A stretch of 64,000 nt of DNA, from NCBI GenBank assembly GCA_963845755.1, contig CAWJTV010000027.1, positions 64,001 to 128,000 of the forward strand. The letters run 5' to 3'. Source of the DNA: an uncultured Planctomycetota bacterium. GTDB taxonomy: Bacteria > Planctomycetota > Planctomycetia > Isosphaerales > Isosphaeraceae. A program made the position numbers and the translations under genes. Positions 1 through 64,000 of this stretch are shown here, one piece after another. The notes under the pieces are model-generated. The model was not told the DNA's origin. It saw only the letters and a program-made list of their open reading frames with translations, and searched no databases. The first letter of the stretch is position 1. Each line of letters opens with the position of its first letter.

Positions 1-556
1 GGGCGACTGGATCGCGACGCTCGACGCCGACTTGCAGAACGACCCGGCCGACCTGGTGCGGCTCTGGGAGGCCCTGCCCGGCCACGACGCCGTTCTGGGC
101 TGGCGGGTGAAGCGCCATGATGTCTGGTCCAGGCGGATGATCAGCCGATGGGCGAACCGGGTGCGCAACGGATTGTTGGGCCAGTCGATCCGCGACACGG
201 GCTGTTCGGTCCGGATCTTCCCCCGTGCGGTGGCGTTGCGGCTGCCGGGGTTCCGGGGCGTCCATCGGTTCTTCGGTCCGCTGTTGTTGCGGGAGGGATG
301 CCGGCTGGTCCAGGTGCCGGTCGGCCACCGGTCCCGTCCGCACGGCCGGTCGCACTACAACCTGTGGAACCGGTCGATCCAGGTGGTCGTGGACTTGCTC
401 GGGGTCGTCTGGCTGTTGCGCCGGCCATTGCGGTATCAGGTGGTCCAGGCATGGGATGCCCATAAGGCGGATGCCACCCCGACAGAAGAGGGACAGGCAC
501 CTCCAAGACGCGGAGGCAGTCCCCCTTTTGTCGGGGCCTGTTACCCGGAGGACTGA
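1..556 (+). CDS. Glycosyltransferase family 2 (polyprenol-phosphate glycosyltransferase/ArnC-like), 5' end outside the window
   Basis: Frame opens before base 1. It shows the DADLQNDP DxD motif, then 'VLGWRVKRHD', 'DTGCS' and 'HRFFGPLL', and is followed by a LAB_N gene. Confidence 0.85.
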   Translation, partial: GDWIATLDADLQNDPADLVRLWEALPGHDAVLGWRVKRHDVWSRRMISRWANRVRNGLLGQSIRDTGCSVRIFPRAVALRLPGFRGVHRFFGPLLLREGCRLVQVPVGHRSRPHGRSHYNLWNRSIQVVVDLLGVVWLLRRPLRYQVVQAWDAHKADATPTEEGQAPPRRGGSPPFVGACYPED

Positions 557-559
557 CAC

Positions 560-844
560 GTGTCGTATCCGGCGTTCTGGCTGACGATCGGCTTTCTGGG
601 TCAGGGTTTTTTCACGGCGCGGTTCCTGGTCCAGTGGATCGTCTCAGAGAAACAGCGCGATGCGGTGGTGCCCGTGGCGTTCTGGTGGCTGAGCCTGCTG
701 GGCGGCGCGGCACTGTTGTCCTACGCGATCTCCCGACGCGACCCGGTGATCATCGTCGGTCAGTCGATGGGGATGTTCATCTACGTGCGGAACTTGATGC
801 TGATCGACAAGGCGCGGCGTCGGGAGACGGCTAATGGCGCGTAA
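560..844 (+). CDS. Lipid-A-disaccharide synthase N-terminal (LAB_N) domain membrane protein
   Basis: 'GFLGQGFFTARFLVQWIVSEK...VVPVAFWWLSLLGGAALLSYAI...DPVIIVGQ...IYVRNL' is the LAB_N signature. Confidence 0.88.
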   Translation: MSYPAFWLTIGFLGQGFFTARFLVQWIVSEKQRDAVVPVAFWWLSLLGGAALLSYAISRRDPVIIVGQSMGMFIYVRNLMLIDKARRRETANGA

Positions 845-1836
845 ACGGAGTCGCGGAACGGCCGGCCGGGCGAGAGTGCCAGGGGAACGCGCGACCGATT
901 ATGATAGCCCATGGAAGGAGGCGCTGGATCGATACTTCGAGCAGTGCATGGCCTTCTTCTTTCCGCAGGCCCACGCCGAGATCGACTGGACTCGCGGATA
1001 CGAGATGCTGGACAAGGAGCTGCAACCGATCGTGCGCCAGTCGAAACAGGGCCGGCGCTGACGTCGACAAGCTGGTCAAGGTGTGGCTCAGGAGTGGAGA
1101 GGAACGGTGGTTGCTGATCCATGTGGAGGTGCAGACCTGGAAGGAGGGCGACTTTCCCAGGCGGATGCACGTCTACAACCACCGCATCTTCGACCGTTAT
1201 GATCGCGAGGTGATCAGTCTGGCGATCCTGGCCGACGATGATCCCGACTGGCGGCCGAACCAGTTCGGGTACAGCCGCTGGGGCTTCCGCACCGGCACGG
1301 AGTTTCCGATTGTCAAGCTCCTGGACTACGCGCCTCGCTGGCAGGTGCTGGAGGCCGATCCGAACCCGTTCGCGATGGTGGTGCTGGCCCACCTCAAGAC
1401 CCTCGAGACGCGGCGGTCAACAGCCGACCGACATGCCTGGAAACTGCGGCTGGTCAAGGGGCTGTACGAGCGCGGGATGAATCCGGAGGACGTGCGGCAG
1501 GTGTTCCGATTCATCGACTGGATCATGGATCTGCCCGAGGGTCGGGAACAGAATTTTTGGCAAGAATTCACTGCGTACCAACTGGAGAAGCAGATGCCGT
1601 TCATTACAATTGCGGACCGCGTCGCCATGGAGCACTGTCTGCTTAGAGGCATTGAAGTCTGCTTGCAAATGAAGTTCGGTGACGAAGGTCTGAACCTGAT
1701 GCCAGAGCTCCGTGACCTCCGCGACCACGAACTCCTTGATGTCGTTCTTGAGGCGATTCCGGGTGCGGCCAGCCCGGACGACCTGCGCCGGATGTGGACG
1801 CGGAAGCGCCGGTCGAGGAGAAAGGGGCAGGCGTGA
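834..1836 (+). CDS. Rpn/Transposase_31-like PD-(D/E)XK nuclease family protein (one frameshift near 1055-1060)
   Basis: ORF 834-1061 'YDSPWKEAL...FFFP...IDW...LDKEL' joins ORF 901-1836 'VDKLVKV...LIHVEVQ...FPRRMHVYNHRIFDRY...NPFAMVVLAHL'. Confidence 0.75.
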
Positions 1837-2108
1837 TCACGACGGACGCGTCCTCGATGACCAGGGCCTATCGAACGCGGCGGTCCGGATGCGGTTCCGG
1901 GTAACGATCGGCATTCCGGTTCAGGAGCCGTTCACAGCGTGGCTCCTGGTTCCGTGGATGATCTCCGTGAAGTCCGGAACGTCGTGTCCACCCGATGGAA
2001 CCTCGCATCGGCTCCGAATAAAATCGGTGAAAGGCTGCGGATGCTGCGTGGATAACCCTCTCGGGAGGGCGGTGTCGTGGAGGAGCAGCTCGAGAGGCGA
2101 CCGTGGCA

Positions 2109-2819
2109 TGACGCACCTGCTCGACCTCAAGCTGCGCGGGGCCCGGGTCGAGGAGCTGACCCCGATCGCTCATCTGACCGGCCTGAGTAACCTGGAGCTC
2201 CAGGGCACCCGGATCACGGATGCCGGACTGGCTCCGGTCGCCGGGTTCACCGGGCTGAAGAGTTTGAACCTCGGGCACACGCCGATCACGGATGCCGGCC
2301 TGAAACATCTTCGGAACCTGACGCGATTGAATCACCTCGACCTGGAAGGAACGCACATCACCGATGCCGGGCTATCCAGGCTGGCCGGCGTAACATCGTT
2401 GATGGTCCTCTACCTCAAATAACACGGGGGTCACGGATCGCGGCCTGGCGCACCTGGATGGCCTCGTCTCGTTGACAAGGCTCGGCCTGGCCTCCACGAA
2501 GGTCACGGACGCGGGCCTGGTAGACCTCGCCAAGACCCCGTCGCTGGCCCACGTGAACCTCTACAAGACAGATGTGACCGATACCGGCCTGAAACATCTC
2601 GCTGGCCTCCGGTCCCTGGCGACGTTGAACATCGCCGAGACGCGGGTCACCGACGCCGGCTTGCGGCAACTGGTCCAGATGAAACACCTGACCGGGCTGG
2701 TCATCGATGGGAACCAGGCGACGACGCCCGCAATCAGAGCGCTGCGGAAATCCCGGCCTCAGTTGCAAATTCATCTCTTGCAAGATGGCGAGCCGGAGTG
2801 GCTCCGGCTCCATCCTTGA
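2109..2819 (+). pseudogene. Leucine-rich-repeat protein, N-terminally degenerate, frameshift near 2420
   Basis: Repeated 24-aa 'LxxLxLxxTxITDAGLxHL' units span ORFs 1712-2422 and 2472-2819. The upstream part (1835-2100) looks eroded, with a 'GRVLDDQG' remnant. Confidence 0.7.
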
Positions 2820-2865
2820 GCCGCGACAACGCAGATCGTCCCGCGCGTACAGGGTGGCCAGGGCA

Positions 2866-3660
2866 TCAAGGAACCAACCCCAGCAGCCGCTCGACAGCCA
2901 GCCCGATGTCGGCTGAGCGCATCAAGGTCTCGCCGACGAGGATGGCCGAGATGCCGGCGGCTTCGAGGCGCTCGACGTCGGCCCGCGTGCGGATGCCGCT
3001 CTCGCTGACCAGGACGACCTCGGGCGGGATCCGGTCGCGGAGCCGCAGGGTGTGGTCCAGGTCGGTGGCAAACGACTTCAAGTCGCGGTTGTTGATCCCG
3101 ACCAGGTCGGCGCCGGAGGCCAGGACGCGGGGCAGGTTGGCCGGGTCGTGGAATTCGACCAGGGCCGCCATCCCCAGGCGCCGGGCCTGTTCCCGCAAGC
3201 GAACCAGTTGCGCGTCGTCGAGGATTTCGGCGATCAGGAGGATGGCGTCGGCGCCGGCCAGCCGCGCCTCGACCACCTGGTAATCGTCGATCATGAAATC
3301 CTTGCGCAAGAGCGGGATCGCGACCGAGGCCCGGACCCGCGCCAGGTGCGCCAGATGTCCCTGGAAATACGGCGCGTCGGTCAGTATGCTTATGCACGCG
3401 GCGCCGCGCTCCTGGTAGATCCGCGCGATGGCCACCGGGTCGAAATCGGCCCGGATGACCTGGGCCGAGGGACTGGCCTTCTTCACCTCGGCAATCAATT
3501 GGATCGGGCCGGGACCCTCCAGCGCCGCGCGGAAGTCACGGACCGGTGGGGCCGTTGCGGCTTGCGCCTCGAGCTCCTCCAGCGGGAATCGCCGTCGCGC
3601 CGTGGCCACTTCCTGACGCTTGGACGCCACGATTTCATCCAGGATGGACTTCATCATCAC
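2866..3660 (-). CDS. trpC: Indole-3-glycerol-phosphate synthase
   Basis: Motifs 'LIAEVKKASPS', 'SILTD..YFQG', 'LLRKDF', 'GINNRDL' and 'VSESGI'. Confidence 0.97.
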   Translation of the reverse strand: MMMKSILDEIVASKRQEVATARRRFPLEELEAQAATAPPVRDFRAALEGPGPIQLIAEVKKASPSAQVIRADFDPVAIARIYQERGAACISILTDAPYFQGHLAHLARVRASVAIPLLRKDFMIDDYQVVEARLAGADAILLIAEILDDAQLVRLREQARRLGMAALVEFHDPANLPRVLASGADLVGINNRDLKSFATDLDHTLRLRDRIPPEVVLVSESGIRTRADVERLEAAGISAILVGETLMRSADIGLAVERLLGLVP

Positions 3661-4188
3661 GTGTCTCGATCAATCCAACCAGTCGGCCGTCGGCCGCCCC
3701 CGAAGACGGACACCACCATCGGGGAACTCGCCCAATCCCACGGGACTACTCTATCAGGTCCGGCACGCCGGGCGGAGAGGGTTGCCCGGCGTGCCGATCG
3801 TGCGACGGGCGTGTCCTGGGTAGGTTCGGGAAATCGATGGGGAGGCGCGCGTTGTGCGGGCGTGGGCGCCGTCCGTCCCCGATTTTCCGGCACAAATGGA
3901 TTTGCGTATGACGGACGATACGTTATAGCAATACCATTGTCGATAAACTTGCGCACGCGCGGAATGGCTGTGTTACTCCATCCATCGCATCTTCTGCGAG
4001 GACAATTAGCGGCGAGCGGGACGAAGAGCGGAGCGACTCTTGCGCGGGTCGGCTCTCGCGTTGGATCGTAACAGGAAGGCTCGACGGTTGGCGTATGGCA
4101 TTGACATGGTGAACGCGGAAGGGCTGATGAGGCCCCGCATGGCATTGAGGCCCGGCGGAATCGGCGACAAGGAGGAAGGGGGCTCCCG

Positions 4189-5586
4189 ATGGCGACAACT
4201 ACACGATGTCCCAACACGTCCTGCGGCTGCGTCTCGCAACTCGTCGACGATCCGCTGGGCCGGATTTTCCGATGTCCTCGCTGCCTGACGAAACTGCCGA
4301 CCGCACCCGCGGCCGCGGCGGACTCGGGCTGGACGGCGATCATCCGGCCGTCGTTGCGTCCCGGCGCCGGCTCGCGGGATGGCAACTTCCGGACGAGCCG
4401 GGCCATCGCCCGGGGCCGGATGATCCCGGCCGCAGTGGGGGCCGGCTTCGGCGGCTGGGACGACGATCGCTCGGGGTTGGAGAGTGATGAGATACGGATC
4501 GGCGCGCTCGGCCTCGAGGAGGAGAGCGCGTATGGACTCGGGTCCGATCCCGATCTCGGGTTCGACGAGAGCGGTGAGGTGGTCGTGGAGCCGTTCTCGC
4601 GCTCCGGGAGCCTGGTCTCGGCGTGGAGCGGCGCATCGCGGGTCCTTCGGTCCTCGAGAGGCTCGACGATTTTCGGTTCCGGCTCTGCGTCGGCGGCGAG
4701 TGCGTCGGGGGGGATCGGATCGGACGAGGGGCAGCAGTTCGGGCGGTTCCGGGTCCTGGGCGTCCTGGGCGAGGGCCAGCACGCCACGGTCTACCGCGCC
4801 TACGACGCGATCCTCGACCGGGACGTGGCGCTGAAGGTGCCGCGCCAGGGGGTGCTCAGGACGGCCAAGTCGCTCGAGCGGTTCCTGGGCGAGGCCCGGG
4901 CCCAGGCGCGGCTGAGGCATCCCCGGATCGTGCCGGTCTACGAGGCGGGCCGGGCCGGCGATCGGCACTACATCGCCATGGCCCTGATCGAGGGCCAAAG
5001 CCTGTCCGAGCGCCTGGCGGAAGATTCGTTGCCGTTCCGTCGCGCGGCGGAGATCGTCGTCGAATTGGCCGAGGCGCTGGCCTATGCCCACGCCCAGGGG
5101 ATCGTGCATCGGGATGTCAAGCCGGCCAACGTCCGTCTCGACGCCAGCGGTGACGTCTACCTGATGGATTTCGGCATCGCCTATCGCCCCGACTCCGACG
5201 AGGTCCCGGTCCCGCCGGGCACCATCCTCGGCACCCCCGCCTACATCGCCCCCGAGCAGGCGCAAGCGGGGCGTGTCGATGTCCTGCCGGCGAGCGATCA
5301 GTACAGCCTCGGTGTCGTCTTCTATGAGCTGATCTGCGGCCGGCCGCCCTTCGTCGGTCCCCCGTCGTATGTCCTGTTCCACGCGATCCATCACGACCCG
5401 CCCTCACCCCGCTCCGTCGCCCCCAAGATCCCGCGAACCCTGGCCGCCATCTGCGTGAAGGCCCTGGCCAAGCGACCCGACCGCCGCTACTCCGATTGTC
5501 AGCAGTTCGCCGACGATCTCAAGCGATGGCTCCGCCGGGAGACCCCCCTGGTCTGCCGACGAAGCTGGTCGCGGATCGGGCGATGA
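4189..5586 (+). CDS. Ser/Thr protein kinase with N-terminal zinc ribbon
   Basis: CPxxxC...CPxC at the N-terminus and a Ser/Gly-rich linker. Kinase motifs VALK, HRDVKPAN, DFG, GTPAYIAPEQ and DQYSLG. Confidence 0.92.
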   Translation: MATTTRCPNTSCGCVSQLVDDPLGRIFRCPRCLTKLPTAPAAAADSGWTAIIRPSLRPGAGSRDGNFRTSRAIARGRMIPAAVGAGFGGWDDDRSGLESDEIRIGALGLEEESAYGLGSDPDLGFDESGEVVVEPFSRSGSLVSAWSGASRVLRSSRGSTIFGSGSASAASASGGIGSDEGQQFGRFRVLGVLGEGQHATVYRAYDAILDRDVALKVPRQGVLRTAKSLERFLGEARAQARLRHPRIVPVYEAGRAGDRHYIAMALIEGQSLSERLAEDSLPFRRAAEIVVELAEALAYAHAQGIVHRDVKPANVRLDASGDVYLMDFGIAYRPDSDEVPVPPGTILGTPAYIAPEQAQAGRVDVLPASDQYSLGVVFYELICGRPPFVGPPSYVLFHAIHHDPPSPRSVAPKIPRTLAAICVKALAKRPDRRYSDCQQFADDLKRWLRRETPLVCRRSWSRIGR

Positions 5587-5655
5587 GTCGAACGGTGGAG
5601 GGACGCCGCCGGCCGGACTTCGAGGTCTCCGCGTGCCCTGCCGAGTACGGTGCGA

Positions 5656-6898
5656 TCAGGGTCTCGCCCGGATGTTCCGCGGGATCGTGTGGAGCGTGAT
5701 CGCCGTGTGGGCGATATCCGCAGCCTGCCCTTGGGGCATGTGGCAGGCGGTGCAGTCGTCGTCGGGCCGCCGGGCCAGTCGCTGGGCGCGGGGCAAGGTG
5801 CAGCCGTGCTCGGCGTGACACTCCAGGCATCGGCCTCGATAATAGGCGACGCGTTCCCCGGCATCCGGAAGCCGGTGCGGGTCGTGGCAGGAGATGCACC
5901 CCAGCTCGCCCCCGCTCTCTCGGTAGCAACGGCTCAGGTGCATCTGCTTGACGTGCCCGACCGCCTGACGCGAGGGAATCGGATCGCCCCGCGCCTCGGG
6001 TACCCGCACGAACCGGTCGAACGGGAGCCCAGGGCGGTAGTCGAATGCGGTTTGGCCGGGCTGGTCCTGTCGCTTCGTCCCCTGCAAATGGCATTGCTCG
6101 CAGACCGACTCGCGCAGGGAGCGCGGCTCCAGATCGGCGGGATTGACGATCGTCCAGTCTCGGCCCTGAACCACCTCCGGCCGACGGGCGTGTAACTCGC
6201 CCGGCCCGTGGCAACGCTCGCAGCCGATCGACAGGCCATGGAACACCGGCGGCCGTCCCTCGTTCATGTCGAATCGATTGGCGTGGCAGAAGAGGCAGCC
6301 CGCGATGATCGGCCGGTCGAAATGGACGTTCATGATCTCATAACGAGGCGAAAGCGCCCAGCGTCGTTCCTGGGCGTACCAGGAGATCGGCGATTGGTAG
6401 AGGCCATCCTTTTTTCCAACCAGGAAGGCCAGCCCGCGTCGTCCCGAGCCGAGTACGTAACGGACTTCCTCCTGGCTCGCGGCGATCGTCCGCCCCTTGT
6501 CATCGTGCTTCTCCTCCCGATGGAACATGTGCCCATCCCGCCGCAGGACGGAATAGACCAGGTCGGCGACCTGGAAGACCACCCCATTGGCCGCGACCTT
6601 GGACTCGGCCGGGGACGACATCGACTGCCCCATCGGGTGCTGGCGATAAGTCCGCGCGATCTCGCCATGACAGCGCGCAAACCTCGTCACCGACATAGGC
6701 CACGCCCGGGATCGTATTCCGATAGGGACTGGAAAGGGGGAGATCCCCGGGCGGCATCTCAGTCGCGCCCGGCTTCGGGGCCATCCACCGCGCCGCCATG
6801 TCCCAGAGGCAGGCCCCGGCCATGACGACGGCCAGGGCTGTCAGTATCCATCGCCGCGGACCCGTAGGCCGGTTGTCCGGGGCACGCTCGTCATCCAT
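5656..6898 (-). CDS. Membrane-anchored multiheme c-type cytochrome (frameshift near 6680)
   Basis: The N-terminal TM and 'YVGDEVCA' in ORF 6500-7063 join 'RCHGEI...HPMG'. CxxCH motifs are CARCH (restored), CLFCH, CERCH, CEQCH, CISCH, CLECH and CTACH. Confidence 0.85.
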
Positions 6899-6935
6899 TT
6901 CACCCTCTCCGTCATCCGGGAATCCCGACGACCTG

Positions 6936-8027
6936 TCAGAATGATCGGGCCGAGGCGGGGACGGTCCAGATCGGGGGTTTCCCGTCGAGGTGAGGATGAG
7001 GGCCCGACAGGACGGGGGACCGGATTCCCGGCAGGAGCTGGATGTCGAAGATCTCCTCGACACCGGTGTGGAACTCCAGGAGGGCCATCTGGCGGCCGGA
7101 GTTGAGGTCGACGACGGCGACCCCGCACTTGAGCGACTCGCGGTTCTCGGCGATGGGCAGGCCGCCGAAGGTCGAGGTCTCGCGGATCCGCGACAGGCCG
7201 ACGAACGCGAAGGTGGAGAGCATCGCCAGGCCGCGGGTATAGCCGGGGAGCTCGGTGACGGTCGTAACCCGGCCTTGGGCGAGGTCGGCGACGACCAGTT
7301 GGCCGCGGCCGGAATTGAGCAGCCAGGTCCGACCCGCGTGGATGCGGGGCGAGTGCGGCATGGCCAGCCCGCGGACCAAGGTCTCGCCGCTCTCCACGTC
7401 GATCAGGCACCCCGACGTCGCCTTGGACTGCCGCCAGCCCCCCGCATCATTGGTCTCGCCGAGGGCCGTGACCAGCTTGGCGCGCCCCTCGGCGCACGCC
7501 AGGCCATTCAAGTGGCAGCGATCCTCGGCGGCGAGCGCCGAGATGAACTTCGGCTTCCAGCGAGGCACGAAGCTGTGCCGATCATCGAGCGTGGCCAGGC
7601 ACGAGAAGCCCGTGTTGACCACCCAGAGCTCGTCCCCCAACCACGCTAGCTCGTGCGCCTGGATGTCCCCAGTGAAATGCGCCGATTGCGCCAGGAAACA
7701 CGCCTCGTGCTGGCCGGCCGGCTCGATCCGCCGCGCGATCTCGGGGTCGTCCCTCAAGAACCAGATGGCCGCTCGGGCTCCCACCGCCACCCGCCCGGCG
7801 CGCACCGCCATCCCCATGGCCCTCTCGAAGTTGTGGTAGGACAACTCCAATCCATCCGGGCCGACCCCCACGGCAACCACCTTGCCCGCCTGGTACGTCG
7901 AGACCAGCAGCGAGGCACCCAGGTGCTCCAGGATCCGGGGCCAGTTCTGCGTGTACTCATGACGGACTTCGCGCGTGAGAGCGCTCTCCGGCTTGATCCC
8001 ACTCTCCGCCGTTTCGGATCGCTCCAA
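6936..8027 (-). CDS. TIGR03032/DUF4915 family protein (copy 1)
   Basis: 'SLLVSTYQAGK', 'TGDIQAHE', 'VVNTGFSCL', 'EDRCHLNGL', 'MPHSPR', 'PGYTRGL' and 'VGLSRIRE'. Confidence 0.9.
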   Translation of the reverse strand: MERSETAESGIKPESALTREVRHEYTQNWPRILEHLGASLLVSTYQAGKVVAVGVGPDGLELSYHNFERAMGMAVRAGRVAVGARAAIWFLRDDPEIARRIEPAGQHEACFLAQSAHFTGDIQAHELAWLGDELWVVNTGFSCLATLDDRHSFVPRWKPKFISALAAEDRCHLNGLACAEGRAKLVTALGETNDAGGWRQSKATSGCLIDVESGETLVRGLAMPHSPRIHAGRTWLLNSGRGQLVVADLAQGRVTTVTELPGYTRGLAMLSTFAFVGLSRIRETSTFGGLPIAENRESLKCGVAVVDLNSGRQMALLEFHTGVEEIFDIQLLPGIRSPVLSGPHPHLDGKPPIWTVPASARSF

Positions 8028-8282
8028 GACTGTGCCCTCTCGTTATCGGGTGATTCCAGTCGAACGCATCAAGTCGCTTCGCGATGTCGTGCCCTTGAGC
8101 ATCGTAACATCCCGGAGCGGCGAAGACACAAGCAAAATCAGTATCTTGATGAGTCGCGCGAGGTGCAGTACGCTCGTGTCAGCGGCGGCATTGAAGAGGG
8201 TCGCCGTGAGCCACGATCGACCGCACCGCACTGAGTCCCATGAAAACCGATCGGCGGCCGGCCTATTATTCTTCCTTCGCCG

Positions 8283-8690
8283 GTGCTCATCACACCTGTG
8301 GGTACAATAACACTTTGGCGAGTGCTGCCCACATGGAAACAGGCACTGGATGCCCCAGGTGCGGTCCAGATGGGGATCCTCCGGAAGGTCTTCGAGGCGC
8401 GTCCGAAGTGGTGGCACCTGGTGCCGGACCAGAGCATTCTCGCCGGCGGCGGCGAGACCCATGGAACCGTGCTGCATCTGGCCGCGCGGCACAAGGATGG
8501 AAGATGGCTCTTGGTCTATCTGGGCGACAAGGCCACCTTCGCCATCGACCGGAGCAAGTTCACCGGAGGAAGCCACGCCGGCGCATCCTGGATCAACCCA
8601 CGGACGGGTGAATCCCTGCCCATTGGCGAGATTCCGAACACCGGCGTGCAGCGGTTCACGACACCGGAGGCTGGGAAGATGCCCTATTGA
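8283..8690 (+). pseudogene. C-terminal fragment of a DUF4038-type (glycoside hydrolase / putative collagen-binding domain) protein
   Basis: 'WKQALDAPGAVQM...WWHLVPDQS...AARHKDG...VYL...WINPRTG' resembles the C-terminal domain of that family. No N-terminal catalytic domain is present upstream. Confidence 0.55.
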
Positions 8691-9022
8691 TCCTGGAGCC
8701 GCCCGGCGCGAGGGCACGCGTCTCGTCCAGGTCGTAGACGACCGAGACCACAAATCAATCCATCCGAACTTCAGTTTAGGGGTACGTCGGTTAATTCCTT
8801 GAACGCCCTTGATCCTTGAGTTGCGGATCGTCGTGAGATGCGAGCAACCACCTCATCTTGCGAAACATGAGCCGGGGGTCCACTGTGTACAATCTCGCCC
8901 TTCGAGCCGTTAGAATGTCGTGGGGCGTCACATCTCGCTAGTTGAACGCAGCCCGGGACCGCCTTACCACGCCCCGGTACGAGGCGGAGGAATCCGGGCC
9001 AAAACCTGCAAAGGAGTTGGTC

Positions 9023-9257
9023 ATGAATCACGTCTTGCATCCAGGGAAGTCGCTCGATCTACAGCAGGGCGACAAGGACGAGGTCCAGAATCATTTCGAA
9101 ACACGAAGGGGACTACACGATCGCGTTTCACACCCACCCCTTGGTCGTGAAACACACGCTCAAGGCCGGTCACCACGTTGCGATTGTCGTCCCGGACGGC
9201 GGCGTCACGATCGCGAACGACGGGAAGGTCGAACTGACGATCACCACCCCCAAGTGA
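9023..9257 (+). CDS. Small hypothetical beta-rich protein (~78 aa after repairing one frameshift near 9095)
   Basis: AAGGAG RBS precedes ATG 9023. 'MNHVLHPGKSLDLQQGDKDEVQNH' continues in another frame as 'KHEGDYTIAFHTHPLVVKHTLKAGHHVAIVVPDGGVTIANDGKVELTITTPK*'. Confidence 0.45.
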
Positions 9258-9693
9258 TCGCCGTTCGCCGATCTGGAGAGGCGACGCGAGCCACGACCGG
9301 CTGGCCGCGGTGGTGCGGCTGCGTATCGTCGCCGAGTCGTAATTCTTTCAGAATTGCACATGCCGATGGACGACCGGCGTGGTGATGCGGGTGAACCGGC
9401 GGCCGATCGGGGGATTCCTCCCGATCACGAACGCGCGCGACCCCGCCGGTTCGTCGCGAGAGCCGGGACCAGTCCGGAGCATCCGGCCGGCCCTTTTTCC
9501 ATGTCGGCTGCGACGTTGGGGCCGGGAGGAAGACACGGCGGATCGTCCCCAGCGATGGAAGCGATCCGCCGTTTTTCTCGGATCCGTCGATCCGATGATG
9601 AACGGTTGAATTCGGCCCGCAAGATAAGGTTTATCCGTCTCGTTCCCTCGGCCTGTTTGCGTTTGGTTACCTGAGCCCGACATTGGATCTCCC

Positions 9694-10689
9694 ATGGCGG
9701 ACACCCTGCAAACGGTTCAATGGTCCCTCGGTGCCGATGGTCATCGCGGTGGCGGCCTCTGGCTCCCACCGGGGTATCAGCCCATCGAGGACGTCCTCTG
9801 GGAATCGATCCGCGGTTTGGGCCTCGAGCAACGGATGCGGGCCACGTTCGAGATCACCGAACCCCTCTGGTATGGCCTCTGGATCGGCAGCCCCCTGACT
9901 GCCAACCAGTGCTCGCTCCTGCAAGCGGTGTTGACGGAGACGGCTCGGTTGGAGCCGGGCTACGCGAAACATATCCAGGACTTCGTCCGTGCGCTGGCCG
10001 ACTCCGTCGAGACCGGCGAACCGCTCGGCGTGGAACTGGCACCACCCGGGCACATCGATTTCGGCTGGATCACGACGTTCGTCCACTGCCCGCGCTGCAA
10101 GGCCGAGGGTCCCGTGAAACGATGGCAGGAGACCTATTCCCAGGATGTCCTGGAATGTCCCGTCTGCCGTTACTCGTATTCTCCCGCCGCGACGTATTCC
10201 ACCGAACGCGAGCTCTTCGCCGAGACCGTGCAGTGTCCGTCATGCCAGGCCGTGCATCGCGTCCGGGACTTCTCCGATGATGAGATCCAAATCCTGGAAG
10301 ATCGCCATGCGTTCGAAGCCTCCCGCGACGAGTTGAGCTGGCTTCGACGTGTCGAGGAGTTCTATCGGCGCCATCCGGGACTTGAAGGCGAGATCAAGCC
10401 GCATTTCTTGATGGTTCTTGAGTCGCATGAGCCGGGGGTCCGAGAATTGATGATGGCCGGCATCCCGTTCGACGAGATCGAGCTTCCCTCAGATGAAGCG
10501 GGTCGCCTCGATCGTTCACGTGCCTGGTCCGAGGATGATCGGGAAATCATCGATTACTTGCGTCATCATCACTGGTTTTCGCTTCCGGATCGGATGAAGT
10601 ACGTCGAGCAATCGATCGAGGAGTTGGCTTGGCGGCTCTTTCAAGGGTCCGCGGTGAGGTGTTCCCGATGTGGTGGAGAACTCGGCTGA
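9694..10689 (+). CDS. Hypothetical protein with four CxxC pairs (probable Zn-binding)
   Basis: CPRC, CPVC, CPSC and CSRC motifs in a 331-aa ORF with coding-like composition. Confidence 0.7.
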   Translation: MADTLQTVQWSLGADGHRGGGLWLPPGYQPIEDVLWESIRGLGLEQRMRATFEITEPLWYGLWIGSPLTANQCSLLQAVLTETARLEPGYAKHIQDFVRALADSVETGEPLGVELAPPGHIDFGWITTFVHCPRCKAEGPVKRWQETYSQDVLECPVCRYSYSPAATYSTERELFAETVQCPSCQAVHRVRDFSDDEIQILEDRHAFEASRDELSWLRRVEEFYRRHPGLEGEIKPHFLMVLESHEPGVRELMMAGIPFDEIELPSDEAGRLDRSRAWSEDDREIIDYLRHHHWFSLPDRMKYVEQSIEELAWRLFQGSAVRCSRCGGELG

Positions 10690-10715
10690 CCTCGAAATGG
10701 TCGATACGGGCGCGT

Positions 10716-11609
10716 CTACGAACTGACCTGCTCGCGCGTGAGCTCTCCGAACAGCTCCGGCCGGCGCGTTCGCAGCATGTAGTTGGCCAGGGCCCGTTCG
10801 CGGGCGATCGAGGCGGCGTCGAGCGTCGCCACGATCATCTCCTCGCGGATGCGCTCCTCCTGCGTGCTGGCGATCAACTCGCCGTCGGGGCCCCAGATCA
10901 GGGCGGCGCCGGCATGGTGGGGTTGATTCTCGCTGCCCCGCGGCCAGAGGTCGACATATCCCGCGCGGCCGACCTGGTCGGCCAGCATCGCGAAGCACGC
11001 ATTCTCGCGCGCTCTTAGGGCATATTTCTTGAGGAAATGATGCGAGTAGCGGCGCGCCGCGGCCTCGCTTTCGGGCGTGTCGTCCCAGAGCTTGAACCGG
11101 CCGGCGTGCGGCATCAGGATCAGCTCGGCGCCGCGCAGGGCCAGCACGCGGGCGACCTCGGGGAACTGGTTGTCGTAGCAGATGACGATCCCGACCTGGC
11201 ATGGGCCGACGTCGAAGACGGGGATCTCGCGGCCCCCCTTGTAATAGAACACCTCGTCGCGCGAGAGGTGCAGCTTCCTCTGCTTGCCGATGTAGCCCCG
11301 CGGGCCGACCAGGACCTGCGTATTGAAGACGATGTCGCGTTCCTTCTCGCTCATCCCGGCGCAGACCACCAGGCGATGCCGGCTGGCGATCTCGATCAGC
11401 CGGCGGACGCTCGGCCCTTCCGGGACGGGCTCGGCCAGCTCCCAGGTATTCGGCGTGCAGTGGCCGTGGATGACCAGCTCGGGGAACAGGACCAGGTCCG
11501 CCCCTTCCGCCACGGCTTTCGCACACCAGGCGTCGATGGCCTGGAGGACCCGTTCGGGTTCACCGAGGAATCCGTTCATGCTCACCGCGGCCACTCGTGT
11601 CGTTCGCAT
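10716..11609 (-). CDS. Nitrilase / carbon-nitrogen hydrolase family protein
   Basis: Catalytic triad motifs 'LFPEL' (E), 'RKLHL' (K) and 'ICYD' (C). Confidence 0.93.
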   Translation of the reverse strand: MRTTRVAAVSMNGFLGEPERVLQAIDAWCAKAVAEGADLVLFPELVIHGHCTPNTWELAEPVPEGPSVRRLIEIASRHRLVVCAGMSEKERDIVFNTQVLVGPRGYIGKQRKLHLSRDEVFYYKGGREIPVFDVGPCQVGIVICYDNQFPEVARVLALRGAELILMPHAGRFKLWDDTPESEAAARRYSHHFLKKYALRARENACFAMLADQVGRAGYVDLWPRGSENQPHHAGAALIWGPDGELIASTQEERIREEMIVATLDAASIARERALANYMLRTRRPELFGELTREQVSS

Positions 11610-11693
11610 ATCGTGTCTCTCCGGTAAGGACCCACTCTATTGTGCGTGGTCTTCCTCTCGATCACAATCTTGGAGCAGTCAGCGACTGGCCGT

Positions 11694-11755
11694 TGTAGGG
11701 TGGGTGAAACCCACCAATCTCAGGCCGCGTCTCGGTGGGTTTCACCCACCCTACA
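11694..11755. repeat. GTAG-type REP doublet (REPIN-like hairpin)
   Basis: TGTAGGGTGGGTGAAACCCACC (11694-11715) and its exact reverse complement GGTGGGTTTCACCCACCCTACA (11734-11755). Each arm has an internal palindrome. Confidence 0.85.
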
Positions 11756-11767
11756 GAGGAGGATCGC

Positions 11768-13426
11768 ATGCCAGGTTCCCTGATCCCGATCGCGGCGCTA
11801 CTGGCCGCCCTCCTGCCCGGCGCCGAGCCGACCGCGCCCCGGAACGATTCGATCTGCCAGCGCGACCTGAAGGCCGACCTCTTCTTCCTGGCCGGCGACC
11901 GGTTCCGCGGCCGGTTGACCGCGACCCCCGAAAACGACCTGGCCGCCGAGTTCATCGCCTCGCGGTTCCAGCGGCTGGGGCTCAAACGCATCGGGGACGA
12001 CGGGTCTTATTATCATCGGTTCAACCTGACGACGGCGAGTCTCGGCCCGGCCAACAGTTTGACATACTTCACTGGGGAGAACGTGTACGTACAGCTCTCC
12101 TTGGGCCAGGAGTTCATTCCCCTGTATTTCTGCCCCGGTGCAACGCTGGCTACGAGGAGTGGTTCTGTCATGTTCGCCGGCTTCGGCCTCCATGCTGCTG
12201 ACAAGGGCCACGACGATTACCAAGGTCTGGATGTGAGGAAAAAAATCGTTCTGGTCTTCGATCACGAGCCGGGCGAGAATGACCCCAAGAGCCCGTTTGA
12301 TGGCGTCGTCATGAGTGAAGTTGCGACGCAATGGCGGAAGGTCATCACCGCACAGGAGAGAGGGGCCGCGGGCATCCTCTTTGTGGCCGATCTCCACAAC
12401 CACACGGGATCGGAGAACTTCGAAGCCATCGTCCACTCCGCCTGGCCCGAAAAACCGCCGCGAATCCCGCGCTACATGCTTCAGGATTGGGCCGATCAAG
12501 TCCACATCCCCGCAGCCCAGATCTCGATCGCGCTGGCCCGGACGCTGTTGCGCGAAACGAAGAGATCGCTTGAGGATCTGGCACGTTCGGCGGAGGAACC
12601 GAACGTGAGATGGGACGAAATCTATAACCACCAGATCGATCTCAAGACCGACGTCCGCCATCACATCGTCCCCGACCGCAACGTCCTGGCCGCGCTCGAG
12701 GGGAGCGACCCGAAGCTCAAGGACGAGTGGGTCGTCATCTCCTGCCACCATGACCACAACGGCGCCGACGAGAACCAGGTCTTCAACGGCGCCGACGACA
12801 ACGGCTCCGGCGTCGTGGGCCTGCTCGAGATCGCCGAGGCTTACGCCCTCGCCGCCCAGGAGGGCCATCGACCGAAGCGATCGATCCTGTTCATCTCGTT
12901 CGATTCCGAGGAACGCGGATTGCTCGGCTCCTGGGCGTTCGTCGAGCGCCCGCCGGTGCCGCTGGATCACATCGTCGCCGTGCTCAACATGGACATGGTC
13001 GGCCGCGACGAGGAGGTCCCGGAGGGGGGCGGTCCTCGGTTCCGGGGCTTGCCGGTCCAATCCGCCGAGTCGAACCACAACGCCTTCAACCTGCTGGGCC
13101 ACAGCCGCAGCGCCGGGCTCACCCAGGTCATCGACCAGGCGAACGCCCCGTTCGGCCTGACGATCAAGAAGGTCCTGGATGACAACAGCTCGCAACTCTT
13201 GAGACGCAGCGACCAGTGGCCGTTCCTCCAGAGCGGCGTCCCGGCCGTGTTTATCCACACCGGGCTGCACCCCGACTACCACACACCCGGCGACCGGCCC
13301 GAGCGGATCAACTACCCGAAGATGGAGCGAATCGTCCGCCTGGTGCACCAGGCGAGCTGGGACCTGGCCCAGCAGCCGGGGCGTCCCCGGCTCGATGCAA
13401 AGGCACCGGGGACGACCAAGCATTGA
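11768..13426 (+). CDS. Secreted M28 family metallopeptidase with PA domain
   Basis: Signal peptide, then 'HHDH', 'GADDNGSG', 'SEERGLLGS', 'LNMDMVG', 'RSDQWPF' and 'DYHTPGD'. Confidence 0.93.
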   Translation: MPGSLIPIAALLAALLPGAEPTAPRNDSICQRDLKADLFFLAGDRFRGRLTATPENDLAAEFIASRFQRLGLKRIGDDGSYYHRFNLTTASLGPANSLTYFTGENVYVQLSLGQEFIPLYFCPGATLATRSGSVMFAGFGLHAADKGHDDYQGLDVRKKIVLVFDHEPGENDPKSPFDGVVMSEVATQWRKVITAQERGAAGILFVADLHNHTGSENFEAIVHSAWPEKPPRIPRYMLQDWADQVHIPAAQISIALARTLLRETKRSLEDLARSAEEPNVRWDEIYNHQIDLKTDVRHHIVPDRNVLAALEGSDPKLKDEWVVISCHHDHNGADENQVFNGADDNGSGVVGLLEIAEAYALAAQEGHRPKRSILFISFDSEERGLLGSWAFVERPPVPLDHIVAVLNMDMVGRDEEVPEGGGPRFRGLPVQSAESNHNAFNLLGHSRSAGLTQVIDQANAPFGLTIKKVLDDNSSQLLRRSDQWPFLQSGVPAVFIHTGLHPDYHTPGDRPERINYPKMERIVRLVHQASWDLAQQPGRPRLDAKAPGTTKH

Positions 13427-13485
13427 GCCGCGATCCGACCCATTTCACTCCCGCCGGGGTGACGGCCCGCCAGATGGAGTCCTGC

Positions 13486-14478
13486 TCAGGCCAGCGGCAT
13501 CCCGTAGACGTCCTTCCACTCGCGGGTCCCGGCGAGCTCGAGTCCGATCCGGGCGATCTCCAGGTTCTCCTCGGGCGTGAGGGGCTGGGCCCGGGCGACG
13601 ACGGCGGCGGCCTTCTCGAGCTCGGCGATGTTCTCCAGGCCGATCACCGCGACGGCGATCCCCGGGATCGACAGGGCGTAGCGGATCGCCTTCTCGTAGT
13701 GTTTCTCGTCCACCTTGAAGCCGGCTTCCGGCCGCACCGCGCCCCCGAGCACTTTCATGGCGACCAGGCCCACGTTCATGTGTTGGGCCCGGCTCCAGAC
13801 CTTGTGCTCGAAGTCATACGTGTGCTGGACGACGAAGTTAACCGCGTTCATCAGCACGTCGATCTCGCCGCCGTCGAGCGCCTGGTGGAAGCGGGTCGGG
13901 TGGAGATGGCCGCTGGCGCCGATGAACCGGATGACGCCCTGCTTTTTCGCCTCGCGCAGCGCGCCCATGGCCCCGCGGTCGCCGAAGACGAGCTTCTGGT
14001 CGCCCCAGACATTCGCATCGCCGAAATTGTGCAGGTGGACCAGATCGATCCGGTCGGTCCGCATCCGCTTGAGGCTCTGCCTGAGCAGCTTCCAGGTCCC
14101 CTCGTAGGTGGGCTCCTCGGTCTTGGTGACGAGGAAGACCTTGTCGCGGATCTCGGCGATCGCCGGGCCCATCTTCTCCTCGGCGAAGCCGGTCTCGGGA
14201 TTGCCGTAGGTGGGCGCCGTGTCCAGGTAGTTGACCCCCAACTCTACGGCGCGGTGGAGCGTGGCGCGGACGTCGTCGGGCGTGACCGGCTTCCGCTGGA
14301 AGTAGGCGCAGCCGATGCCGAGCCGGGACACCCGAGCACCCGTGCGGCCCAGCACGGCATCGGGCACCTTTTTCGGCGGCTCGTCCGCAACCGCTCCGGC
14401 CGCGGCCAGCCCGCCGAGCAGGACGCCACTCCCCTTGACGAAGTCGCGACGGGAAAACGCATGTTCCTGTTGAGGCAT
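13486..14478 (-). CDS. Aldo/keto reductase with twin-arginine (Tat) signal
   Basis: 'SRRDFVK' Tat motif, then 'LGRTG..VSRLGIG', 'YLDTAPTYG', 'SLKRMRTDRIDLVHLH' and 'RFIGASGH'. Confidence 0.92.
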   Translation of the reverse strand: MPQQEHAFSRRDFVKGSGVLLGGLAAAGAVADEPPKKVPDAVLGRTGARVSRLGIGCAYFQRKPVTPDDVRATLHRAVELGVNYLDTAPTYGNPETGFAEEKMGPAIAEIRDKVFLVTKTEEPTYEGTWKLLRQSLKRMRTDRIDLVHLHNFGDANVWGDQKLVFGDRGAMGALREAKKQGVIRFIGASGHLHPTRFHQALDGGEIDVLMNAVNFVVQHTYDFEHKVWSRAQHMNVGLVAMKVLGGAVRPEAGFKVDEKHYEKAIRYALSIPGIAVAVIGLENIAELEKAAAVVARAQPLTPEENLEIARIGLELAGTREWKDVYGMPLA

Positions 14479-14789
14479 GGTCGTCTCTCCCTGTTGGCTT
14501 GAGGATCGGGGCTCCTCCTTTCGACTTTACCAGACAGCGACGGCCAAATGCAGGTCCGAGGCACGCATCCGAGGCCCTGATCGAGGAGCGAAGCCGAGGC
14601 GAGTCGGGCGCCGGACAATTCCACGGCCACCAAGAAAGCAAGAGATTCGGATCCGAAACCAAGGCCCCCGCGACACCAGGGCCCTCAGACTGCTCCCGGT
14701 TTCTGCTCCTATAAGTGCGATAGCGAAGGTCAACCACGTCGTGGTACGCTCGATTGGTTCTACGACTCGAGTTCCGGGCGGAGATCCCG

Positions 14790-15077
14790 ATGACCCTCAC
14801 CGTTCACCTGCCGGACGACCTTGAGAGGCGGCTCCGAGATCGCGCGTCTCGCGACGGGCGGGCGGTCGAGGAATACGTCCTCCGGCTCATCGAGCAGGAT
14901 GCGGCCGGGCCGGGGAGCGACCAGGTCGTTGAGGTTTCCGGCCTCCACCCGGGCCAGCCTCCCGAGATCTCCGACGGCGAATTCGAACACCTCCTCGACG
15001 AGCTGGCGTCCGGGCCCGGGTTGCCGCATCTGCCCGCCGACTTCTCGCGGGCGGACATCTACGCCGACCACGACTGA
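14790..15077 (+). CDS. Putative antitoxin (ribbon-helix-helix, VapB-like)
   Basis: RHH pattern 'MTLTVHLPDDLERRLRDRASRDGRAVEEYV', a 'SRADIYADHD' tail, and a stop overlapping the PIN gene start. Confidence 0.7.
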   Translation: MTLTVHLPDDLERRLRDRASRDGRAVEEYVLRLIEQDAAGPGSDQVVEVSGLHPGQPPEISDGEFEHLLDELASGPGLPHLPADFSRADIYADHD

Positions 15078-15540
15078 TACTCGTACTCGTCAACTCCGGC
15101 ATCCTGCTCCGGCTCCTGAAGCCCAGCGACCCGCAGCACGCGGCGATCCGTGGTGTGGTGCGTGCCCTCCGAAGGCGCGGCGATACCCTCGTCACGGCCG
15201 CCCAGAACGTGGCCGAATTCGGGAATGTCTGCACGCGTCCGGTCTCGGCTCGCGGGGATACGGCCTCTCGATCGCCGAGGCCGATCGGCGCCTGCGCGTC
15301 ATCGAGCGACTCTTCCAGGTCCTCCCCGACAGCCCGGCCGCCTACCAGGCCTGGCGAAGGCTGATCGTCACCCACGTAGTCCAGGGCGTCCAGGTGCACG
15401 ACGCCCGGCTCGTCGCGCTCATGCAGGTTAACGGAATCGCTCACATCTTGACGCTCAACGGCAGCGACTTCACCCGCTACCCGGGCATCCTGCCAATCGC
15501 CCCGACGAGCCTTCCGCCCCCGTCGCAAGCAACACCGTGA
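15077..15540 (+). pseudogene. PIN-domain (VapC-like) toxin, apparently degraded
   Basis: 'LVLVNSGILLR...QNVAEFGNVCTRP...G(Y)GLS...VHDARLVALM...ILTLNGSDF'. The expected ATG reads ATA, the first acidic PIN residue reads Asn, and there is a frameshift near 15255. Confidence 0.75.
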
Positions 15541-15741
15541 GGTTTGGTCCTCCGTTGAAAGACGCGGTCTAAGGAGAGGCAGGCACATCAATATTCGTTA
15601 CGCCCCCTTTTCCGCGCCCCCCCTTTTTCGCGCCAATGAGAAGTTTCCGGACGTGTAGCATTTTTGGTATTCGTCCTCTACCCCCTGGACGATAGGGTAT
15701 CTAACCTGCGAATCTTTTGCGTATACGCCTGACGCTTGCAG

Positions 15742-15772
15742 TTGACAGTTTACTCAAGTTTTGTGAATATAC
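15742..15772 (+). promoter_or_regulatory. Possible sigma70-type promoter
   Basis: Perfect TTGACA at 15742-15747, then 17 nt, then GAATAT, in an AT-richer stretch upstream of ORF 15842. The -10 match is imperfect. Confidence 0.3.
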
Positions 15773-15841
15773 GGCCGTTCAGAATTTCGCGTATTCCGCG
15801 GCTCGCCTCCAAGGCGTGATAATCGGTCGAGGGTTCTCGGT

Positions 15842-16555
15842 ATGCGTTCCCGACTTCCTACGATGTTCTTGGAGAGAGCGGCCGTCTATGCCGCCCCTTT
15901 GGATAGTCCTGCTTATCAGAATGCAGACAGTTGCTCCCCGCGTGGACGCGTGAAGGTTAACCCCAAGCGTCGCTCGGACCATTTACCGCGGCGCAGGTTC
16001 CAACGTCATCTAAAGGCGCGAAGGTGGGCGAATCGCTTGCGGATTCTCCACGACGTATTGGTCGTCGGCAACTGGCTTTACGACGCCGTACACATCATAG
16101 AGCATAATTGGCGTACGGAAGTAATCGAGGGTAAGACTCCGTACGACGCGAGCGAGGAAACTGCGATCATGGAGTTCTATCGACTTTGGGGCCAACCTTG
16201 CCAAAGGGTTATTAGTGAGATCCATAAACTTCGATCAAAGGGCCATGAGGTTCGTGGTGGCGAAGTGTTTGAGGCGAACTTCGAGAAGGCGAGCGCCATC
16301 CTTGCAGGCGAGAATCCGTTCTACGACGACGTAGATAGGGCCGGCCTGTGGGCAGCCCGGACTGCTCGATTCCGGCAATCCCCTCGGCCTGTACGGATCG
16401 ATGAAGCCGGCAGGATTTTTGAGCTGTCTGGTGAACGCTTCGTAATGCCAGGCCTTTCGCCAGACGACATCTTACAAGCGATGGATGACGAGCGAGCCGG
16501 TCGGAAGCGTTCGCTCAAGGATGTGCTTGCCTCAAGAATCTCGCATGGCCTTTGA
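15842..16555 (+). CDS. Hypothetical protein with antitoxin-like C-terminus (start uncertain; GTG near 15950 possible)
   Basis: Lower-GC ORF ending 'LSPDDILQAMDDERAGRKRSLKDVL', overlapping the next gene by 11 nt. Confidence 0.6.
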   Translation: MRSRLPTMFLERAAVYAAPLDSPAYQNADSCSPRGRVKVNPKRRSDHLPRRRFQRHLKARRWANRLRILHDVLVVGNWLYDAVHIIEHNWRTEVIEGKTPYDASEETAIMEFYRLWGQPCQRVISEIHKLRSKGHEVRGGEVFEANFEKASAILAGENPFYDDVDRAGLWAARTARFRQSPRPVRIDEAGRIFELSGERFVMPGLSPDDILQAMDDERAGRKRSLKDVLASRISHGL

Positions 16556-16838
16556 GATCGAACTTCTAGATAAAGCGGCCGGCCACCTCATCGCCTTGCC
16601 GGATTTCCTCCAAGAGCGGGTGCAATCCCATCTAGTTGATCTGGCGAACTCGCCATCCCAGATGAGCCGGCCGACCGTTTCTCCGCCTTATCCTCCTGGG
16701 GGAATGATGTCAGAGTTCGATGTTGGGCCGTTTGGCAATGTGCTACACCATGTCGCAGTGTTCTTCTATTATGGCCAAGACGAAGAGACACTTGTTGTAT
16801 TCGCTATCGGGTATACTGCTCTGCGCAACCCTGATTGA
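16545..16838 (+). CDS. Putative RelE/ParE-fold toxin (97 aa)
   Basis: 'MAFEIELLDKAAGHLIALPDFLQERVQSHLVDLANSP...VAVFFYYGQDEETLVVFAIG' follows the beta-helix-helix-beta-beta RelE layout. Confidence 0.55.
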   Translation: MAFEIELLDKAAGHLIALPDFLQERVQSHLVDLANSPSQMSRPTVSPPYPPGGMMSEFDVGPFGNVLHHVAVFFYYGQDEETLVVFAIGYTALRNPD

Positions 16839-16981
16839 CCCTCATCGCTCAGGCAGTGGCCACGCCTCATCCTCAACCCGCCCATCCGGATACCGGATGA
16901 TCAGACCCCAATGATCGGCTGTTATGCCCCGAGCGGTCAGGCCCGGGGCGGGCTCGAGTTCAACATCGGCTGGCCGTCCGG

Positions 16982-17455
16982 TCAGTCCAACCACCGATCC
17001 GCCAGGATCTTCCTCCAATCCTTGACGGGGATCGTCGGGACGACCGGCTGGGGAACGGGATCGGTGGCCGGCTTCCGCGGGCTCTTCTCCTCGGTGCGCG
17101 TCGCCGTCCGGGATCGCTTCTCTCGAGGGGCGTCGGCCAAAGCGGGATCCATCCCAAGCTCCGCCAGGAGCTCCTCCCGTCCTTCTCTTTTCAGGCGGTC
17201 GCACTCTTCCGGCGAATCGCAGTTTTGGCCGGAAGGCTCGATCGAGAACTGAAGGGCGACCACGTGGCGGCTCAAGATGCCCCAGAAGCCCGAACAGACG
17301 GACCACTCCCTATCATGGAACCGGGGATCCCGGGCCCACTGCTTTTTGGTGACGATGACAGCACGCACCTTGACCTCGTGCGGCTTGGGCCCGAAGTATG
17401 CGAATTGAAAAGTGGCTTCCACGTGGCTGAACCTGCTGCCCGATCCCTCGTCTAC
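16982..17455 (-). CDS. Hypothetical protein (start uncertain)
   Basis: The 3' part of ORF 16982-18193 looks coding and ends 'ILADRWLD'. The 5' part is antisense to the kinase fragment. Confidence 0.4.
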   Translation of the reverse strand, partial: VDEGSGSRFSHVEATFQFAYFGPKPHEVKVRAVIVTKKQWARDPRFHDREWSVCSGFWGILSRHVVALQFSIEPSGQNCDSPEECDRLKREGREELLAELGMDPALADAPREKRSRTATRTEEKSPRKPATDPVPQPVVPTIPVKDWRKILADRWLD

Positions 17456-17470
17456 TGAATCAACGAACAG

Positions 17471-18061
17471 GTGATTCCCATTATCACTGGACCAAGAAAT
17501 GGGGAGCAGGCCAGATGGCAACGCCCGTCGGCCGACTGGGTGAACACGTGGCGGCGCGAGGCCGAGCTGGAGGGCAAGCTCTCCAAGGTCCTCTCCGGTA
17601 TGGACCGGCCGGCCAACGCTGCCGAGACGGCCAACCTGGGGTCGATCGCTGCTCGCAAAAAGCTCCCCGCCGCCGCCGCGCATCTCTACGCCGATGCCTT
17701 CGCGCAGCGACCATCGCTGAAGGATGACTCGGCGGCCATCAATCGTTACAATGCCGCGTGTTCTGCGGCGCTCGCCGGTTGCGGGAAAGGTCGGGACGAG
17801 CCCGCGCCCGGCCCGGTCGATCGGACACGGCTCCGCGCCCGAGCGCTCGGCTGGCTCAAGGCCGACCTTGCAGCGACGGCCCGGCGCTTCGAGGTCAGTC
17901 CCGCCCCGGACCGCGCAAGGCTCGTGGAACGGCTCCGCCGCTGGCGGAATGACCCCGATCTCGCGAGCGTTCGTGACGCGAAAGAGCTCGCCAAGCTCCC
18001 TGACTCGGAGCGTCCCGAGTGGCAGGCTTTCTGGGGGCTCGGTCAATGCGGAATTGCGTAG
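17471..18061 (+). pseudogene. Orphan C-terminal TPR-like region of a planctomycete Ser/Thr kinase
   Basis: 'RYNAACSAALAGCGKG.D...RLRARALGWLKADL...WRNDPDLASVRD...LP..ER..WQAFW' is the typical kinase tail. No kinase domain is present upstream. Confidence 0.7.
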
Positions 18062-18265
18062 GACGGAGCAATGGGCCTCACGATCGCCCGGTCCGCCCGC
18101 GGGGGAACTGCCGGCCGATCCGTTCGCGCGATGACCGCCCCACACCGCCGCGAACGCCCGAGGACCCCAGGGCGGTTCACCGGGAGCAGGCATACCCCCG
18201 AACCTGGCACTCCTGCGGAGAGCGATCTCGTGATCGCTCCTCCTTTCTCGAGAGGATCACCTTCC

Positions 18266-19509
18266 ATGCGTATCTCAACCGCGGTTCCCTTCATCGCACT
18301 TCTTTGCGGGACTTCATCGGTCGGCGCAGAAAGTCCGGCGGCGATGACGGAGCGATTCCTGGTCGAGGGCAAGCTCGGCGCGGGTGAAACCGCCCTGGCC
18401 GATGTCCTGAAAGCCGATCCCGATAACGCCGAGGCCCGGTTCGGACTCGGGACGATCCAGTTCGTCCGCGCCGTCGAGCGGGCCGTCCAGTCGTTCCATC
18501 GCTATGGCTTGAGGGCCGGGCTGATGGGGAACCTCATCCCGTTCGCGCGCCTGCCGATCCCCCCGAACAACGCGCCCGAGCCGATCCGTTACACCGATCT
18601 CCGAGCCATCATGCAGACCTGGACCGACGATCTGGCGAAGGCTGAGGCCACACTCGGGCGGATCGGTGAGAAGGAGGTCAAGTTGCCGCTCCATTTCGGC
18701 CAGATCCGGCTCGACCTGGACGGCGACGGCAACGCCGGCCCGGACGAGACCCTCTGGAAGCTCTACGGCCAGCTCAACGCCGCCGCGGGCAACCAGGTCA
18801 CCGCCGAAGCGTCCAGGGAGTTCCTGGTCACGTTCGATCGGAGCGACGTCGCCTGGCTGCGCGGTTATTGTCACCTCTTGATGGGAATGGCGGAATGCTA
18901 CCTGGCCTACGACGGCCAGGAGCTGTTCAACCACTCGGCCGGGTTGTTCTATCCGAAGCCCGAGATACCGTTCCCCTTCCTCCGCCGATGCAGGCCCCGA
19001 ACCCCCAGGCGGAGGACTATGGCGACATCCTTGATGCCGTTGCCATGATCCACATGCTGCACCTGCCCCTAACCGAGCCGGCGCGGAAGAAGACGGCCCT
19101 GGCGCACCTCGAGTCCATGATCGCGCTAAGCCACGAGTCCTGGAAGTTCATCCTGGCCGAGACCGACGACGACCACGAATGGGTGCCCAATACGAAGCAA
19201 CACACCGTCATGCCCGGGGGCGCCGTCACCATCGAGATGGTCAAAGGCTGGCTGGAATTCCTCGACGAGGCGAAGGCGCTCTTGAAGGGTGAGAAGCTCA
19301 TCCCGTTCTGGCGAAAGGGCGAGGATCTGGGAATCAACCTGCGGCGCGTCTTCACCGAGCCGAGGACGTTCGACCTCGTCCTCTGGGTTCAAGGCACCGC
19401 CGCGGCTCCCTATCTGGAGAAGGGCACGCTCACCAAGCCCGAGACCTGGCAACGCTTCCAGAACATCTTCCGCGGCCAGTTCATCGGCTTCGCACTCTGG
19501 TTCAACTGA
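18266..19509 (+). CDS. Secreted hypothetical protein with N-terminal TPR-like motif (frameshift near 18985)
   Basis: Signal peptide and 'DPDNAEARFGLG'. ORF 18071-19048 joins ORF 18868-19509, ending 'FIGFALWFN'. Confidence 0.75.
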
Positions 19510-19916
19510 CGGTCAGAACCGGAGACTCTGGAAACCCCGAATCCTTGACCTCAAGGCTCTGGTGATGCAGAATCGGATGTTCGCACGGCCGGGGTCGAGC
19601 GTCGATAAACCGCGAGGGCCTGGGGATTCCTGTTCCCGGCTGATGCCGATTCGGCCGTGATCCTCGGCTCCGGGTCGCTCGGGCAATTTTGCAGGGCTTC
19701 GCACGGAACGTCAGCAAAGACATCGCGATCGTGGGAATGCAGGGCAGGGGGGGGACCACGACGATCCCGGTTCTGTATGCGCGCGCCGACGATCCTTCGT
19801 GCGGAGCCGGTGTGACACCGAAAGCCCGCGGTGCGATGATCGGTCGCCAGTACCGGACGGTCCGCATCCGGGATCCCAGGGCGGGAATCCGGTCTCTCCT
19901 CGGGAGTCCTTACGTC

Positions 19917-21080
19917 ATGAGTGCCGAGCCGCAACCTGCCGCGACCGAACCGGCCGCGGAACCCGCCAGCCAGCCGCCATCGCCTCCCTCGTTGCGGGCG
20001 GTGCACACGCCGAATTTCCCGGCCTTGCTGCGGGGGCTCGGGGCCTCGTTGCTGGTCACCACCTACCAGGCGGGCAAGCTGGTGATGGTCCGCGACGAAG
20101 GCGACCACCTCAACACCCACTTCCGGACGTTCCAGGCCCCGATGGGTCTGGCACTGCGGGGCGATCGCCTGGCCATCGGCACGTCGGTGCAGGTCTGGGA
20201 GTACGTCGACGTGCCGGCCGTCACCTCCAAGCTCGAGCCGCCGGGCCGCCACGACGCCTGCTTCCTGCCCCGAAGCTGCCACGTGACCGGCAACATCCAG
20301 ATCCACGAGATGGCCTGGGGTACCGGCGAGGAGCTGTGGGTGGTCAACACCCGGTTCTCCTGCCTGTGCACGCTCGATCCGACGGCCAGCTTCACGCCGC
20401 GGTGGCGGCCGCCATTCGTCACGGCGCTGGAGCCGACGGACCGCTGCCACCTCAACGGTCTGGGTATAGTCGACGGCCGCCCTCGCTACGTGACGGCGCT
20501 GGGCCAGACCGACGCGCCGGCCGGCTGGCGGCCGGAGAAGGCCCGGGGCGGGATCGTGATGGACGTCGCCAGCGGCGTGGTGCTGGCCCAGGGGCTGTCG
20601 ATGCCGCACTCGCCCCGATGGTACGCCGGGCGGCTGTGGGTCTGCGAGTCGGGCACCGGGACGCTCGGCTACCTCGACGCGCGGACCGGCCAGTACCAGG
20701 CGATCGCGTCGACCCCAGGTTTCACCCGCGGGCTGGACTTCGCCGGGAACCTGGCCTTCGTCGGGCTTTCCCAGGTGCGGGAGACGGCCGTCTTCAGCGG
20801 CATCCCGATCACCGAGCGGCTCAAGCCGGAAGAGCGGACCTGCGGCGTCTGCGTCGTCGACCTGGCCCGCGGGGAACCGGTCGCCCTCTTGCGGTTCGAA
20901 GAGGGCGTGCAGGAGGTCTTCGCCGTCCAGGTGCTGCCCGGCAGGCGGTACCCGGAACTGGTCAACGACGACTCGAAACTGCTGGAGAACTCGTTCGTCG
21001 TTCCGGACGCGGCCCTGGTGGACGTACCCGCGGCCCTGCGGGGCTCGCCGGATCGTGCGACAACCGGCCCGGCGGCCTGA
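19917..21080 (+). CDS. TIGR03032/DUF4915 family protein (copy 2)
   Basis: 'SLLVTTYQAGKL', 'TGNIQIHE', 'VNTRFSCL', 'DRCHLNGL', 'MPHSPRW', 'PGFTRGL' and 'VGLSQVRE'. Confidence 0.92.
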   Translation: MSAEPQPAATEPAAEPASQPPSPPSLRAVHTPNFPALLRGLGASLLVTTYQAGKLVMVRDEGDHLNTHFRTFQAPMGLALRGDRLAIGTSVQVWEYVDVPAVTSKLEPPGRHDACFLPRSCHVTGNIQIHEMAWGTGEELWVVNTRFSCLCTLDPTASFTPRWRPPFVTALEPTDRCHLNGLGIVDGRPRYVTALGQTDAPAGWRPEKARGGIVMDVASGVVLAQGLSMPHSPRWYAGRLWVCESGTGTLGYLDARTGQYQAIASTPGFTRGLDFAGNLAFVGLSQVRETAVFSGIPITERLKPEERTCGVCVVDLARGEPVALLRFEEGVQEVFAVQVLPGRRYPELVNDDSKLLENSFVVPDAALVDVPAALRGSPDRATTGPAA

Positions 21081-21212
21081 ACTGACCGAGGCGATGGAAT
21101 TCGACATGATTCGACGACTGTTCATCCCTTTGAGACGAATGGGGTCGATCGTGAAACCGACGCGATCAGCCGGGGCACGCTGAGGCAACCGCAATCGCGA
21201 GTGCCGGCCCGG

Positions 21213-22512
21213 TCACAAGATCCCCAGGATCGCGGCGGTGAGAAGGACCAGGCCGCCGATGAGCAAGGGGGCGACCAACTGGCGGATCAGATGGCTGGGT
21301 TGGGCGTCGGACAATCGCGCCGAAACCATGACGACGGCCGCGGCGGGACTCATGGTGCGGCCGAAGTGGGCGCCCAGGGCCGCCAAGGTTCCCAGGCGGG
21401 TGGGGTCCAGCCCCATGGACGCGGCCGCGGGGACGAAGAACTCCATGACGGCGACGGCCGGCGCAATCCCCGTCCCCGAGATCACGGCCAGGCCGCAGGG
21501 CGCCGCCCAGGCGACGACCATCGCGATCGTGGGCCACGGACGGATCGCTCGGATGACCAGCTCGATCAGGCCGCTGAGCCGGACCCCTTCGGCGAATGTG
21601 GAGGCCGGCACGATCAGCGAGATCACGTGATAATATCCATAGCCCATACCCTCGAAGAATGCCGGCGCGAGTCCGACGAACGACTTCGGGGTGGTCAGGC
21701 CGGCGGCCACGACCCCGATCAGCATGGCCGCAAGGATCCTGGGTGGTCCCTCGATCGCGCGGAGCGGCGCATGTGCCGCCGAGCATCGGGTCGACAAACA
21801 GGATCAGGAGGGGCAAGAGCGGCACCAGGGCCTTGACCGGGTTGACGCGAAACGGCGCCTCCTTCTCCGCGTCGGCGGGCTGATCCCCGGACGCGGCAAC
21901 GTTCGGTCCCCGCGTGCGACGGACCGCCAAGAACCAGAAGGCCGCCAGCGCCGCGGTGCAGGCCGCGAGGTTCAAGCCGGACGACCGCGCGACGAGCAGG
22001 CCGCCGGGGAGGCCCGTTAGCTGGGCGAGCTTGCGCATCTCGACCGCCCCGGGATTGAAGAGCTCACCGCCCATCGAGGCGCCCAGGAGCAGGACGGCCC
22101 CGGCCTGTGCCGGTCCGAGACCGGCGGCCCGGAGCAGCGGAATCAGGATCGGACCGAGGACCGACGCCGTCCCCGCCTGGCTCACGATCGTGGTGTTGAT
22201 CAGATAGCCGGAAGCGATCCCTCCCGGGATCAACAGGACCCGGACCCGTCGCAACGGCTGCACCAGGAGCTGAACGAGGTGCTGGTCGCACTTCGTCATG
22301 CGGAGCACGAAGGCGAATCCCATGGCCGAACCGATCGGCACCACCGTCAGAGGATTGGCCATCTCGGCGACCATCTTGACGAGCATCGCGGGCAACCCGC
22401 CCCTGGCCAGGAAGAGCGGGATCGCGCCGAGCAAGAGCACCAGGCGGACGTCGAGTCCGCGCGCGACCAGGCCCGTCACCAGGATGAGGTCAACGATCGC
22501 AATCGCAATCAC
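21213..22512 (-). CDS. C4-dicarboxylate transporter, DcuC family (frameshift near 21790)
   Basis: Polytopic membrane protein with 'MGFAFVL..T.CDQHLV', 'SQAGTA', 'LFNPG' and 'GRTMSPAAAV'. Confidence 0.8.
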
Positions 22513-22888
22513 GGCCCGCGATCCCGACGCCGTGTCTCCCGAACCGGCCGTCCCGGTGGGCTGGCGCCGAAGGCCGCCGACCCGGCCAGTACCACCGCCA
22601 GCACCAGAACCCCGGCCACCATCCCGGACCGCGGGCTCCCGAGAATGCGCCATCTCACGGACAACCCCGGATCAAAGAGAATCTCGCATCGCTCCGGTCC
22701 CATTGTACGAGACTCCCGCCGATTTGACAGAAACTTCGTCCGGGTTCAGACCAATCCTATTGACCGGCCATCCGCGAGGCTGCTTGGTTGCGTGACGACC
22801 CAAAGCGTTCGATATCATTTGATTGATCGCCTCGTTGGCCTTAAGCTGTCTTGCACGGTCTCGACCGCCCTCACTCTTTCGAGCCGAG

Positions 22889-25800
22889 ATGAGAAAGGTC
22901 TGCGAAGGTTCTTCCCAGGAGTTTGACTTGCAAAACGGTGATCAACCCAATCCCCGGGTCAACCTGACGGACCAACGACTCGGGGCCGAAGATGAGGCCA
23001 CCGAGCCGGGGACCCTCCGGGCCAACCGGGATCAGCCGGCACCGGTAGCCGGTTCGGCGAGCGAAGGTCGGCCCGCCACGGCGCGGTTGAACATCCCGGG
23101 TTATGAGGTCTTGCGAGAACTGGGACACGGGGGGATGGGCGTTGTTTACGAAGCCATCGATCGGGCACGCAACGCGCGTGTGGCGCTCAAGACCGTCCGC
23201 CAGAAAGACGCGGCGGCGATCTATCGTTTCAAGCAGGAGTTCCGCGCGCTCGCGGACCTGTCCCACCCCAACTTGATCCCGCTCTACGAGCTTTCCGTGA
23301 CGGGCGATGAGTGGTTTCTCACCATGCCGCTCATCGACGGTGTCGACTTCCTGTCGTATGTCCGACCGGAGCCCGGCCGGCGGATCGTGGAATGGGGGCC
23401 CAGCAGCCCGGGCGTCGCGACGACGGGTCAGGCCCAAACCACCCAGCAGACGGCCGGCTCCGAGGGCGGAGCCACGGCCGATCGCGCGAGCGGGCTCGAA
23501 CCCAAGACGCAGCCTGAGCCGGCGCCCGGCGCTCGCGCCGAAACGGCGACCACGGAGCTGGGCGGGGACCTGGAGACACGCGGTCGCGAGACCCGCGAAC
23601 CCAAGACGGACCCTTTCTATGAAGGCACGACCTTCGACATATCTCGATCTGCCCAGGCGAAGCCGCTGAAACCGGGACGGATCGGTTTTCGAAGGCGACG
23701 GTCGGATAACCCCCTGGATCTCGGCCGCTTGCGCCGGGCACTTCCCCAGTTGGCCCGAGGCGTGCTCGCCCTGCATGGCGCCGGCAAACTCCACCGCGAC
23801 ATCAAGCCGTCCAATGTCCTGGTCCGCGACGACGGCACGGTCCTGCTCCTGGATTTTGGCCTGGTGGCCGAGCGCGTGGCGATGCCGGGCAGTCCGGAGA
23901 GCTCCGAATCCGGGCCGCTTTATGAGTATGAGTCGGAGAACAGCCTCGCGGGCACGGCGGCCTACATGGCCCCCGAGCAGGCCGCCGGCGAACCCCTGAG
24001 TCCCGCCAGCGATTGGTACGCCGTGGGCGTGATGCTCTTCGAATCGCTGACGGGCTGGCTCCCGTTTCAAGGTCGGGTCCGCGAGGTCCTGCTGGCGAAG
24101 CGGAAGGCGGAGGCGGTCTCGCCCATCAGCCTGGATCCTTCCGTACCGGCCGATCTGAATCAACTCTGTATCGACCTGCTGCGCCGCAATCCGGCCGAGC
24201 GCGTGAGCGGGCCCGAAATCCTGGCCCGGTTGGGTGAGGACGTGTCGGGGGAGACGACGACCGAGGGCGAGGTCGCGGCTCCCGCGATCCCCCTGGTGGG
24301 GCGGCGGAAGGAGCTGGATTTCCTGGACGCGTCGTTCGCCGAGGTGCTGGCCGGCAAGGCCACGACCGTGGAAGTCCAGGGCCGATCGGGGGCCGGCAAG
24401 ACGTCGCTGGTCCAGCACTTCCTGGAGACGCTGGCGGCGCGGCGGGATGTGGTCGTGCTCACCGGCCGATGCTTCGAACAGGAGTCCATACCCTACAAGG
24501 GGGTGGACCAGTTGGTTGACGCCCTCACGCGATACCTGGGCCGGCTCCGGCCGCCCGAGGCGCAGGCCCTGTTGCCCCGCGAGATCGGGGCGCTGGCGCG
24601 GATCTTTCCGGTGCTGGGCCGCGTGGAGGCCGTGGCGGCGACCGGGCCGAAAGCCGTGGATTATCCGGATCTGCAAGAACTGCGAAACCGCGCGTTTCGG
24701 CGCCTGCGCGAGCTGCTGGCTCGCCTTGCCGGCGACCACCCCTTGGTCCTCTGCATCGACGACATCCAGTGGGGCGACACCGACAGCGCCGCGCTCCTCA
24801 CCGAGATCCTCAGGCCGCCGGACCCGCCGCGCCTGCTGTTGCTGGCCTGTTACCGCAGCGAATACCTCGAGACGAGCGCGTGCCTGAAGGCCTTGAAGGC
24901 CGCGCTGCACGCGGACGATCCGGTGACCCTCCACCGCGAGCTGCGGATCGAGCCACTGCCGCCGGAGGCCGCGGCGAGCTGGCACTCCTGCTGCTGCCAG
25001 CCCACGGGCCCGACCCGGCCGCGCGTGCCGAACACATCGGCGCGAGTCGGGCGGGAACCCGTATTTCGTCTATGAGCTGGCTCGACACGTGATGGAAGGT
25101 GTGGATCTGCCCTCCCACCGACACGGGATCAATCTCGATGACGTGTTGTGGACGCGGATCGAGCGGCTGCCCGAGGAGTCGCGGCGGTTCCTGGAAACGC
25201 TGGCGGTGGCCGGCCAGCCGATCAAGGTGGGCCTGGCTTATGCGGCGAGCGACCTGATGACGGCGCAGCATCAGGTCGTCGCCCTGTTGCGGTCCGGCCG
25301 CCTGGTGCGCGGGACCGGCCCGCATCTGGACGACGACATCGAGACCTACCACGATCGCATCCGCGAGGTCGTCATCGCTCGGCTCGAGCCGGGCGCCGGG
25401 CCCACCATCACGGCCGGCTGGCCGTCACGCTGGAGGCCGCCAGTGCCGCCGATCCTGAGACGCTCGCGGTCCACTTCGAGGGCGCCGAGCGCGTCATCGA
25501 GGCGGGCCGATATTATGCCGAAGCGGCCGACCTGGCCGCCCGCGCCCTGGCCTTCGACCGGGCCGCCAAACTCTATCGGAAGTCGATCGAGCTGCGACCC
25601 CTCCCCGGCGACGACGGCCGTCGGCTGCGCGTTCGCCTGGCCGAGGCGCTGGCGAACGCGGGCTGCTGTGCCGAGGCGGCCGACGAGTACCTGCTCGCCG
25701 CGGAGACGGCCGAGACCGCGGAACGCATCGAGCTCGAGCGCCGGGCGGCGTTCCAGTACTGCGCGGGCGGTCAGATGGATGCCGGGCGCACGCGCGTTGC

Positions 25801-27105
25801 GCACGGTCCTCGGCCGGGTCGGCATGAGGCTCCCCGACAGCAAGCGGCATGCGATTCCCATGCTGCTGTGGAACCGGCTCCGACTCTCCCTCCGCGGCCT
25901 GGCCTTTCGCGAGCGCGAGGCCGCCATGATCCCCGCCGACGAGCTGACCCGGATCGACCTGGCCTGGTCGGTCGGCACGGGTCTGGCCTCGAAGAACACC
26001 CTGATCGGCCCTGCATTTCAATCGCTGAACCTGCTCCTGGCCCTGCGCCGGCGAGCCTCATCGCATCGCGCGGGCCCTGTGCTGGGAGGCCACCCAGGTC
26101 TCGATCGACGGCATGTCGGCGTACCGGCGCACGGCCGATCTCCTGGAAGCCGCCGAAACGCTCGGCCGGCGCCTCGACCAGCCCTACGTCTACGGCATGA
26201 TCGCGATGGCCAAGGGGTACCGCGACTTCTGTCTCGGCCGGTGGCGGAGCGGCCGGCTCTGCCTGGAAGAGGCCATCGGCATCTTTCGCGAGCGATGCAC
26301 CGGGGCCGCCTGCGAGCACGGACAGGCGAACACCTATTATCTCTGGTGCACCTCCTACGAAGGGGACTGGCCCGAGGTGCGCCGGCGCTCTGCGCGGTTG
26401 CTCAAGGAGGCCCAGGAGAAAGGCGACCTCTTCACCCAGGTCAACCTGGGCACGTTCATGGAGCCGCTCTCCCGCCTTGCGGCAGATCGGCCCGACGAGG
26501 CCCGCGAGGTCATCGCCGACTCGATCCGCCGCTGGTCGCGCGAAGAGTTCAATGTTCAGAACATGACTGCGCTTATGGGATCGACCTACGTGGACCTGTA
26601 TTGCGGCGATCCCCGGGCGACTTACGACCGGCACTGCAACCAATGGCCTGCCCTCCAAGGTTCGTTCCTGATGCATTCGCAGATCTGCCGGCTCCTGGTC
26701 GCCGAGCTGCGCGCGCCCGGTCCGCCCTCGGCGTGGCCGACTCGAGCCGGAACCCGGCCCCGCTGCTGCGCGAAGTCGATCGGCGGGCTCGGCGGATCGA
26801 GCGGGAAAACATGCCTTATGGAAATGCCCTGGCCCTGCTCTTGCGCGGGCGCGGCCGTCATCCGGCGCGACCAGGCCCAGGCGGAGCGTTGTTTATCCGA
26901 GGCGGCTCGCGCGTTCGACAGCGTCCCGATGCACCTCTTCGCCGCCGTGGCGCGCCGCCGGCTGGGGGAGCTGCGCGGCGGCTCGGAAGGGCGGGAACTC
27001 ATCGCCGCCAGCACCCAGTGGATGCGCGACCATGAGATCCAGAATCCCGACCGGATGACGGCGGCCATCACGCCCTGGACGCCACGCTTCCGCAGTGGTC
27101 CGTGA
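22889..27105 (+). CDS. Ser/Thr kinase-AAA ATPase-helical repeat protein (several frameshifts 24980-26850)
   Basis: GHGGMG, VALKT, HRDIKPSN, DFGL and YMAPEQ. Walker A 'GRSGAGKT' and Walker B 'LCIDDIQWGD'. The continuation 'YHDRIRE', 'LAFDRAA' and 'IQNPDRM' lies in successive frames. Confidence 0.85.
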
Positions 27106-27135
27106 ATACCAATTGGCTTCGTCTTTACGGCCTCG

Positions 27136-28518
27136 TCAGGGCATGGGGATGTCGTTGAATTCGAAGGGGACATTGATCGCGGCGCGCGTCAGGGTGTGAT
27201 ATCGCAGCTCCTTGAGCGAAGTGGACGTGGGCAGGTTGGCCAGCGTGAGGGTCGCACGGGACGTCTCGGAATTGACCGTGGAAAGGAACCAGGGAATCAC
27301 GCGGCCCTGGGAATCGAAGATCTCCAGTTGGAGGCGCTGGGTCTCGGGGCGGTAGACAGCATTGAAGGCGTCGGGCTCGGCGATTTCCGCGGTCGTCGCG
27401 CGTTCCTTGGGCTTGACGGACAGCTCGATGAGCGTCTGGCGAGCCGCGGGAATGGGCCGGATCTCATGGATGGTCAGCTCGACATCGGCGTTCTCGAACC
27501 GTTTGTCGGTGCCCTGGTTGAGGGGCACGACCAGGGGGTCGGGGTGGCGGGACGAGACGGTCAACGGGATGAAACCGCGGAGTTTCTTGATCTTGGTCCC
27601 GGCCCCGTCGGGCCGATGGAGCGGCGCCTGGAGCTGCATGACCGATCCGTTGAGCACGCCGAAGTAGTTGACGACCGGACTGCCGTCGTCCGAGGGGAGC
27701 AACGAGTGACCCCGGTCGTCTTCCGCTTCGACCACATGAAGCGTGCCGTTCTGGCTCAGGGATAACCGCGGTTCGGCCGTCACGACCAGGTGGGCCGTGA
27801 ACTGGACGCGCGTCTCCGGCTTCGGCCGGGCCGACGCAGCGCCTTGCGGCCGACGGCCCGCGGCGTTCAGTCTATTGCCCAACGGCGGTCGCAAGCCCGC
27901 GCCTACCACCGCATAGTTGAGGTGTCGCTCGTAGTCGAGGCTCAGAAGACTGACGCGGAACGGGCCGTCATCCGAGCTCGGCATGATCGGCCGCATCGCG
28001 CCGTCGGTCAGGGGAAAGGTCGCCTCACGGGGGCTCAGCGCGCCGTGGATCGATGGATTGTGCTGGAGCTGAGCGGCCTCGCAGAGTTGATCGATGGCTT
28101 TCCAGAAGGGGACCGGATCGGCCTGACGGAGCGTCACCCGCTGATATTTCCACTTGGCGAGGTTTTCGGGATAGAGGGCAACCTTGAAGCCGGTCTGCTG
28201 GCTGAGGGACCGGACAACCTGGGTCAGCGGGGCGTTATCGAAGTCGAGCCGGACCCGGCTGGGCTGGGTCAAGAGGGAGCCCTCGATCTTCTGGATGAGG
28301 TGGGACGCACGGGTCCGGATCTCCGGATCGTGCGCATCCCGGACGGCGCGGAGGACGGTCAGCGCGGGTCGTCCGAGTTGTTCCAGAGCCTTGCCGGCGG
28401 CTTCCCGTTCCGCATAGCGACCCGCGCCGAGCTGGCCCACCAGGTCGGCGAGGTCGGCCTGTGCCCGCGGCGCCTGCCCGATCAACACCAGCAGCCAGAG
28501 CTTTGCAACGAGCATCAC
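27136..28518 (-). CDS. Secreted hypothetical protein with N-terminal HEAT-like repeat
   Basis: Signal peptide and 'LGAGRYAEREAAGKALEQLGRPAL...DPEIRTRA', followed by a beta-rich region. Confidence 0.8.
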   Translation of the reverse strand: MMLVAKLWLLVLIGQAPRAQADLADLVGQLGAGRYAEREAAGKALEQLGRPALTVLRAVRDAHDPEIRTRASHLIQKIEGSLLTQPSRVRLDFDNAPLTQVVRSLSQQTGFKVALYPENLAKWKYQRVTLRQADPVPFWKAIDQLCEAAQLQHNPSIHGALSPREATFPLTDGAMRPIMPSSDDGPFRVSLLSLDYERHLNYAVVGAGLRPPLGNRLNAAGRRPQGAASARPKPETRVQFTAHLVVTAEPRLSLSQNGTLHVVEAEDDRGHSLLPSDDGSPVVNYFGVLNGSVMQLQAPLHRPDGAGTKIKKLRGFIPLTVSSRHPDPLVVPLNQGTDKRFENADVELTIHEIRPIPAARQTLIELSVKPKERATTAEIAEPDAFNAVYRPETQRLQLEIFDSQGRVIPWFLSTVNSETSRATLTLANLPTSTSLKELRYHTLTRAAINVPFEFNDIPMP

Positions 28519-28540
28519 GTGTTCCCTTCCCCGTTCTTGG

Positions 28541-28654
28541 AAGGCTGAAGGATGAGTTAAGGCCGGTCTGGTTCTGACTCAGCCTTCATCCCTCAGCCTT
28601 TCCCCGAAGCCCTCAACCTTTCCAACGATTCTCACTCATCCTTCATCCTTCATC
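28541..28654. repeat. Intergenic heptamer (AAGGATG/AAGGCTG) inverted-repeat element
   Basis: AAGGCTG-AAGGATG at 28541 faces CTCAGCCTTCATCCCTCAGCCTT at 28578-28600 and CTCATCCTTCATCCTTCATC at 28635-28654. Confidence 0.65.
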
Positions 28655-28664
28655 GTTCCCAGGA

Positions 28665-31065
28665 TCAGTCGTTCAGCTCCTCATCGAGCTCCGAGGTGTT
28701 GCTGAGCAAGGTGAAGTTCTCGAAATTGGCGGTGAAGGGCTGGGCCGAGATGTTCGACGCGCTGAGGCCGACCTTGACCCTGGAGGGCAGGCTGAAGGCG
28801 AAGTCGCGGAAGGTGAAGATCTGATTGGTCCCTTTCGGCTCGAACAGGCATTTGATCCGGTTCTTACGCCTCTGGAGGATCAGGACCAGGTCGGTCTCGG
28901 GCAGATTCAGGTAGATGGGGTCCATCGCCTGCTTCCCATCCTTGACGGCTTCGATGACGAGGCGATGGACGGGCGTCAGCGAGCGGGTGACGATGCTCGC
29001 GGCCCGTTCGAGCCGGAAGAAGTTATTCTTGTCCTGGTAGACGATCAACCCCGCGCTCTGGAACGTGAACCCCAGCCCGCGGACCTGCCGCTCCCGGGGT
29101 GGAGTCGAGCCCGGATTCATCTCGCCGCTGACCTGGACGACGCTCACGAAGTCCCCCTCCACGTCGGTCAGGGTCATCGGGGCGTTGTTGATCGGCCGAT
29201 TCGAGTTGTCGGTGAGTTTCGGCGAGAGGGTATGCAACTTCCCCGGGATATCGATCGTGATCTTGTAATGCTGGTCGTCCTTGAACAACCGACAGTCCTT
29301 GGCCGGGTCGATCAGGGGCCCGAGTTTCTTGATGCTCGGGGCCCGGGCGAGATTGAAGATGCGTTCCACCCCGCCCGCGGGCCGGATCCGGCCGGGCTTC
29401 TCGGGGAGGGTGACCTCCTTGGGCTTGGAGTAGTGCAATCGGCCCCGGAGATCGCGATGGGCCGTCTGGACCAGGATTTTCCGGGCGCCGAGGCCCGCGC
29501 CGCTCGAGCGCGACCTGGACCTGGCCGGTAGCGGTCGGCGTCCGGGCGTCGCGCTGGAGCTCGAACGCCTTGGTCTTGGGCAAGGCCGGCCAGTTGCCGT
29601 GGCTATCGGGGTTGAGCGTGCCGACGGCGGAGGCGGGCGCGGCGTGAACGACCACGCCGCCGACCTGGATATGCGGGTTAACCAGCAGCGCCTTGACCTG
29701 GAGGCTGGCCATCCCCTGCTGGCTGGACGGCTCGAGGGTCAGCTCTACCGAGCCGACCCGGCCGTCGAGCGCCCGCCGCACTTCCTCGGCCGTAACGGCG
29801 AATCCGATCGTATCCACCGACCCCACCTTGGCCACGGCCACGCCGAAGAGCTTACCGGTCTTCTCGTCGATGATCGGGCCGCCGCTGTTGCCCGGCTGGA
29901 GCGAACCGTCTACTTGGAGCAGGTCGATATGCCCGTAAGGGTCCCGCTGGAGCCGCGAGATCAGCCCGCCGGTAATCGTGACCTCGGGGTTGCCCTTGCT
30001 CTCGGTGACCTTGCTGAGCATCCCGCCCAGCGGGAAGCCGGCCCCGATATACGTCATTCCCGAGGACGGTTCCAGCCGGTGGCTGGGATCGATCGGCGCC
30101 GGCGGCTGATTCAACCCCTTGATCAGCAAGAACGCCAGGTCCGTCTTCATCTCGTTGGAGAGATCGGCGGAGACGATCTCGGCCGGGAGGGCCTGCTCCT
30201 CCGGGAGTCCGCTCCGGAAGACGGCTTCGATCGTCGGCACGCTCCCCTCGGGAAAGAGGCCGTGGGGCAGCTCGGAGAGGTCGGGCACGGCGACGTGCCG
30301 GTTGGTCGCCACGAGCACCCGATCGCCGTTGACCTCGATCACGAATCCGCTCCCCGACGAGACAGTCTTCCCGGAGATCTTGTTCTTGATGTAGACCGAA
30401 GCATCCTTGAGCTGACGGAGGATCTCCTGGTGATCGGGAGGCGAGGCCGCCGCGGAGATCGAGGCCGAAGGCGCGGGCGTGGTCACGGTGAGCGAGGGAG
30501 TTGGCGTCGGAGCCACCGCGGCCCGGTTCTCGCCCGAGACGGCCGTCAGCGCCGTCGGGGTGATCCCCGGGGCGGAGGGTGCCGGGGCCGGTGCCTGCGA
30601 GACCGACGGTGCCTCCGGTTGAGCCGCGAACTCGGCCTTGGCAATCGGCGCGGGCTGTCCTCCCCCACCGCCGCCGCGCGACAGCACCAGGGTCAGGATC
30701 ACACCCAGCAAGACGATCACCAGCCCGCTGACCCCCAGCAGTGCATACAGGAGAACGTGGTTCCCGGCCGCGGCTGGGGCACCGGCCGGCGCAGGAGCTG
30801 ACCGCCGACGGCCGGCGGGACCGAGGGCTCCCGACGGTGCGCCACGGACGACGTCGCCCTCATCATGACGCGCCGGACCGGATGCGTTCGATGGCGACCC
30901 GGCCGGCCGACGTGCCCCCGGGGCCGGTGCGGAACCCGACTGGCCGGCGTCCGCGCCGACGTCGAAGACCACGCCGCACTTGGGGCAGCGGATCCGCGCG
31001 ACCTTTGCATCGTCCGGGACGGCCCCCTTCGACTGGCATGATGGGCAGGTTACCACCCGGGCCAT
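28665..31065 (-). CDS. Membrane-anchored trypsin-like (S1C) serine protease with N-terminal zinc ribbon and C-terminal DUF1349/ConA-like domain (frameshift near 29490)
   Basis: CPSC..CPKC, a TM helix, 'GSGFVI', 'TNRHV', 'DLAFL' and 'PGNSGGP'. The C-terminal ORF 28665-29438 has 'NAPMTL..VEGDF...QSAGLIVYQD..NFFRLER'. Confidence 0.85.
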
Positions 31066-31951
31066 GGCGCCCTCCTGTCGGGTTGTCCGCCTGAGCTGGG
31101 AAACGGAGAGAAACGACCGAAATGCCCGCAATCTGCCGTGGGGTCCCGGCGTCCCCTGCGTTTTCCGGAGAGGCCGACGGGATCTTAGGACTCCCGGAAA
31201 CGACTCCCTTCGCGTTCGCGAGTCGTTCATTATTCGAACGACTCGGACCGCCCATTGCAAGCAAGAAACCCCGGGACCATGGGTTTTTGCGTGGGCACCT
31301 TGAGAATCCTTGGAAGACACATCACGTTTTCGTGATCGCCGGGACACCGGGATCGTCGTCGGTGTTCGTCGCGACGGACACGCTCCCGTGCCATGCCCTG
31401 GGACGCCGGGGGTCGCATGGCCCCATCGGCGATCGCGACGCGGGTTTTCCGGCCTTGAGGACGTGATCGGGGCGTGGCACAAACTGTCACTCGTGGGCAG
31501 CATTTTGACGAGGCCCCCTCGTCCCACTCGCCGTTTTCCGCCCGGGAACCGGGCCGGCCGGCGTGCCCTCGGGGGGCGAGGAAGTGAGCAGGATCGACCA
31601 AGGGGATTCCGACTGTGAGGACGGACGACTTGGGCACGCCGGCACGATGCCGTGGCGCCGAACTTCGACAGCGGATGGCGTCACGCACCATCCCGATACT
31701 ATCAGGATGCCTCAAGTTTGAAATTTCGTTAATGCACCTACGGCGAAATCGGGCGTTCCTCGCGGTGGAACTCCTGGCGCTACCACGAGATGAAGAAATC
31801 GAAAAAAATTTTGAGCCTGTAGACTGCGCCACCGGACCGGGTGCTCGGCCCGTGGTCACCGCCGACTCCAGGTCTGACCCGCCGATTCCCGTGCGCATTC
31901 CAAATCGTGAGCCGCGCGAGCCGGCCGGAATCCTTGAGGATGGCCCGCGGC

Positions 31952-33529
31952 CTACGAGCCGTTGCGGCTGAGGGCGATGGCCGTCGAGCCGCCGTAATCA
32001 CCGTAGGCGACGTCGATTGTGTAGGAACCGGGCTTCAGGCCGTGGATGCCGGGCTGGTTCGGCCGGCCATTCCAGGCCGTGGTCAGCGTGACGGTCCGGC
32101 CCGCCTGGAGATGCTTCCATGTGGAGGCGGGGATGCGGCGGGTCCTCCGAAAGACCACCTGCGTGCCGTCCAGGACCGTGATCTGTTCGCGGGACTGGAC
32201 CGACGCCGAGGCCGGCTTGGCCGCACCCATGCCCGTGATCCTCAGGCGGATGTGGACGCTCTCGCTGACCTGGTAATCCGCATGGTTCGTGGTCACCGTG
32301 GAGTTGATCAACGGCGCGACCTGTCCCGTCGAGGACGAACCGTCACCCCCGGTCCCCGATGTGGACGTATTGCCGGACGACGACGCGCTCACGACCTGGA
32401 ATGTGGCCGTATTGCCGTTCAGATCGAAGGCGTTGGAAATCTCAAGGGTGTAGGTACCCGGCACCGGGTCACCGACCGGCCACATCTGGGTCTGTGTCCA
32501 GGATTGACCTGGCTGAAGAGTCGACCATCCTGCGAAGTACGGCCCGGGCAAGTTTTCCAGGTCCAAGCTCAGCGTGGGCGAAGGTTGATCGAACTCGAAC
32601 CCGGTCTGTCCCATGGGGACCACTACGGGTTGGTCGCTCACGTTCGTCTCGGTGAAGGTCATCGTCACCGTCTGGCCGTCTTGATAGACGGGCTGATCCG
32701 TGGTGACACGCGACACGATCGCCCCGGAAGGCGGGGGCGCGATCTGGAAGTCGGCGGTGAATTCGCCCGGAGCGGCCGGAACATCATAAACCTCCGCGAC
32801 GAATTCACCTGTCAGGTTTTCCAGGGTGTAAGGACTAAAACCGGGTGGGTGATAGGTGTACTGGTTTGTGATCGTTTGCCCCGGGGTGATCGTCTCAAAG
32901 GTCGGGCCGATCGGGTCCATTTCGGGCAGCTCGGGCTGACCGTTATGCACGATCTGGTAGAGGGGATTCGCGATCACGATCGTGATCGTCTGATCGGAGG
33001 TGTTCGTCTCGGTGTAGGTGAGCTGGACCGGTTGGCCCATCAGGTAGGTCGTCTGATCGGTCGTCAAGGCGCCCTGGAGCGGATCGGTGATCTGGAACGT
33101 CGCCGTATCTTCCTGCGGGGCATTGAGATTCGAGACCGTGAACGTGCCAAACTGGTTGACCGCCGCGTTCGTGTTGGCGCCTGGCTGGTAGAAGGTCTCC
33201 GGCATCGTGCCATCCCAGGTCGCCGTCTGGGACACGGACTGCCCCGGTTGAAGCGTCAACGAGGTGGGGGGCTGACCGGCGTTATCCGGGTTTGACTCCC
33301 AGAGCGGGCCATTCCAGCCCAGGCTTTGCTCGGAGACGGAGAAATCCGTCGGGCTGAGCGAGACCGTCACGGCCTGGTCGCCCGTGTTCGTCTCGGTGAA
33401 CGTGATCTGGATCGGCTGACCCACCTGGTAGGTCGTTTGATCCGTCGTCAACGAGTAAGAGATGCCCGACAGGAGACAGCGGCCTTCGAGTTCATCGACA
33501 CCCAAGGCCATCCGTGAGCGACGCATCAT
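31952..33529 (-). CDS. Planctomycete extracellular protein with four Ig-like (BsuPI-like) repeats
   Basis: 'LGVDELEGRCLLS' export signature. Repeats 'TTDQTTYQVGQPIQITFTETN', 'TTDQTTYLMGQPVQLTYTETN', 'TTDQPVYQDGQTVTMTFTETN' and 'TTNHADYQVSESV'. Confidence 0.8.
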   Translation of the reverse strand: MMRRSRMALGVDELEGRCLLSGISYSLTTDQTTYQVGQPIQITFTETNTGDQAVTVSLSPTDFSVSEQSLGWNGPLWESNPDNAGQPPTSLTLQPGQSVSQTATWDGTMPETFYQPGANTNAAVNQFGTFTVSNLNAPQEDTATFQITDPLQGALTTDQTTYLMGQPVQLTYTETNTSDQTITIVIANPLYQIVHNGQPELPEMDPIGPTFETITPGQTITNQYTYHPPGFSPYTLENLTGEFVAEVYDVPAAPGEFTADFQIAPPPSGAIVSRVTTDQPVYQDGQTVTMTFTETNVSDQPVVVPMGQTGFEFDQPSPTLSLDLENLPGPYFAGWSTLQPGQSWTQTQMWPVGDPVPGTYTLEISNAFDLNGNTATFQVVSASSSGNTSTSGTGGDGSSSTGQVAPLINSTVTTNHADYQVSESVHIRLRITGMGAAKPASASVQSREQITVLDGTQVVFRRTRRIPASTWKHLQAGRTVTLTTAWNGRPNQPGIHGLKPGSYTIDVAYGDYGGSTAIALSRNGS

Positions 33530-34214
33530 GGCTAGCCCCGTTCGGAAGATGTCTGGCAGGAGAGGAAGCCCCCTTTCGTCTAGTCGCAAATTGCCCCGAA
33601 GCTCGGCCTCATGGATCGAAAGACAAGCATTTTCGGTGAAGTCGAGATCCTTGGCGGCCCAGACGCGGGTGGTGACCCGGGATTTTGGAACGGAGGCCGT
33701 AAATCTTTTCCAAGCCAGGAGATCGATTTTCGTGGCTGGTTTCCCTTAACTCCTTAGATGGCTGGAACTTGCGCCGGACATCCAATGATCCCGGGTCACC
33801 ATTGAGGCGCGCCGCGAGTTTGATTGCTTCATTCTAATCGACCAATCGCCGCGGTCAAAGCGATGATGCAAGACAGCCGCAGCGCCTGCAAAAAGGTCTG
33901 CCCCTGACTCCCCTCGTGCCCCTAACTCCCGTCGGGGCTTGAATCCGCTGACCCTACGCAGGTCCTCAGCTTCGAGTCGATTGCGCCCGACAGGGAGATG
34001 GCGGCTCGAGCGCATGGCAAACCCGCCAGCCGGTCGGGACGACAGATCGATACTCCAAAGTTATGGGCGCATGACGTGGCGCGACGGTCGATCACCGTCT
34101 GCTGGGGACCAATAAGCGTCGGACGACAAAGGGGGCCAGGCTTCCTCCGAAGCCGCAACCGCCGCTATGATTGTGGTAGCGACGGTGGTAAGCAGGAGGG
34201 TCAGGAACAGCCGC

Positions 34215-34757
34215 ATGACAGTCCAGGGATCACCGGACGCCATCGAGCCGGACCAGGTCGTGGAAATCTTCGCGGAGTTCACGACGGCCGATGATCTGGC
34301 TCTGCGATTTCCGGCGGACGGATGCTACGCCCGGACACATCTTATGGTCCGGCGGCTGCTCGACCGAGGCTTGGCCCCGTTGAAGGTCTGGGCGTTTGCC
34401 GCCAGCGCCACGGATCCTCTTTGGACAGATACCTCCGACCACCCAGATGGGCGAGTCGAATGGCAGTATCACGTCGCTCCGGTTCTCGTAGTGGGGGGGC
34501 CGGCCGGCGACCTGCGAGAGATGGTTTTTGATCCCCTTCTCTTCGACCGCCCGGTTCCTGTCGAGGAGTGGCGAAGAGCGCTCCACGACACACCGACTCT
34601 GATACGAACGGCTCCTGGGGAACCGCCTCTACCCGCCCGCGGAGGGACCGGATACTGGCCCTGGCCGGATCCCCTCGAAGGGACCGACGTACATGCGCGC
34701 GAGACCTCGAAGACTACCGGACGTGGAACGCTTAGAGGGCCCGATTGCAGGGAGTAG
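34215..34757 (+). CDS. Protein-glutamine glutaminase (papain-fold deamidase) catalytic domain, no signal peptide or pro-domain
   Basis: 'FPADGCYARTHLM' (Cys), 'KVWAF', 'VEWQYHVAPVL' (His) and 'MVFDPLLFDRPV..EEW' (Asp). The 3' end may carry a frameshift near 34705. Confidence 0.85.
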   Translation: MTVQGSPDAIEPDQVVEIFAEFTTADDLALRFPADGCYARTHLMVRRLLDRGLAPLKVWAFAASATDPLWTDTSDHPDGRVEWQYHVAPVLVVGGPAGDLREMVFDPLLFDRPVPVEEWRRALHDTPTLIRTAPGEPPLPARGGTGYWPWPDPLEGTDVHARETSKTTGRGTLRGPDCRE

Positions 34758-34761
34758 CGCC

Positions 34762-35403
34762 ATGGTTGAAGCACTGACGATCCGAACACGACTGCTGGTC
34801 GTTCGAGAGATTCAGGAAGACGAGGGCGATGTCGAACTCCGTTTCCAGCAGGGGAGCCACGGGCGCCTCGATCTCCATGAGGCGAACTCTGCGACCTATC
34901 TCCGACTCGCCCTGCGCAGTCACGAGCGCCAGCATCCCGTGGGCGTCACCTTCGGAGAAGGAGATACGATCGCGGAACTGATCCGCGCCGACAACGACGT
35001 GCCCCTCCAACTCTGGGAAGAGGAACCCGATCGAGTCCGGGTGCACTTCCAGGGCCACGACGGCGTTTTCTGCCTGAAACGCGACCATCCCGAGTTCACC
35101 CGAATCAGCATGCTGGTGGGTGATGCGATCCGGCAGAAGGTCCGAGTTTGGTTCGTCGCTCAGAAACCCGCCCTGGCGCTGCTGGATGTCCTGCCGGCCG
35201 GATGGGCGGTCGCCTCATCTCAAACTCACAACGGAGGCGGTTCTACGGCGGCAGTTGAGTTTGTCGATGGCCCTCTGGATGGCCTCAGGTTCGAGCACAC
35301 GCAGATCAACACGATCGCGAGGATCATGCCGGCATCTGGGGTAGCACTTCAGATCCGGGGCTTTGAACTGAAGATCGAGCAGCCAACGGACGACGGCCCA
35401 TAA
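34762..35403 (+). CDS. Hypothetical protein, two tandem modules resembling the protein-glutaminase pro-domain (candidate inhibitor/immunity protein)
   Basis: GGGAG RBS precedes ATG 34762. 'VELRFQQGSHGRLDLHEANSATYLRLALRSHERQHPVGVTF' and 'VRVHFQGHDGVFCLKRDHPEFTRISMLVGDAIRQKVRVWF' share one beta-beta-helix-beta pattern. Confidence 0.6.
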   Translation: MVEALTIRTRLLVVREIQEDEGDVELRFQQGSHGRLDLHEANSATYLRLALRSHERQHPVGVTFGEGDTIAELIRADNDVPLQLWEEEPDRVRVHFQGHDGVFCLKRDHPEFTRISMLVGDAIRQKVRVWFVAQKPALALLDVLPAGWAVASSQTHNGGGSTAAVEFVDGPLDGLRFEHTQINTIARIMPASGVALQIRGFELKIEQPTDDGP

Positions 35404-36134
35404 GCCGATCGCGGCCCCGCCGTTTTGGTTTCCGCCCAAGGATCGGCCAACTGAAGCAAGAGAACAAGAAATAATGAAATCAGAATAACATTCGTCCAAT
35501 GATGTCAGTTCCCGAGGCCATTTGTCGCCGGGAGAAGAAAGAAACCAACACCCACTCTCAGCGGCCCGGCCCGCTGAGAGCGACCTTTGCATCCCCTGAA
35601 GCCGTTGTGGCGGGCAGGGTTCGCTACAGCGGATCGTTACGCAACACCACTTCGATGCCAAGGTGATGCTCGGTGTCATCCACTCGGACGCGCCATCCGT
35701 TCTCTTCGCGGATAGGCTCATAGTGGTCTCGCGTGTTGTCCGATCTCGTCCTATAGACAACCAGATTCGGTCCCTCGCGACCATCGCGCCTGGCTCCTTC
35801 GGTGCGGCGGAGCCACGTTCCCAAGAAAACCGCGAACCACCCGGTGCTCGCGTTTGCCTTAACGACATACTCACCGCGCGCTCCGAGACTTTTTTTCAAC
35901 CCATCCGCAACGCTTTGCGTCTGCATCGCCAAGATACCATAAAGATGACCAACAAGACCGGAGCCGAAACTCGCATCGATCCCGGCTGGGGATTAATGAC
36001 CTGCCGCCCATCGATAGCCCGCAATTCCGCCGCGCTTTCCGGTAGACTGTGAGATATCCAAGGCGGCCGGTCATCGATCGGCGAGCAACGACGCGCGTTA
36101 CTCCATTGCTCGCGAGATCGACCGAAAGAATCGA

Positions 36135-36452
36135 TCAACCCCGGAACTTGGTCTTGGGGGCCTTTTCCACCAACTGGTGCAGGGTGTGCATGATGTTGTA
36201 GGCCGAGAGCTCGCAGAGCAGGTGCGTCACCTCTTCGTGGATCTCGTCGCCGAGCTTGGGCTCGACGGCCTTCATCAGCGCGACGACGCGGGCTTCCTGC
36301 TCCTTGAGTTCATGGGCCTCGATGCGGCCGTCGGCCATCGCGTCCAGGAACGTCCCGAGCCGTTCCGCGTACTGGCCGATCAGCGGCGTGTCGGCTGTCG
36401 CGTCCAGCCAATCGGTGCGATGCTTGCCTGCGGTGTCGGTCTTCTTGCTCAT
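36135..36452 (-). CDS. Small helical hypothetical protein (105 aa), last gene of the PspA operon
   Basis: 'MSKKTDTAGKHRTDWLD...FLDAMADGRIEAHELKEQE...LLCELSAYNIM' has strong coding bias and is co-oriented with the AAA gene. Confidence 0.8.
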   Translation of the reverse strand: MSKKTDTAGKHRTDWLDATADTPLIGQYAERLGTFLDAMADGRIEAHELKEQEARVVALMKAVEPKLGDEIHEEVTHLLCELSAYNIMHTLHQLVEKAPKTKFRG

Positions 36453-36514
36453 GGGGTTCGCCTCGTCTAGGTGATCGGATCTTCGTTCAGAGGATGTGAA
36501 AGGAGCGGGAAATC

Positions 36515-36578
36515 TTCGAGATTCCGGATTCGAGATTCCGGATTCGAGATTCCGGATTTCGAGATTCCGGATTCGAGA
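36515..36578. repeat. Tandem repeat (TTCGAGATTCCGGA) x4.5
   Basis: Four 14-bp units (one extra T) plus TTCGAGA, each unit made of two related heptamers. Intergenic. Confidence 0.9.
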
Positions 36579-36669
36579 TAGAGCGAACGGAAAACCTGGG
36601 GCACACAGGACCAACATTTATTTTCTCTCTTGAATTTGTGCTTCTGAATCGATCTTCCACGTCTTTCGT

Positions 36670-38496
36670 TCACTCTTCGATCAATCGTCGGATCGCGGCC
36701 ATCCGTTCCTGGAGCTGGGCTCGCCCGTCGGGCCCGGCCACGCGCGCCTGCCACTCCTCGGGCAGGAAGGACCTCGACGTGCACTCCAGGACCGCCGCCA
36801 GCTCTTGCTTCTCCTTCTCCAGCCCCTGGGCGGAGGGGATGAAATCGTCGAGGGAACCGGCGAGATCCTCGCGGGTGATCGGCTCGCGTCCCTGGGTCAA
36901 CGCATGGCGCTTGGCGGCCAGCACGATACTCTCGATGTCGGCCCCGCTGAGGCCGCGGCCGGCGAGGTTCTCGGGCAGGGCGTCGGGGGTCAGGCTGGTC
37001 TTGTTCTTGCGGGCCATCGCCCGGATCATGAACCGCACCTCGTCCTCGTCTCGTGGGCTGAACAGGGGCAGATGGACCTCGGCGCGACCCTGGCGCTTCA
37101 GGTCGATCGGCAGGAAGTCGGGCCGGCTGGTCAGGAGCATCCAGATCAGCTTGCCCCGGTATCGGGTGTCGCCCATCTGGCCGGCGATCATCGAGAAGAC
37201 CCGGCTGGAGGTGCCGGAATCCCCCCCGGCCTCGCGGTTGCCCAGCGCCGCGTCGGCCTCGTCGATCACGATGACGACCGGCCCCATCGCCCGGAGTACC
37301 GTGAGGATCTGCTCGAGGTTCCCCTCGGTCTCGCCGACGTACTTCGACCGGAAATTGCGGAGCTTGACGCAGGGGATCCCCACCGAGCCGGCGAAGCATT
37401 CGGCCAGGTAGGTCTTGCCGGTGCCCACGGGCCCGCAGATCAGGTATCCCATGGGAGCGGCGTCGAGCCGGCCCTGACCGAGCAGCGCGGCGTCCTCGGT
37501 GAGCCGGCGCTTGATCGCGTCGCTGCCGACGAAATCGTCGAGCGTGTGCGGCGGCTCGACGAACTCGACCAGGCCGCGCGCCTGGCGCTCGATCAGCCCT
37601 TTCTTCAGCCGCTTGAGGCCCGTGGTATCGAGCTTCCGCCCGGACTGGGCGGCGGCGGCCAGCAGTCGCTCGAGATTCGTCAGGTTCAACCCGCTGGTCA
37701 GCTCGGCCAGTTGTTGCGGGGCGAAGTCGGCGAGGTTTCCCGTCTTTCCGTCTCGCTCATCGTATCCCTTGATGAACCGCTCCCGCGCCGCGATGTCCGG
37801 CATGGGGACATCGAGGGAAGCCACGTGCGCGCTGCCGATCAGCCGCTCGTTGATCTCGGCCAGTTGGTCGCACAGGAGGCAGAAGGCGATATTGTGCTGC
37901 TTGATGTAGGGGTTCTGGGCCCACGACAGGAGCCGGACCAGCCGCGTCCCCTGGGTCCCGGCCATCTGGCCCAGCTCCGCCGAGGGGACCAGGTACTGGG
38001 CGTATTCGAAGATCACGCCGATGCTGATCTGTTTGGCGGAGTCCTCTTCCATCAGGATCTGGCGGACGAGCTGATCGAGCAGGGCGAGGACCGCGTCGGG
38101 GTCGCGGGGCCAGGACTTGGGCTCGCCGATCCGCTCGACCGCCTTCACGACCATCCGGCGCAGGCGGTCGGCGTCGCGGCCGGCGAAGACGCGGAGTCCC
38201 TGGCTGAGGTCATAGCGAAAGACGACGTCCCAGGAGCCGAAGACCTGCGTGGCCAGGAAATCGGGCAGGCTGCCGTAACCCGCGACGGCGCCGCCGGCCT
38301 CGGTCTGCGGCACGAGGTCGTGGACGTTGCCGTGGAGCAGGAACACGCAGGTCGTGCCGGCAAAGTAGAGTTCGGCGAATTCGCGCGCCCAGACCGGGTA
38401 CCAGGCAGGCACGGCGCGCGCCGGCTCGCCGGGCAGCGTCGTGGACGGCGCTGCCGGCGAGAGGGGCTCGTTCGTTCTCGGCTGGGTTGAGCTCAT
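36670..38496 (-). CDS. AAA+ ATPase, classical AAA clade, with degenerate N-terminal AAA-like domain
   Basis: Walker A 'GPVGTGKT', pore loop 'SKYVGETEGNL', Walker B 'VIVIDEAD', SRH 'TSRPDFLPIDLKRQGR' and 'LSGADIE'. The N-terminus has 'FLLHGNVHD' without a canonical Walker A. Confidence 0.92.
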   Translation of the reverse strand: MSSTQPRTNEPLSPAAPSTTLPGEPARAVPAWYPVWAREFAELYFAGTTCVFLLHGNVHDLVPQTEAGGAVAGYGSLPDFLATQVFGSWDVVFRYDLSQGLRVFAGRDADRLRRMVVKAVERIGEPKSWPRDPDAVLALLDQLVRQILMEEDSAKQISIGVIFEYAQYLVPSAELGQMAGTQGTRLVRLLSWAQNPYIKQHNIAFCLLCDQLAEINERLIGSAHVASLDVPMPDIAARERFIKGYDERDGKTGNLADFAPQQLAELTSGLNLTNLERLLAAAAQSGRKLDTTGLKRLKKGLIERQARGLVEFVEPPHTLDDFVGSDAIKRRLTEDAALLGQGRLDAAPMGYLICGPVGTGKTYLAECFAGSVGIPCVKLRNFRSKYVGETEGNLEQILTVLRAMGPVVIVIDEADAALGNREAGGDSGTSSRVFSMIAGQMGDTRYRGKLIWMLLTSRPDFLPIDLKRQGRAEVHLPLFSPRDEDEVRFMIRAMARKNKTSLTPDALPENLAGRGLSGADIESIVLAAKRHALTQGREPITREDLAGSLDDFIPSAQGLEKEKQELAAVLECTSRSFLPEEWQARVAGPDGRAQLQERMAAIRRLIEE

Positions 38497-38543
38497 TCTG
38501 AACTTGGTCCTGTCACGGATAGTCGATCTCAGAACGGACCCGA

Positions 38544-38969
38544 TCATTCATTCACGCGGAGACGCGGAGACGCGGAGGGAGAAGGGATATAACCATTGAC
38601 GATCCGACGCAAACCTTCCTTGAGGGTCGCGCCACCGAAGTTGATCAGCAATCCGACCGGAAGGTTCAACAGCCGTAGATACGTCAGCAGTTGCTTCGAA
38701 TGGACTGGGGCGAGGTTCTCAACCGATTTCAATTCTACGATCACGAGGCCCTCGACCAGCAGATCAACACGCAAACCTTCGTCGAAGTGCAGGCCGTCGC
38801 ATTCGAACTCAACAGCCGCTTGTCGTGCAACATGCAGGCCGCGCCGTTCTAACTCCCGCGCCAGTACCATCTCGTAAACCGATTCCAGCAGTCCCGGTCC
38901 CAGAACACGATGCAGCTTCATGGCCGCATCCACGATTTCTCCCGTAATCTCATCGATCTCGATCATCAT
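38544..38969 (-). CDS. GxxExxY protein (PD-(D/E)XK nuclease-like)
   Basis: 'LHRVLGPGLLESVYE', 'RVDLLVE..VIVELKSVE', 'HSKQLLTYLRL' and 'GLLINFG'. Confidence 0.93.
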   Translation of the reverse strand: MMIEIDEITGEIVDAAMKLHRVLGPGLLESVYEMVLARELERRGLHVARQAAVEFECDGLHFDEGLRVDLLVEGLVIVELKSVENLAPVHSKQLLTYLRLLNLPVGLLINFGGATLKEGLRRIVNGYIPSPSASPRLRVNE

Positions 38970-39042
38970 ACGGTTCTCACGCATCTCTGTGTGAATCGAG
39001 ATTCTGATGCGATTCTCTCCGCGTCTCCGCGTCTCCGCGTGA
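38552..39042. mobile_element. Candidate GxxExxY cassette bounded by a perfect 26-bp inverted repeat
   Basis: TCACGCGGAGACGCGGAGACGCGGAG (38552-38577) and CTCCGCGTCTCCGCGTCTCCGCGTGA (39017-39042). Mobility is inferred, not shown. Confidence 0.6.
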
Positions 39043-39078
39043 GACGAGATCCTGCTCCGATTCTTCCCCACAGGAGAC

Positions 39079-39837
39079 TCAGATTTCAGGCAGCGGCTCG
39101 AGCGTCCGGGCCGCGGGGCCCAGCTCCTTGGCCGACTGCGACGCCTTGGTTGTCTCGGGCGTGACGAGTCCGGCCTGCTTCTCGAACTCTCGCAGCGCGT
39201 CCTCGGCCATCGTCTTCTCCACGGCGATGTCGCGCTGGATGTCTTCCAGGCCCTCGCCTGACATGTCGGCCGCGACCCGGACCCGAGCCCGGTTGCGGTC
39301 GATCTGCCCCTGGAGCTCCTGCTCGGCCTGGCCGAAGTCGGTGGTGACGTCGAAATGGAACTGGTTGGCGAGCTGGGCAATCTCCGCTTCGGCCCGGCTC
39401 ATCTTGAGGTCGGCGTCGTACTTGCTGATCTTGTGCTTCACCTCGTCGAGCTTCTTGACCGCATGCTGGATCTTCAACAGGTTGTTCTGATACGCCTGCT
39501 CGTGCAGGGCGAGTTGCCTCTCGTTCTCGGCCAGGTCGTCCTTGGCCCGCTTCAGGTCCAGCGCGAACCTGGCCGCCGTGTCGCGATCGCCGGCGTTGAG
39601 GTAGGCCTTGATCTTCGCCTCGATCAGGGCGACTTGCTTCCGCTGGCCCTCCACCTGGCGGAGCACCCGCTCGACCAGCGCACGATACTGCGCCAGGCCC
39701 TCGCGGCCCTCGCGGATCTGATCGACGGAGCGGTCGTACTCCAGTTGCATCTCGGCGATCGGGTCATAGCCCCGGATCGCATTGGCCAGCTTGTTGAATT
39801 GCGCCGCGATGGCGTTCCAGAGCTTACCCAGGATCAT
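39079..39837 (-). CDS. PspA/IM30 (Vipp1/ESCRT-III superfamily) protein
   Basis: Amphipathic N-terminal helix 'MILGKLWNAIAAQFNKL', 'DPIAEMQ', a long coiled-coil hairpin with 'YLNAGDRDTAARFAL', and a C-terminal helix plus tail. 252 aa. Confidence 0.85.
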   Translation of the reverse strand: MILGKLWNAIAAQFNKLANAIRGYDPIAEMQLEYDRSVDQIREGREGLAQYRALVERVLRQVEGQRKQVALIEAKIKAYLNAGDRDTAARFALDLKRAKDDLAENERQLALHEQAYQNNLLKIQHAVKKLDEVKHKISKYDADLKMSRAEAEIAQLANQFHFDVTTDFGQAEQELQGQIDRNRARVRVAADMSGEGLEDIQRDIAVEKTMAEDALREFEKQAGLVTPETTKASQSAKELGPAARTLEPLPEI

Positions 39838-39851
39838 GGTCGCCCCTCAGA

Positions 39852-40055
39852 AAGGATGAAGGATGAAGGATGAAGGATGAGTCAGAGCAGATCGGATTTC
39901 GCTTTCTGCCTTTCTCAAAGTCCTCCAGGGCGCATTGGCCTCTTTCACCCCAACAGATTCGGAATGACATGCAGCATGCCGCGAAGGCTGATTCTAGCCG
40001 AAGGGGAGCACGTTTTTCCACGAGGAGGTCCGGACGATTCATCCTTCATCATTCA
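39852..40055. repeat. Heptamer tandem repeat (AAGGATG)x4 with inverted partner
   Basis: AAGGATG x4 at 39852-39879 and TTCATCC-TTCATCA-TTCA at 40038-40055, enclosing ~160 bp of non-coding DNA. Confidence 0.8.
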
Positions 40056-40070
40056 GATGAATCCTTTCCG

Positions 40071-43038
40071 TCACCAGGTCCCCTGTCCCGAGTCGCTCGA
40101 CCAGGTGCCGGCGCCGGTATCCGATTCGGGCTGGGGGACGCTCGGGGGCTCGACCGGGTCCGGGGGAGCCGAAGCCGCCTGGACGACCTGATCGAGGATG
40201 GCGCCGGCCGCGACCGCCGCGGCGGTGGCCCCGGCGCTGAGCGTCGAGCCGAACGGAGAGCCGTCGTGGCTGGCTTGGTAGCGTCGACGGTCGGCATCGG
40301 CCTGCATCTCCCGCCACGAGGCTTGCTGGACCGCGGCCTGATGGGCCTGGCGCGCATGCTGGACGGCCCCGCCGGCACATTGGATCGCCTGCTCGTACTC
40401 CTGGGCGTGGAGCAGTTGCTGGGCACGTTCCAGCGCGGCGTCCGCGCCGGAAGTATCCACGCTGACACCCATCGCGAAGTATCCTTGCGTCTGCTGGATC
40501 GCCCGGGCGGCGTCGGCGATCTCGGCCTCGGCCTGGCCGGCCAGCCGGATGTCCTCCCGGGCGAGGCGTTCGGCCTGCTCCAGGTCGTTGCCGGCATCGC
40601 GGACCGAGGCCAGCAGCCGGGTCCACTCGCCGCGCGACGTCGACAGGTCGAGCCCGACCTGGTCCAGCACCTCGGCGGCGGCCCGGAACCGCTGGTTGGC
40701 GGCGACCCGATCTTCCCGACGGCTGGACAGGAGTCTGGCGACGCGGTCGAGCTCCTGGCGTGCCCGGTCGTACTCCTCGCGCAACTGATCGTAGGTCCGG
40801 ACATCGGCCTCCGCCTGCGACTGCGCGATCGCCAGCTCCTCGAGGGCTTGCGACAACGCGCGGCCCACCGCCGACCAGTCGGGGCGGGATTCCCCGAAGC
40901 CGGCCAGGACCTCGTCCCGGGCGCGGAGGGCGGAGTCCAGGCTTCCCCGGGCGATCTCGCCGACGAGCGGGTCATGCTGGCGGAAGTAGCCCTCGACGCG
41001 ACGAGCGCGGGTCTCCAGCTCCCCGCGCTGCTTCTGGCATTCGGCCCGCGCCGCCGACAGAAGATTCAACTGCTCGCCCAACCCGGACATCAGGCGCAGG
41101 GCAATCTGTTGCTGCTGGGCGAGCTGTTCGAGCCGCTTCGCTCCGGCGAGGTATTGCTGAGAGCGGGCGGATGCCATCGTGGCGGCGTCCGCGGCCAGGC
41201 GGTCGAACGTCGCGACCAGGGCGCGCGTCTGGTCGAGGTTCCGCGCCACGGCCTGCCACGAGCTCGGCGCGAAGCCGCGCTGGAGCTCCTGGTGGTACGA
41301 CTCGGCCTGCGGGATCGCCGAGCGCAGGCGCTCGGTCTCCCGCTGTCGGCCCGCTTGTTCCCGCTCGCAGTACGCCCGGGCCTTCTGGACCTGCTCGACG
41401 ACGCTCCGGGCTTGATCGAGCATCGACCGCGCCGCGTCCAGGGCCTTGGCCGCCTCGTCGGGATTCCCCGCTTGCAACGAAGCCAGGGACTGTGCATGAA
41501 CCTGGTTCCCCTGTTCGAGGAAGGGATCCGGGTTCCCTCCTTCCTCGACCAGTTTGAGCCCCTGCGCCCGGTGATTGGCCACCTGCTGCTCGAGGCCCGC
41601 GAGCGCGGACTTGACCTGTTGCGCACCCTGGAACTGCTTCGCAACGCCCTCCAGCCGGCCGATTAGCCCCTCGGCCCGGGATCGCAGGGCCTCCAGTGCC
41701 GAGCCGGCGCCGATCGGGTCGGCCGTCAATCGCGCGCCGGCCTGGTCCGCTCCGGCGCCGATGGCCGCCTGGTCGTCCTCGTAGGGAGTCAGGGGCAAGC
41801 CCAGTTTCCGGACGGTTTCGAGCTGAGCCCCGATCCGGTCCTTGGCCTCGCCGAGGGCCTGGAGCAAGCCGCGCGCCGACTCGTGCGCCTGGTTGAGCCG
41901 GTCCATGTCCGCAGTGCAAGACCGGGCGCCCGTCTCGATCTCCTCGAACGCGCGGTTCTGCTCCAGCAGCGACTCGGCGTCGTCCAGCTTCTTCCGCTGG
42001 AGTGGCGAGATGACGCTGGCCGCGAGCTTCTGCGCCCGGTCGACGGCGTCCATGACCTGGAGCCAGCGATCCCAGAGCTTGGCCAGCGCGCCTTGCACGG
42101 CCTCATAGAGCGCCTGGGTCTCGCCGGTCAAGGGCGCCTGGAAATCCGGGTCGGTGGCCGGCAGGAGCTTGAGCCGCTCCTTGAGGGCGTCGAGTTGGTC
42201 CATGACATCGGTCGCCTTCGACCGGACCTCCTTGAACCGACTTGCCACCCGGCCCTTGAGCCGACGATGGGCCATCCAGATCAGGCCGACGATGGCCAGG
42301 ACCACCGCAATCAGCGACAGGCCGATTCCGAGGATCACCTCGCGGCCCAGCGATCGCCCCGTGTGTTCCGCGGGCATCGGCGTCTGTGCAATCACGCCAG
42401 GCTGCACGGTCCCCGGCCGATTGGACGGGACCGGTGGCGCGGGGGAAGTCTTGACCTCGGGCGCCGGCTTGGCCGCGACCTCGCGCGCGGCAACCCAGCG
42501 ATCGGTTTCCTGGAGCAGCGCGGCGATCGCCTCCGGATACTTCTCTTGCTTGGCGAGCTTGATGAACGTCGAGGAGCGCCCGACCAGGTCGCGCTGGATC
42601 ACATCACGATGAAGCCCCAGGTCTCGCAGGGCCGTCCCGGGATGAACGGCGATCTTGCGGTTTTCCAGGTCCACCAGGACGACGACCGACCGCTGGGGAT
42701 CCAGCGACAACCCCCGCGCCTTCGCCTGGTCGTGCCATGTCTCATACAGCGAATCCACGTACTTGATCTCGTCCGACGTACCGGGTCCCGACGAGCGCAC
42801 GATCGCCACGTAATACGTCTGCCGGGAGGATTTCTCCAGCCCCGCGATCTGTCCGGGCGAGCGCGGGATACCGATCGGGCACGCCCGCGACGTAGACCCG
42901 ACGGCCATCGAACGCAGGGAACGGCGTCTTGTCCTGCGCCCGCGATGGAGAACCGGCCAGCATCACCCCGAGAGCGATCCATGCGACCCGGCCGATCGGC
43001 CGAAATCGAACCCGGGTCGTCCGCATTGCCAACATCAT
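40071..43038 (-). CDS. TPM-domain membrane protein with very long cytoplasmic coiled-coil (frameshift near 42855)
   Basis: Signal peptide in ORF 42742-43038. TPM-like 'VVVLVDLENRKIAVHPG...FIKLAKQEKYPEAIAAL', TM 'VILGIGLSLIAVVLAIVGLIWM', ~650 aa of heptad-rich helix, and a low-complexity tail ending 'GQGTW'. Confidence 0.8.
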
Positions 43039-43719
43039 GGAACCACACGGCTGGAGCGCCGTCCCAAAGATCGTGAACCTCGTACCCGAAGAGGGGATGT
43101 CCGCCCTTCCGACCGTGGTGGAAGGCCGACCCGTGATGATAACACGAGCCGCACCGTGTCGACGAGGATAGCGATTCCTCTTCGATCCGATCCCACGAGA
43201 CCGAGCCCGGCATCAGGGCGATCGCTGGAGGATCTCCGCCTCGATCCGCTGGCCGAGCCTCAAGGGTGTCGGTTCGAGCAAGGCGATCCGCTTCGGAGCC
43301 GCGAAGCTGCCGCTCACGTGGAATTGTGTCACCTGACACCGAGGGCAGGACGTCTGTGCTTCCGCGTGGCCTGCCGGTTCGGTGTTGCGCGGGCGGACCT
43401 TCCCGGCGATGGGGTGCACCACCTCGAGCGGCGGGTATCCCGATCGATCCCCGGGTGGAGCTCTATGGTCGTCTGCTGTTCCTGGGAGGGGATTCCGCCG
43501 CCTGAGCGACTATCGAGGCTTGCGGTTGAACGTCGTGCGTGGCTGAGATTGGCCGCCCAGCACGAGATCACGATCCGCATGACGCTCGTCGCGCAGGCGC
43601 AGAATCGTCCGACCATGGCCTTCGCGCGTTACCCGCGGCACGCGACCAGCTCGTGGTCCGCCGTGAGCTAAAATATTTATATTTATTAATGCATTCAATT
43701 ATTGAGTTAATCGGAGTCC

Positions 43720-46700
43720 TCAGCCGGTCTCCGTCAACGTCAAGTCGTGATTGTCCCATACCGGCTTCAAGGACCGAGCGCGCGGTGGTGCCAGGCCGAT
43801 CTCCCTGGTGAAGATGCCGGTGTACTCCGCGAAGGTCAAGATCTGGAAGCTGGCGCCGACGGCGGGCACGTAGTTGTCCAGCAGCGACACTTCCAGGGTC
43901 CCGGCCAGCGTGGCGATGCCCGTGATCGCGAGCCGGCCATACTGGTCGGGCCCTGCGATCCGGATGAGCAGCAGGCCGGCCGCCGTCTGCGTGTAGTTCC
44001 CCTGGATGGTCAGGGTTCCGAAGGGGTCGCCGGGCTCGACCGTGGCGGCATTGGTCACGTCGGCCTGGATCGTGCCGGCGCCGGTCAGGACGCCTCCGCC
44101 GAGGTTGACGTTGGCCGCGATGAGCAGGCCATCGACCGTGGTTGTCCCGGCCCACTGGTCATAATTGGCGCCGGTGGTGCTGAAGGTGCCGCCCGCGGCG
44201 ATGATCACGGCGCCGGCGTTGCCGAAGGGGCCCTGTGAGGTCACCGTGCCGCCGCTCGCGACCGTGACCGAGCCGCCGTTGACGACCTCCGTCAGCGTCA
44301 TCTGGCCGGCCCCGTTCTGGGCCACCGTGCCCAGGTTGTCGATCGGGCCGGTGATGGTACTGCTGGGATTTTCGCCGGAGAGCGTGATGCCCTGGTTCAC
44401 GATCACCGTCTGAATGCCGTCAATGAACATGGTGGCGCCAGCGCCGCTCAGATGGACGGTGGCGCTCTGGACGAGCGGGCCGACTGCGAGGGTACTGCCG
44501 GTGCTGTCGAAGAAAACCACGGTGGCGTCGGCGCCGGAGACGTTCAGGTCGGTGTCGAGGGTCAGCCCGTTGATTATAAAGATGTTAGCATCTGAACCCG
44601 ACATGTCCAGCGTGCCGTCCAGGGTCACTCCGCTGAGCTCACCATAGAAGGCCACCAGGTCGTCAGGGCCGTTCGTGGTGATCGTTCCCTGGTTGATTTC
44701 GCCGTTACAGATCAAGGGACCGGTGGAGGCGTTCAGGACCAGGCTCCCACGGGTAATCGGGTTGTCCGCGGGGCTGTTTTCGATGGTGCCAATCAGGTAT
44801 ACCGTGTAGTCGGACAGGTCGAGGTTGGCGCCGAGCTGGTGGAAATGATCCTCGAACTCGTCGGTGCTGAAGTCATCGCCCAGGTAGACGGTGGCGCCCT
44901 TGGCGATCGCCAGGGTGCCGGAGTTTGTCCAGATGTAACTCGGATTCGGCGAGTCGCTCAGGTAGGAGTTGCCCAGGCTCACCGTCGAGGAGGAATCCAC
45001 GTTGATCGTGCCCTGGTTGGTCCAGTTGTCGTACAGGAGCAGCGTGGCGCCCTGGGTGGCGGTGATGGTGCCGTCGGCATTGTTCTTCCAGGCGATGTCA
45101 GCGGGGAAGCCGTTGATGTCGTAGGACCCCTGGCTGTTGAAGAGAACAACGCCGCCGTTGCTAACCTGGATGGAGCCGTCATTGATGACCCCAGAGATGT
45201 CGAGCTCGCCGGCAACGTTCTGCTCGATGGTACCCAGGTTGTCGATCGGCCCTATGATGGCGCTACCGGATGGATTCCTCATTGGAAATGGTGATGCCCC
45301 GGGCCAGGGTCACCGTCGGGCTGGCCGCGCCGTCGAGACTGTTGTGATTATCGATGCCGGCACCACCGCCGTTCAGGTGAATGGTGGCATTCTGGACAAG
45401 AGGACCCACCGCCACGGTACTACCGTCGAGGAAGTTCAGGTCGGCGCCGTCACCGGAGAGGTACAGGTCGGTGTCGAGCGTCAGACCGCCCATGACACCG
45501 ACGACGGGATAAACCCCGGGATAAACCCCCGACATATCCAGGGTGCCGTCCAGCGTCACGCCGTCGAGAGTGCCCCAGTTCGCGATCAGGTCGTCCGTGC
45601 CGTCCGTGGTGATCGTCCCCCGGTCGATTTCGGCCGAGAAGGCGAAGATTCTGGACCCCAGGATCAGCGGGCCGGTCGAGGCATCCAGGGCCAGGATCCC
45701 GCCGGTGATCGGATTGTCGGCGGGACTGTTGTCGAGGGTCCCGATCAGATTGACCGTGTACTGGGACAGGTTGAGGTCGACACCCAGGCTCTGGAAGCCG
45801 TTCTCGTACTCATCGGTGGTGAAGAAGTCACCCAGGTTGATGGTGGCGCCAGGGGCGATCGAAAGCACTCCCGAGTTTTTCCAGATGTCGCGGGCGCCGG
45901 CAAGGTTGAAGGAGAAGTTGCCCAGGCTCACCGTGGAGGCGGCATCCACCGTGATGGTACCGTTGTTGGTCCAGTTGTCGTACAGGTTCAGCGTGGCGCC
46001 GGTCGCCGTGATGGAGCCGTTGGCGGTGGTACTCCAGTCGCCCTGAAGGGTCAGGCTCGTCGAGGCCGGCACGTTGACCGCGCCATCCACAACGACGCCG
46101 TCCAGGGTGCCGCCCGCACTTGTGGTGACGATGGGGGAGGTGCCCGTGATGGTGCCCGCGACGATTTCGCCGCCGGAGAGGTACAGGGGATCGGTCGAGG
46201 CGCCCAGGGTCAGGGTGCCACCGGTGGTCGGGTTGTCCGCGGGGCTGTTGTCGAGGGTCCCGATCAGATTGACCGTGTACTGGGACAGGTTGAGGTGGGC
46301 GCCGAGGTTCTGGAAGCCGCTCTCGAACTCGTCGGTCGTGAAATCATCGCCCAGGTTGACGGCGGCGTCGGGGGCGATCGCCATCGTGCCGGAGTTTTTC
46401 CAGATGTCGCTGGTGGCCGGCGAATCGCTGGCGTAGTTGGCCGGGCTGCCGAGGCTCACCGTCGAGGAGGCGTCCACGCGGATCATGCCATCGTTGGTCC
46501 ACTGGTCGTAGAGGTCTAACGTCCCGCCCTGGGTTGCCGTGATCGTGCCGCGAGCGTTGTTGATCCACGGTTGGCCGGGAACGAGGCCGATCGATGCACC
46601 AAAGAAACCTGTGAAGGCGACAGCGACCTGGCTGTCAACGGTGACGGTGCCGCCCTGGCTGACCTCGACGGTGCCGTCGTTGGCGAGCTCCACAACGGTC

Positions 46701-49258
46701 ATCTGGCCGTCCGTGTTCTGCTCGATCGTGCCCTGGTTGTCGATTGGCCCATAAACGCCGCTGCTGGTGCTCTCGCCGGAGATGGTGATGCCGCGGCCCA
46801 CGGTCACCGTCTGGCTGGGGTCGTTGTTCAGCAGTGCGTTCTGGCCGGTGTTGTTGAACAGGAAAGCACCGGCGCCGCTCAGGTGGATGGTGGCGTTCTG
46901 GACGAGCGGGCCCGCTTCCACCGTGCTGCCGTCGTTGAATTGCAGGTCGGCACCCGAGCCGGAGAGGTCCAGGTCGGTGTTGAGCGTCAGCCCATCAACG
47001 ACCGCCACGGTGGCCCCGTCCGCCGACATGTCCAGGGTTCCGTTCAGGGTCACGCCGTCGAGGGTGCCGCTCGCCGCCGCGAGGGCGGCGCCACCCGTGG
47101 TGGTGATGGTGCCGCCGTCGATGCGGCCGCCGTTCAGGGACCAGCTACCGGTGCTGCTGGTTTGGCCCGGCACCAGCGCCAGCGTTCGATGCCGGTTGTC
47201 CAAGGTGCCGATCAGCTCCACGATGTTGCTGTCCAGGTCGAGCGAGTCGAGGTTGTGAGAGGTGTCGGTGAGCCAGCCGCCCAGCTCGACGGTTGCGTCG
47301 TCGGCGCTGATCGTGCCGTGATTGACCCAGGCGTCGTTTTTGGCATCCGGATCACTCGCAGCCGCGTTCCAGTAATCGCCCAGGATGAGAGTCGAGCCAG
47401 TCGCGGCCGTGATGGTCCCTCTGTTGGTCCAACTGCCTTCCAGCTCCAGGGTCGAGTTGTCCAGCGCCTGGAGCGTGCCGTTGAGCACGCCCCCGTCCAC
47501 GATGCCGATCGCGGTAGGGGGGACCGTGATGGTTGTGCCCGAAGACACGCGGGCGCTCTTGAGCACGCCCCCCATCAGGTTGACGAGGTCGCCGGGCCTG
47601 TCCGCCTGGAACGTGCCCAGGGACCCGCCGCCGGATAGATCGACGGTGCCGGAGTCGAGGTTCAGCGTCACACCGCGGGCCGTCACCGTGAGGCTCCGAA
47701 TCGTGTCGTAGCTCGTGATGGCGTGGTTGACGACGGCGCCGGCGACGTCGATCACCACGTTATCGTCGGGGCCGGGCAGGGCGGATTCGGGAACGTTATG
47801 CCACGCGGGATCCACCCAGGACCAGTTGCCGGGGTCATCCCAGTTGCTGTCGCCCGCGTCGCCGGTCCAGTAGAGGGTCGCCGGGGTCGCGGGGCGGCTG
47901 TCGATCTTGACGAGATCGGGGATGAGGTACTGCGCGTTGGGGGTGCCGAGTCCGGTCACGAGATCGTAGCCGGGGCCGGCCGAGTAGCCATTGTCGCCCT
48001 GGGTGATGTCGTCGAAGGCACGCGGATCGGTCTGCGCGATCTGATAGAGCGCGGGCAAGAGCTGGGTGCCGCCGTCGAAGGTGTTCTCTCCCTTCGCGGC
48101 CCGCGCCTGGTCGGCGATGGCGATCAGGGCGGCCCATTGCGGGGCGCCGATGCTGGTGCCGCCGAACTGCCCCCAGTGGATCTCTGGCGGAGAGCTCAAC
48201 GAGTCGTAGATCGGGACGCCCGTGAGGGGATCGGCGTCATAGGCGACGTCGGGGTCGGTGCGGTAGATCGTGGTTTGGGTGACGGCGCCCTGCTGGTACA
48301 GCGGCTGGGCCTCGAATTGACTGACGCCGCCGCCGCTGGCGATGTACGGATTCGGGTTTACGGGGAGGTTCGCATCGCTGCCGAGGCTCCAGCCGACCTC
48401 CTGGGAGCGATCCGGGTTGCCGTTCTGGTCCGGGGGCAGCGTGGTGCCGCCGACGGCGATCACGTTGGGCGAAACGTTCTGCCAGGCCGGTGGAGCGCCG
48501 AAATCGCCGCTGGACGTGACAAAGGCGACACCCTGGTGGCCGGCGGGGGTGGTGTAAAGGCTGTCATAGGCGTCTTCATTGTTGAACTCGCCGCTGAGGT
48601 CGTAGCTCATGGAGACGACGCAGACGTTGGGCTGGCTGGCCGCGAACTGGACGGCCGTGTCCAGGTCGTTGGGATAGGGACTGTCGGCCTGGACCAGCAG
48701 GATGTCGGCGCCCGGCGCGATGGCGTGGGCCCATTCCACGTCGATGCTTTCCTCCACGTCCCAGCCCGAAGTGCCTGGCCCGGGGACGTCCTGGGGGCTG
48801 CCGCCGTACTGATTGACCACCTGGAGGAAGTGCGTGTCGGTGGCGTTGCCGGCGGCGCCGCCGATCTGGAAGGTCTCGTCGAACTGCTGCACGTCGCCGC
48901 GGATGTCCGGGTCGCCGAAGGCATCGACGATGGCGATGGTCTCTCCTTGGCCCGCCCGGTTCTCGTTCGAGATGCCGGGGACCTGGTCGAAGCCATAAGC
49001 GTCGCGGACCTGAGCCGGAGTGTAGCCGGTGGGGCCCGGCGCGTCCTGCGGCCGTGCTGGGACAAGGTTGAGGACGGCCGAGGACGAGGCGGAGGAACTC
49101 GCCGCCGGACTCGGGTGGCCGGGCGGGAGCTTGGGGAAGACGGGGGCGGCGAGCAGCCGGCGGTCTTCGAGTTGGTCGACGACCAGGCGAAGCCGGGTGA
49201 CCCGACGCCCGGTCTTGCTCCTGGGTTTCCTGGACCAGCCCTGGAATGGGGATGCCAC
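43720..49258 (-). CDS. Giant secreted S53 (sedolisin-like) protease with beta-helix/passenger-like repeats (frameshift near 45280)
   Basis: AGGAG RBS and GTG 49258, then 'VDQLEDRRLLA'. S53 motifs 'EESIDVEWAHAIAPGA', 'SSGDFG', 'GGTSIGAP' and 'YDLVTGLGTP'. Repeats 'LYDxWTNxGTIxVDxxSTVSLG...LIGTLDNSPADNP'. Confidence 0.88.
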
Positions 49259-49441
49259 GGTGCTAGGCTCCTGGTTGGGACCGAAGATCGGGATGAGCAG
49301 TATGCCGGTTGCGTTCTGCGTGTCGTTGCCCGGCACATTCATAGTGCCGAACGGCTTGCCCGGGGCGATCAGCGCGGTGTTGATCACCTTGGCCTGAATG
49401 GTGCTGGTCCCGTTGACGTGGCTGATGACGTTCATCAACGA

Positions 49442-50491
49442 CTACGTCTCGATGTAGGTCCCGTCGATGTTCGGATCGATCACGGCGGTATTGTTGATTG
49501 TGTTCGCCAGGGTAAAGGCGTCGATATCGACGGTGGCTGCGATCGCAATGAAGAGACCGCCGCCGTAACTTGATGCCTGGCTGGAGCCGGCACCGGGGAC
49601 CGCATTATTGTTGTCCACGGTGGTGGTCGTCAGGACGACCTGTCCGGCGGCGACGTAAAGGGCGCCGCCGTAGGCATTGCCTCCGGTATTGAAGACTACC
49701 GATGAACCGCCCCAGGCGTAATTCCCCGTGATCGTGGTGTTGGCAATGCTGGCGGTGCCACCGGCAATGTACAGAGCCCCGCCGTACGCATCACCGGCCG
49801 GTTCGCTTGGCCCGAACAAGTTGCCGACCTGCGCCCCGCCGTGGGCTTGGTTGCCCTCCATGAGCGTGCCGTTTTCCAAGGTCAGCGACCCGTTGGACCA
49901 AATGCCCCCGCCGGCGTTGCTGGTCCCGCCCCCTTCGTTCGGGTATGGAGAGCCCGCATAGTTTTGCCACACGGTCACCCCGCTGAGCACCAGCGTGCCC
50001 TCGTTCAAGATGCCGCCACCGCCCCCGGCGACGCCTGCGCCAAAGACCATCCCATGATGCAGCGTCAGGTCTTGCAACGTCAGAGACGCCCCGGCAGCCA
50101 CGTCGAGCAGGCGGTACGTGATACCGTACGGGAACCCGTCAGTCAGAGGCCGCTCGATGGTATCGCCGTTGCCGAGGATCGTCAGGTTGTCATTGGCGGC
50201 GATGACCGGCAGGCCGTTACCGCCGTTGGTGGTGTTGTTCCTCGCGGTCAAGTTATAGGGCGAAGTTGTCGGGGCCGTCAGCGTGATGGTATTCGACCCG
50301 CCGGCCTTGTTGGAGGCGTTGATGTCGGCGATCAGGGCCGTCGCGTCGGCGGCGGAGTAAGTCGTCAGCAGGACGCGGTCGTCGAGTTGCTCCAGGACCG
50401 GGCGTGTGCCCCGGCGTGCCGGCCGCGGCAGAGGACGCCGGCTCCGGGAGGGCCCCGATCTCCATGATGCCGGGAACGAATGGAACCGCAT
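49442..50491 (-). CDS. Planctomycete extracellular beta-helix (pectin-lyase-like) protein
   Basis: 'RPVLEQLDDRVLLT' export signature and GGGI/GGAL-x-N repeats. Confidence 0.82.
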   Translation of the reverse strand: MRFHSFPASWRSGPSRSRRPLPRPARRGTRPVLEQLDDRVLLTTYSAADATALIADINASNKAGGSNTITLTAPTTSPYNLTARNNTTNGGNGLPVIAANDNLTILGNGDTIERPLTDGFPYGITYRLLDVAAGASLTLQDLTLHHGMVFGAGVAGGGGGILNEGTLVLSGVTVWQNYAGSPYPNEGGGTSNAGGGIWSNGSLTLENGTLMEGNQAHGGAQVGNLFGPSEPAGDAYGGALYIAGGTASIANTTITGNYAWGGSSVVFNTGGNAYGGALYVAAGQVVLTTTTVDNNNAVPGAGSSQASSYGGGLFIAIAATVDIDAFTLANTINNTAVIDPNIDGTYIET

Positions 50492-50505
50492 CGTCAGTCT
50501 CCTCT

Positions 50506-50617
50506 CACGAGCTGGTCTGCGATCGAATGCCGGTTCAGGCCCTCCGGCGCGCAGACGGAGCCGCCGAGGCCGGCCGGGTCGGTGAGACTTCCGCTTGGTG
50601 GCGAGGATTCGCCAGCC
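50506..50617 (-). repeat. ~110-bp duplicated 5' element, copy A (candidate cis-regulatory RNA/promoter)
   Basis: About 85% identical by eye to 51709-51818. It ends just upstream of the GAGGAG RBS of the 50491 gene. Confidence 0.8.
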
Positions 50618-50710
50618 GCACTTTCCTCAAGGATAAACCGAACATGAAATATGACATCGTACATTGATATCTTGAGCTCTCGACCCGATCTCAATCGGAA
50701 CCGGATACCG

Positions 50711-51595
50711 TCACGTTCGACGGGATGATCCTCTCTGGACGTGCCGAGAGAAAACCAGTAGGACCAGTGTGCCGGTCCCGAGGAGGGTTATCGCGGCAGG
50801 CTCCGGTACGCTGCCAGCCATCGTGTCGAGGGTGTATCCGGTGGACAGGCCGGAGACTGTGCCGATCGCGGTCGCCACCCCTGTTGCCGTGTTGATGGTA
50901 AAGATGGACGGGTTTGTGGGTGCGAAGGTGTCGATGCCGTAAAGGGTCGTCCCGTTGGTGACGAGTGCCAGAGGGTCGGCCGATCCCAGGCCGGAGCCTA
51001 CCGCGGTGGCGCCTCCGGTGCTCAGATCGACCACGTAGAGAGTGGAGACGTCGTTCGCGTTCCAGGCGTCGAAGTAGAGCCTCTCATCCGGCCCGAAAGC
51101 CAAGTTGCCGCTGTTGAAACTCCCGAACGATGTACCCAGGGTCCCTACGACGCTCGAGCTGGTGCCGTCGGCGGAAATGTGTTCGAGGGTTGCCGGGAAT
51201 GGCCCGGGTAGCGCACCGGTCTGGTCCACGGCGAAAAAGCCTGCCGCTCCGTCCGAGGCGAGCCCGGTGAAGCCAAAGGAATTGCTGGGCGCGGTAACCG
51301 TGCCAAACCGAGACGTCGCGCCCGAAGGACTGATCGTGTAGACGTTGAAGTTGACATTCCCGCCGTAGAGGGTTCCGCCGGGACCGGCGGTCAGGGAGCC
51401 GAATAGTGGGTTCACCGCCGAAATCCCTGTGAACTGGCCGGTCGTCAGGTCCATCGTCCCGAACAGGTTCGTGGTGCCGTTGTCCGCGGTGGCGTACACC
51501 ACGATGTCCGCCCTTGTCTTCGCTGGCGCGCCCAGCGCCAGGAGTAGCGCCGCCGCCGTCGCGTGAAACCACCGTCGTTTCGCAAAGCTTTTCAT
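50711..51595 (-). CDS. PEP-CTERM sorting domain protein (beta-propeller-like)
   Basis: Signal peptide and a C-terminal 'VPEPAAITLLGTGTLVLLVFSRHVQR'. Confidence 0.9.
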   Translation of the reverse strand: MKSFAKRRWFHATAAALLLALGAPAKTRADIVVYATADNGTTNLFGTMDLTTGQFTGISAVNPLFGSLTAGPGGTLYGGNVNFNVYTISPSGATSRFGTVTAPSNSFGFTGLASDGAAGFFAVDQTGALPGPFPATLEHISADGTSSSVVGTLGTSFGSFNSGNLAFGPDERLYFDAWNANDVSTLYVVDLSTGGATAVGSGLGSADPLALVTNGTTLYGIDTFAPTNPSIFTINTATGVATAIGTVSGLSTGYTLDTMAGSVPEPAAITLLGTGTLVLLVFSRHVQRGSSRRT

Positions 51596-51645
51596 CGATC
51601 ACCTCCCCGTTGGTATCGAGTCGAACTGCCGGTTCCCACATCCAT

Positions 51646-51706
51646 GGGGTCAGATCCGTTTAACGTTTTTGAGTTGAAGGATAAATCGAAAACCGGATCT
51701 GACCCC
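51646..51706. repeat. Short AT-rich element with 13-bp terminal inverted repeats (REP/MITE-like)
   Basis: GGGGTCAGATCCG (51646-51658) and CGGATCTGACCCC (51694-51706) flank an AT-rich spacer. Confidence 0.75.
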
Positions 51707-51708
51707 TG

Positions 51709-51818
51709 CACGAGTTGGTCTGCGATCGAATGCCGGTGCAGATCCTCCGGCGCAGACGGAGCGCCCGGGGCCGGCCAGGTGGTTGAGACTCCTGCTCAGT
51801 GGCGAGGACTCGCCGGCC
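51709..51818 (-). repeat. ~110-bp duplicated 5' element, copy B
   Basis: Aligns with 50506-50617 and lies between the kinase stop and the PEP-CTERM gene. Confidence 0.8.
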
Positions 51819-51865
51819 TCTTCTTCTCGTTTCCCGTGTGTCGGCTAATCTCTTCTTGAGCTGGT

Positions 51866-54469
51866 TTACGGCTTGGTCGCCGTCTTCGCCGGGGCCTTCG
51901 CTGCTGCCAGCTTTTTCTGCCACTCGTTCGCCGTGTCTTGCTTCCCCGTCGCTTCGTAGAGCTGTACGAGCCGCTCCAGGGCCTCGTTCAGTAGGATCTT
52001 CTTCGGCACGGGCATCTTCGCCTCGCGCTGCTTCATTCCCTGGTAGCCGGCCAGCAGCAGCGGCTCGGCGCCGGCATAGTTTTTCTGGCCCAGGAGCGCG
52101 GCGCCCAGCATGGATTTCGTGTCAAACGTGGTCCACGCGTCGGGCTCCTTCTTCTCGCGGATCGCAAGGCACTCGCGGAGGAGCGTCTCGGCCTTGGCGG
52201 TCTGGCCGACCCGGATGTAGCCCCTGCCGAGGCTCTGCATCACCTTGAGAGTGTGAGGGTGGCCGGGGCCGAGCCGAACCTTGATCGGCTTGAGCGCCTC
52301 CTCGAGCAGCGGCAGGGCCAGGTCGAACTTGCCGGCGGCCTGGTAGCCCCAGGCGAGATTGTTCATGCTCTGGAGCCTGTCGGGGTGATCGGGGCTGAGC
52401 CGAACCTTCCTCCGCGCGAGCGTCTCCTCGTAGAGCGGCAGGGCCAGGGCGAGCTTGCCGTCGTCCTGGTAGCCCAGGGCGAGATTGTTCATGCTTTCGA
52501 GCGTGTCGGGGTCGTCAGGGCCGAGCGTCGCCTTCCTCCGCTTGAGCGTTTCCTCGAACAACGGCAGGGCCAGGTCGAGCTTGCCAGCGGTCCAGTAGCC
52601 CATGCCGAGGTTGTTCATGGTTGTGAGTGTGCGAGGGTCGTCGGGTCCGAGTTGAACCGTAATCCGCCTGAGCGTCTCCTCGAACAACGGCAGGGCCAGG
52701 TCGAGCTTGTTAGCGACGCCGTAGCCCCAGGCGAGATGGTTCATGCTTTGGAGCGTGTCGGGGTGGTCGGGACCGAGCTGAACCTTCCTTCGCGCGAGCG
52801 TCTCCTCGAACAGGGGCAGGGCCAGGTCGAGCTTGCCGGCGGCCTGGTAGCCCGCGGCGAGGTTGTTCATGCTTGTGAGTGTGTGGCGGTCGTCGGGTCC
52901 GAGCCTGGCCGTGAAGGTCGTCCGGGCTTTGGCGAACAAGGGGATGGCCTTCTCCGGATAACCGAGGCCGAGCTGGGACTCACCCAGGGTCATTTGCATC
53001 CGAGCGACGGCCAATGGATCGCCGATGGCCTCGCCTTCGAGCTGGGCGGTCGCCTGGTCGAGCCGTTCGCCCAGCAGGGCCTGGAGCGGTTTGCCTTCCT
53101 TCTCCGCGGCTAGCGGATTCAGATCCTTGAAAATCGAGCCCAGGATCTCGTTGGCCTTCTCGATTTGCGCCAGCCGCTTCCGGGCCGTCCTCAATCCCAC
53201 CGTCGTGCCGATCACTCCCGCCACAAGCGCCAGCACCACCAGGCTCGCAGCCAGCACCGGCCCCCGGTTCCGCCGCACGAACTTGCTCAAGCGATACCGC
53301 GCCGAGGGCGGACAGGCGGCCACCGGCTCGTCTTTCAGATAGCGTTCCACGTCCGCCGCGAAGGCGCTGGCGGTCTCGTAACGCCGCGTCCGGTCCTTCT
53401 CCAGCGCCTTCATCACGATCCAGTCCAGCTCGCCCCGGAAGAGCTGGCTCAGCCGTTTCGGGTCGCTCTGCCGGCGGGCCGACACGGTCGTCCCCGCCGG
53501 CCCCAGCGTGCTGATGCGCGTGCTCGGCTTGGGCGGCTCTTCCTCCCGGATGATCCGCCGCATCTCGTCGTAGGCCGCATCATGGAAGCGATTCCGGTCA
53601 AACGGCGTCGTGCTCGTCAGCAGCTCGTAGAGCAGAACGCCCAGGGAATAGATGTCGCTGCGCGTGTCCACGTCCAGGCCGCTCAGGGCCGCTTGCTCCG
53701 GCGACATGTACAACGGCGTGCCGATCATCTGGGCGAAGTTGGTGAACAGCGTCTTGTCGGTCAACTGCTGGCCGGCCGCCTTGGCGATGCCGAAATCGAT
53801 GACCTTCACCACCGGCGTGCCGTCGTGCAGCGTGACCAGCACGTTCGACGGCTTGATGTCGCGGTGAATGATGCCTTTCTGGTGGGCGTGCTGCACCGCC
53901 TGAGAAACGTGAACGAACAGCTCCAGACGGTCGTCGAGCGTCATCTGGCTCTGGTCGCAAAACTCGGTGATCGGGATGCCCCTGACCAGCTCCATGACGA
54001 AGTATGGCCGGCCCGAGACGGTTTCGCCGCCGTCGAAGACCTGGGCGATGTTCGGATGATCCATCAGCGCCAGCGCCTGCCGCTCGGCCTCGAAGCGGGC
54101 GACGACCTGGCGCGTGTCCATGCCCGGCTTGAGCACCTTCAGGGCGACCTTGCGGCGGACGGGCTGCGTCTGCTCGGCCATGAAGACGACACCCATGCCG
54201 CCTTCGCCGATCTGCTCCAGGAGCTTGTAGTGGCCGATCACCGTGCCCGGGCCTTCGCCACGAGGCTGGTCGGTGGTGGCCGCCGGGTCGTTGGCGGCAC
54301 CGCCATGAATGCTGCCCATCGCCTGGTGGGCGTGAAGTAGTGCATCGACCCGTCCGCGCAGATCGGCGTCGGCGCCGCAGGCCTGGTCCAGGAAGGCAGG
54401 CCATTCGTCGGCCGCGCGGTCCACGGCGGTCAGGAAAATCGATCGGGCCTGGTGTTCGATCACGGTCAT
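51866..54469 (-). CDS. Ser/Thr protein kinase with TM helix and C-terminal 42-aa TPR repeats
   Basis: GEGGMG, VALK, HRDIKPSN, DFGIAK and YMSPEQ. About five 'LGPDHPDTLxSMNNLAxGY..AGKLDLALPLFEETL' repeats (126-bp DNA units, ~52250-52900). Confidence 0.95.
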   Translation of the reverse strand: MTVIEHQARSIFLTAVDRAADEWPAFLDQACGADADLRGRVDALLHAHQAMGSIHGGAANDPAATTDQPRGEGPGTVIGHYKLLEQIGEGGMGVVFMAEQTQPVRRKVALKVLKPGMDTRQVVARFEAERQALALMDHPNIAQVFDGGETVSGRPYFVMELVRGIPITEFCDQSQMTLDDRLELFVHVSQAVQHAHQKGIIHRDIKPSNVLVTLHDGTPVVKVIDFGIAKAAGQQLTDKTLFTNFAQMIGTPLYMSPEQAALSGLDVDTRSDIYSLGVLLYELLTSTTPFDRNRFHDAAYDEMRRIIREEEPPKPSTRISTLGPAGTTVSARRQSDPKRLSQLFRGELDWIVMKALEKDRTRRYETASAFAADVERYLKDEPVAACPPSARYRLSKFVRRNRGPVLAASLVVLALVAGVIGTTVGLRTARKRLAQIEKANEILGSIFKDLNPLAAEKEGKPLQALLGERLDQATAQLEGEAIGDPLAVARMQMTLGESQLGLGYPEKAIPLFAKARTTFTARLGPDDRHTLTSMNNLAAGYQAAGKLDLALPLFEETLARRKVQLGPDHPDTLQSMNHLAWGYGVANKLDLALPLFEETLRRITVQLGPDDPRTLTTMNNLGMGYWTAGKLDLALPLFEETLKRRKATLGPDDPDTLESMNNLALGYQDDGKLALALPLYEETLARRKVRLSPDHPDRLQSMNNLAWGYQAAGKFDLALPLLEEALKPIKVRLGPGHPHTLKVMQSLGRGYIRVGQTAKAETLLRECLAIREKKEPDAWTTFDTKSMLGAALLGQKNYAGAEPLLLAGYQGMKQREAKMPVPKKILLNEALERLVQLYEATGKQDTANEWQKKLAAAKAPAKTATKP

Positions 54470-54556
54470 GGGATCCTCGTCGGCGCATCGCCTCTATCAA
54501 CCAGTGCGACGCGGCCTGGCGCGTTTTCTCACGGCGGACGAAAAATCTTCAGGCCG

Positions 54557-55118
54557 CTATGGGTTCTTCAACAGTTCGCTGTGCAGCCAGGCGCGTGCGT
54601 AAGACCAGTGCCGGTAGGCCGTCGCCGTCGAGACGCCGAGCACCGCAGCGGCCTGGTCGAGGGCCAGACCGGCAAAATACCGGAGCTTGACGAGTTCACC
54701 CGCGAGGTGGTCGAGGGCCGCCAGTCGCACGAGCGCGTCGTCCAGGGCCACGAGCTGGTCGGGGGAGATGGAGGTCGTTACGTCGAGTTCCTCGAAGTTG
54801 ACGCGCCGCCAGTCGCCGCCATGTTTCTCCCGCCCCTTGCAGCGCAGCGTTTTCGATCAGGATCCGTCGCATCGCTTCGGCGGCCGCGGCGAAGAAATGG
54901 CCGCGGCTGTTCCAGTGCTGGGCCTGCTTCACGTCAACCAACCGGAGGTAGGCCTCGTGGACCAGGGCCGTCGCTTGCAGGGTCTGGCCGGGCCGTTCGT
55001 TCGCCATCCTCTCGGCGGCCAGCTTGCGCAGCTCGTCGTAGACCAGGGGCAGGAGTTGGTCAGCGGCCTGCGAGTCGCCTTGCTCAAGCTCAGATAGGAT
55101 GCGCGTCACTGCGCTCAT
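54557..55118 (-). CDS. ECF sigma factor, planctomycete kinase-associated type (TIGR02999-like; frameshift near 54845)
   Basis: '[13 protein letters not shown]...[15 protein letters not shown]...[15 protein letters not shown]' and 'LDDAL..L...VKLRYFAGL...WSYARAWL'. Confidence 0.92.
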
Positions 55119-55325
55119 CAGCTACCCCTCCCAGAGGTGGGTTCGCACTCGCGTGAGTGTAACCGCTCGCGAAGCCGGTTGCCAGGGTGCGCGGGCACGG
55201 TCCGAGGCATTGCTGCTCACGCACCGTAAAGAGCGGACCTGGGTGAGATCCATCCCACTCCAAGAACCCTGAACCGGCTGGGTACAATCGTGGCGGGGAT
55301 AGCTCACGAGCGTTGAGGGCGGGAC

Positions 55326-56336
55326 ATGATGAATCTGATCGACCGGCTCAAGCAATGGTCCGAGATCCAGCGCGTGCGCCCGATCCACGAGGCGCCGGAC
55401 GTCGCGGGCGGACGGGATGCCGAGCTGCTGCTGAAGGAGCTGGTCGGTGCGTCCTTCCAGGCCCATTCGGCCTACCTCTTCGCCGGGCGGCGCATCCCCT
55501 CGAAACGCCAGGGGCGCCGGCGCGAGATCGACCTGATCGTCTGCACGCCCAAGATGATCCACCTGATCGAGGTGAAGAACTGGTCGGGCCGGCTGGACGT
55601 CCGGGACGGGGTCTGGTGCCAGACCCGCCGCAATGGTCAGGTCGTGGAGCACCCGGACCTGTTCGAGGCGAACCGGCAGAGGCAGGATGCGGTCGTGGAG
55701 TATCTCCACGAGCGGGGCCTGTCCCTCGCCGAATCGTTCATTCGGGACCACATCGGCCCGAAGATCATCCTGATGAACCCGCACCTGGAGCTCGAGCGCG
55801 CGATCGAGGAGCGTCCCGACGTCATCTCGCGTCGGGAGCTGGACGATTATCTCGGGCGACAGCCGCAGCGCGGGCGCGGCGAACGGATGTTCTCCTCGTT
55901 GATCGAGCTCTGCCGCGACCGCGAATCGCAACTCGAAGCGGCCTCGGCGCGATCCGCATGGGTCGAGATTCCCAACGATCCGTACCAGCGGATGGTCGCC
56001 CTGCTGGCGCAGGCCGGGACCTGGGACCGGCTCCATCTCCATGGTACGAAGGTCATCACGGGCGACGTGCTGGAACTGGCCATCGGCCGGAAGTCTTACT
56101 TCCGGCGCGAGCTGAAGGAACTGGCGGCCGATCTCCCGCTCCGGCTCCATTGGACGAGAGGGGGCGCGCTGGGGCTGGCGAAGGCCATGTCAGGCCGAGG
56201 CGCCATGGGAGTCCTCTACCTTGGCCGGACTCGCATGGAGGTCTCGCCGAGCGACACTGTCAGGTTCCACGCGGTTGGCGAGCCGGAACCGGCATCGCAC
56301 AAGCTGGTCGAGGTGAATCAGATCATCCTGGGATGA
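55326..56336 (+). CDS. NERD (nuclease-related domain) protein
   Basis: 'AGGRDAE...RREIDLIV...LIEVKNWSG' NERD/PD-(D/E)XK motif. Confidence 0.85.
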   Translation: MMNLIDRLKQWSEIQRVRPIHEAPDVAGGRDAELLLKELVGASFQAHSAYLFAGRRIPSKRQGRRREIDLIVCTPKMIHLIEVKNWSGRLDVRDGVWCQTRRNGQVVEHPDLFEANRQRQDAVVEYLHERGLSLAESFIRDHIGPKIILMNPHLELERAIEERPDVISRRELDDYLGRQPQRGRGERMFSSLIELCRDRESQLEAASARSAWVEIPNDPYQRMVALLAQAGTWDRLHLHGTKVITGDVLELAIGRKSYFRRELKELAADLPLRLHWTRGGALGLAKAMSGRGAMGVLYLGRTRMEVSPSDTVRFHAVGEPEPASHKLVEVNQIILG

Positions 56337-56367
56337 CTCAGGCTGTGAGGTCCACCGACTCCCGGCT

Positions 56368-56682
56368 TCAGGCCGCGACCGTCCGGGCCGGGTCGAGCCG
56401 TTGGCAGAGCAAGAGTTGCAACGGCTGCTGCTCCAATTCCTCGAATGTCGATGACGTTTCGAGGAGTTTGTGCATCCGTTCCAGCTCGTCGCGGTGGTCC
56501 TCGCCGTCGTAGTCCTCCTCATCCAGCATGACTTCGATGCTGGACAGGGCGGCGTCTCGGGCCGCTTCGAACGTTTCGTAGTGGTCGTACTGTTCCGGGT
56601 CGAACAGACCATCTGGATCGAGGATCACCGTGTCCACGGCATCGATCGGGAGATGAACGTAGGGCTTCGAGAGAAAATGCAT
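56368..56682 (-). CDS. Small acidic hypothetical protein
   Basis: AAGGAG RBS precedes ATG 56682. 'MHFLSKPYVHLP...YETFEAARDAAL' has coding bias. Confidence 0.7.
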   Translation of the reverse strand: MHFLSKPYVHLPIDAVDTVILDPDGLFDPEQYDHYETFEAARDAALSSIEVMLDEEDYDGEDHRDELERMHKLLETSSTFEELEQQPLQLLLCQRLDPARTVAA

Positions 56683-57110
56683 GAGGCGATCATACTCCTT
56701 TAACAAGGGGCGGTTGCGGTTGCTGCATGAAAGTCTACGCCGGGCGGAAAGGGTTGGTTCACGAAAAAACCTGTAGGTCTGACGCCCGACCGAGCGAGGA
56801 AGTTCCCGGGAGTCCAGCCGCGGGCTGCTTTCGTTCCCGGTTGTCCGCGCGCCGCAATGCGACGCTCCTGCGGTTCTTGAAGCACTACGGCATGATATCT
56901 CGCGTGTGACAGGGGCCGGTCTTCGGGAATCGTCGATCCGATGCTTCTCTTTCCGATCCGCAGCCGTGGGAGGGAAGAGCGGCGTCGGATCGCGGAGTCT
57001 CGGCGCAGCCAGGAACACGCCCCTCGTTGTGAGGGGCGTGCCCGGATGATCGCCTCGTTGGGAGTGGTGGCTTCGGCTGGGTCGCGCATCGTCGCGGCGT
57101 TGCGAATCCA

Positions 57111-57594
57111 TCAACCGACGCTGGCGGCCACATCGTCGGCCAGGCGTTCCAGCACCTCGCGGGTGAGCTGGCAGGGAACCTTCCGGCGCGCTGCGCGTTC
57201 CTTCGTCGAACGCGTAGCGTTCCATCCTTAACGAACCGTTCTGGAAGAGGTGGACCTGGTAGTAGCCGCGCTGCTCGGCGCGGGCGGTCGGGTTCTGGCT
57301 GCGGATCTGGACTTCGCCGCCGCCGGCATCGATCTCGAAGAGCTTCAGCGGCTCCATGAGGTAGGTCACCCGGCCGGCCAGCCGCTCGGCCCAGCCGCGG
57401 AGGGCCTCCGACGTCCACTCGGGCCGGCTCGTCGTGGCGAACTCCAGCGTGGTGAACGCCAGGCCGACCGAATCGAGGGCCGAGAGGTTCAAGGTCAGGC
57501 GGTTCGGACCGTCCTCGACCGTGACCGCGCACGGCGGGTCGTGGACCTTCGTGTTTTCATCAAGCACGGCGTCGATCTTTTTGCTCAGGCTCAT
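57111..57594 (-). CDS. Conserved-looking hypothetical protein downstream of spoVR (frameshift near 57190)
   Basis: GGAGG RBS, then '[13 protein letters not shown]...RVTYLMEPL...QIRS...GYYQV', completed in another frame by 'VPCQLTREVLERLADDVAASVG*'. Confidence 0.75.
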
Positions 57595-59120
57595 GAGACG
57601 AACCTCCCAATGGGCGGATTGAATGATCGGTTCCATCGAACGAAAGCAGCGTGGGCCGCCCGTCGACGCAGGTCTCCAGATGGACCGGGCGCGTCCAGAG
57701 GCGGTGCAAGTGCCGGAGCGTGTCCTGAGCATGGTCGAGCCTCAGGTCCACGCCGAAGTACTCGTGCTGCAAGTAAAGCTCACCGCGGTTGCGGTGATTG
57801 GCATCCTTCACCCGGATGATCGGCTGCCCGAAATTGGTCAGGTTGAACAGCAGCCGTTCCTTGATCTTCTTGAACTCCCGGCTCTCGATCTCGTACATCT
57901 CGGTCTGGTCGTTGTGGCGATAGCTGAAGAGCTGGTATCGGCGGCAGAAGTCCACGGTCAGGAACGTGTCGATGAAGGTCACGTCGTTGTGAATCCGCCG
58001 GACCTCGAAGATCTTCTGGCGACCTAACCCCATCGCCTTGTCCCAGTTCCGCCGCATGTCGTAGTTGTCACACTCGTCCCATTCCGAGCCGAACTGGCCC
58101 TTGTTCCAGCGTTCCTCGATGTCGCGGAGCAGTTCGATGCCCAGCTTGTAGGGATTGAGCCGGCCCGGCTGGGTGGCCATCGTCCCGGAGTGATGGTCGG
58201 CGTAGTCGAGCAGCTCGGAAGGATGGAGGGTCTTCTGCGTCATGATCGTCGAGTGCCAGAACGAGGCCCAGCCCTCGTTCATGATCTTGGTCTGCCCCTG
58301 GGGCGCGAAGTAATACGCTTCCTCCCGGATGATCGCCAGGACGTCGTGCTGCCAGGCCTTCAGCGGTGCGTGCTCGAGGAGGAACAGCAACACGTCGCGC
58401 TCCGGCTGCTCCGGGAGCGACTGCGGCTTGGCCCTCTCCTTTTCCCGATCGCTGTCCCGTTTCCGCGCCTCCTCCTTGAGGACACTCGGTGGGTTGATGA
58501 ACGAGTCCATGTAATCCTTGCTCTGGAACCGCGTCGGCTGCTCCTCTTCCTCTCCGTTGGCGGCGAAGTCGTAGCGGTTGACCTCCTCGCGCCGTTTGAT
58601 ATGTGGCGAATAGATGTCGATCAGGTTCTCCAGCGACAGGCAGTTGTCGATGAAGTTCTCGACGGTTTCCTCGCCGTAGCGGTCCATGTGCGCGCGGATC
58701 CGCGTGCCGTGGTTGGCCGTCTCATCCATCATCTTGCGGTTGGTCTGGCTGAACCAGACGGTTGTTCTTGAAGAAGTCATTGTGGCCGTAGACATGCGCC
58801 ATGACGAGCTTCTGGTCAACCATCTGGTTGCAGCGCAGGAGATAGGCATAGCACGGGTCGTTGTTGATGACCATCTCGTAGATCTTCTGGAGCCCGTAGC
58901 GGTAGCCCTTGGAGAGCTGCTGGAACTCCATGCCGAACCGCCAGTGGGGATACCGATTCGGGAAGCCGCCGAGGGCGGCGACCTCGGAGATCTCGTCGTA
59001 GTCGCAGACCTCGAAGATCGTGTCGTAGAAGTCCAGGCCGTAGGCGCGCGCGTGCGCCTCGGTCTCGATCTGCATGTCGCGAAGATCCGGCGGCAGGCTG
59101 TGAACGTTGAGGGTCGACAT
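57560..59120 (-). CDS. spoVR: SpoVR family protein (frameshift near 58760)
   Basis: '[13 protein letters not shown]', '[15 protein letters not shown]', '[13 protein letters not shown]', '[20 protein letters not shown]' and 'NPYKLG'. Confidence 0.93.
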
Positions 59121-59196
59121 GAGTTTGATTCCGTTTTATGAGGACACCGGTCCACTCTCTTTACGATCTCAACCGGTCGAATGTTGGATTCGATTC

Positions 59197-59890
59197 TCAG
59201 CCGGGCCCTCCGGCTTGTCGTCGGACGCGGGGCTTGAGCGTGCGGCGGACCCAGGCTCGGAGCGTCCGGGCCCATTCGGTCTCGGATACGGTTTGAGTCC
59301 GACTAACCCACTCGTGCAACTCGATCCGCGGCCAGGAACGGGAAGGCCGCACTGGTCGCCGACGGGGCGTACCGGCCATTCGGCTGAAGGACCAGGATAA
59401 CCACCTTCGCCACGTTGCAAATCCAGACCTCGGGCACTCGGAACCGCCGATAGACCTCGACCGCCGCATCGGCGTCGTGTGAGTGGACGGCTTCGATGGC
59501 CAGGTCTGGGGGCGGGTCGTTCTTGAGATGAAGGTTATCCTTGCCGCGAATTCGAGCCTCATTGGCCAGGTAGTAAGTCTGGTCACCCTCGACGCCGCCG
59601 TTCTTGGCCCGACGGCGGAAGGTCGTCGAACCTGCCGCAACGAAAGGGATGTTGAGGGCGACCACGACTTCAGTGACAAACCAATCGAGACGAGTCTTGA
59701 GCCGTTCGTGCGGAAATGACGGCGACATGAGCCACACCGTCCCATCGAGATAAACCATGCGAGGCGCGGGACGCTCGCGGCGGAGCCGCAGGAGCGTCAA
59801 GTAGCCATTCCAGCCAATGTCGCGGAGTGCGACGCACTGGTCGCCCTCAGCGTCTCGGGTGGACTCAATGATTGCCGTCGCCGTGCTCAT
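59197..59890 (-). CDS. Uma2 family endonuclease (probable C-terminal frameshift near 59325)
   Basis: 'MSPSFPHE', 'GSTTFRR', 'PPDLAIE' and 'YRRFRVPEVW'. Confidence 0.85.
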
Positions 59891-59939
59891 GAACGGCCCC
59901 AATCGATTGAGGAAGACTTAACTCTTTGCGATTAAAGGA

Positions 59940-60578
59940 AGAACGTCGCTAACCTTGATCCGCCCTAGCTCGCGGCCTTCGAGGATCACGAGCACTTCGT
60001 CGTCCTGACGGTAAACCTGGCTATCCCGATAACCTGCCGCCTTGCCCCGGCCCGAAGGGGACGAGTAGACCTCGATCTGGCGCTGGGCAGGTTACGATCC
60101 AGTAGACCGGGATCTTGATCGCCGCGTACCGCGCCACTTCGATCCACGATCCATCGCGTAGGACGGAATCGGCCACTTCGACCAACATCCCGAGGTCGGC
60201 GACCGGGGATCCTGCTGAGCGATAGTCGGTCGTCGCGGTCCTCGGGCCACCGCGATGTCGGGCTCCGGGTACGCCAGTACGGCCGAGTCACAACGGACTT
60301 CTCCTCGCGGATCGACCCAGGCCGGCTTGAGGACGTCCCGGAGATGCTCGCCGAGTTCCCTGACGGCGAAGTTGTGCGGATCATGTCTTGACCATCTTGT
60401 CAACCAGCAGGCCCCCCAGCAGCTCGACATGGTCCTCATCGCGGAAGATCCCGGCGTCGATCATTTTGAGGAACTGCCGCACGGTCAGCCGATAGGGGAC
60501 CAAGCCGGAGGCGGTCGCCGGGCGTGCGCCGGGAGGCGGTGCGGTCGGGATTGCCGTCTGGGACTGGGTCGACATCAT
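59940..60578 (-). pseudogene. Uma2 family endonuclease, several frameshifts (3' end approximate)
   Basis: 'YRLTVRQFLKMIDAGIF...VELLGG', 'PEPDIAVARG' and 'IPVYWIV' fragments lie in different frames. Confidence 0.75.
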
Positions 60579-61156
60579 CGGGTCTCGGTCTCGTTCTGGT
60601 ACTGCTTCTCGGCCTCGGCGAGGTCGAGTTTCTTACGATTCAGTTCGGTTGACAGCCTGGCGAACTCGCTTTTCCTCATGTCAACCAATACGGCAAAGGG
60701 GTTCTGAAAACCCTTCAGGATACCGAGGAGTTCCTTGGCGGCTCCTTTCTCTCCCTTGGCGAGATCCGCCACTGCTTGCGAGAGTTTTGTTCCGTCGACG
60801 CCCTTGAGTTCATCGGCTCCGCCCGAGCGAATCCGCTCGATGATCTCGGAGGTTTCTTTGTCGCTCTTTCCCCTTAGCTCGAGAGCCCCGGCGCCGAGCG
60901 TGTCGAACGTCGTGAGTTCCGTGATCCCGACCAACTCCATGGCTTTTGCCAAGTTCGCCCGCGCCCTTCGGAACTCGACTTGCAAGACATCCACCTCGGT
61001 TCGCAGGGTGATGACTCGCTCCCGGAGCTGAGCCCTGCCCGAGGCCGAAGGATCGGCCTTCTCAGCCGTTTGTTGGGCTCGCGAAAACGTCGCAGCCCCA
61101 ACTCCCACCAAAATGATGAGCCCCAATCCCAACCCGAGGGTTCGCGCGATTCTCAT
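60575..61156 (-). CDS. Secreted/membrane-anchored helical hypothetical protein
   Basis: N-terminal hydrophobic signal and coiled-coil segments. The stop overlaps the Uma2 start. Confidence 0.7.
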   Translation of the reverse strand: MRIARTLGLGLGLIILVGVGAATFSRAQQTAEKADPSASGRAQLRERVITLRTEVDVLQVEFRRARANLAKAMELVGITELTTFDTLGAGALELRGKSDKETSEIIERIRSGGADELKGVDGTKLSQAVADLAKGEKGAAKELLGILKGFQNPFAVLVDMRKSEFARLSTELNRKKLDLAEAEKQYQNETETR

Positions 61157-61189
61157 CCCTGGCCTCGCTTCCTGAAGACCTGAAAACGG

Positions 61190-62293
61190 TCACCGTCCGC
61201 GTCCGAGGAACTCCTTGATTGAGTCGTAAATGCCTTCCTTGTTCCGGATTTCCGATAACGCCAGGTTCTCCTCCTCCTCGAACGCCTCCTCAAGCTCGCG
61301 GTAGAATTCGCCCGAGCCGTAGGGGCTTTCGACCTGTCCGTAGCAGAAGAGGTTGCATTTGGGGAGGAGCTGGTCGCGCAACAGGCTGATGCAGTGTCGG
61401 TTGTCCTCGCCCCAGTTGTCGCCGTCGGAGAAGTGGAACACGTAGATGTTCCAATCCACCTGGGGATGCTGGTCGTCGATGATCTTGTTGGCCAGGTTGT
61501 AGGCCGAGCTGATCCGGGTCCCGCCGCTCTCTCTCGTGTGGTAGAACGTGTGCTCGTCCACTTCCCGGGCGACGGCATCATGGATGATATAGCGCGTGGT
61601 CACGCCGTCGTACTGGCTCTTGAGCCAGGCATCGATCCAGAACGACTCGGTGCGGACGATCTCCTTCTGGTCGTCGGTCATGGAGCCGGAGACGTCCATG
61701 AGGTAGAAGATGACGGCGTTGAACTGGGGGAGCGAGATCGGGTTCCAGGACCGGTAGAGCTTGTCCTCGCGGATCGGGATGACGAGAGGCTCCTTGGGGT
61801 CGTAGGCGTTGGAGGCGATCTGGCGCTTGAGGGCTTTCTTGTAGGTGCGTTTGAAGTGACGGAGGCTTTCCGGCCCGGTCTGGCGGATGCCGGTGTATTT
61901 GTCTTTTTCCTCGACGATGTTGGCGCGGCCCTTGGGCTCGATGTGGGGGAGGGCGAGCTCCTCGCCGAGGATCTGCGCGATCTCGTCCATGGTGAGCTCG
62001 ACTTCGAGGATATGGTGGCCGGGGGCCTCGCCGGCGCCGGTGCCCGCTTCGCCGTCGCCGGACCGACCGATCGGCGTACCGACGTCGCCGGGACCCTGGC
62101 CGACTCCGCCGCGGTTCTTGGTCCCGTAGCGGAACTCGGGGATCTCGATCTGGGGCAGGGGGATGGAAACCAGCTCGCCCCCGGTCTTGCCGATCATCTC
62201 GCCGTGCGTGATGTATTTCCGCAGGTCGGACTTGATCTTGCCGCGGACAATCTGCTTGAACCGGTTGGCGTCGCGATCAATTTTTCGAACCAC
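61190..62293 (-). CDS. DUF444 family (YeaH/YhbH-like, vWA-related) protein
   Basis: '[10 protein letters not shown]', 'GVGQG.G', 'MDVSGSM', 'ESGGT.ISSAY' and 'FHFSDGDNW'. It lies between prkA and spoVR. Confidence 0.92.
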
Positions 62294-62670
62294 GGCCGTT
62301 TGGCCCTCCCCGTTAGAGCCGGCGTGCGGACAAGAGGTCCGCACCATGCCACAATTGGGGGCCTCTCCGTACGATCGCCCCGAAATACAACGCCGCTTGC
62401 CCGGAAGCGCAGCAGTTCGCGATCCGGTCTCAGCGGTCCACCGAGCCGAAAATCAAAAGATCGATTGGGGGAAAACCGACCTGGAAACGATCGGTCGAGG
62501 GGGGTCGAGACGATTCAGAGTGCTTTCTGTCCGGTTGTCAGCGCCGGTGACCCAAGATGTCCCTCAGCAAATTGTATTCCCCAACCCCGTAAGTGGCCAA
62601 GAGCAATGCGCAGTCCGTTTCCTGTTTTCATCAGCGTCGATCTTCGCAGAATCGGCCCGTTCCTGTCGGC

Positions 62671-63351
62671 TCAGCCCTGGTCCGGCCCAGGCCGTGCTTC
62701 CTGGACGCCCTGCCAGAACTCCAGGTACTTCTCGCGGACGTAAGGATTGAGCTCTTCGGCGAGCTCGGCGGGAAGGCGACGTTTCTCGATCAAGGCGACC
62801 ACGTCAACGAAGTCCTTCATGCGGTGGATCCCACCAGTCATTCCGGACGCCAGTTTCAACTCGACGAGCTTGGGCAGAGACAGGACGCGGATGCCATCGA
62901 TAATCACGCTGGCCTGTTCCGGTTGCGGAAAGGCGACGGATTTCGGCTTGCCGTCACCCGGGAATTCTCCCGCGATGAGAAACTCAATCCGGACTCCATA
63001 TTCCGAATCGCGGAGGTTCTTGCTGCTGGCGAATGGAGGAACGTAACCAAGACCTTCCAGGCGAGCATGGATGGTCTTGAGGCCATCGCGGCTGACCAAG
63101 ATGTCCACGTCTTCGGTGAATCGACGATGACCGTGCTTGAACAGTGCCATGCCGCCACAAACAGCGTACGGGATCTCAAGCTCCTCGAGACGTCGCGCAA
63201 TCTTTTGAAGCGTCTCCTGGACGGCACTCTTCTCCTCGAAATAACGGCTCCCCTCGCTCAAAGCCCACCTCCCATCGCGATCGAGAAGTTCTTCGTAAAC
63301 GGGAGTACTCGTTCCGAGAGACTGGGCAGATTCCATGGCGTGCATCCCCAT
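62671..63351 (-). CDS. Nucleotidyltransferase-fold protein (DUF6036/AbiEii-like)
   Basis: 'IPYAVCGGMAL..HG..RFTEDVDILV' (GG...DxD) and 'LVELKLASG...R.KD..DV..L'. Confidence 0.8.
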   Translation of the reverse strand: MGMHAMESAQSLGTSTPVYEELLDRDGRWALSEGSRYFEEKSAVQETLQKIARRLEELEIPYAVCGGMALFKHGHRRFTEDVDILVSRDGLKTIHARLEGLGYVPPFASSKNLRDSEYGVRIEFLIAGEFPGDGKPKSVAFPQPEQASVIIDGIRVLSLPKLVELKLASGMTGGIHRMKDFVDVVALIEKRRLPAELAEELNPYVREKYLEFWQGVQEARPGPDQG

Positions 63352-63362
63352 CCGCGGCGGCT

Positions 63363-63396
63363 GGGATCAGTCCCCAGAAAACTGGAGACTGATCCC
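63363..63396. repeat. Intergenic hairpin (REP-like or terminator-like)
   Basis: GGGATCAGTCCCCAG-AAAA-CTGGAGACTGATCCC forms a 15-bp stem with one mismatch, just downstream of prkA. Confidence 0.6.
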
Positions 63397-63422
63397 CCCG
63401 GCCGGGTTCACAGGTTCGCGTC

Positions 63423-64000
63423 TCAATGGCTGCCGCGCTTGACGTCGCCGCGGGCGAAGATGCTGGCGACGTAGTTCAAGACGTCGGTCGCCGAATCCTC
63501 GTCGTAGCCGTAATTGCGGATCAAGCGGGCCTTGACGATGTCGATCTTCTCCTGGGTGTCCTTGTCCACGACGCTGGACACCAGGCTGGTGAGCTTGATG
63601 GTGTCCTTCTGGTCCTGGAACAGCTTGAGCTCCAGCGCCTTCTGGAGCCGCTCGTTGGTGCGGTAGTCGAACTTCTTGCCGTCGAGCGAGAGGGCGCCGA
63701 TGTAGTTCATGATCTCGCGGCGGAAGTCGTCCTTGCGGCTCTCGGGGATGTCGATCTTCTCCTCGATGGACCGCATCAGCCGCTCGTCGGGTTCCTCGGT
63801 CTGGCCGGTGTACTTGTTCTTGACCTTCTCCCGCTGGGTGTACGCCTTGACGTTGTCGATGTAGTTGCCGCAGAGGCGGGTCAAGGCGTCCTCGTCGGCG
63901 GCGATGGTGCGCTGCACCTCGTTCTTCACGATGTCCTCGTATTCCTCCTTCACCAGGGAGAGCAGGTGCCGGTAGTGCTTCCGCAACTCCTCGCTGTTGA
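63423..64000 (-). CDS. prkA: PrkA/YeaG family serine kinase (AAA+), C-terminal part; 5' end outside the window
   Basis: 'YIDNVKAY...[15 protein letters not shown]...KDDFRREI...[11 protein letters not shown]...LIRNYGY...A..VL.YV', upstream of DUF444 and spoVR. Confidence 0.92.

Follow-up and report, generated by a model that had tools for sequence, protein, structure and literature searches.

PspA, a membrane-repair protein related to ESCRT-III, and Vipp1 polymerise on membranes. In the available portions of two reviews, Vps4-like partners have been stated to be absent from bacteria (PMC7619361, PMC10936438), yet the ATPase described below adjoins PspA in almost every locus surveyed, across four phyla. 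The core pairing of PspA with an ATPase is in fact widespread and had been recognised by comparative genomics in 2024: in its sections at hand, an mSystems study reports PspA in a gene dyad with an "inactive classical AAA + classical AAA" ATPase (PMC11237479). The long form of this dyad includes SIG+TM+Snf7, an ABC ATPase and PBPB+OmpA (section 18, Text S2.2 and Table S3 of that paper). The same sections place a TPM + TM protein next to PspA in Bacillus and indicate that a TPM domain can precede a long coiled coil. In Bacillus subtilis, the pspA-ydjGHI operon is listed as encoding PspA, a ZnR+TM protein, a SIG+TPM_phosphatase+TM protein (YdjH) and a Band-7+ZnR protein (Table S3 of PMC11237479; PMC13713150). 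The novelty that a sequence-only reading had attributed to the configuration studied here is overstated, both the dyad and the Bacillus TPM neighbour being already on record.

The locus lies in the window, a stretch of 64,000 nucleotides of an uncultured planctomycete of the Isosphaeraceae. The ORF listing gives four genes, all on the minus strand, between 36135 and 43038 (Table 1). They probably constitute the Isosphaeraceae version of a bacterial cassette formed by PspA plus a dedicated two-domain AAA ATPase. The identities of the genes, their folds and the conservation of their neighbourhoods were read directly, and the function proposed further on is the one to which gene context points. 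The co-orientation of the genes, the GxxExxY insert and the intergenic repeats, all of them claimed beforehand from the letters alone, are present. The insert, which is all that separates the PspA gene from the downstream ATPase gene, is bounded by repeat arms that are 97% complementary; the arm is found in 9 copies in the genome against 0 in a reversed control, and the insert is absent from the corresponding place in the relatives G015, G016 and G017. Upstream of PspA, the repeat end of the spacer (39857-40055) is a dispersed element with at least 47 further copies in the genome, and a depth spike is seen at this spacer repeat in metagenome contigs. Repeats and a mobile GxxExxY element interrupt the gene row, so co-transcription is not assured.

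Table 1. Features of the locus, listed in the direction of its genes (coordinates of the window).
Feature	Coordinates	Strand	Remarks
N-terminal fragment of first gene	42742..43038	-	start codon, basic stretch, hydrophobic signal-peptide-like segment, ending '...AQDKTPFPAFDGRRVYVAGVPDRYPALAR'
One-base frameshift site	42849..42860	-	one extra base relative to relatives; splits signal peptide from TPM domain
945-aa ORF	40071..42908	-	weak TPM domain, Pro-rich linker, one TM helix, ~730-aa helical cytoplasmic region
TPM-like domain	42501..42851	-	residues 20-136 of 945-aa ORF; predicted periplasmic
Single transmembrane helix	42270..42338	-	residues 191-213; hydropathy maximum 2.9 over 19 residues
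Intergenic spacer, TPM gene/PspA	39844..40070	.	inverted repeat 39857-39883 / 40036-40055
Divergent PspA/IM30 (ESCRT-III superfamily), 252 aa	39079..39837	-	~28 extra C-terminal residues
GxxExxY insertion between PspA and AAA genes	38544..39042	-	bounded by 29-nt inverted repeat 38552-38580 / 39014-39042
GxxExxY / PD-(D/E)XK gene	38544-38990	-	TIGR04256 133.4 bits (cut-off 35); PF13366 131.3 (cut-off 22)
Two-domain AAA ATPase	36670..38547	-	PF00004 80 bits
Catalytic motifs	37084..37434	-	invariant in 26-sequence alignment
Walker A GPVGTGKT	37411-37434	-	residues 372-379
Pore loop KYVGE	37330-37344	-	residues 402-406
Walker B DEAD	37252-37263	-	residues 429-432
TSRPD	37117-37131	-	residues 473-477
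RQGR	37084-37095	-	residues 485-488
14-nt tandem repeat, four copies	36515..36579	.	AAA-small gene spacer; repeat family D3
105-aa three-helix protein, no named family	36135..36452	-	conserved downstream partner of ATPase

Profiles and a structural model identify the 252-aa protein as a divergent PspA/IM30. Against PF04012 it scores 30.1 bits (E 4.7e-7, profile positions 1-206 of 220) with a cut-off of 33.9, so that the identity assigned to it earlier falls short by this measure and is sustained by the family profile and the fold. In other genomes, every PspA gene adjoining the ATPase on its upstream side passes that cut-off (6/6, 43-73 bits), and the close homologs of the window protein carry PF04012 and are named PspA/IM30 at source. 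When a 16-sequence profile of the family was compared with the PDB, 10 of 10 matches were Vipp1 or PspA, the best with E 3.7e-12. The AlphaFold model predicts helices at residues 2-22, 26-81, 85-155 and 198-221, which make up helix 0, a long hairpin and one further helix; pLDDT is 80-94 in the hairpin and 67.5 for the whole model. Its best Foldseek matches are Vipp1 7o3w (E 7.7e-4) and PspA 4whe, the latter with a TM score of 0.84 on the target and an rmsd of 2.8 over 125 columns. The extra C-terminal tail ascribed to this protein proved to be extra in part, since comparison with the genome's canonical PspA shows that the first half of it corresponds to the usual terminal helix and that only the last ~28 residues have no counterpart there. 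In the tail, F218, E219, G223, P227 and G240 retain a conservation of 90% or more, also among PspA partners whose overall identity is only 24-28%, and the persistence of this motif in distant ATPase-linked PspAs fits a handle for the motor.

The ATPase is, by its motifs, a classical-clade AAA protein with intact Walker A, pore loop and DEAD box; the KYVGE loop on which its first description relied is there, as are RQGR and the PF00004 match. The start annotated in the database is residue 18 (38496), which gives a protein of 608 aa, with an N-domain at residues ~50-330 and the active AAA module and its lid at ~365-570. The N-domain may be a degenerate AAA-like domain, as had been suggested: it runs collinear with the AAA domain of the same protein through 195 columns (hhalign E 0.0011), at a weak probability (20.8%). 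In this alignment HGNVHD falls on the P-loop and FEYAQ on the DEAD box, both motifs being degenerate, and no PDB sequence match was obtained for residues 1-328. The closest solved structures are those of VAT/Cdc48 (E 7e-32 with both stretches counted), the longer match lying on D2. The AAA domain scores 65.6 bits with the CDC48 model (cut-off 802), 62 with PAN and 56 with FtsH, and below these comes the CdvC model NF041006 with 42 bits (cut-off 650). Neither MIT nor Vps4_C is matched in Pfam at E<=0.01, in agreement with the failure to recognise an MIT domain by eye, and Vps4 is missing from the 60 best PDB matches. A specifically Vps4-like nature of the ATPase is not supported, given the lower score of CdvC relative to CDC48 and the lack of MIT and Vps4_C matches.

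Linkage was surveyed in 80 loci from records titled Planctomycetota, Acidobacteriota, Myxococcales and Gemmatimonadota. The gene directly upstream of the ATPase encodes PspA in 47/73 loci and a 2TM-helical protein in 23/73, either of the two being present in 70/73; where enough sequence was available, PspA was encoded no more than 6 kb upstream in 47/48 loci. That the PspA-like protein and the ATPase are functionally linked is thus supported by a neighbourhood very strongly conserved across phyla, and the position of the gene next to PspA or to a TM-anchored helical protein is that of the PspA-associated "inactive AAA + classical AAA" type. The small gene is found immediately 3' of the ATPase in 67/76 loci, and its product is a constant member of the cassette. 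The model of the 105-aa protein contains three helices (mean pLDDT 64), which bears out its description as a helical protein. In G023 and G010 the small gene is located directly 3' of PspA, which makes PspA, in place of the ATPase, a possible partner of its product. Cassettes of other phyla add a solute-binding/OmpA protein, a permease and an ABC ATPase. The ABC, solute-binding/OmpA and 2TM-helical genes are absent from the window, and no 2TM-helical partner was found in the genome to which it belongs (88% complete).

The first gene is located directly upstream of PspA in the window. Following the TM helix of its 945-aa ORF there is a basic stretch (HRRLKGR...), and the ~730 residues after the helix are rich in A/L/Q/R/E. 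The single TM helix and a long helical region of the original description stand, and the TPM domain is weak and remains below the cut-off. It reaches 18.8-19.2 bits with PF04536 (cut-off 22.1; profile positions 19-123 of 125), the missing start of the profile lying across a frameshift. The only Pfam match of the ORF is a weak one to EzrA (21.4 bits, cut-off 39.6). All five orthologous N-termini match PF04536 at E<=0.1, the best at 4.4e-6, and a family profile search of the PDB with the first-gene N-termini found no TPM structure. A YdjH-like layout, with signal sequence, TPM domain and TM helix encoded beside PspA, is present, subject to the weak TPM score and the frameshift. As for the latter, the fragment that starts at 43038 is not in the frame of the 945-aa ORF, and the signal-peptide segment and the TPM domain share one frame in the ortholog of the same-genus genome G001. 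Because this ortholog reads through and one related metagenome contig (run X3, depth 3.6) is short of one base at 42854, the alignments indicate that the window carries a one-base frameshift in its first gene, which is either real or an assembly error. The sequence-only reading made no mention of it. An intact 989-aa ortholog in a single frame exists in L082, and further breaks are seen in other orthologs, two in G001 and stops in G012, G008 and G010; that they occur at differing places suggests assembly indel errors and not decay.

According to the mechanism that best accounts for these observations, the PspA-like protein would, like PspA and Vipp1, polymerise on the inner membrane from its cytoplasmic side, and a ring of the ATPase would pull subunits out of the polymer by means of its substrate-threading pore loop. 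Extraction would probably begin at the flexible C-terminal tail of PspA, allowing the polymer to be recycled or remodelled. The 105-aa protein may act as a fixed cofactor or adaptor of the PspA/ATPase pair. The protein with signal peptide, TPM domain, TM helix and helical region could be a lineage-specific anchor or sensor connecting the periplasm to the cytoplasmic PspA machinery, by analogy with YdjH, the TPM protein of the Bacillus pspA operon. It would occupy here the place that the solute-binding/OmpA protein, the ABC transporter and the 2TM-helical protein have in other phyla.

A rather unlikely alternative is that the ATPase does not act on PspA at all and works on membrane or envelope proteins that are damaged or mis-inserted, extracting or unfolding them as FtsH- or Cdc48-type unfoldases do, PspA being co-encoded only to seal the membrane. 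The nearly equal scores of the AAA domain with the FtsH, PAN and CDC48 models would agree with such a role, as would the solute-binding/OmpA, permease and ABC ATPase genes of the other phyla, which point to envelope traffic, and the replacement of PspA by the 2TM-helical protein in the upstream position of almost a third of the loci. However, PspA is still retained within 6 kb in all but one of the loci where this could be assessed, its tail motif is kept as expected of a handle for the motor, and no protease domain is fused to the ATPase or encoded next to it in the window according to Pfam. A similarly low probability is assigned to the idea that the four-gene arrangement is partly happenstance or decaying, the TPM-coiled-coil gene then playing no part in the PspA-AAA system and being perhaps a pseudogene. 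This idea draws on the frameshift between signal peptide and TPM domain, on the insertion of the GxxExxY element and dispersed repeats between the genes, and on the survey, in which the TPM gene was linked in only 5/80 loci, all of them Isosphaeraceae-like. The gene is also apart from the ATPase in several relatives: in G001 contig C33 carries the TPM gene with PspA and contig C12 the AAA gene with the small one; G016 has its TPM gene away from the cassette; in G023 the TPM gene, PspA with the small gene, and the AAA gene are on three different contigs; and in G010 (68% complete) PspA and the small gene are present and the AAA gene was not found. Moreover, searches of G008 and G022 revealed homologs of the TPM gene but no AAA or PspA-like gene. 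Of the four-gene configuration described at the outset, the PspA-AAA-small core is widely conserved, and the TPM gene is linked only in Isosphaeraceae-like loci, the four-gene order being broken even within the genus. Nevertheless, the TPM gene adjoins the cassette in 5/5 named Isosphaeraceae-like loci, in two different orientations, and in the order of the window in G012, G015 and G017; the intact ortholog speaks against decay, the scattered frame breaks suggest assembly indel errors, and a TPM + TM protein is a published neighbour of PspA in Bacillus in the sections available of PMC11237479.

The existence of a planctomycete-specific ESCRT-like machine devoted to cell division, or to shaping the convoluted inner membrane of cells without FtsZ, is highly improbable. 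The host is indeed a planctomycete of the Isosphaeraceae and proteins of the PspA family remodel membranes, as stated in the literature available, but the ATPase was detected in only 6/24 genomes of the family and 75/401 of the phylum, several of those lacking it being 98-100% complete, and the same cassette appears in the records titled Acidobacteriota, Myxococcales and Gemmatimonadota. The relevance to FtsZ-less planctomycetes that had been anticipated is not supported by this distribution. Judged from the genes themselves, the PspA-AAA system is real and its Isosphaeraceae form is a lineage-specific variant, with no supported link to cell division.

A bolder extension of the preferred reading, that of a PspA plus dedicated ATPase cassette, is speculative and of low probability. 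It supposes that the Isosphaeraceae rebuilt the cassette as a minimal four-gene outside-in machine, in which the TPM protein would replace the solute-binding/OmpA protein, the ABC transporter and the 2TM-helical protein as both periplasmic sensor and cytoplasmic nucleator of PspA, and the 105-aa protein would be the missing adaptor, a counterpart of the MIT domain or Vta1 that hands the PspA tail to the ATPase. If true, a bacterial ESCRT-III/Vps4-like cycle could be reconstituted most simply from this compact form. Action of the ATPase on PspA polymers bears on how bacterial PspA assemblies are recycled, and whether the principle of a polymer plus an unfoldase predates the archaeal ESCRT system is also at stake. 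No principle is added by the window. What it does contribute is a compact variant of four genes, a small conserved partner that the sections at hand of PMC11237479 leave unnamed, and evidence that anchor, polymer and motor modules can be shuffled.

Compared with known systems, the locus shares with the dyad of PMC11237479, as far as the available text describes it, a PspA gene beside a two-domain AAA ATPase whose N-terminal domain lacks the motifs, and the presence in other loci of the 2TM-helical, ABC ATPase and solute-binding/OmpA genes next to the same ATPase family; the Snf7-likeness of the 2TM-helical protein is unconfirmed here (hhalign probability 6.5%). An ATP-dependent remodelling was likewise predicted there by analogy with Snf7/Vps4. 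In contrast, the window has a TPM + TM + long helical protein in place of these additional genes, and none of the supplement rows at hand joins TPM with an AAA ATPase. With the Bacillus pspA-ydjGHI operon, as listed in the portions available, it has in common a signal sequence + TPM + TM protein encoded beside PspA, and it differs in the ~730-residue helical tail and in the AAA ATPase, which is absent from the Bacillus row; no Band-7/SPFH or zinc-ribbon domains were detected in the operon genes or in the flanking genes scanned. Two tiers, of which the C-terminal one holds the pore loop, are also found in the type II AAA unfoldases Cdc48/VAT/p97, whereas the first tier of the window ATPase lacks Walker motifs and no double-psi-barrel N-domain was detected. 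Unlike Vps4/CdvC, the window ATPase shows no match to MIT or to the Vps4 C-terminal domain and has an extra, putatively degenerate N-domain. As in the ESCRT-III systems of archaea and eukaryotes, however, a gene for a polymer of the superfamily lies beside that of a classical-clade AAA protein with pore loop and arginine-finger region, and the flexible C-terminal tail of the polymer subunit could serve as the handle.

The PspA-like protein, the AAA ATPase and the small 105-aa protein encoded in this region form part of a widespread cassette known from computational descriptions, and the TPM-TM-helical product of the first gene is a lineage-specific addition to it. Between 36135 and 43038 the minus strand carries every long reading frame with family support, and the arrangement recognized by the sequence-only reading (a four-gene minus-strand set with a GxxExxY insert and repeats in the spacers) is present in full. 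The genes flanking the operon are unrelated. A Gln_deamidase_2 (PF18626) gene runs convergently toward the operon end, and two large repetitive proteins of 520 and 1391 aa, without any Pfam match, are encoded upstream.

Features of the operon region, and loci elsewhere in the same genome (contig prefix alone) or in other genomes (genome and contig prefix)
Feature	Coordinates	Strand	Remarks
Gln_deamidase_2 gene	34167-34757	+	
Small gene, 105 aa	36135-36452	-	
Tandem repeat, 4 copies of 14-nt unit TTCGAGATTCCGGA	36515-36579		between ATPase and small gene
AAA ATPase gene	36670-38547	-	database homolog begins at residue 18, giving 608 aa
GxxExxY / PD-(D/E)XK gene	38544-38990	-	TIGR04256 133 bits, PF13366 131 bits
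Whole GxxExxY unit, ~490 nt	38544-39042		
PspA-like gene, 252 aa	39079-39837	-	
Spacer, 227 nt	39844-40070		with inverted repeat
~35-nt element TGAAGGATGAAGGATGA...	39852-39886 and 40036-40055		within the spacer
First gene, 945-aa ORF	40071-42908	-	reading frame
Signal-peptide-like start of first gene, separate ORF	42742-43038	-	frame differs from 945-aa ORF
Two large repetitive proteins	43720-49438	-	
ORFs matching residues ~169-410 of first gene	C8:28606-29313, C7:53137-53664, C40:69117-69623		same genome
Locus L019	G026:C5, 2073-8687		658-aa AAA locus
Locus L069	G408:C61, 7032-9963		NfeD-family genes
Locus L074	G023:C48, 5527-10730		polyamine context

Conservation of the cassette was manifested in the best 80 of 450 confirmed relatives from a named-genome scan (full length, 48-83% identical), whose titles cover Planctomycetota, Acidobacteriota, Myxococcales, Gemmatimonadota and one 'Deltaproteobacteria'. 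Searching six-frame ORFs of these loci with purpose-built profiles placed the small gene directly downstream of the ATPase in 67 of the 76 loci having at least 500 nt on that side. Directly upstream, 47 of the 73 loci with at least 900 nt carry PspA and 23 carry a 2TM-helical protein, one or the other being present in 70/73; where at least 5.5 kb was available, PspA lies on the same strand within 6 kb upstream in 47 of 48 loci. The 2TM-helical profile has no match in the window genome (88% complete), and a Snf7/PspA-like nature of this protein was not confirmed (hhalign probability 6.5%; only coiled-coil noise in a PDB profile search). Phylum-wide, the ATPase is matched at E<=1e-40 in 75 of 401 genomes. 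Among the 29 best phylum loci, whose flanks reach only 1.5 kb, 6 carry a PF04012 gene directly upstream. In 7, the upstream neighbour encodes a ~290-aa protein with two TM helices, and the next gene beyond it an ABC ATPase. Two other planctomycete families display PspA, ATPase, small gene, solute-binding/OmpA, permease and ABC ATPase in that order. Two NfeD-family genes precede the PspA-AAA-small trio on the same strand in one locus of another planctomycete family (L069); NfeD-family proteins are partners of SPFH/Band-7 proteins. At L074, a PspA-small pair without the ATPase is preceded by an FHA + Ser/Thr kinase gene and followed by a gene whose 822-aa product contains a spermine-synthase domain, a polyamine context resembling one described in PMC11237479.

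At the family level the picture is patchier. Of 24 other genomes in the window's family, 6 gave matches to the ATPase, 7 to the PspA-like protein and 9 to the first gene; several of the genomes without matches are 98-99% complete. G012, G015 and G017 share the four-gene order that was proposed as a unit from the sequence, with frame breaks in G012 and a split over two contigs in G015. The modules lie apart in three other relatives. PspA adjoins the ATPase in G016, with the first gene on a separate contig; in the same-genus relative G001, contig 33 holds the first gene and PspA and contig 12 the ATPase and small gene, both sites far from contig ends; and three contigs of G023 hold, respectively, the first gene, PspA with the small gene, and the ATPase. 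In G010 (68% complete) PspA adjoins the small gene and the ATPase was not found. The TPM profile matches anywhere in the locus in just 5 of the best 80 of the 450 relatives, namely the five Isosphaeraceae-like ones. There, the TPM gene is co-oriented upstream in three loci (L081, L082, L084), and convergent and directly downstream in L080 (Singulisphaera sp. PoT) and L083. Adjacency in two orientations supports the link of the TPM protein with the cassette, whereas the frameshift in the first gene and the unlinked arrangements in relatives weaken it. With its patchy distribution in the family and frequent occurrence in other phyla, the cassette gives no support to the suggested importance for FtsZ-less division.

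The frameshift affects the signal-peptide start that had been placed at 43038: the segment exists, but out of frame with the 945-aa ORF. The G001 ortholog reads '...VYVAGVPDRYQSLARQIAELEKSS...' continuously in one frame, and one base is missing at 42854 from one contig of a related organism (metagenome run X3), so the window contains one extra base at this position, through a real frameshift or through an error of assembly. Frame breaks are also found elsewhere in first-gene orthologs, with two in G001 (L029/L079, C33), stops inside the matches in G012 (L017), G008 and G010, and a frame-broken ortholog in L084; L082 carries an intact one of 989 residues, stop to stop, in a single frame. The window genome comprises 14.3 Mb in 49 contigs and is only 88% complete by score. 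These scattered breaks make indel errors in the assemblies a likely cause, without proving them.

When the N-terminal 170 residues of the first gene product were scanned alone, PF04536 (TPM) scored 18.8-19.2 bits against a cut-off of 22.1, the match beginning at profile position 19; the same family matches 5/5 orthologous N-termini (best E 4.4e-6), and a profile search with the TPM region found no TPM structure among PDB sequences. Residues 191-213 of the 945-aa ORF form one hydrophobic helix. A basic stretch comes next, and then an A/L/Q/R/E-rich region of ~730 residues. The sole whole-protein Pfam match is a weak one to EzrA (21.4 bits, cut-off 39.6). A relationship of the long helical protein with the 2TM-helical partner or PspA was discarded (BLASTP E 0.47; hhalign probabilities 2.0% and 1.0%). 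Three further ORFs of the window genome align only with residues ~169-410 (36-39% identity), a stretch comprising the TM helix and the juxtamembrane helices; this part of the protein is a reusable module.

Assignment of the 252-aa protein to PspA/IM30 stands at the level of family profile and fold, but its own PF04012 score of 30.1 bits falls below the cut-off of 33.9, with almost the whole profile covered. A 16-member family profile matches 10 PDB sequences, every one of them a Vipp1 or PspA (best E 3.7e-12), and close homologs carry PF04012 and are named PspA/IM30. The AlphaFold model (mean pLDDT 67.5, hairpin 80-94) contains helices at 2-22, 26-81, 85-155 and 198-221, and its best Foldseek matches are Vipp1 7o3w (E 7.7e-4) and PspA 4whe (TM 0.84 on the target). 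The window genome encodes a second, canonical PspA (125 bits) that the window protein does not recover at E<=1e-5; the latter is therefore a divergent branch. The extra C-terminal tail claimed for it is extra only in part: 'EDALREFEKQAGL' is the family's usual terminal helix (compare 'EDELATLKGRL' in the canonical paralog), but ~28 residues extend beyond it. At tail positions F218, E219, G223, P227 and G240 conservation reaches at least 90%, and this holds also for ATPase-linked PspAs with an overall identity of only 24-28%.

The ATPase matches PF00004 at residues 369-493 (80 bits, plus a weak lid match), and its GPVGTGKT, KYVGE, DEAD, TSRPD and RQGR motifs are invariant across a 26-sequence alignment. 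NCBIfam scores, all far under the model cut-offs, are highest for CDC48 (65.6 bits, D2 region), followed by PAN (62), FtsH (56) and CdvC (42). Its best solved relatives are VAT/Cdc48 (E 7e-32), and Vps4 is not among the 60 PDB relatives listed. A Pfam scan found no MIT domain, as had been judged by eye. Residues 1-328 have no sequence match in the PDB; the N-domain profile aligns collinearly with the protein's own AAA-domain profile over 195 columns (hhalign E 0.0011, probability 20.8%), with HGNVHD at the P-loop and FEYAQ at Walker B. This alignment weakly favours the published description 'inactive classical AAA + classical AAA'. A distant match in G026 (28-30% identity, 658 aa) was assigned to another family, its neighbours being VWA and OmpA genes instead of PspA. 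That locus (L019) is a different AAA cassette, in which genes for a family-less 613-aa protein, a VWA protein and an OmpA-domain protein follow the 658-aa AAA gene.

The 105-aa protein has no Pfam or NCBIfam family. Its 12 orthologs yield scattered weak Pfam matches only, GvpG being the commonest (4/12, best E 0.0058), and the ESM Atlas returns unnamed, mostly planctomycete clusters. The model (pLDDT 64) predicts three helices (25-40, 46-66, 69-97) and has no fold match, Foldseek against the PDB giving nothing below E 1.1. The orthologs share 21 invariant columns, including an 'A.ADG' motif. Complex prediction of the ATPase (26-row alignment) with this protein (12 rows) scored 0.00, which counts neither for nor against interaction.

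The GxxExxY unit lies between the arms of a 29-nt inverted repeat that is 97% complementary and built of GCGGAGAC units. The repeat arm has 9 occurrences genome-wide, whereas the reversed control has none; the gene itself has only two paralogs in the genome, both diverged. The unit looks like a small mobile insert sitting exactly at the PspA|AAA junction, where the same-genus genome splits. Metagenome contigs over the operon are short pieces only, and joints bypassing the element were set aside, their sides being only 20-27 letters inside repeats. The TGAAGGATGAAGGATGA... element of the spacer has at least 47 other genome copies, and in metagenome contigs from soil and wetland the depth over it spikes to 400-770, so it is a very abundant dispersed repeat.

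Taken from context and motifs, the most likely function of the trio is PspA threading by the ATPase with the small protein as cofactor. The ATPase ring would thread PspA subunits beginning at the conserved tail, which would lead to polymer disassembly or remodelling, and the small protein would be a fixed cofactor of the PspA/ATPase pair. The full-text literature searched contained no experimental study of the ATPase with PspA, and a 2025 review (PMC7619361), in its available part, considers a Vps4-like ATPase apparently absent from bacteria. As far as its available text goes, PMC11237479 (mSystems 2024) uses the Snf7/Vps4 analogy to propose ATP-dependent remodelling, and describes PspA beside a two-domain AAA protein whose N-terminal domain is inactive, as well as a long operon with SIG+TM+Snf7, ABC ATPase and PBPB+OmpA, and a Bacillus context of PspA, ZnR+TM, SIG+TPM+TM and Band-7+ZnR. 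The combination of TPM with the AAA ATPase has no row in the available part of its Table S3. The TPM-TM-helical protein holds the place taken by periplasm-facing components in the cassettes of other phyla, and resembles the YdjH-type neighbour of PspA.
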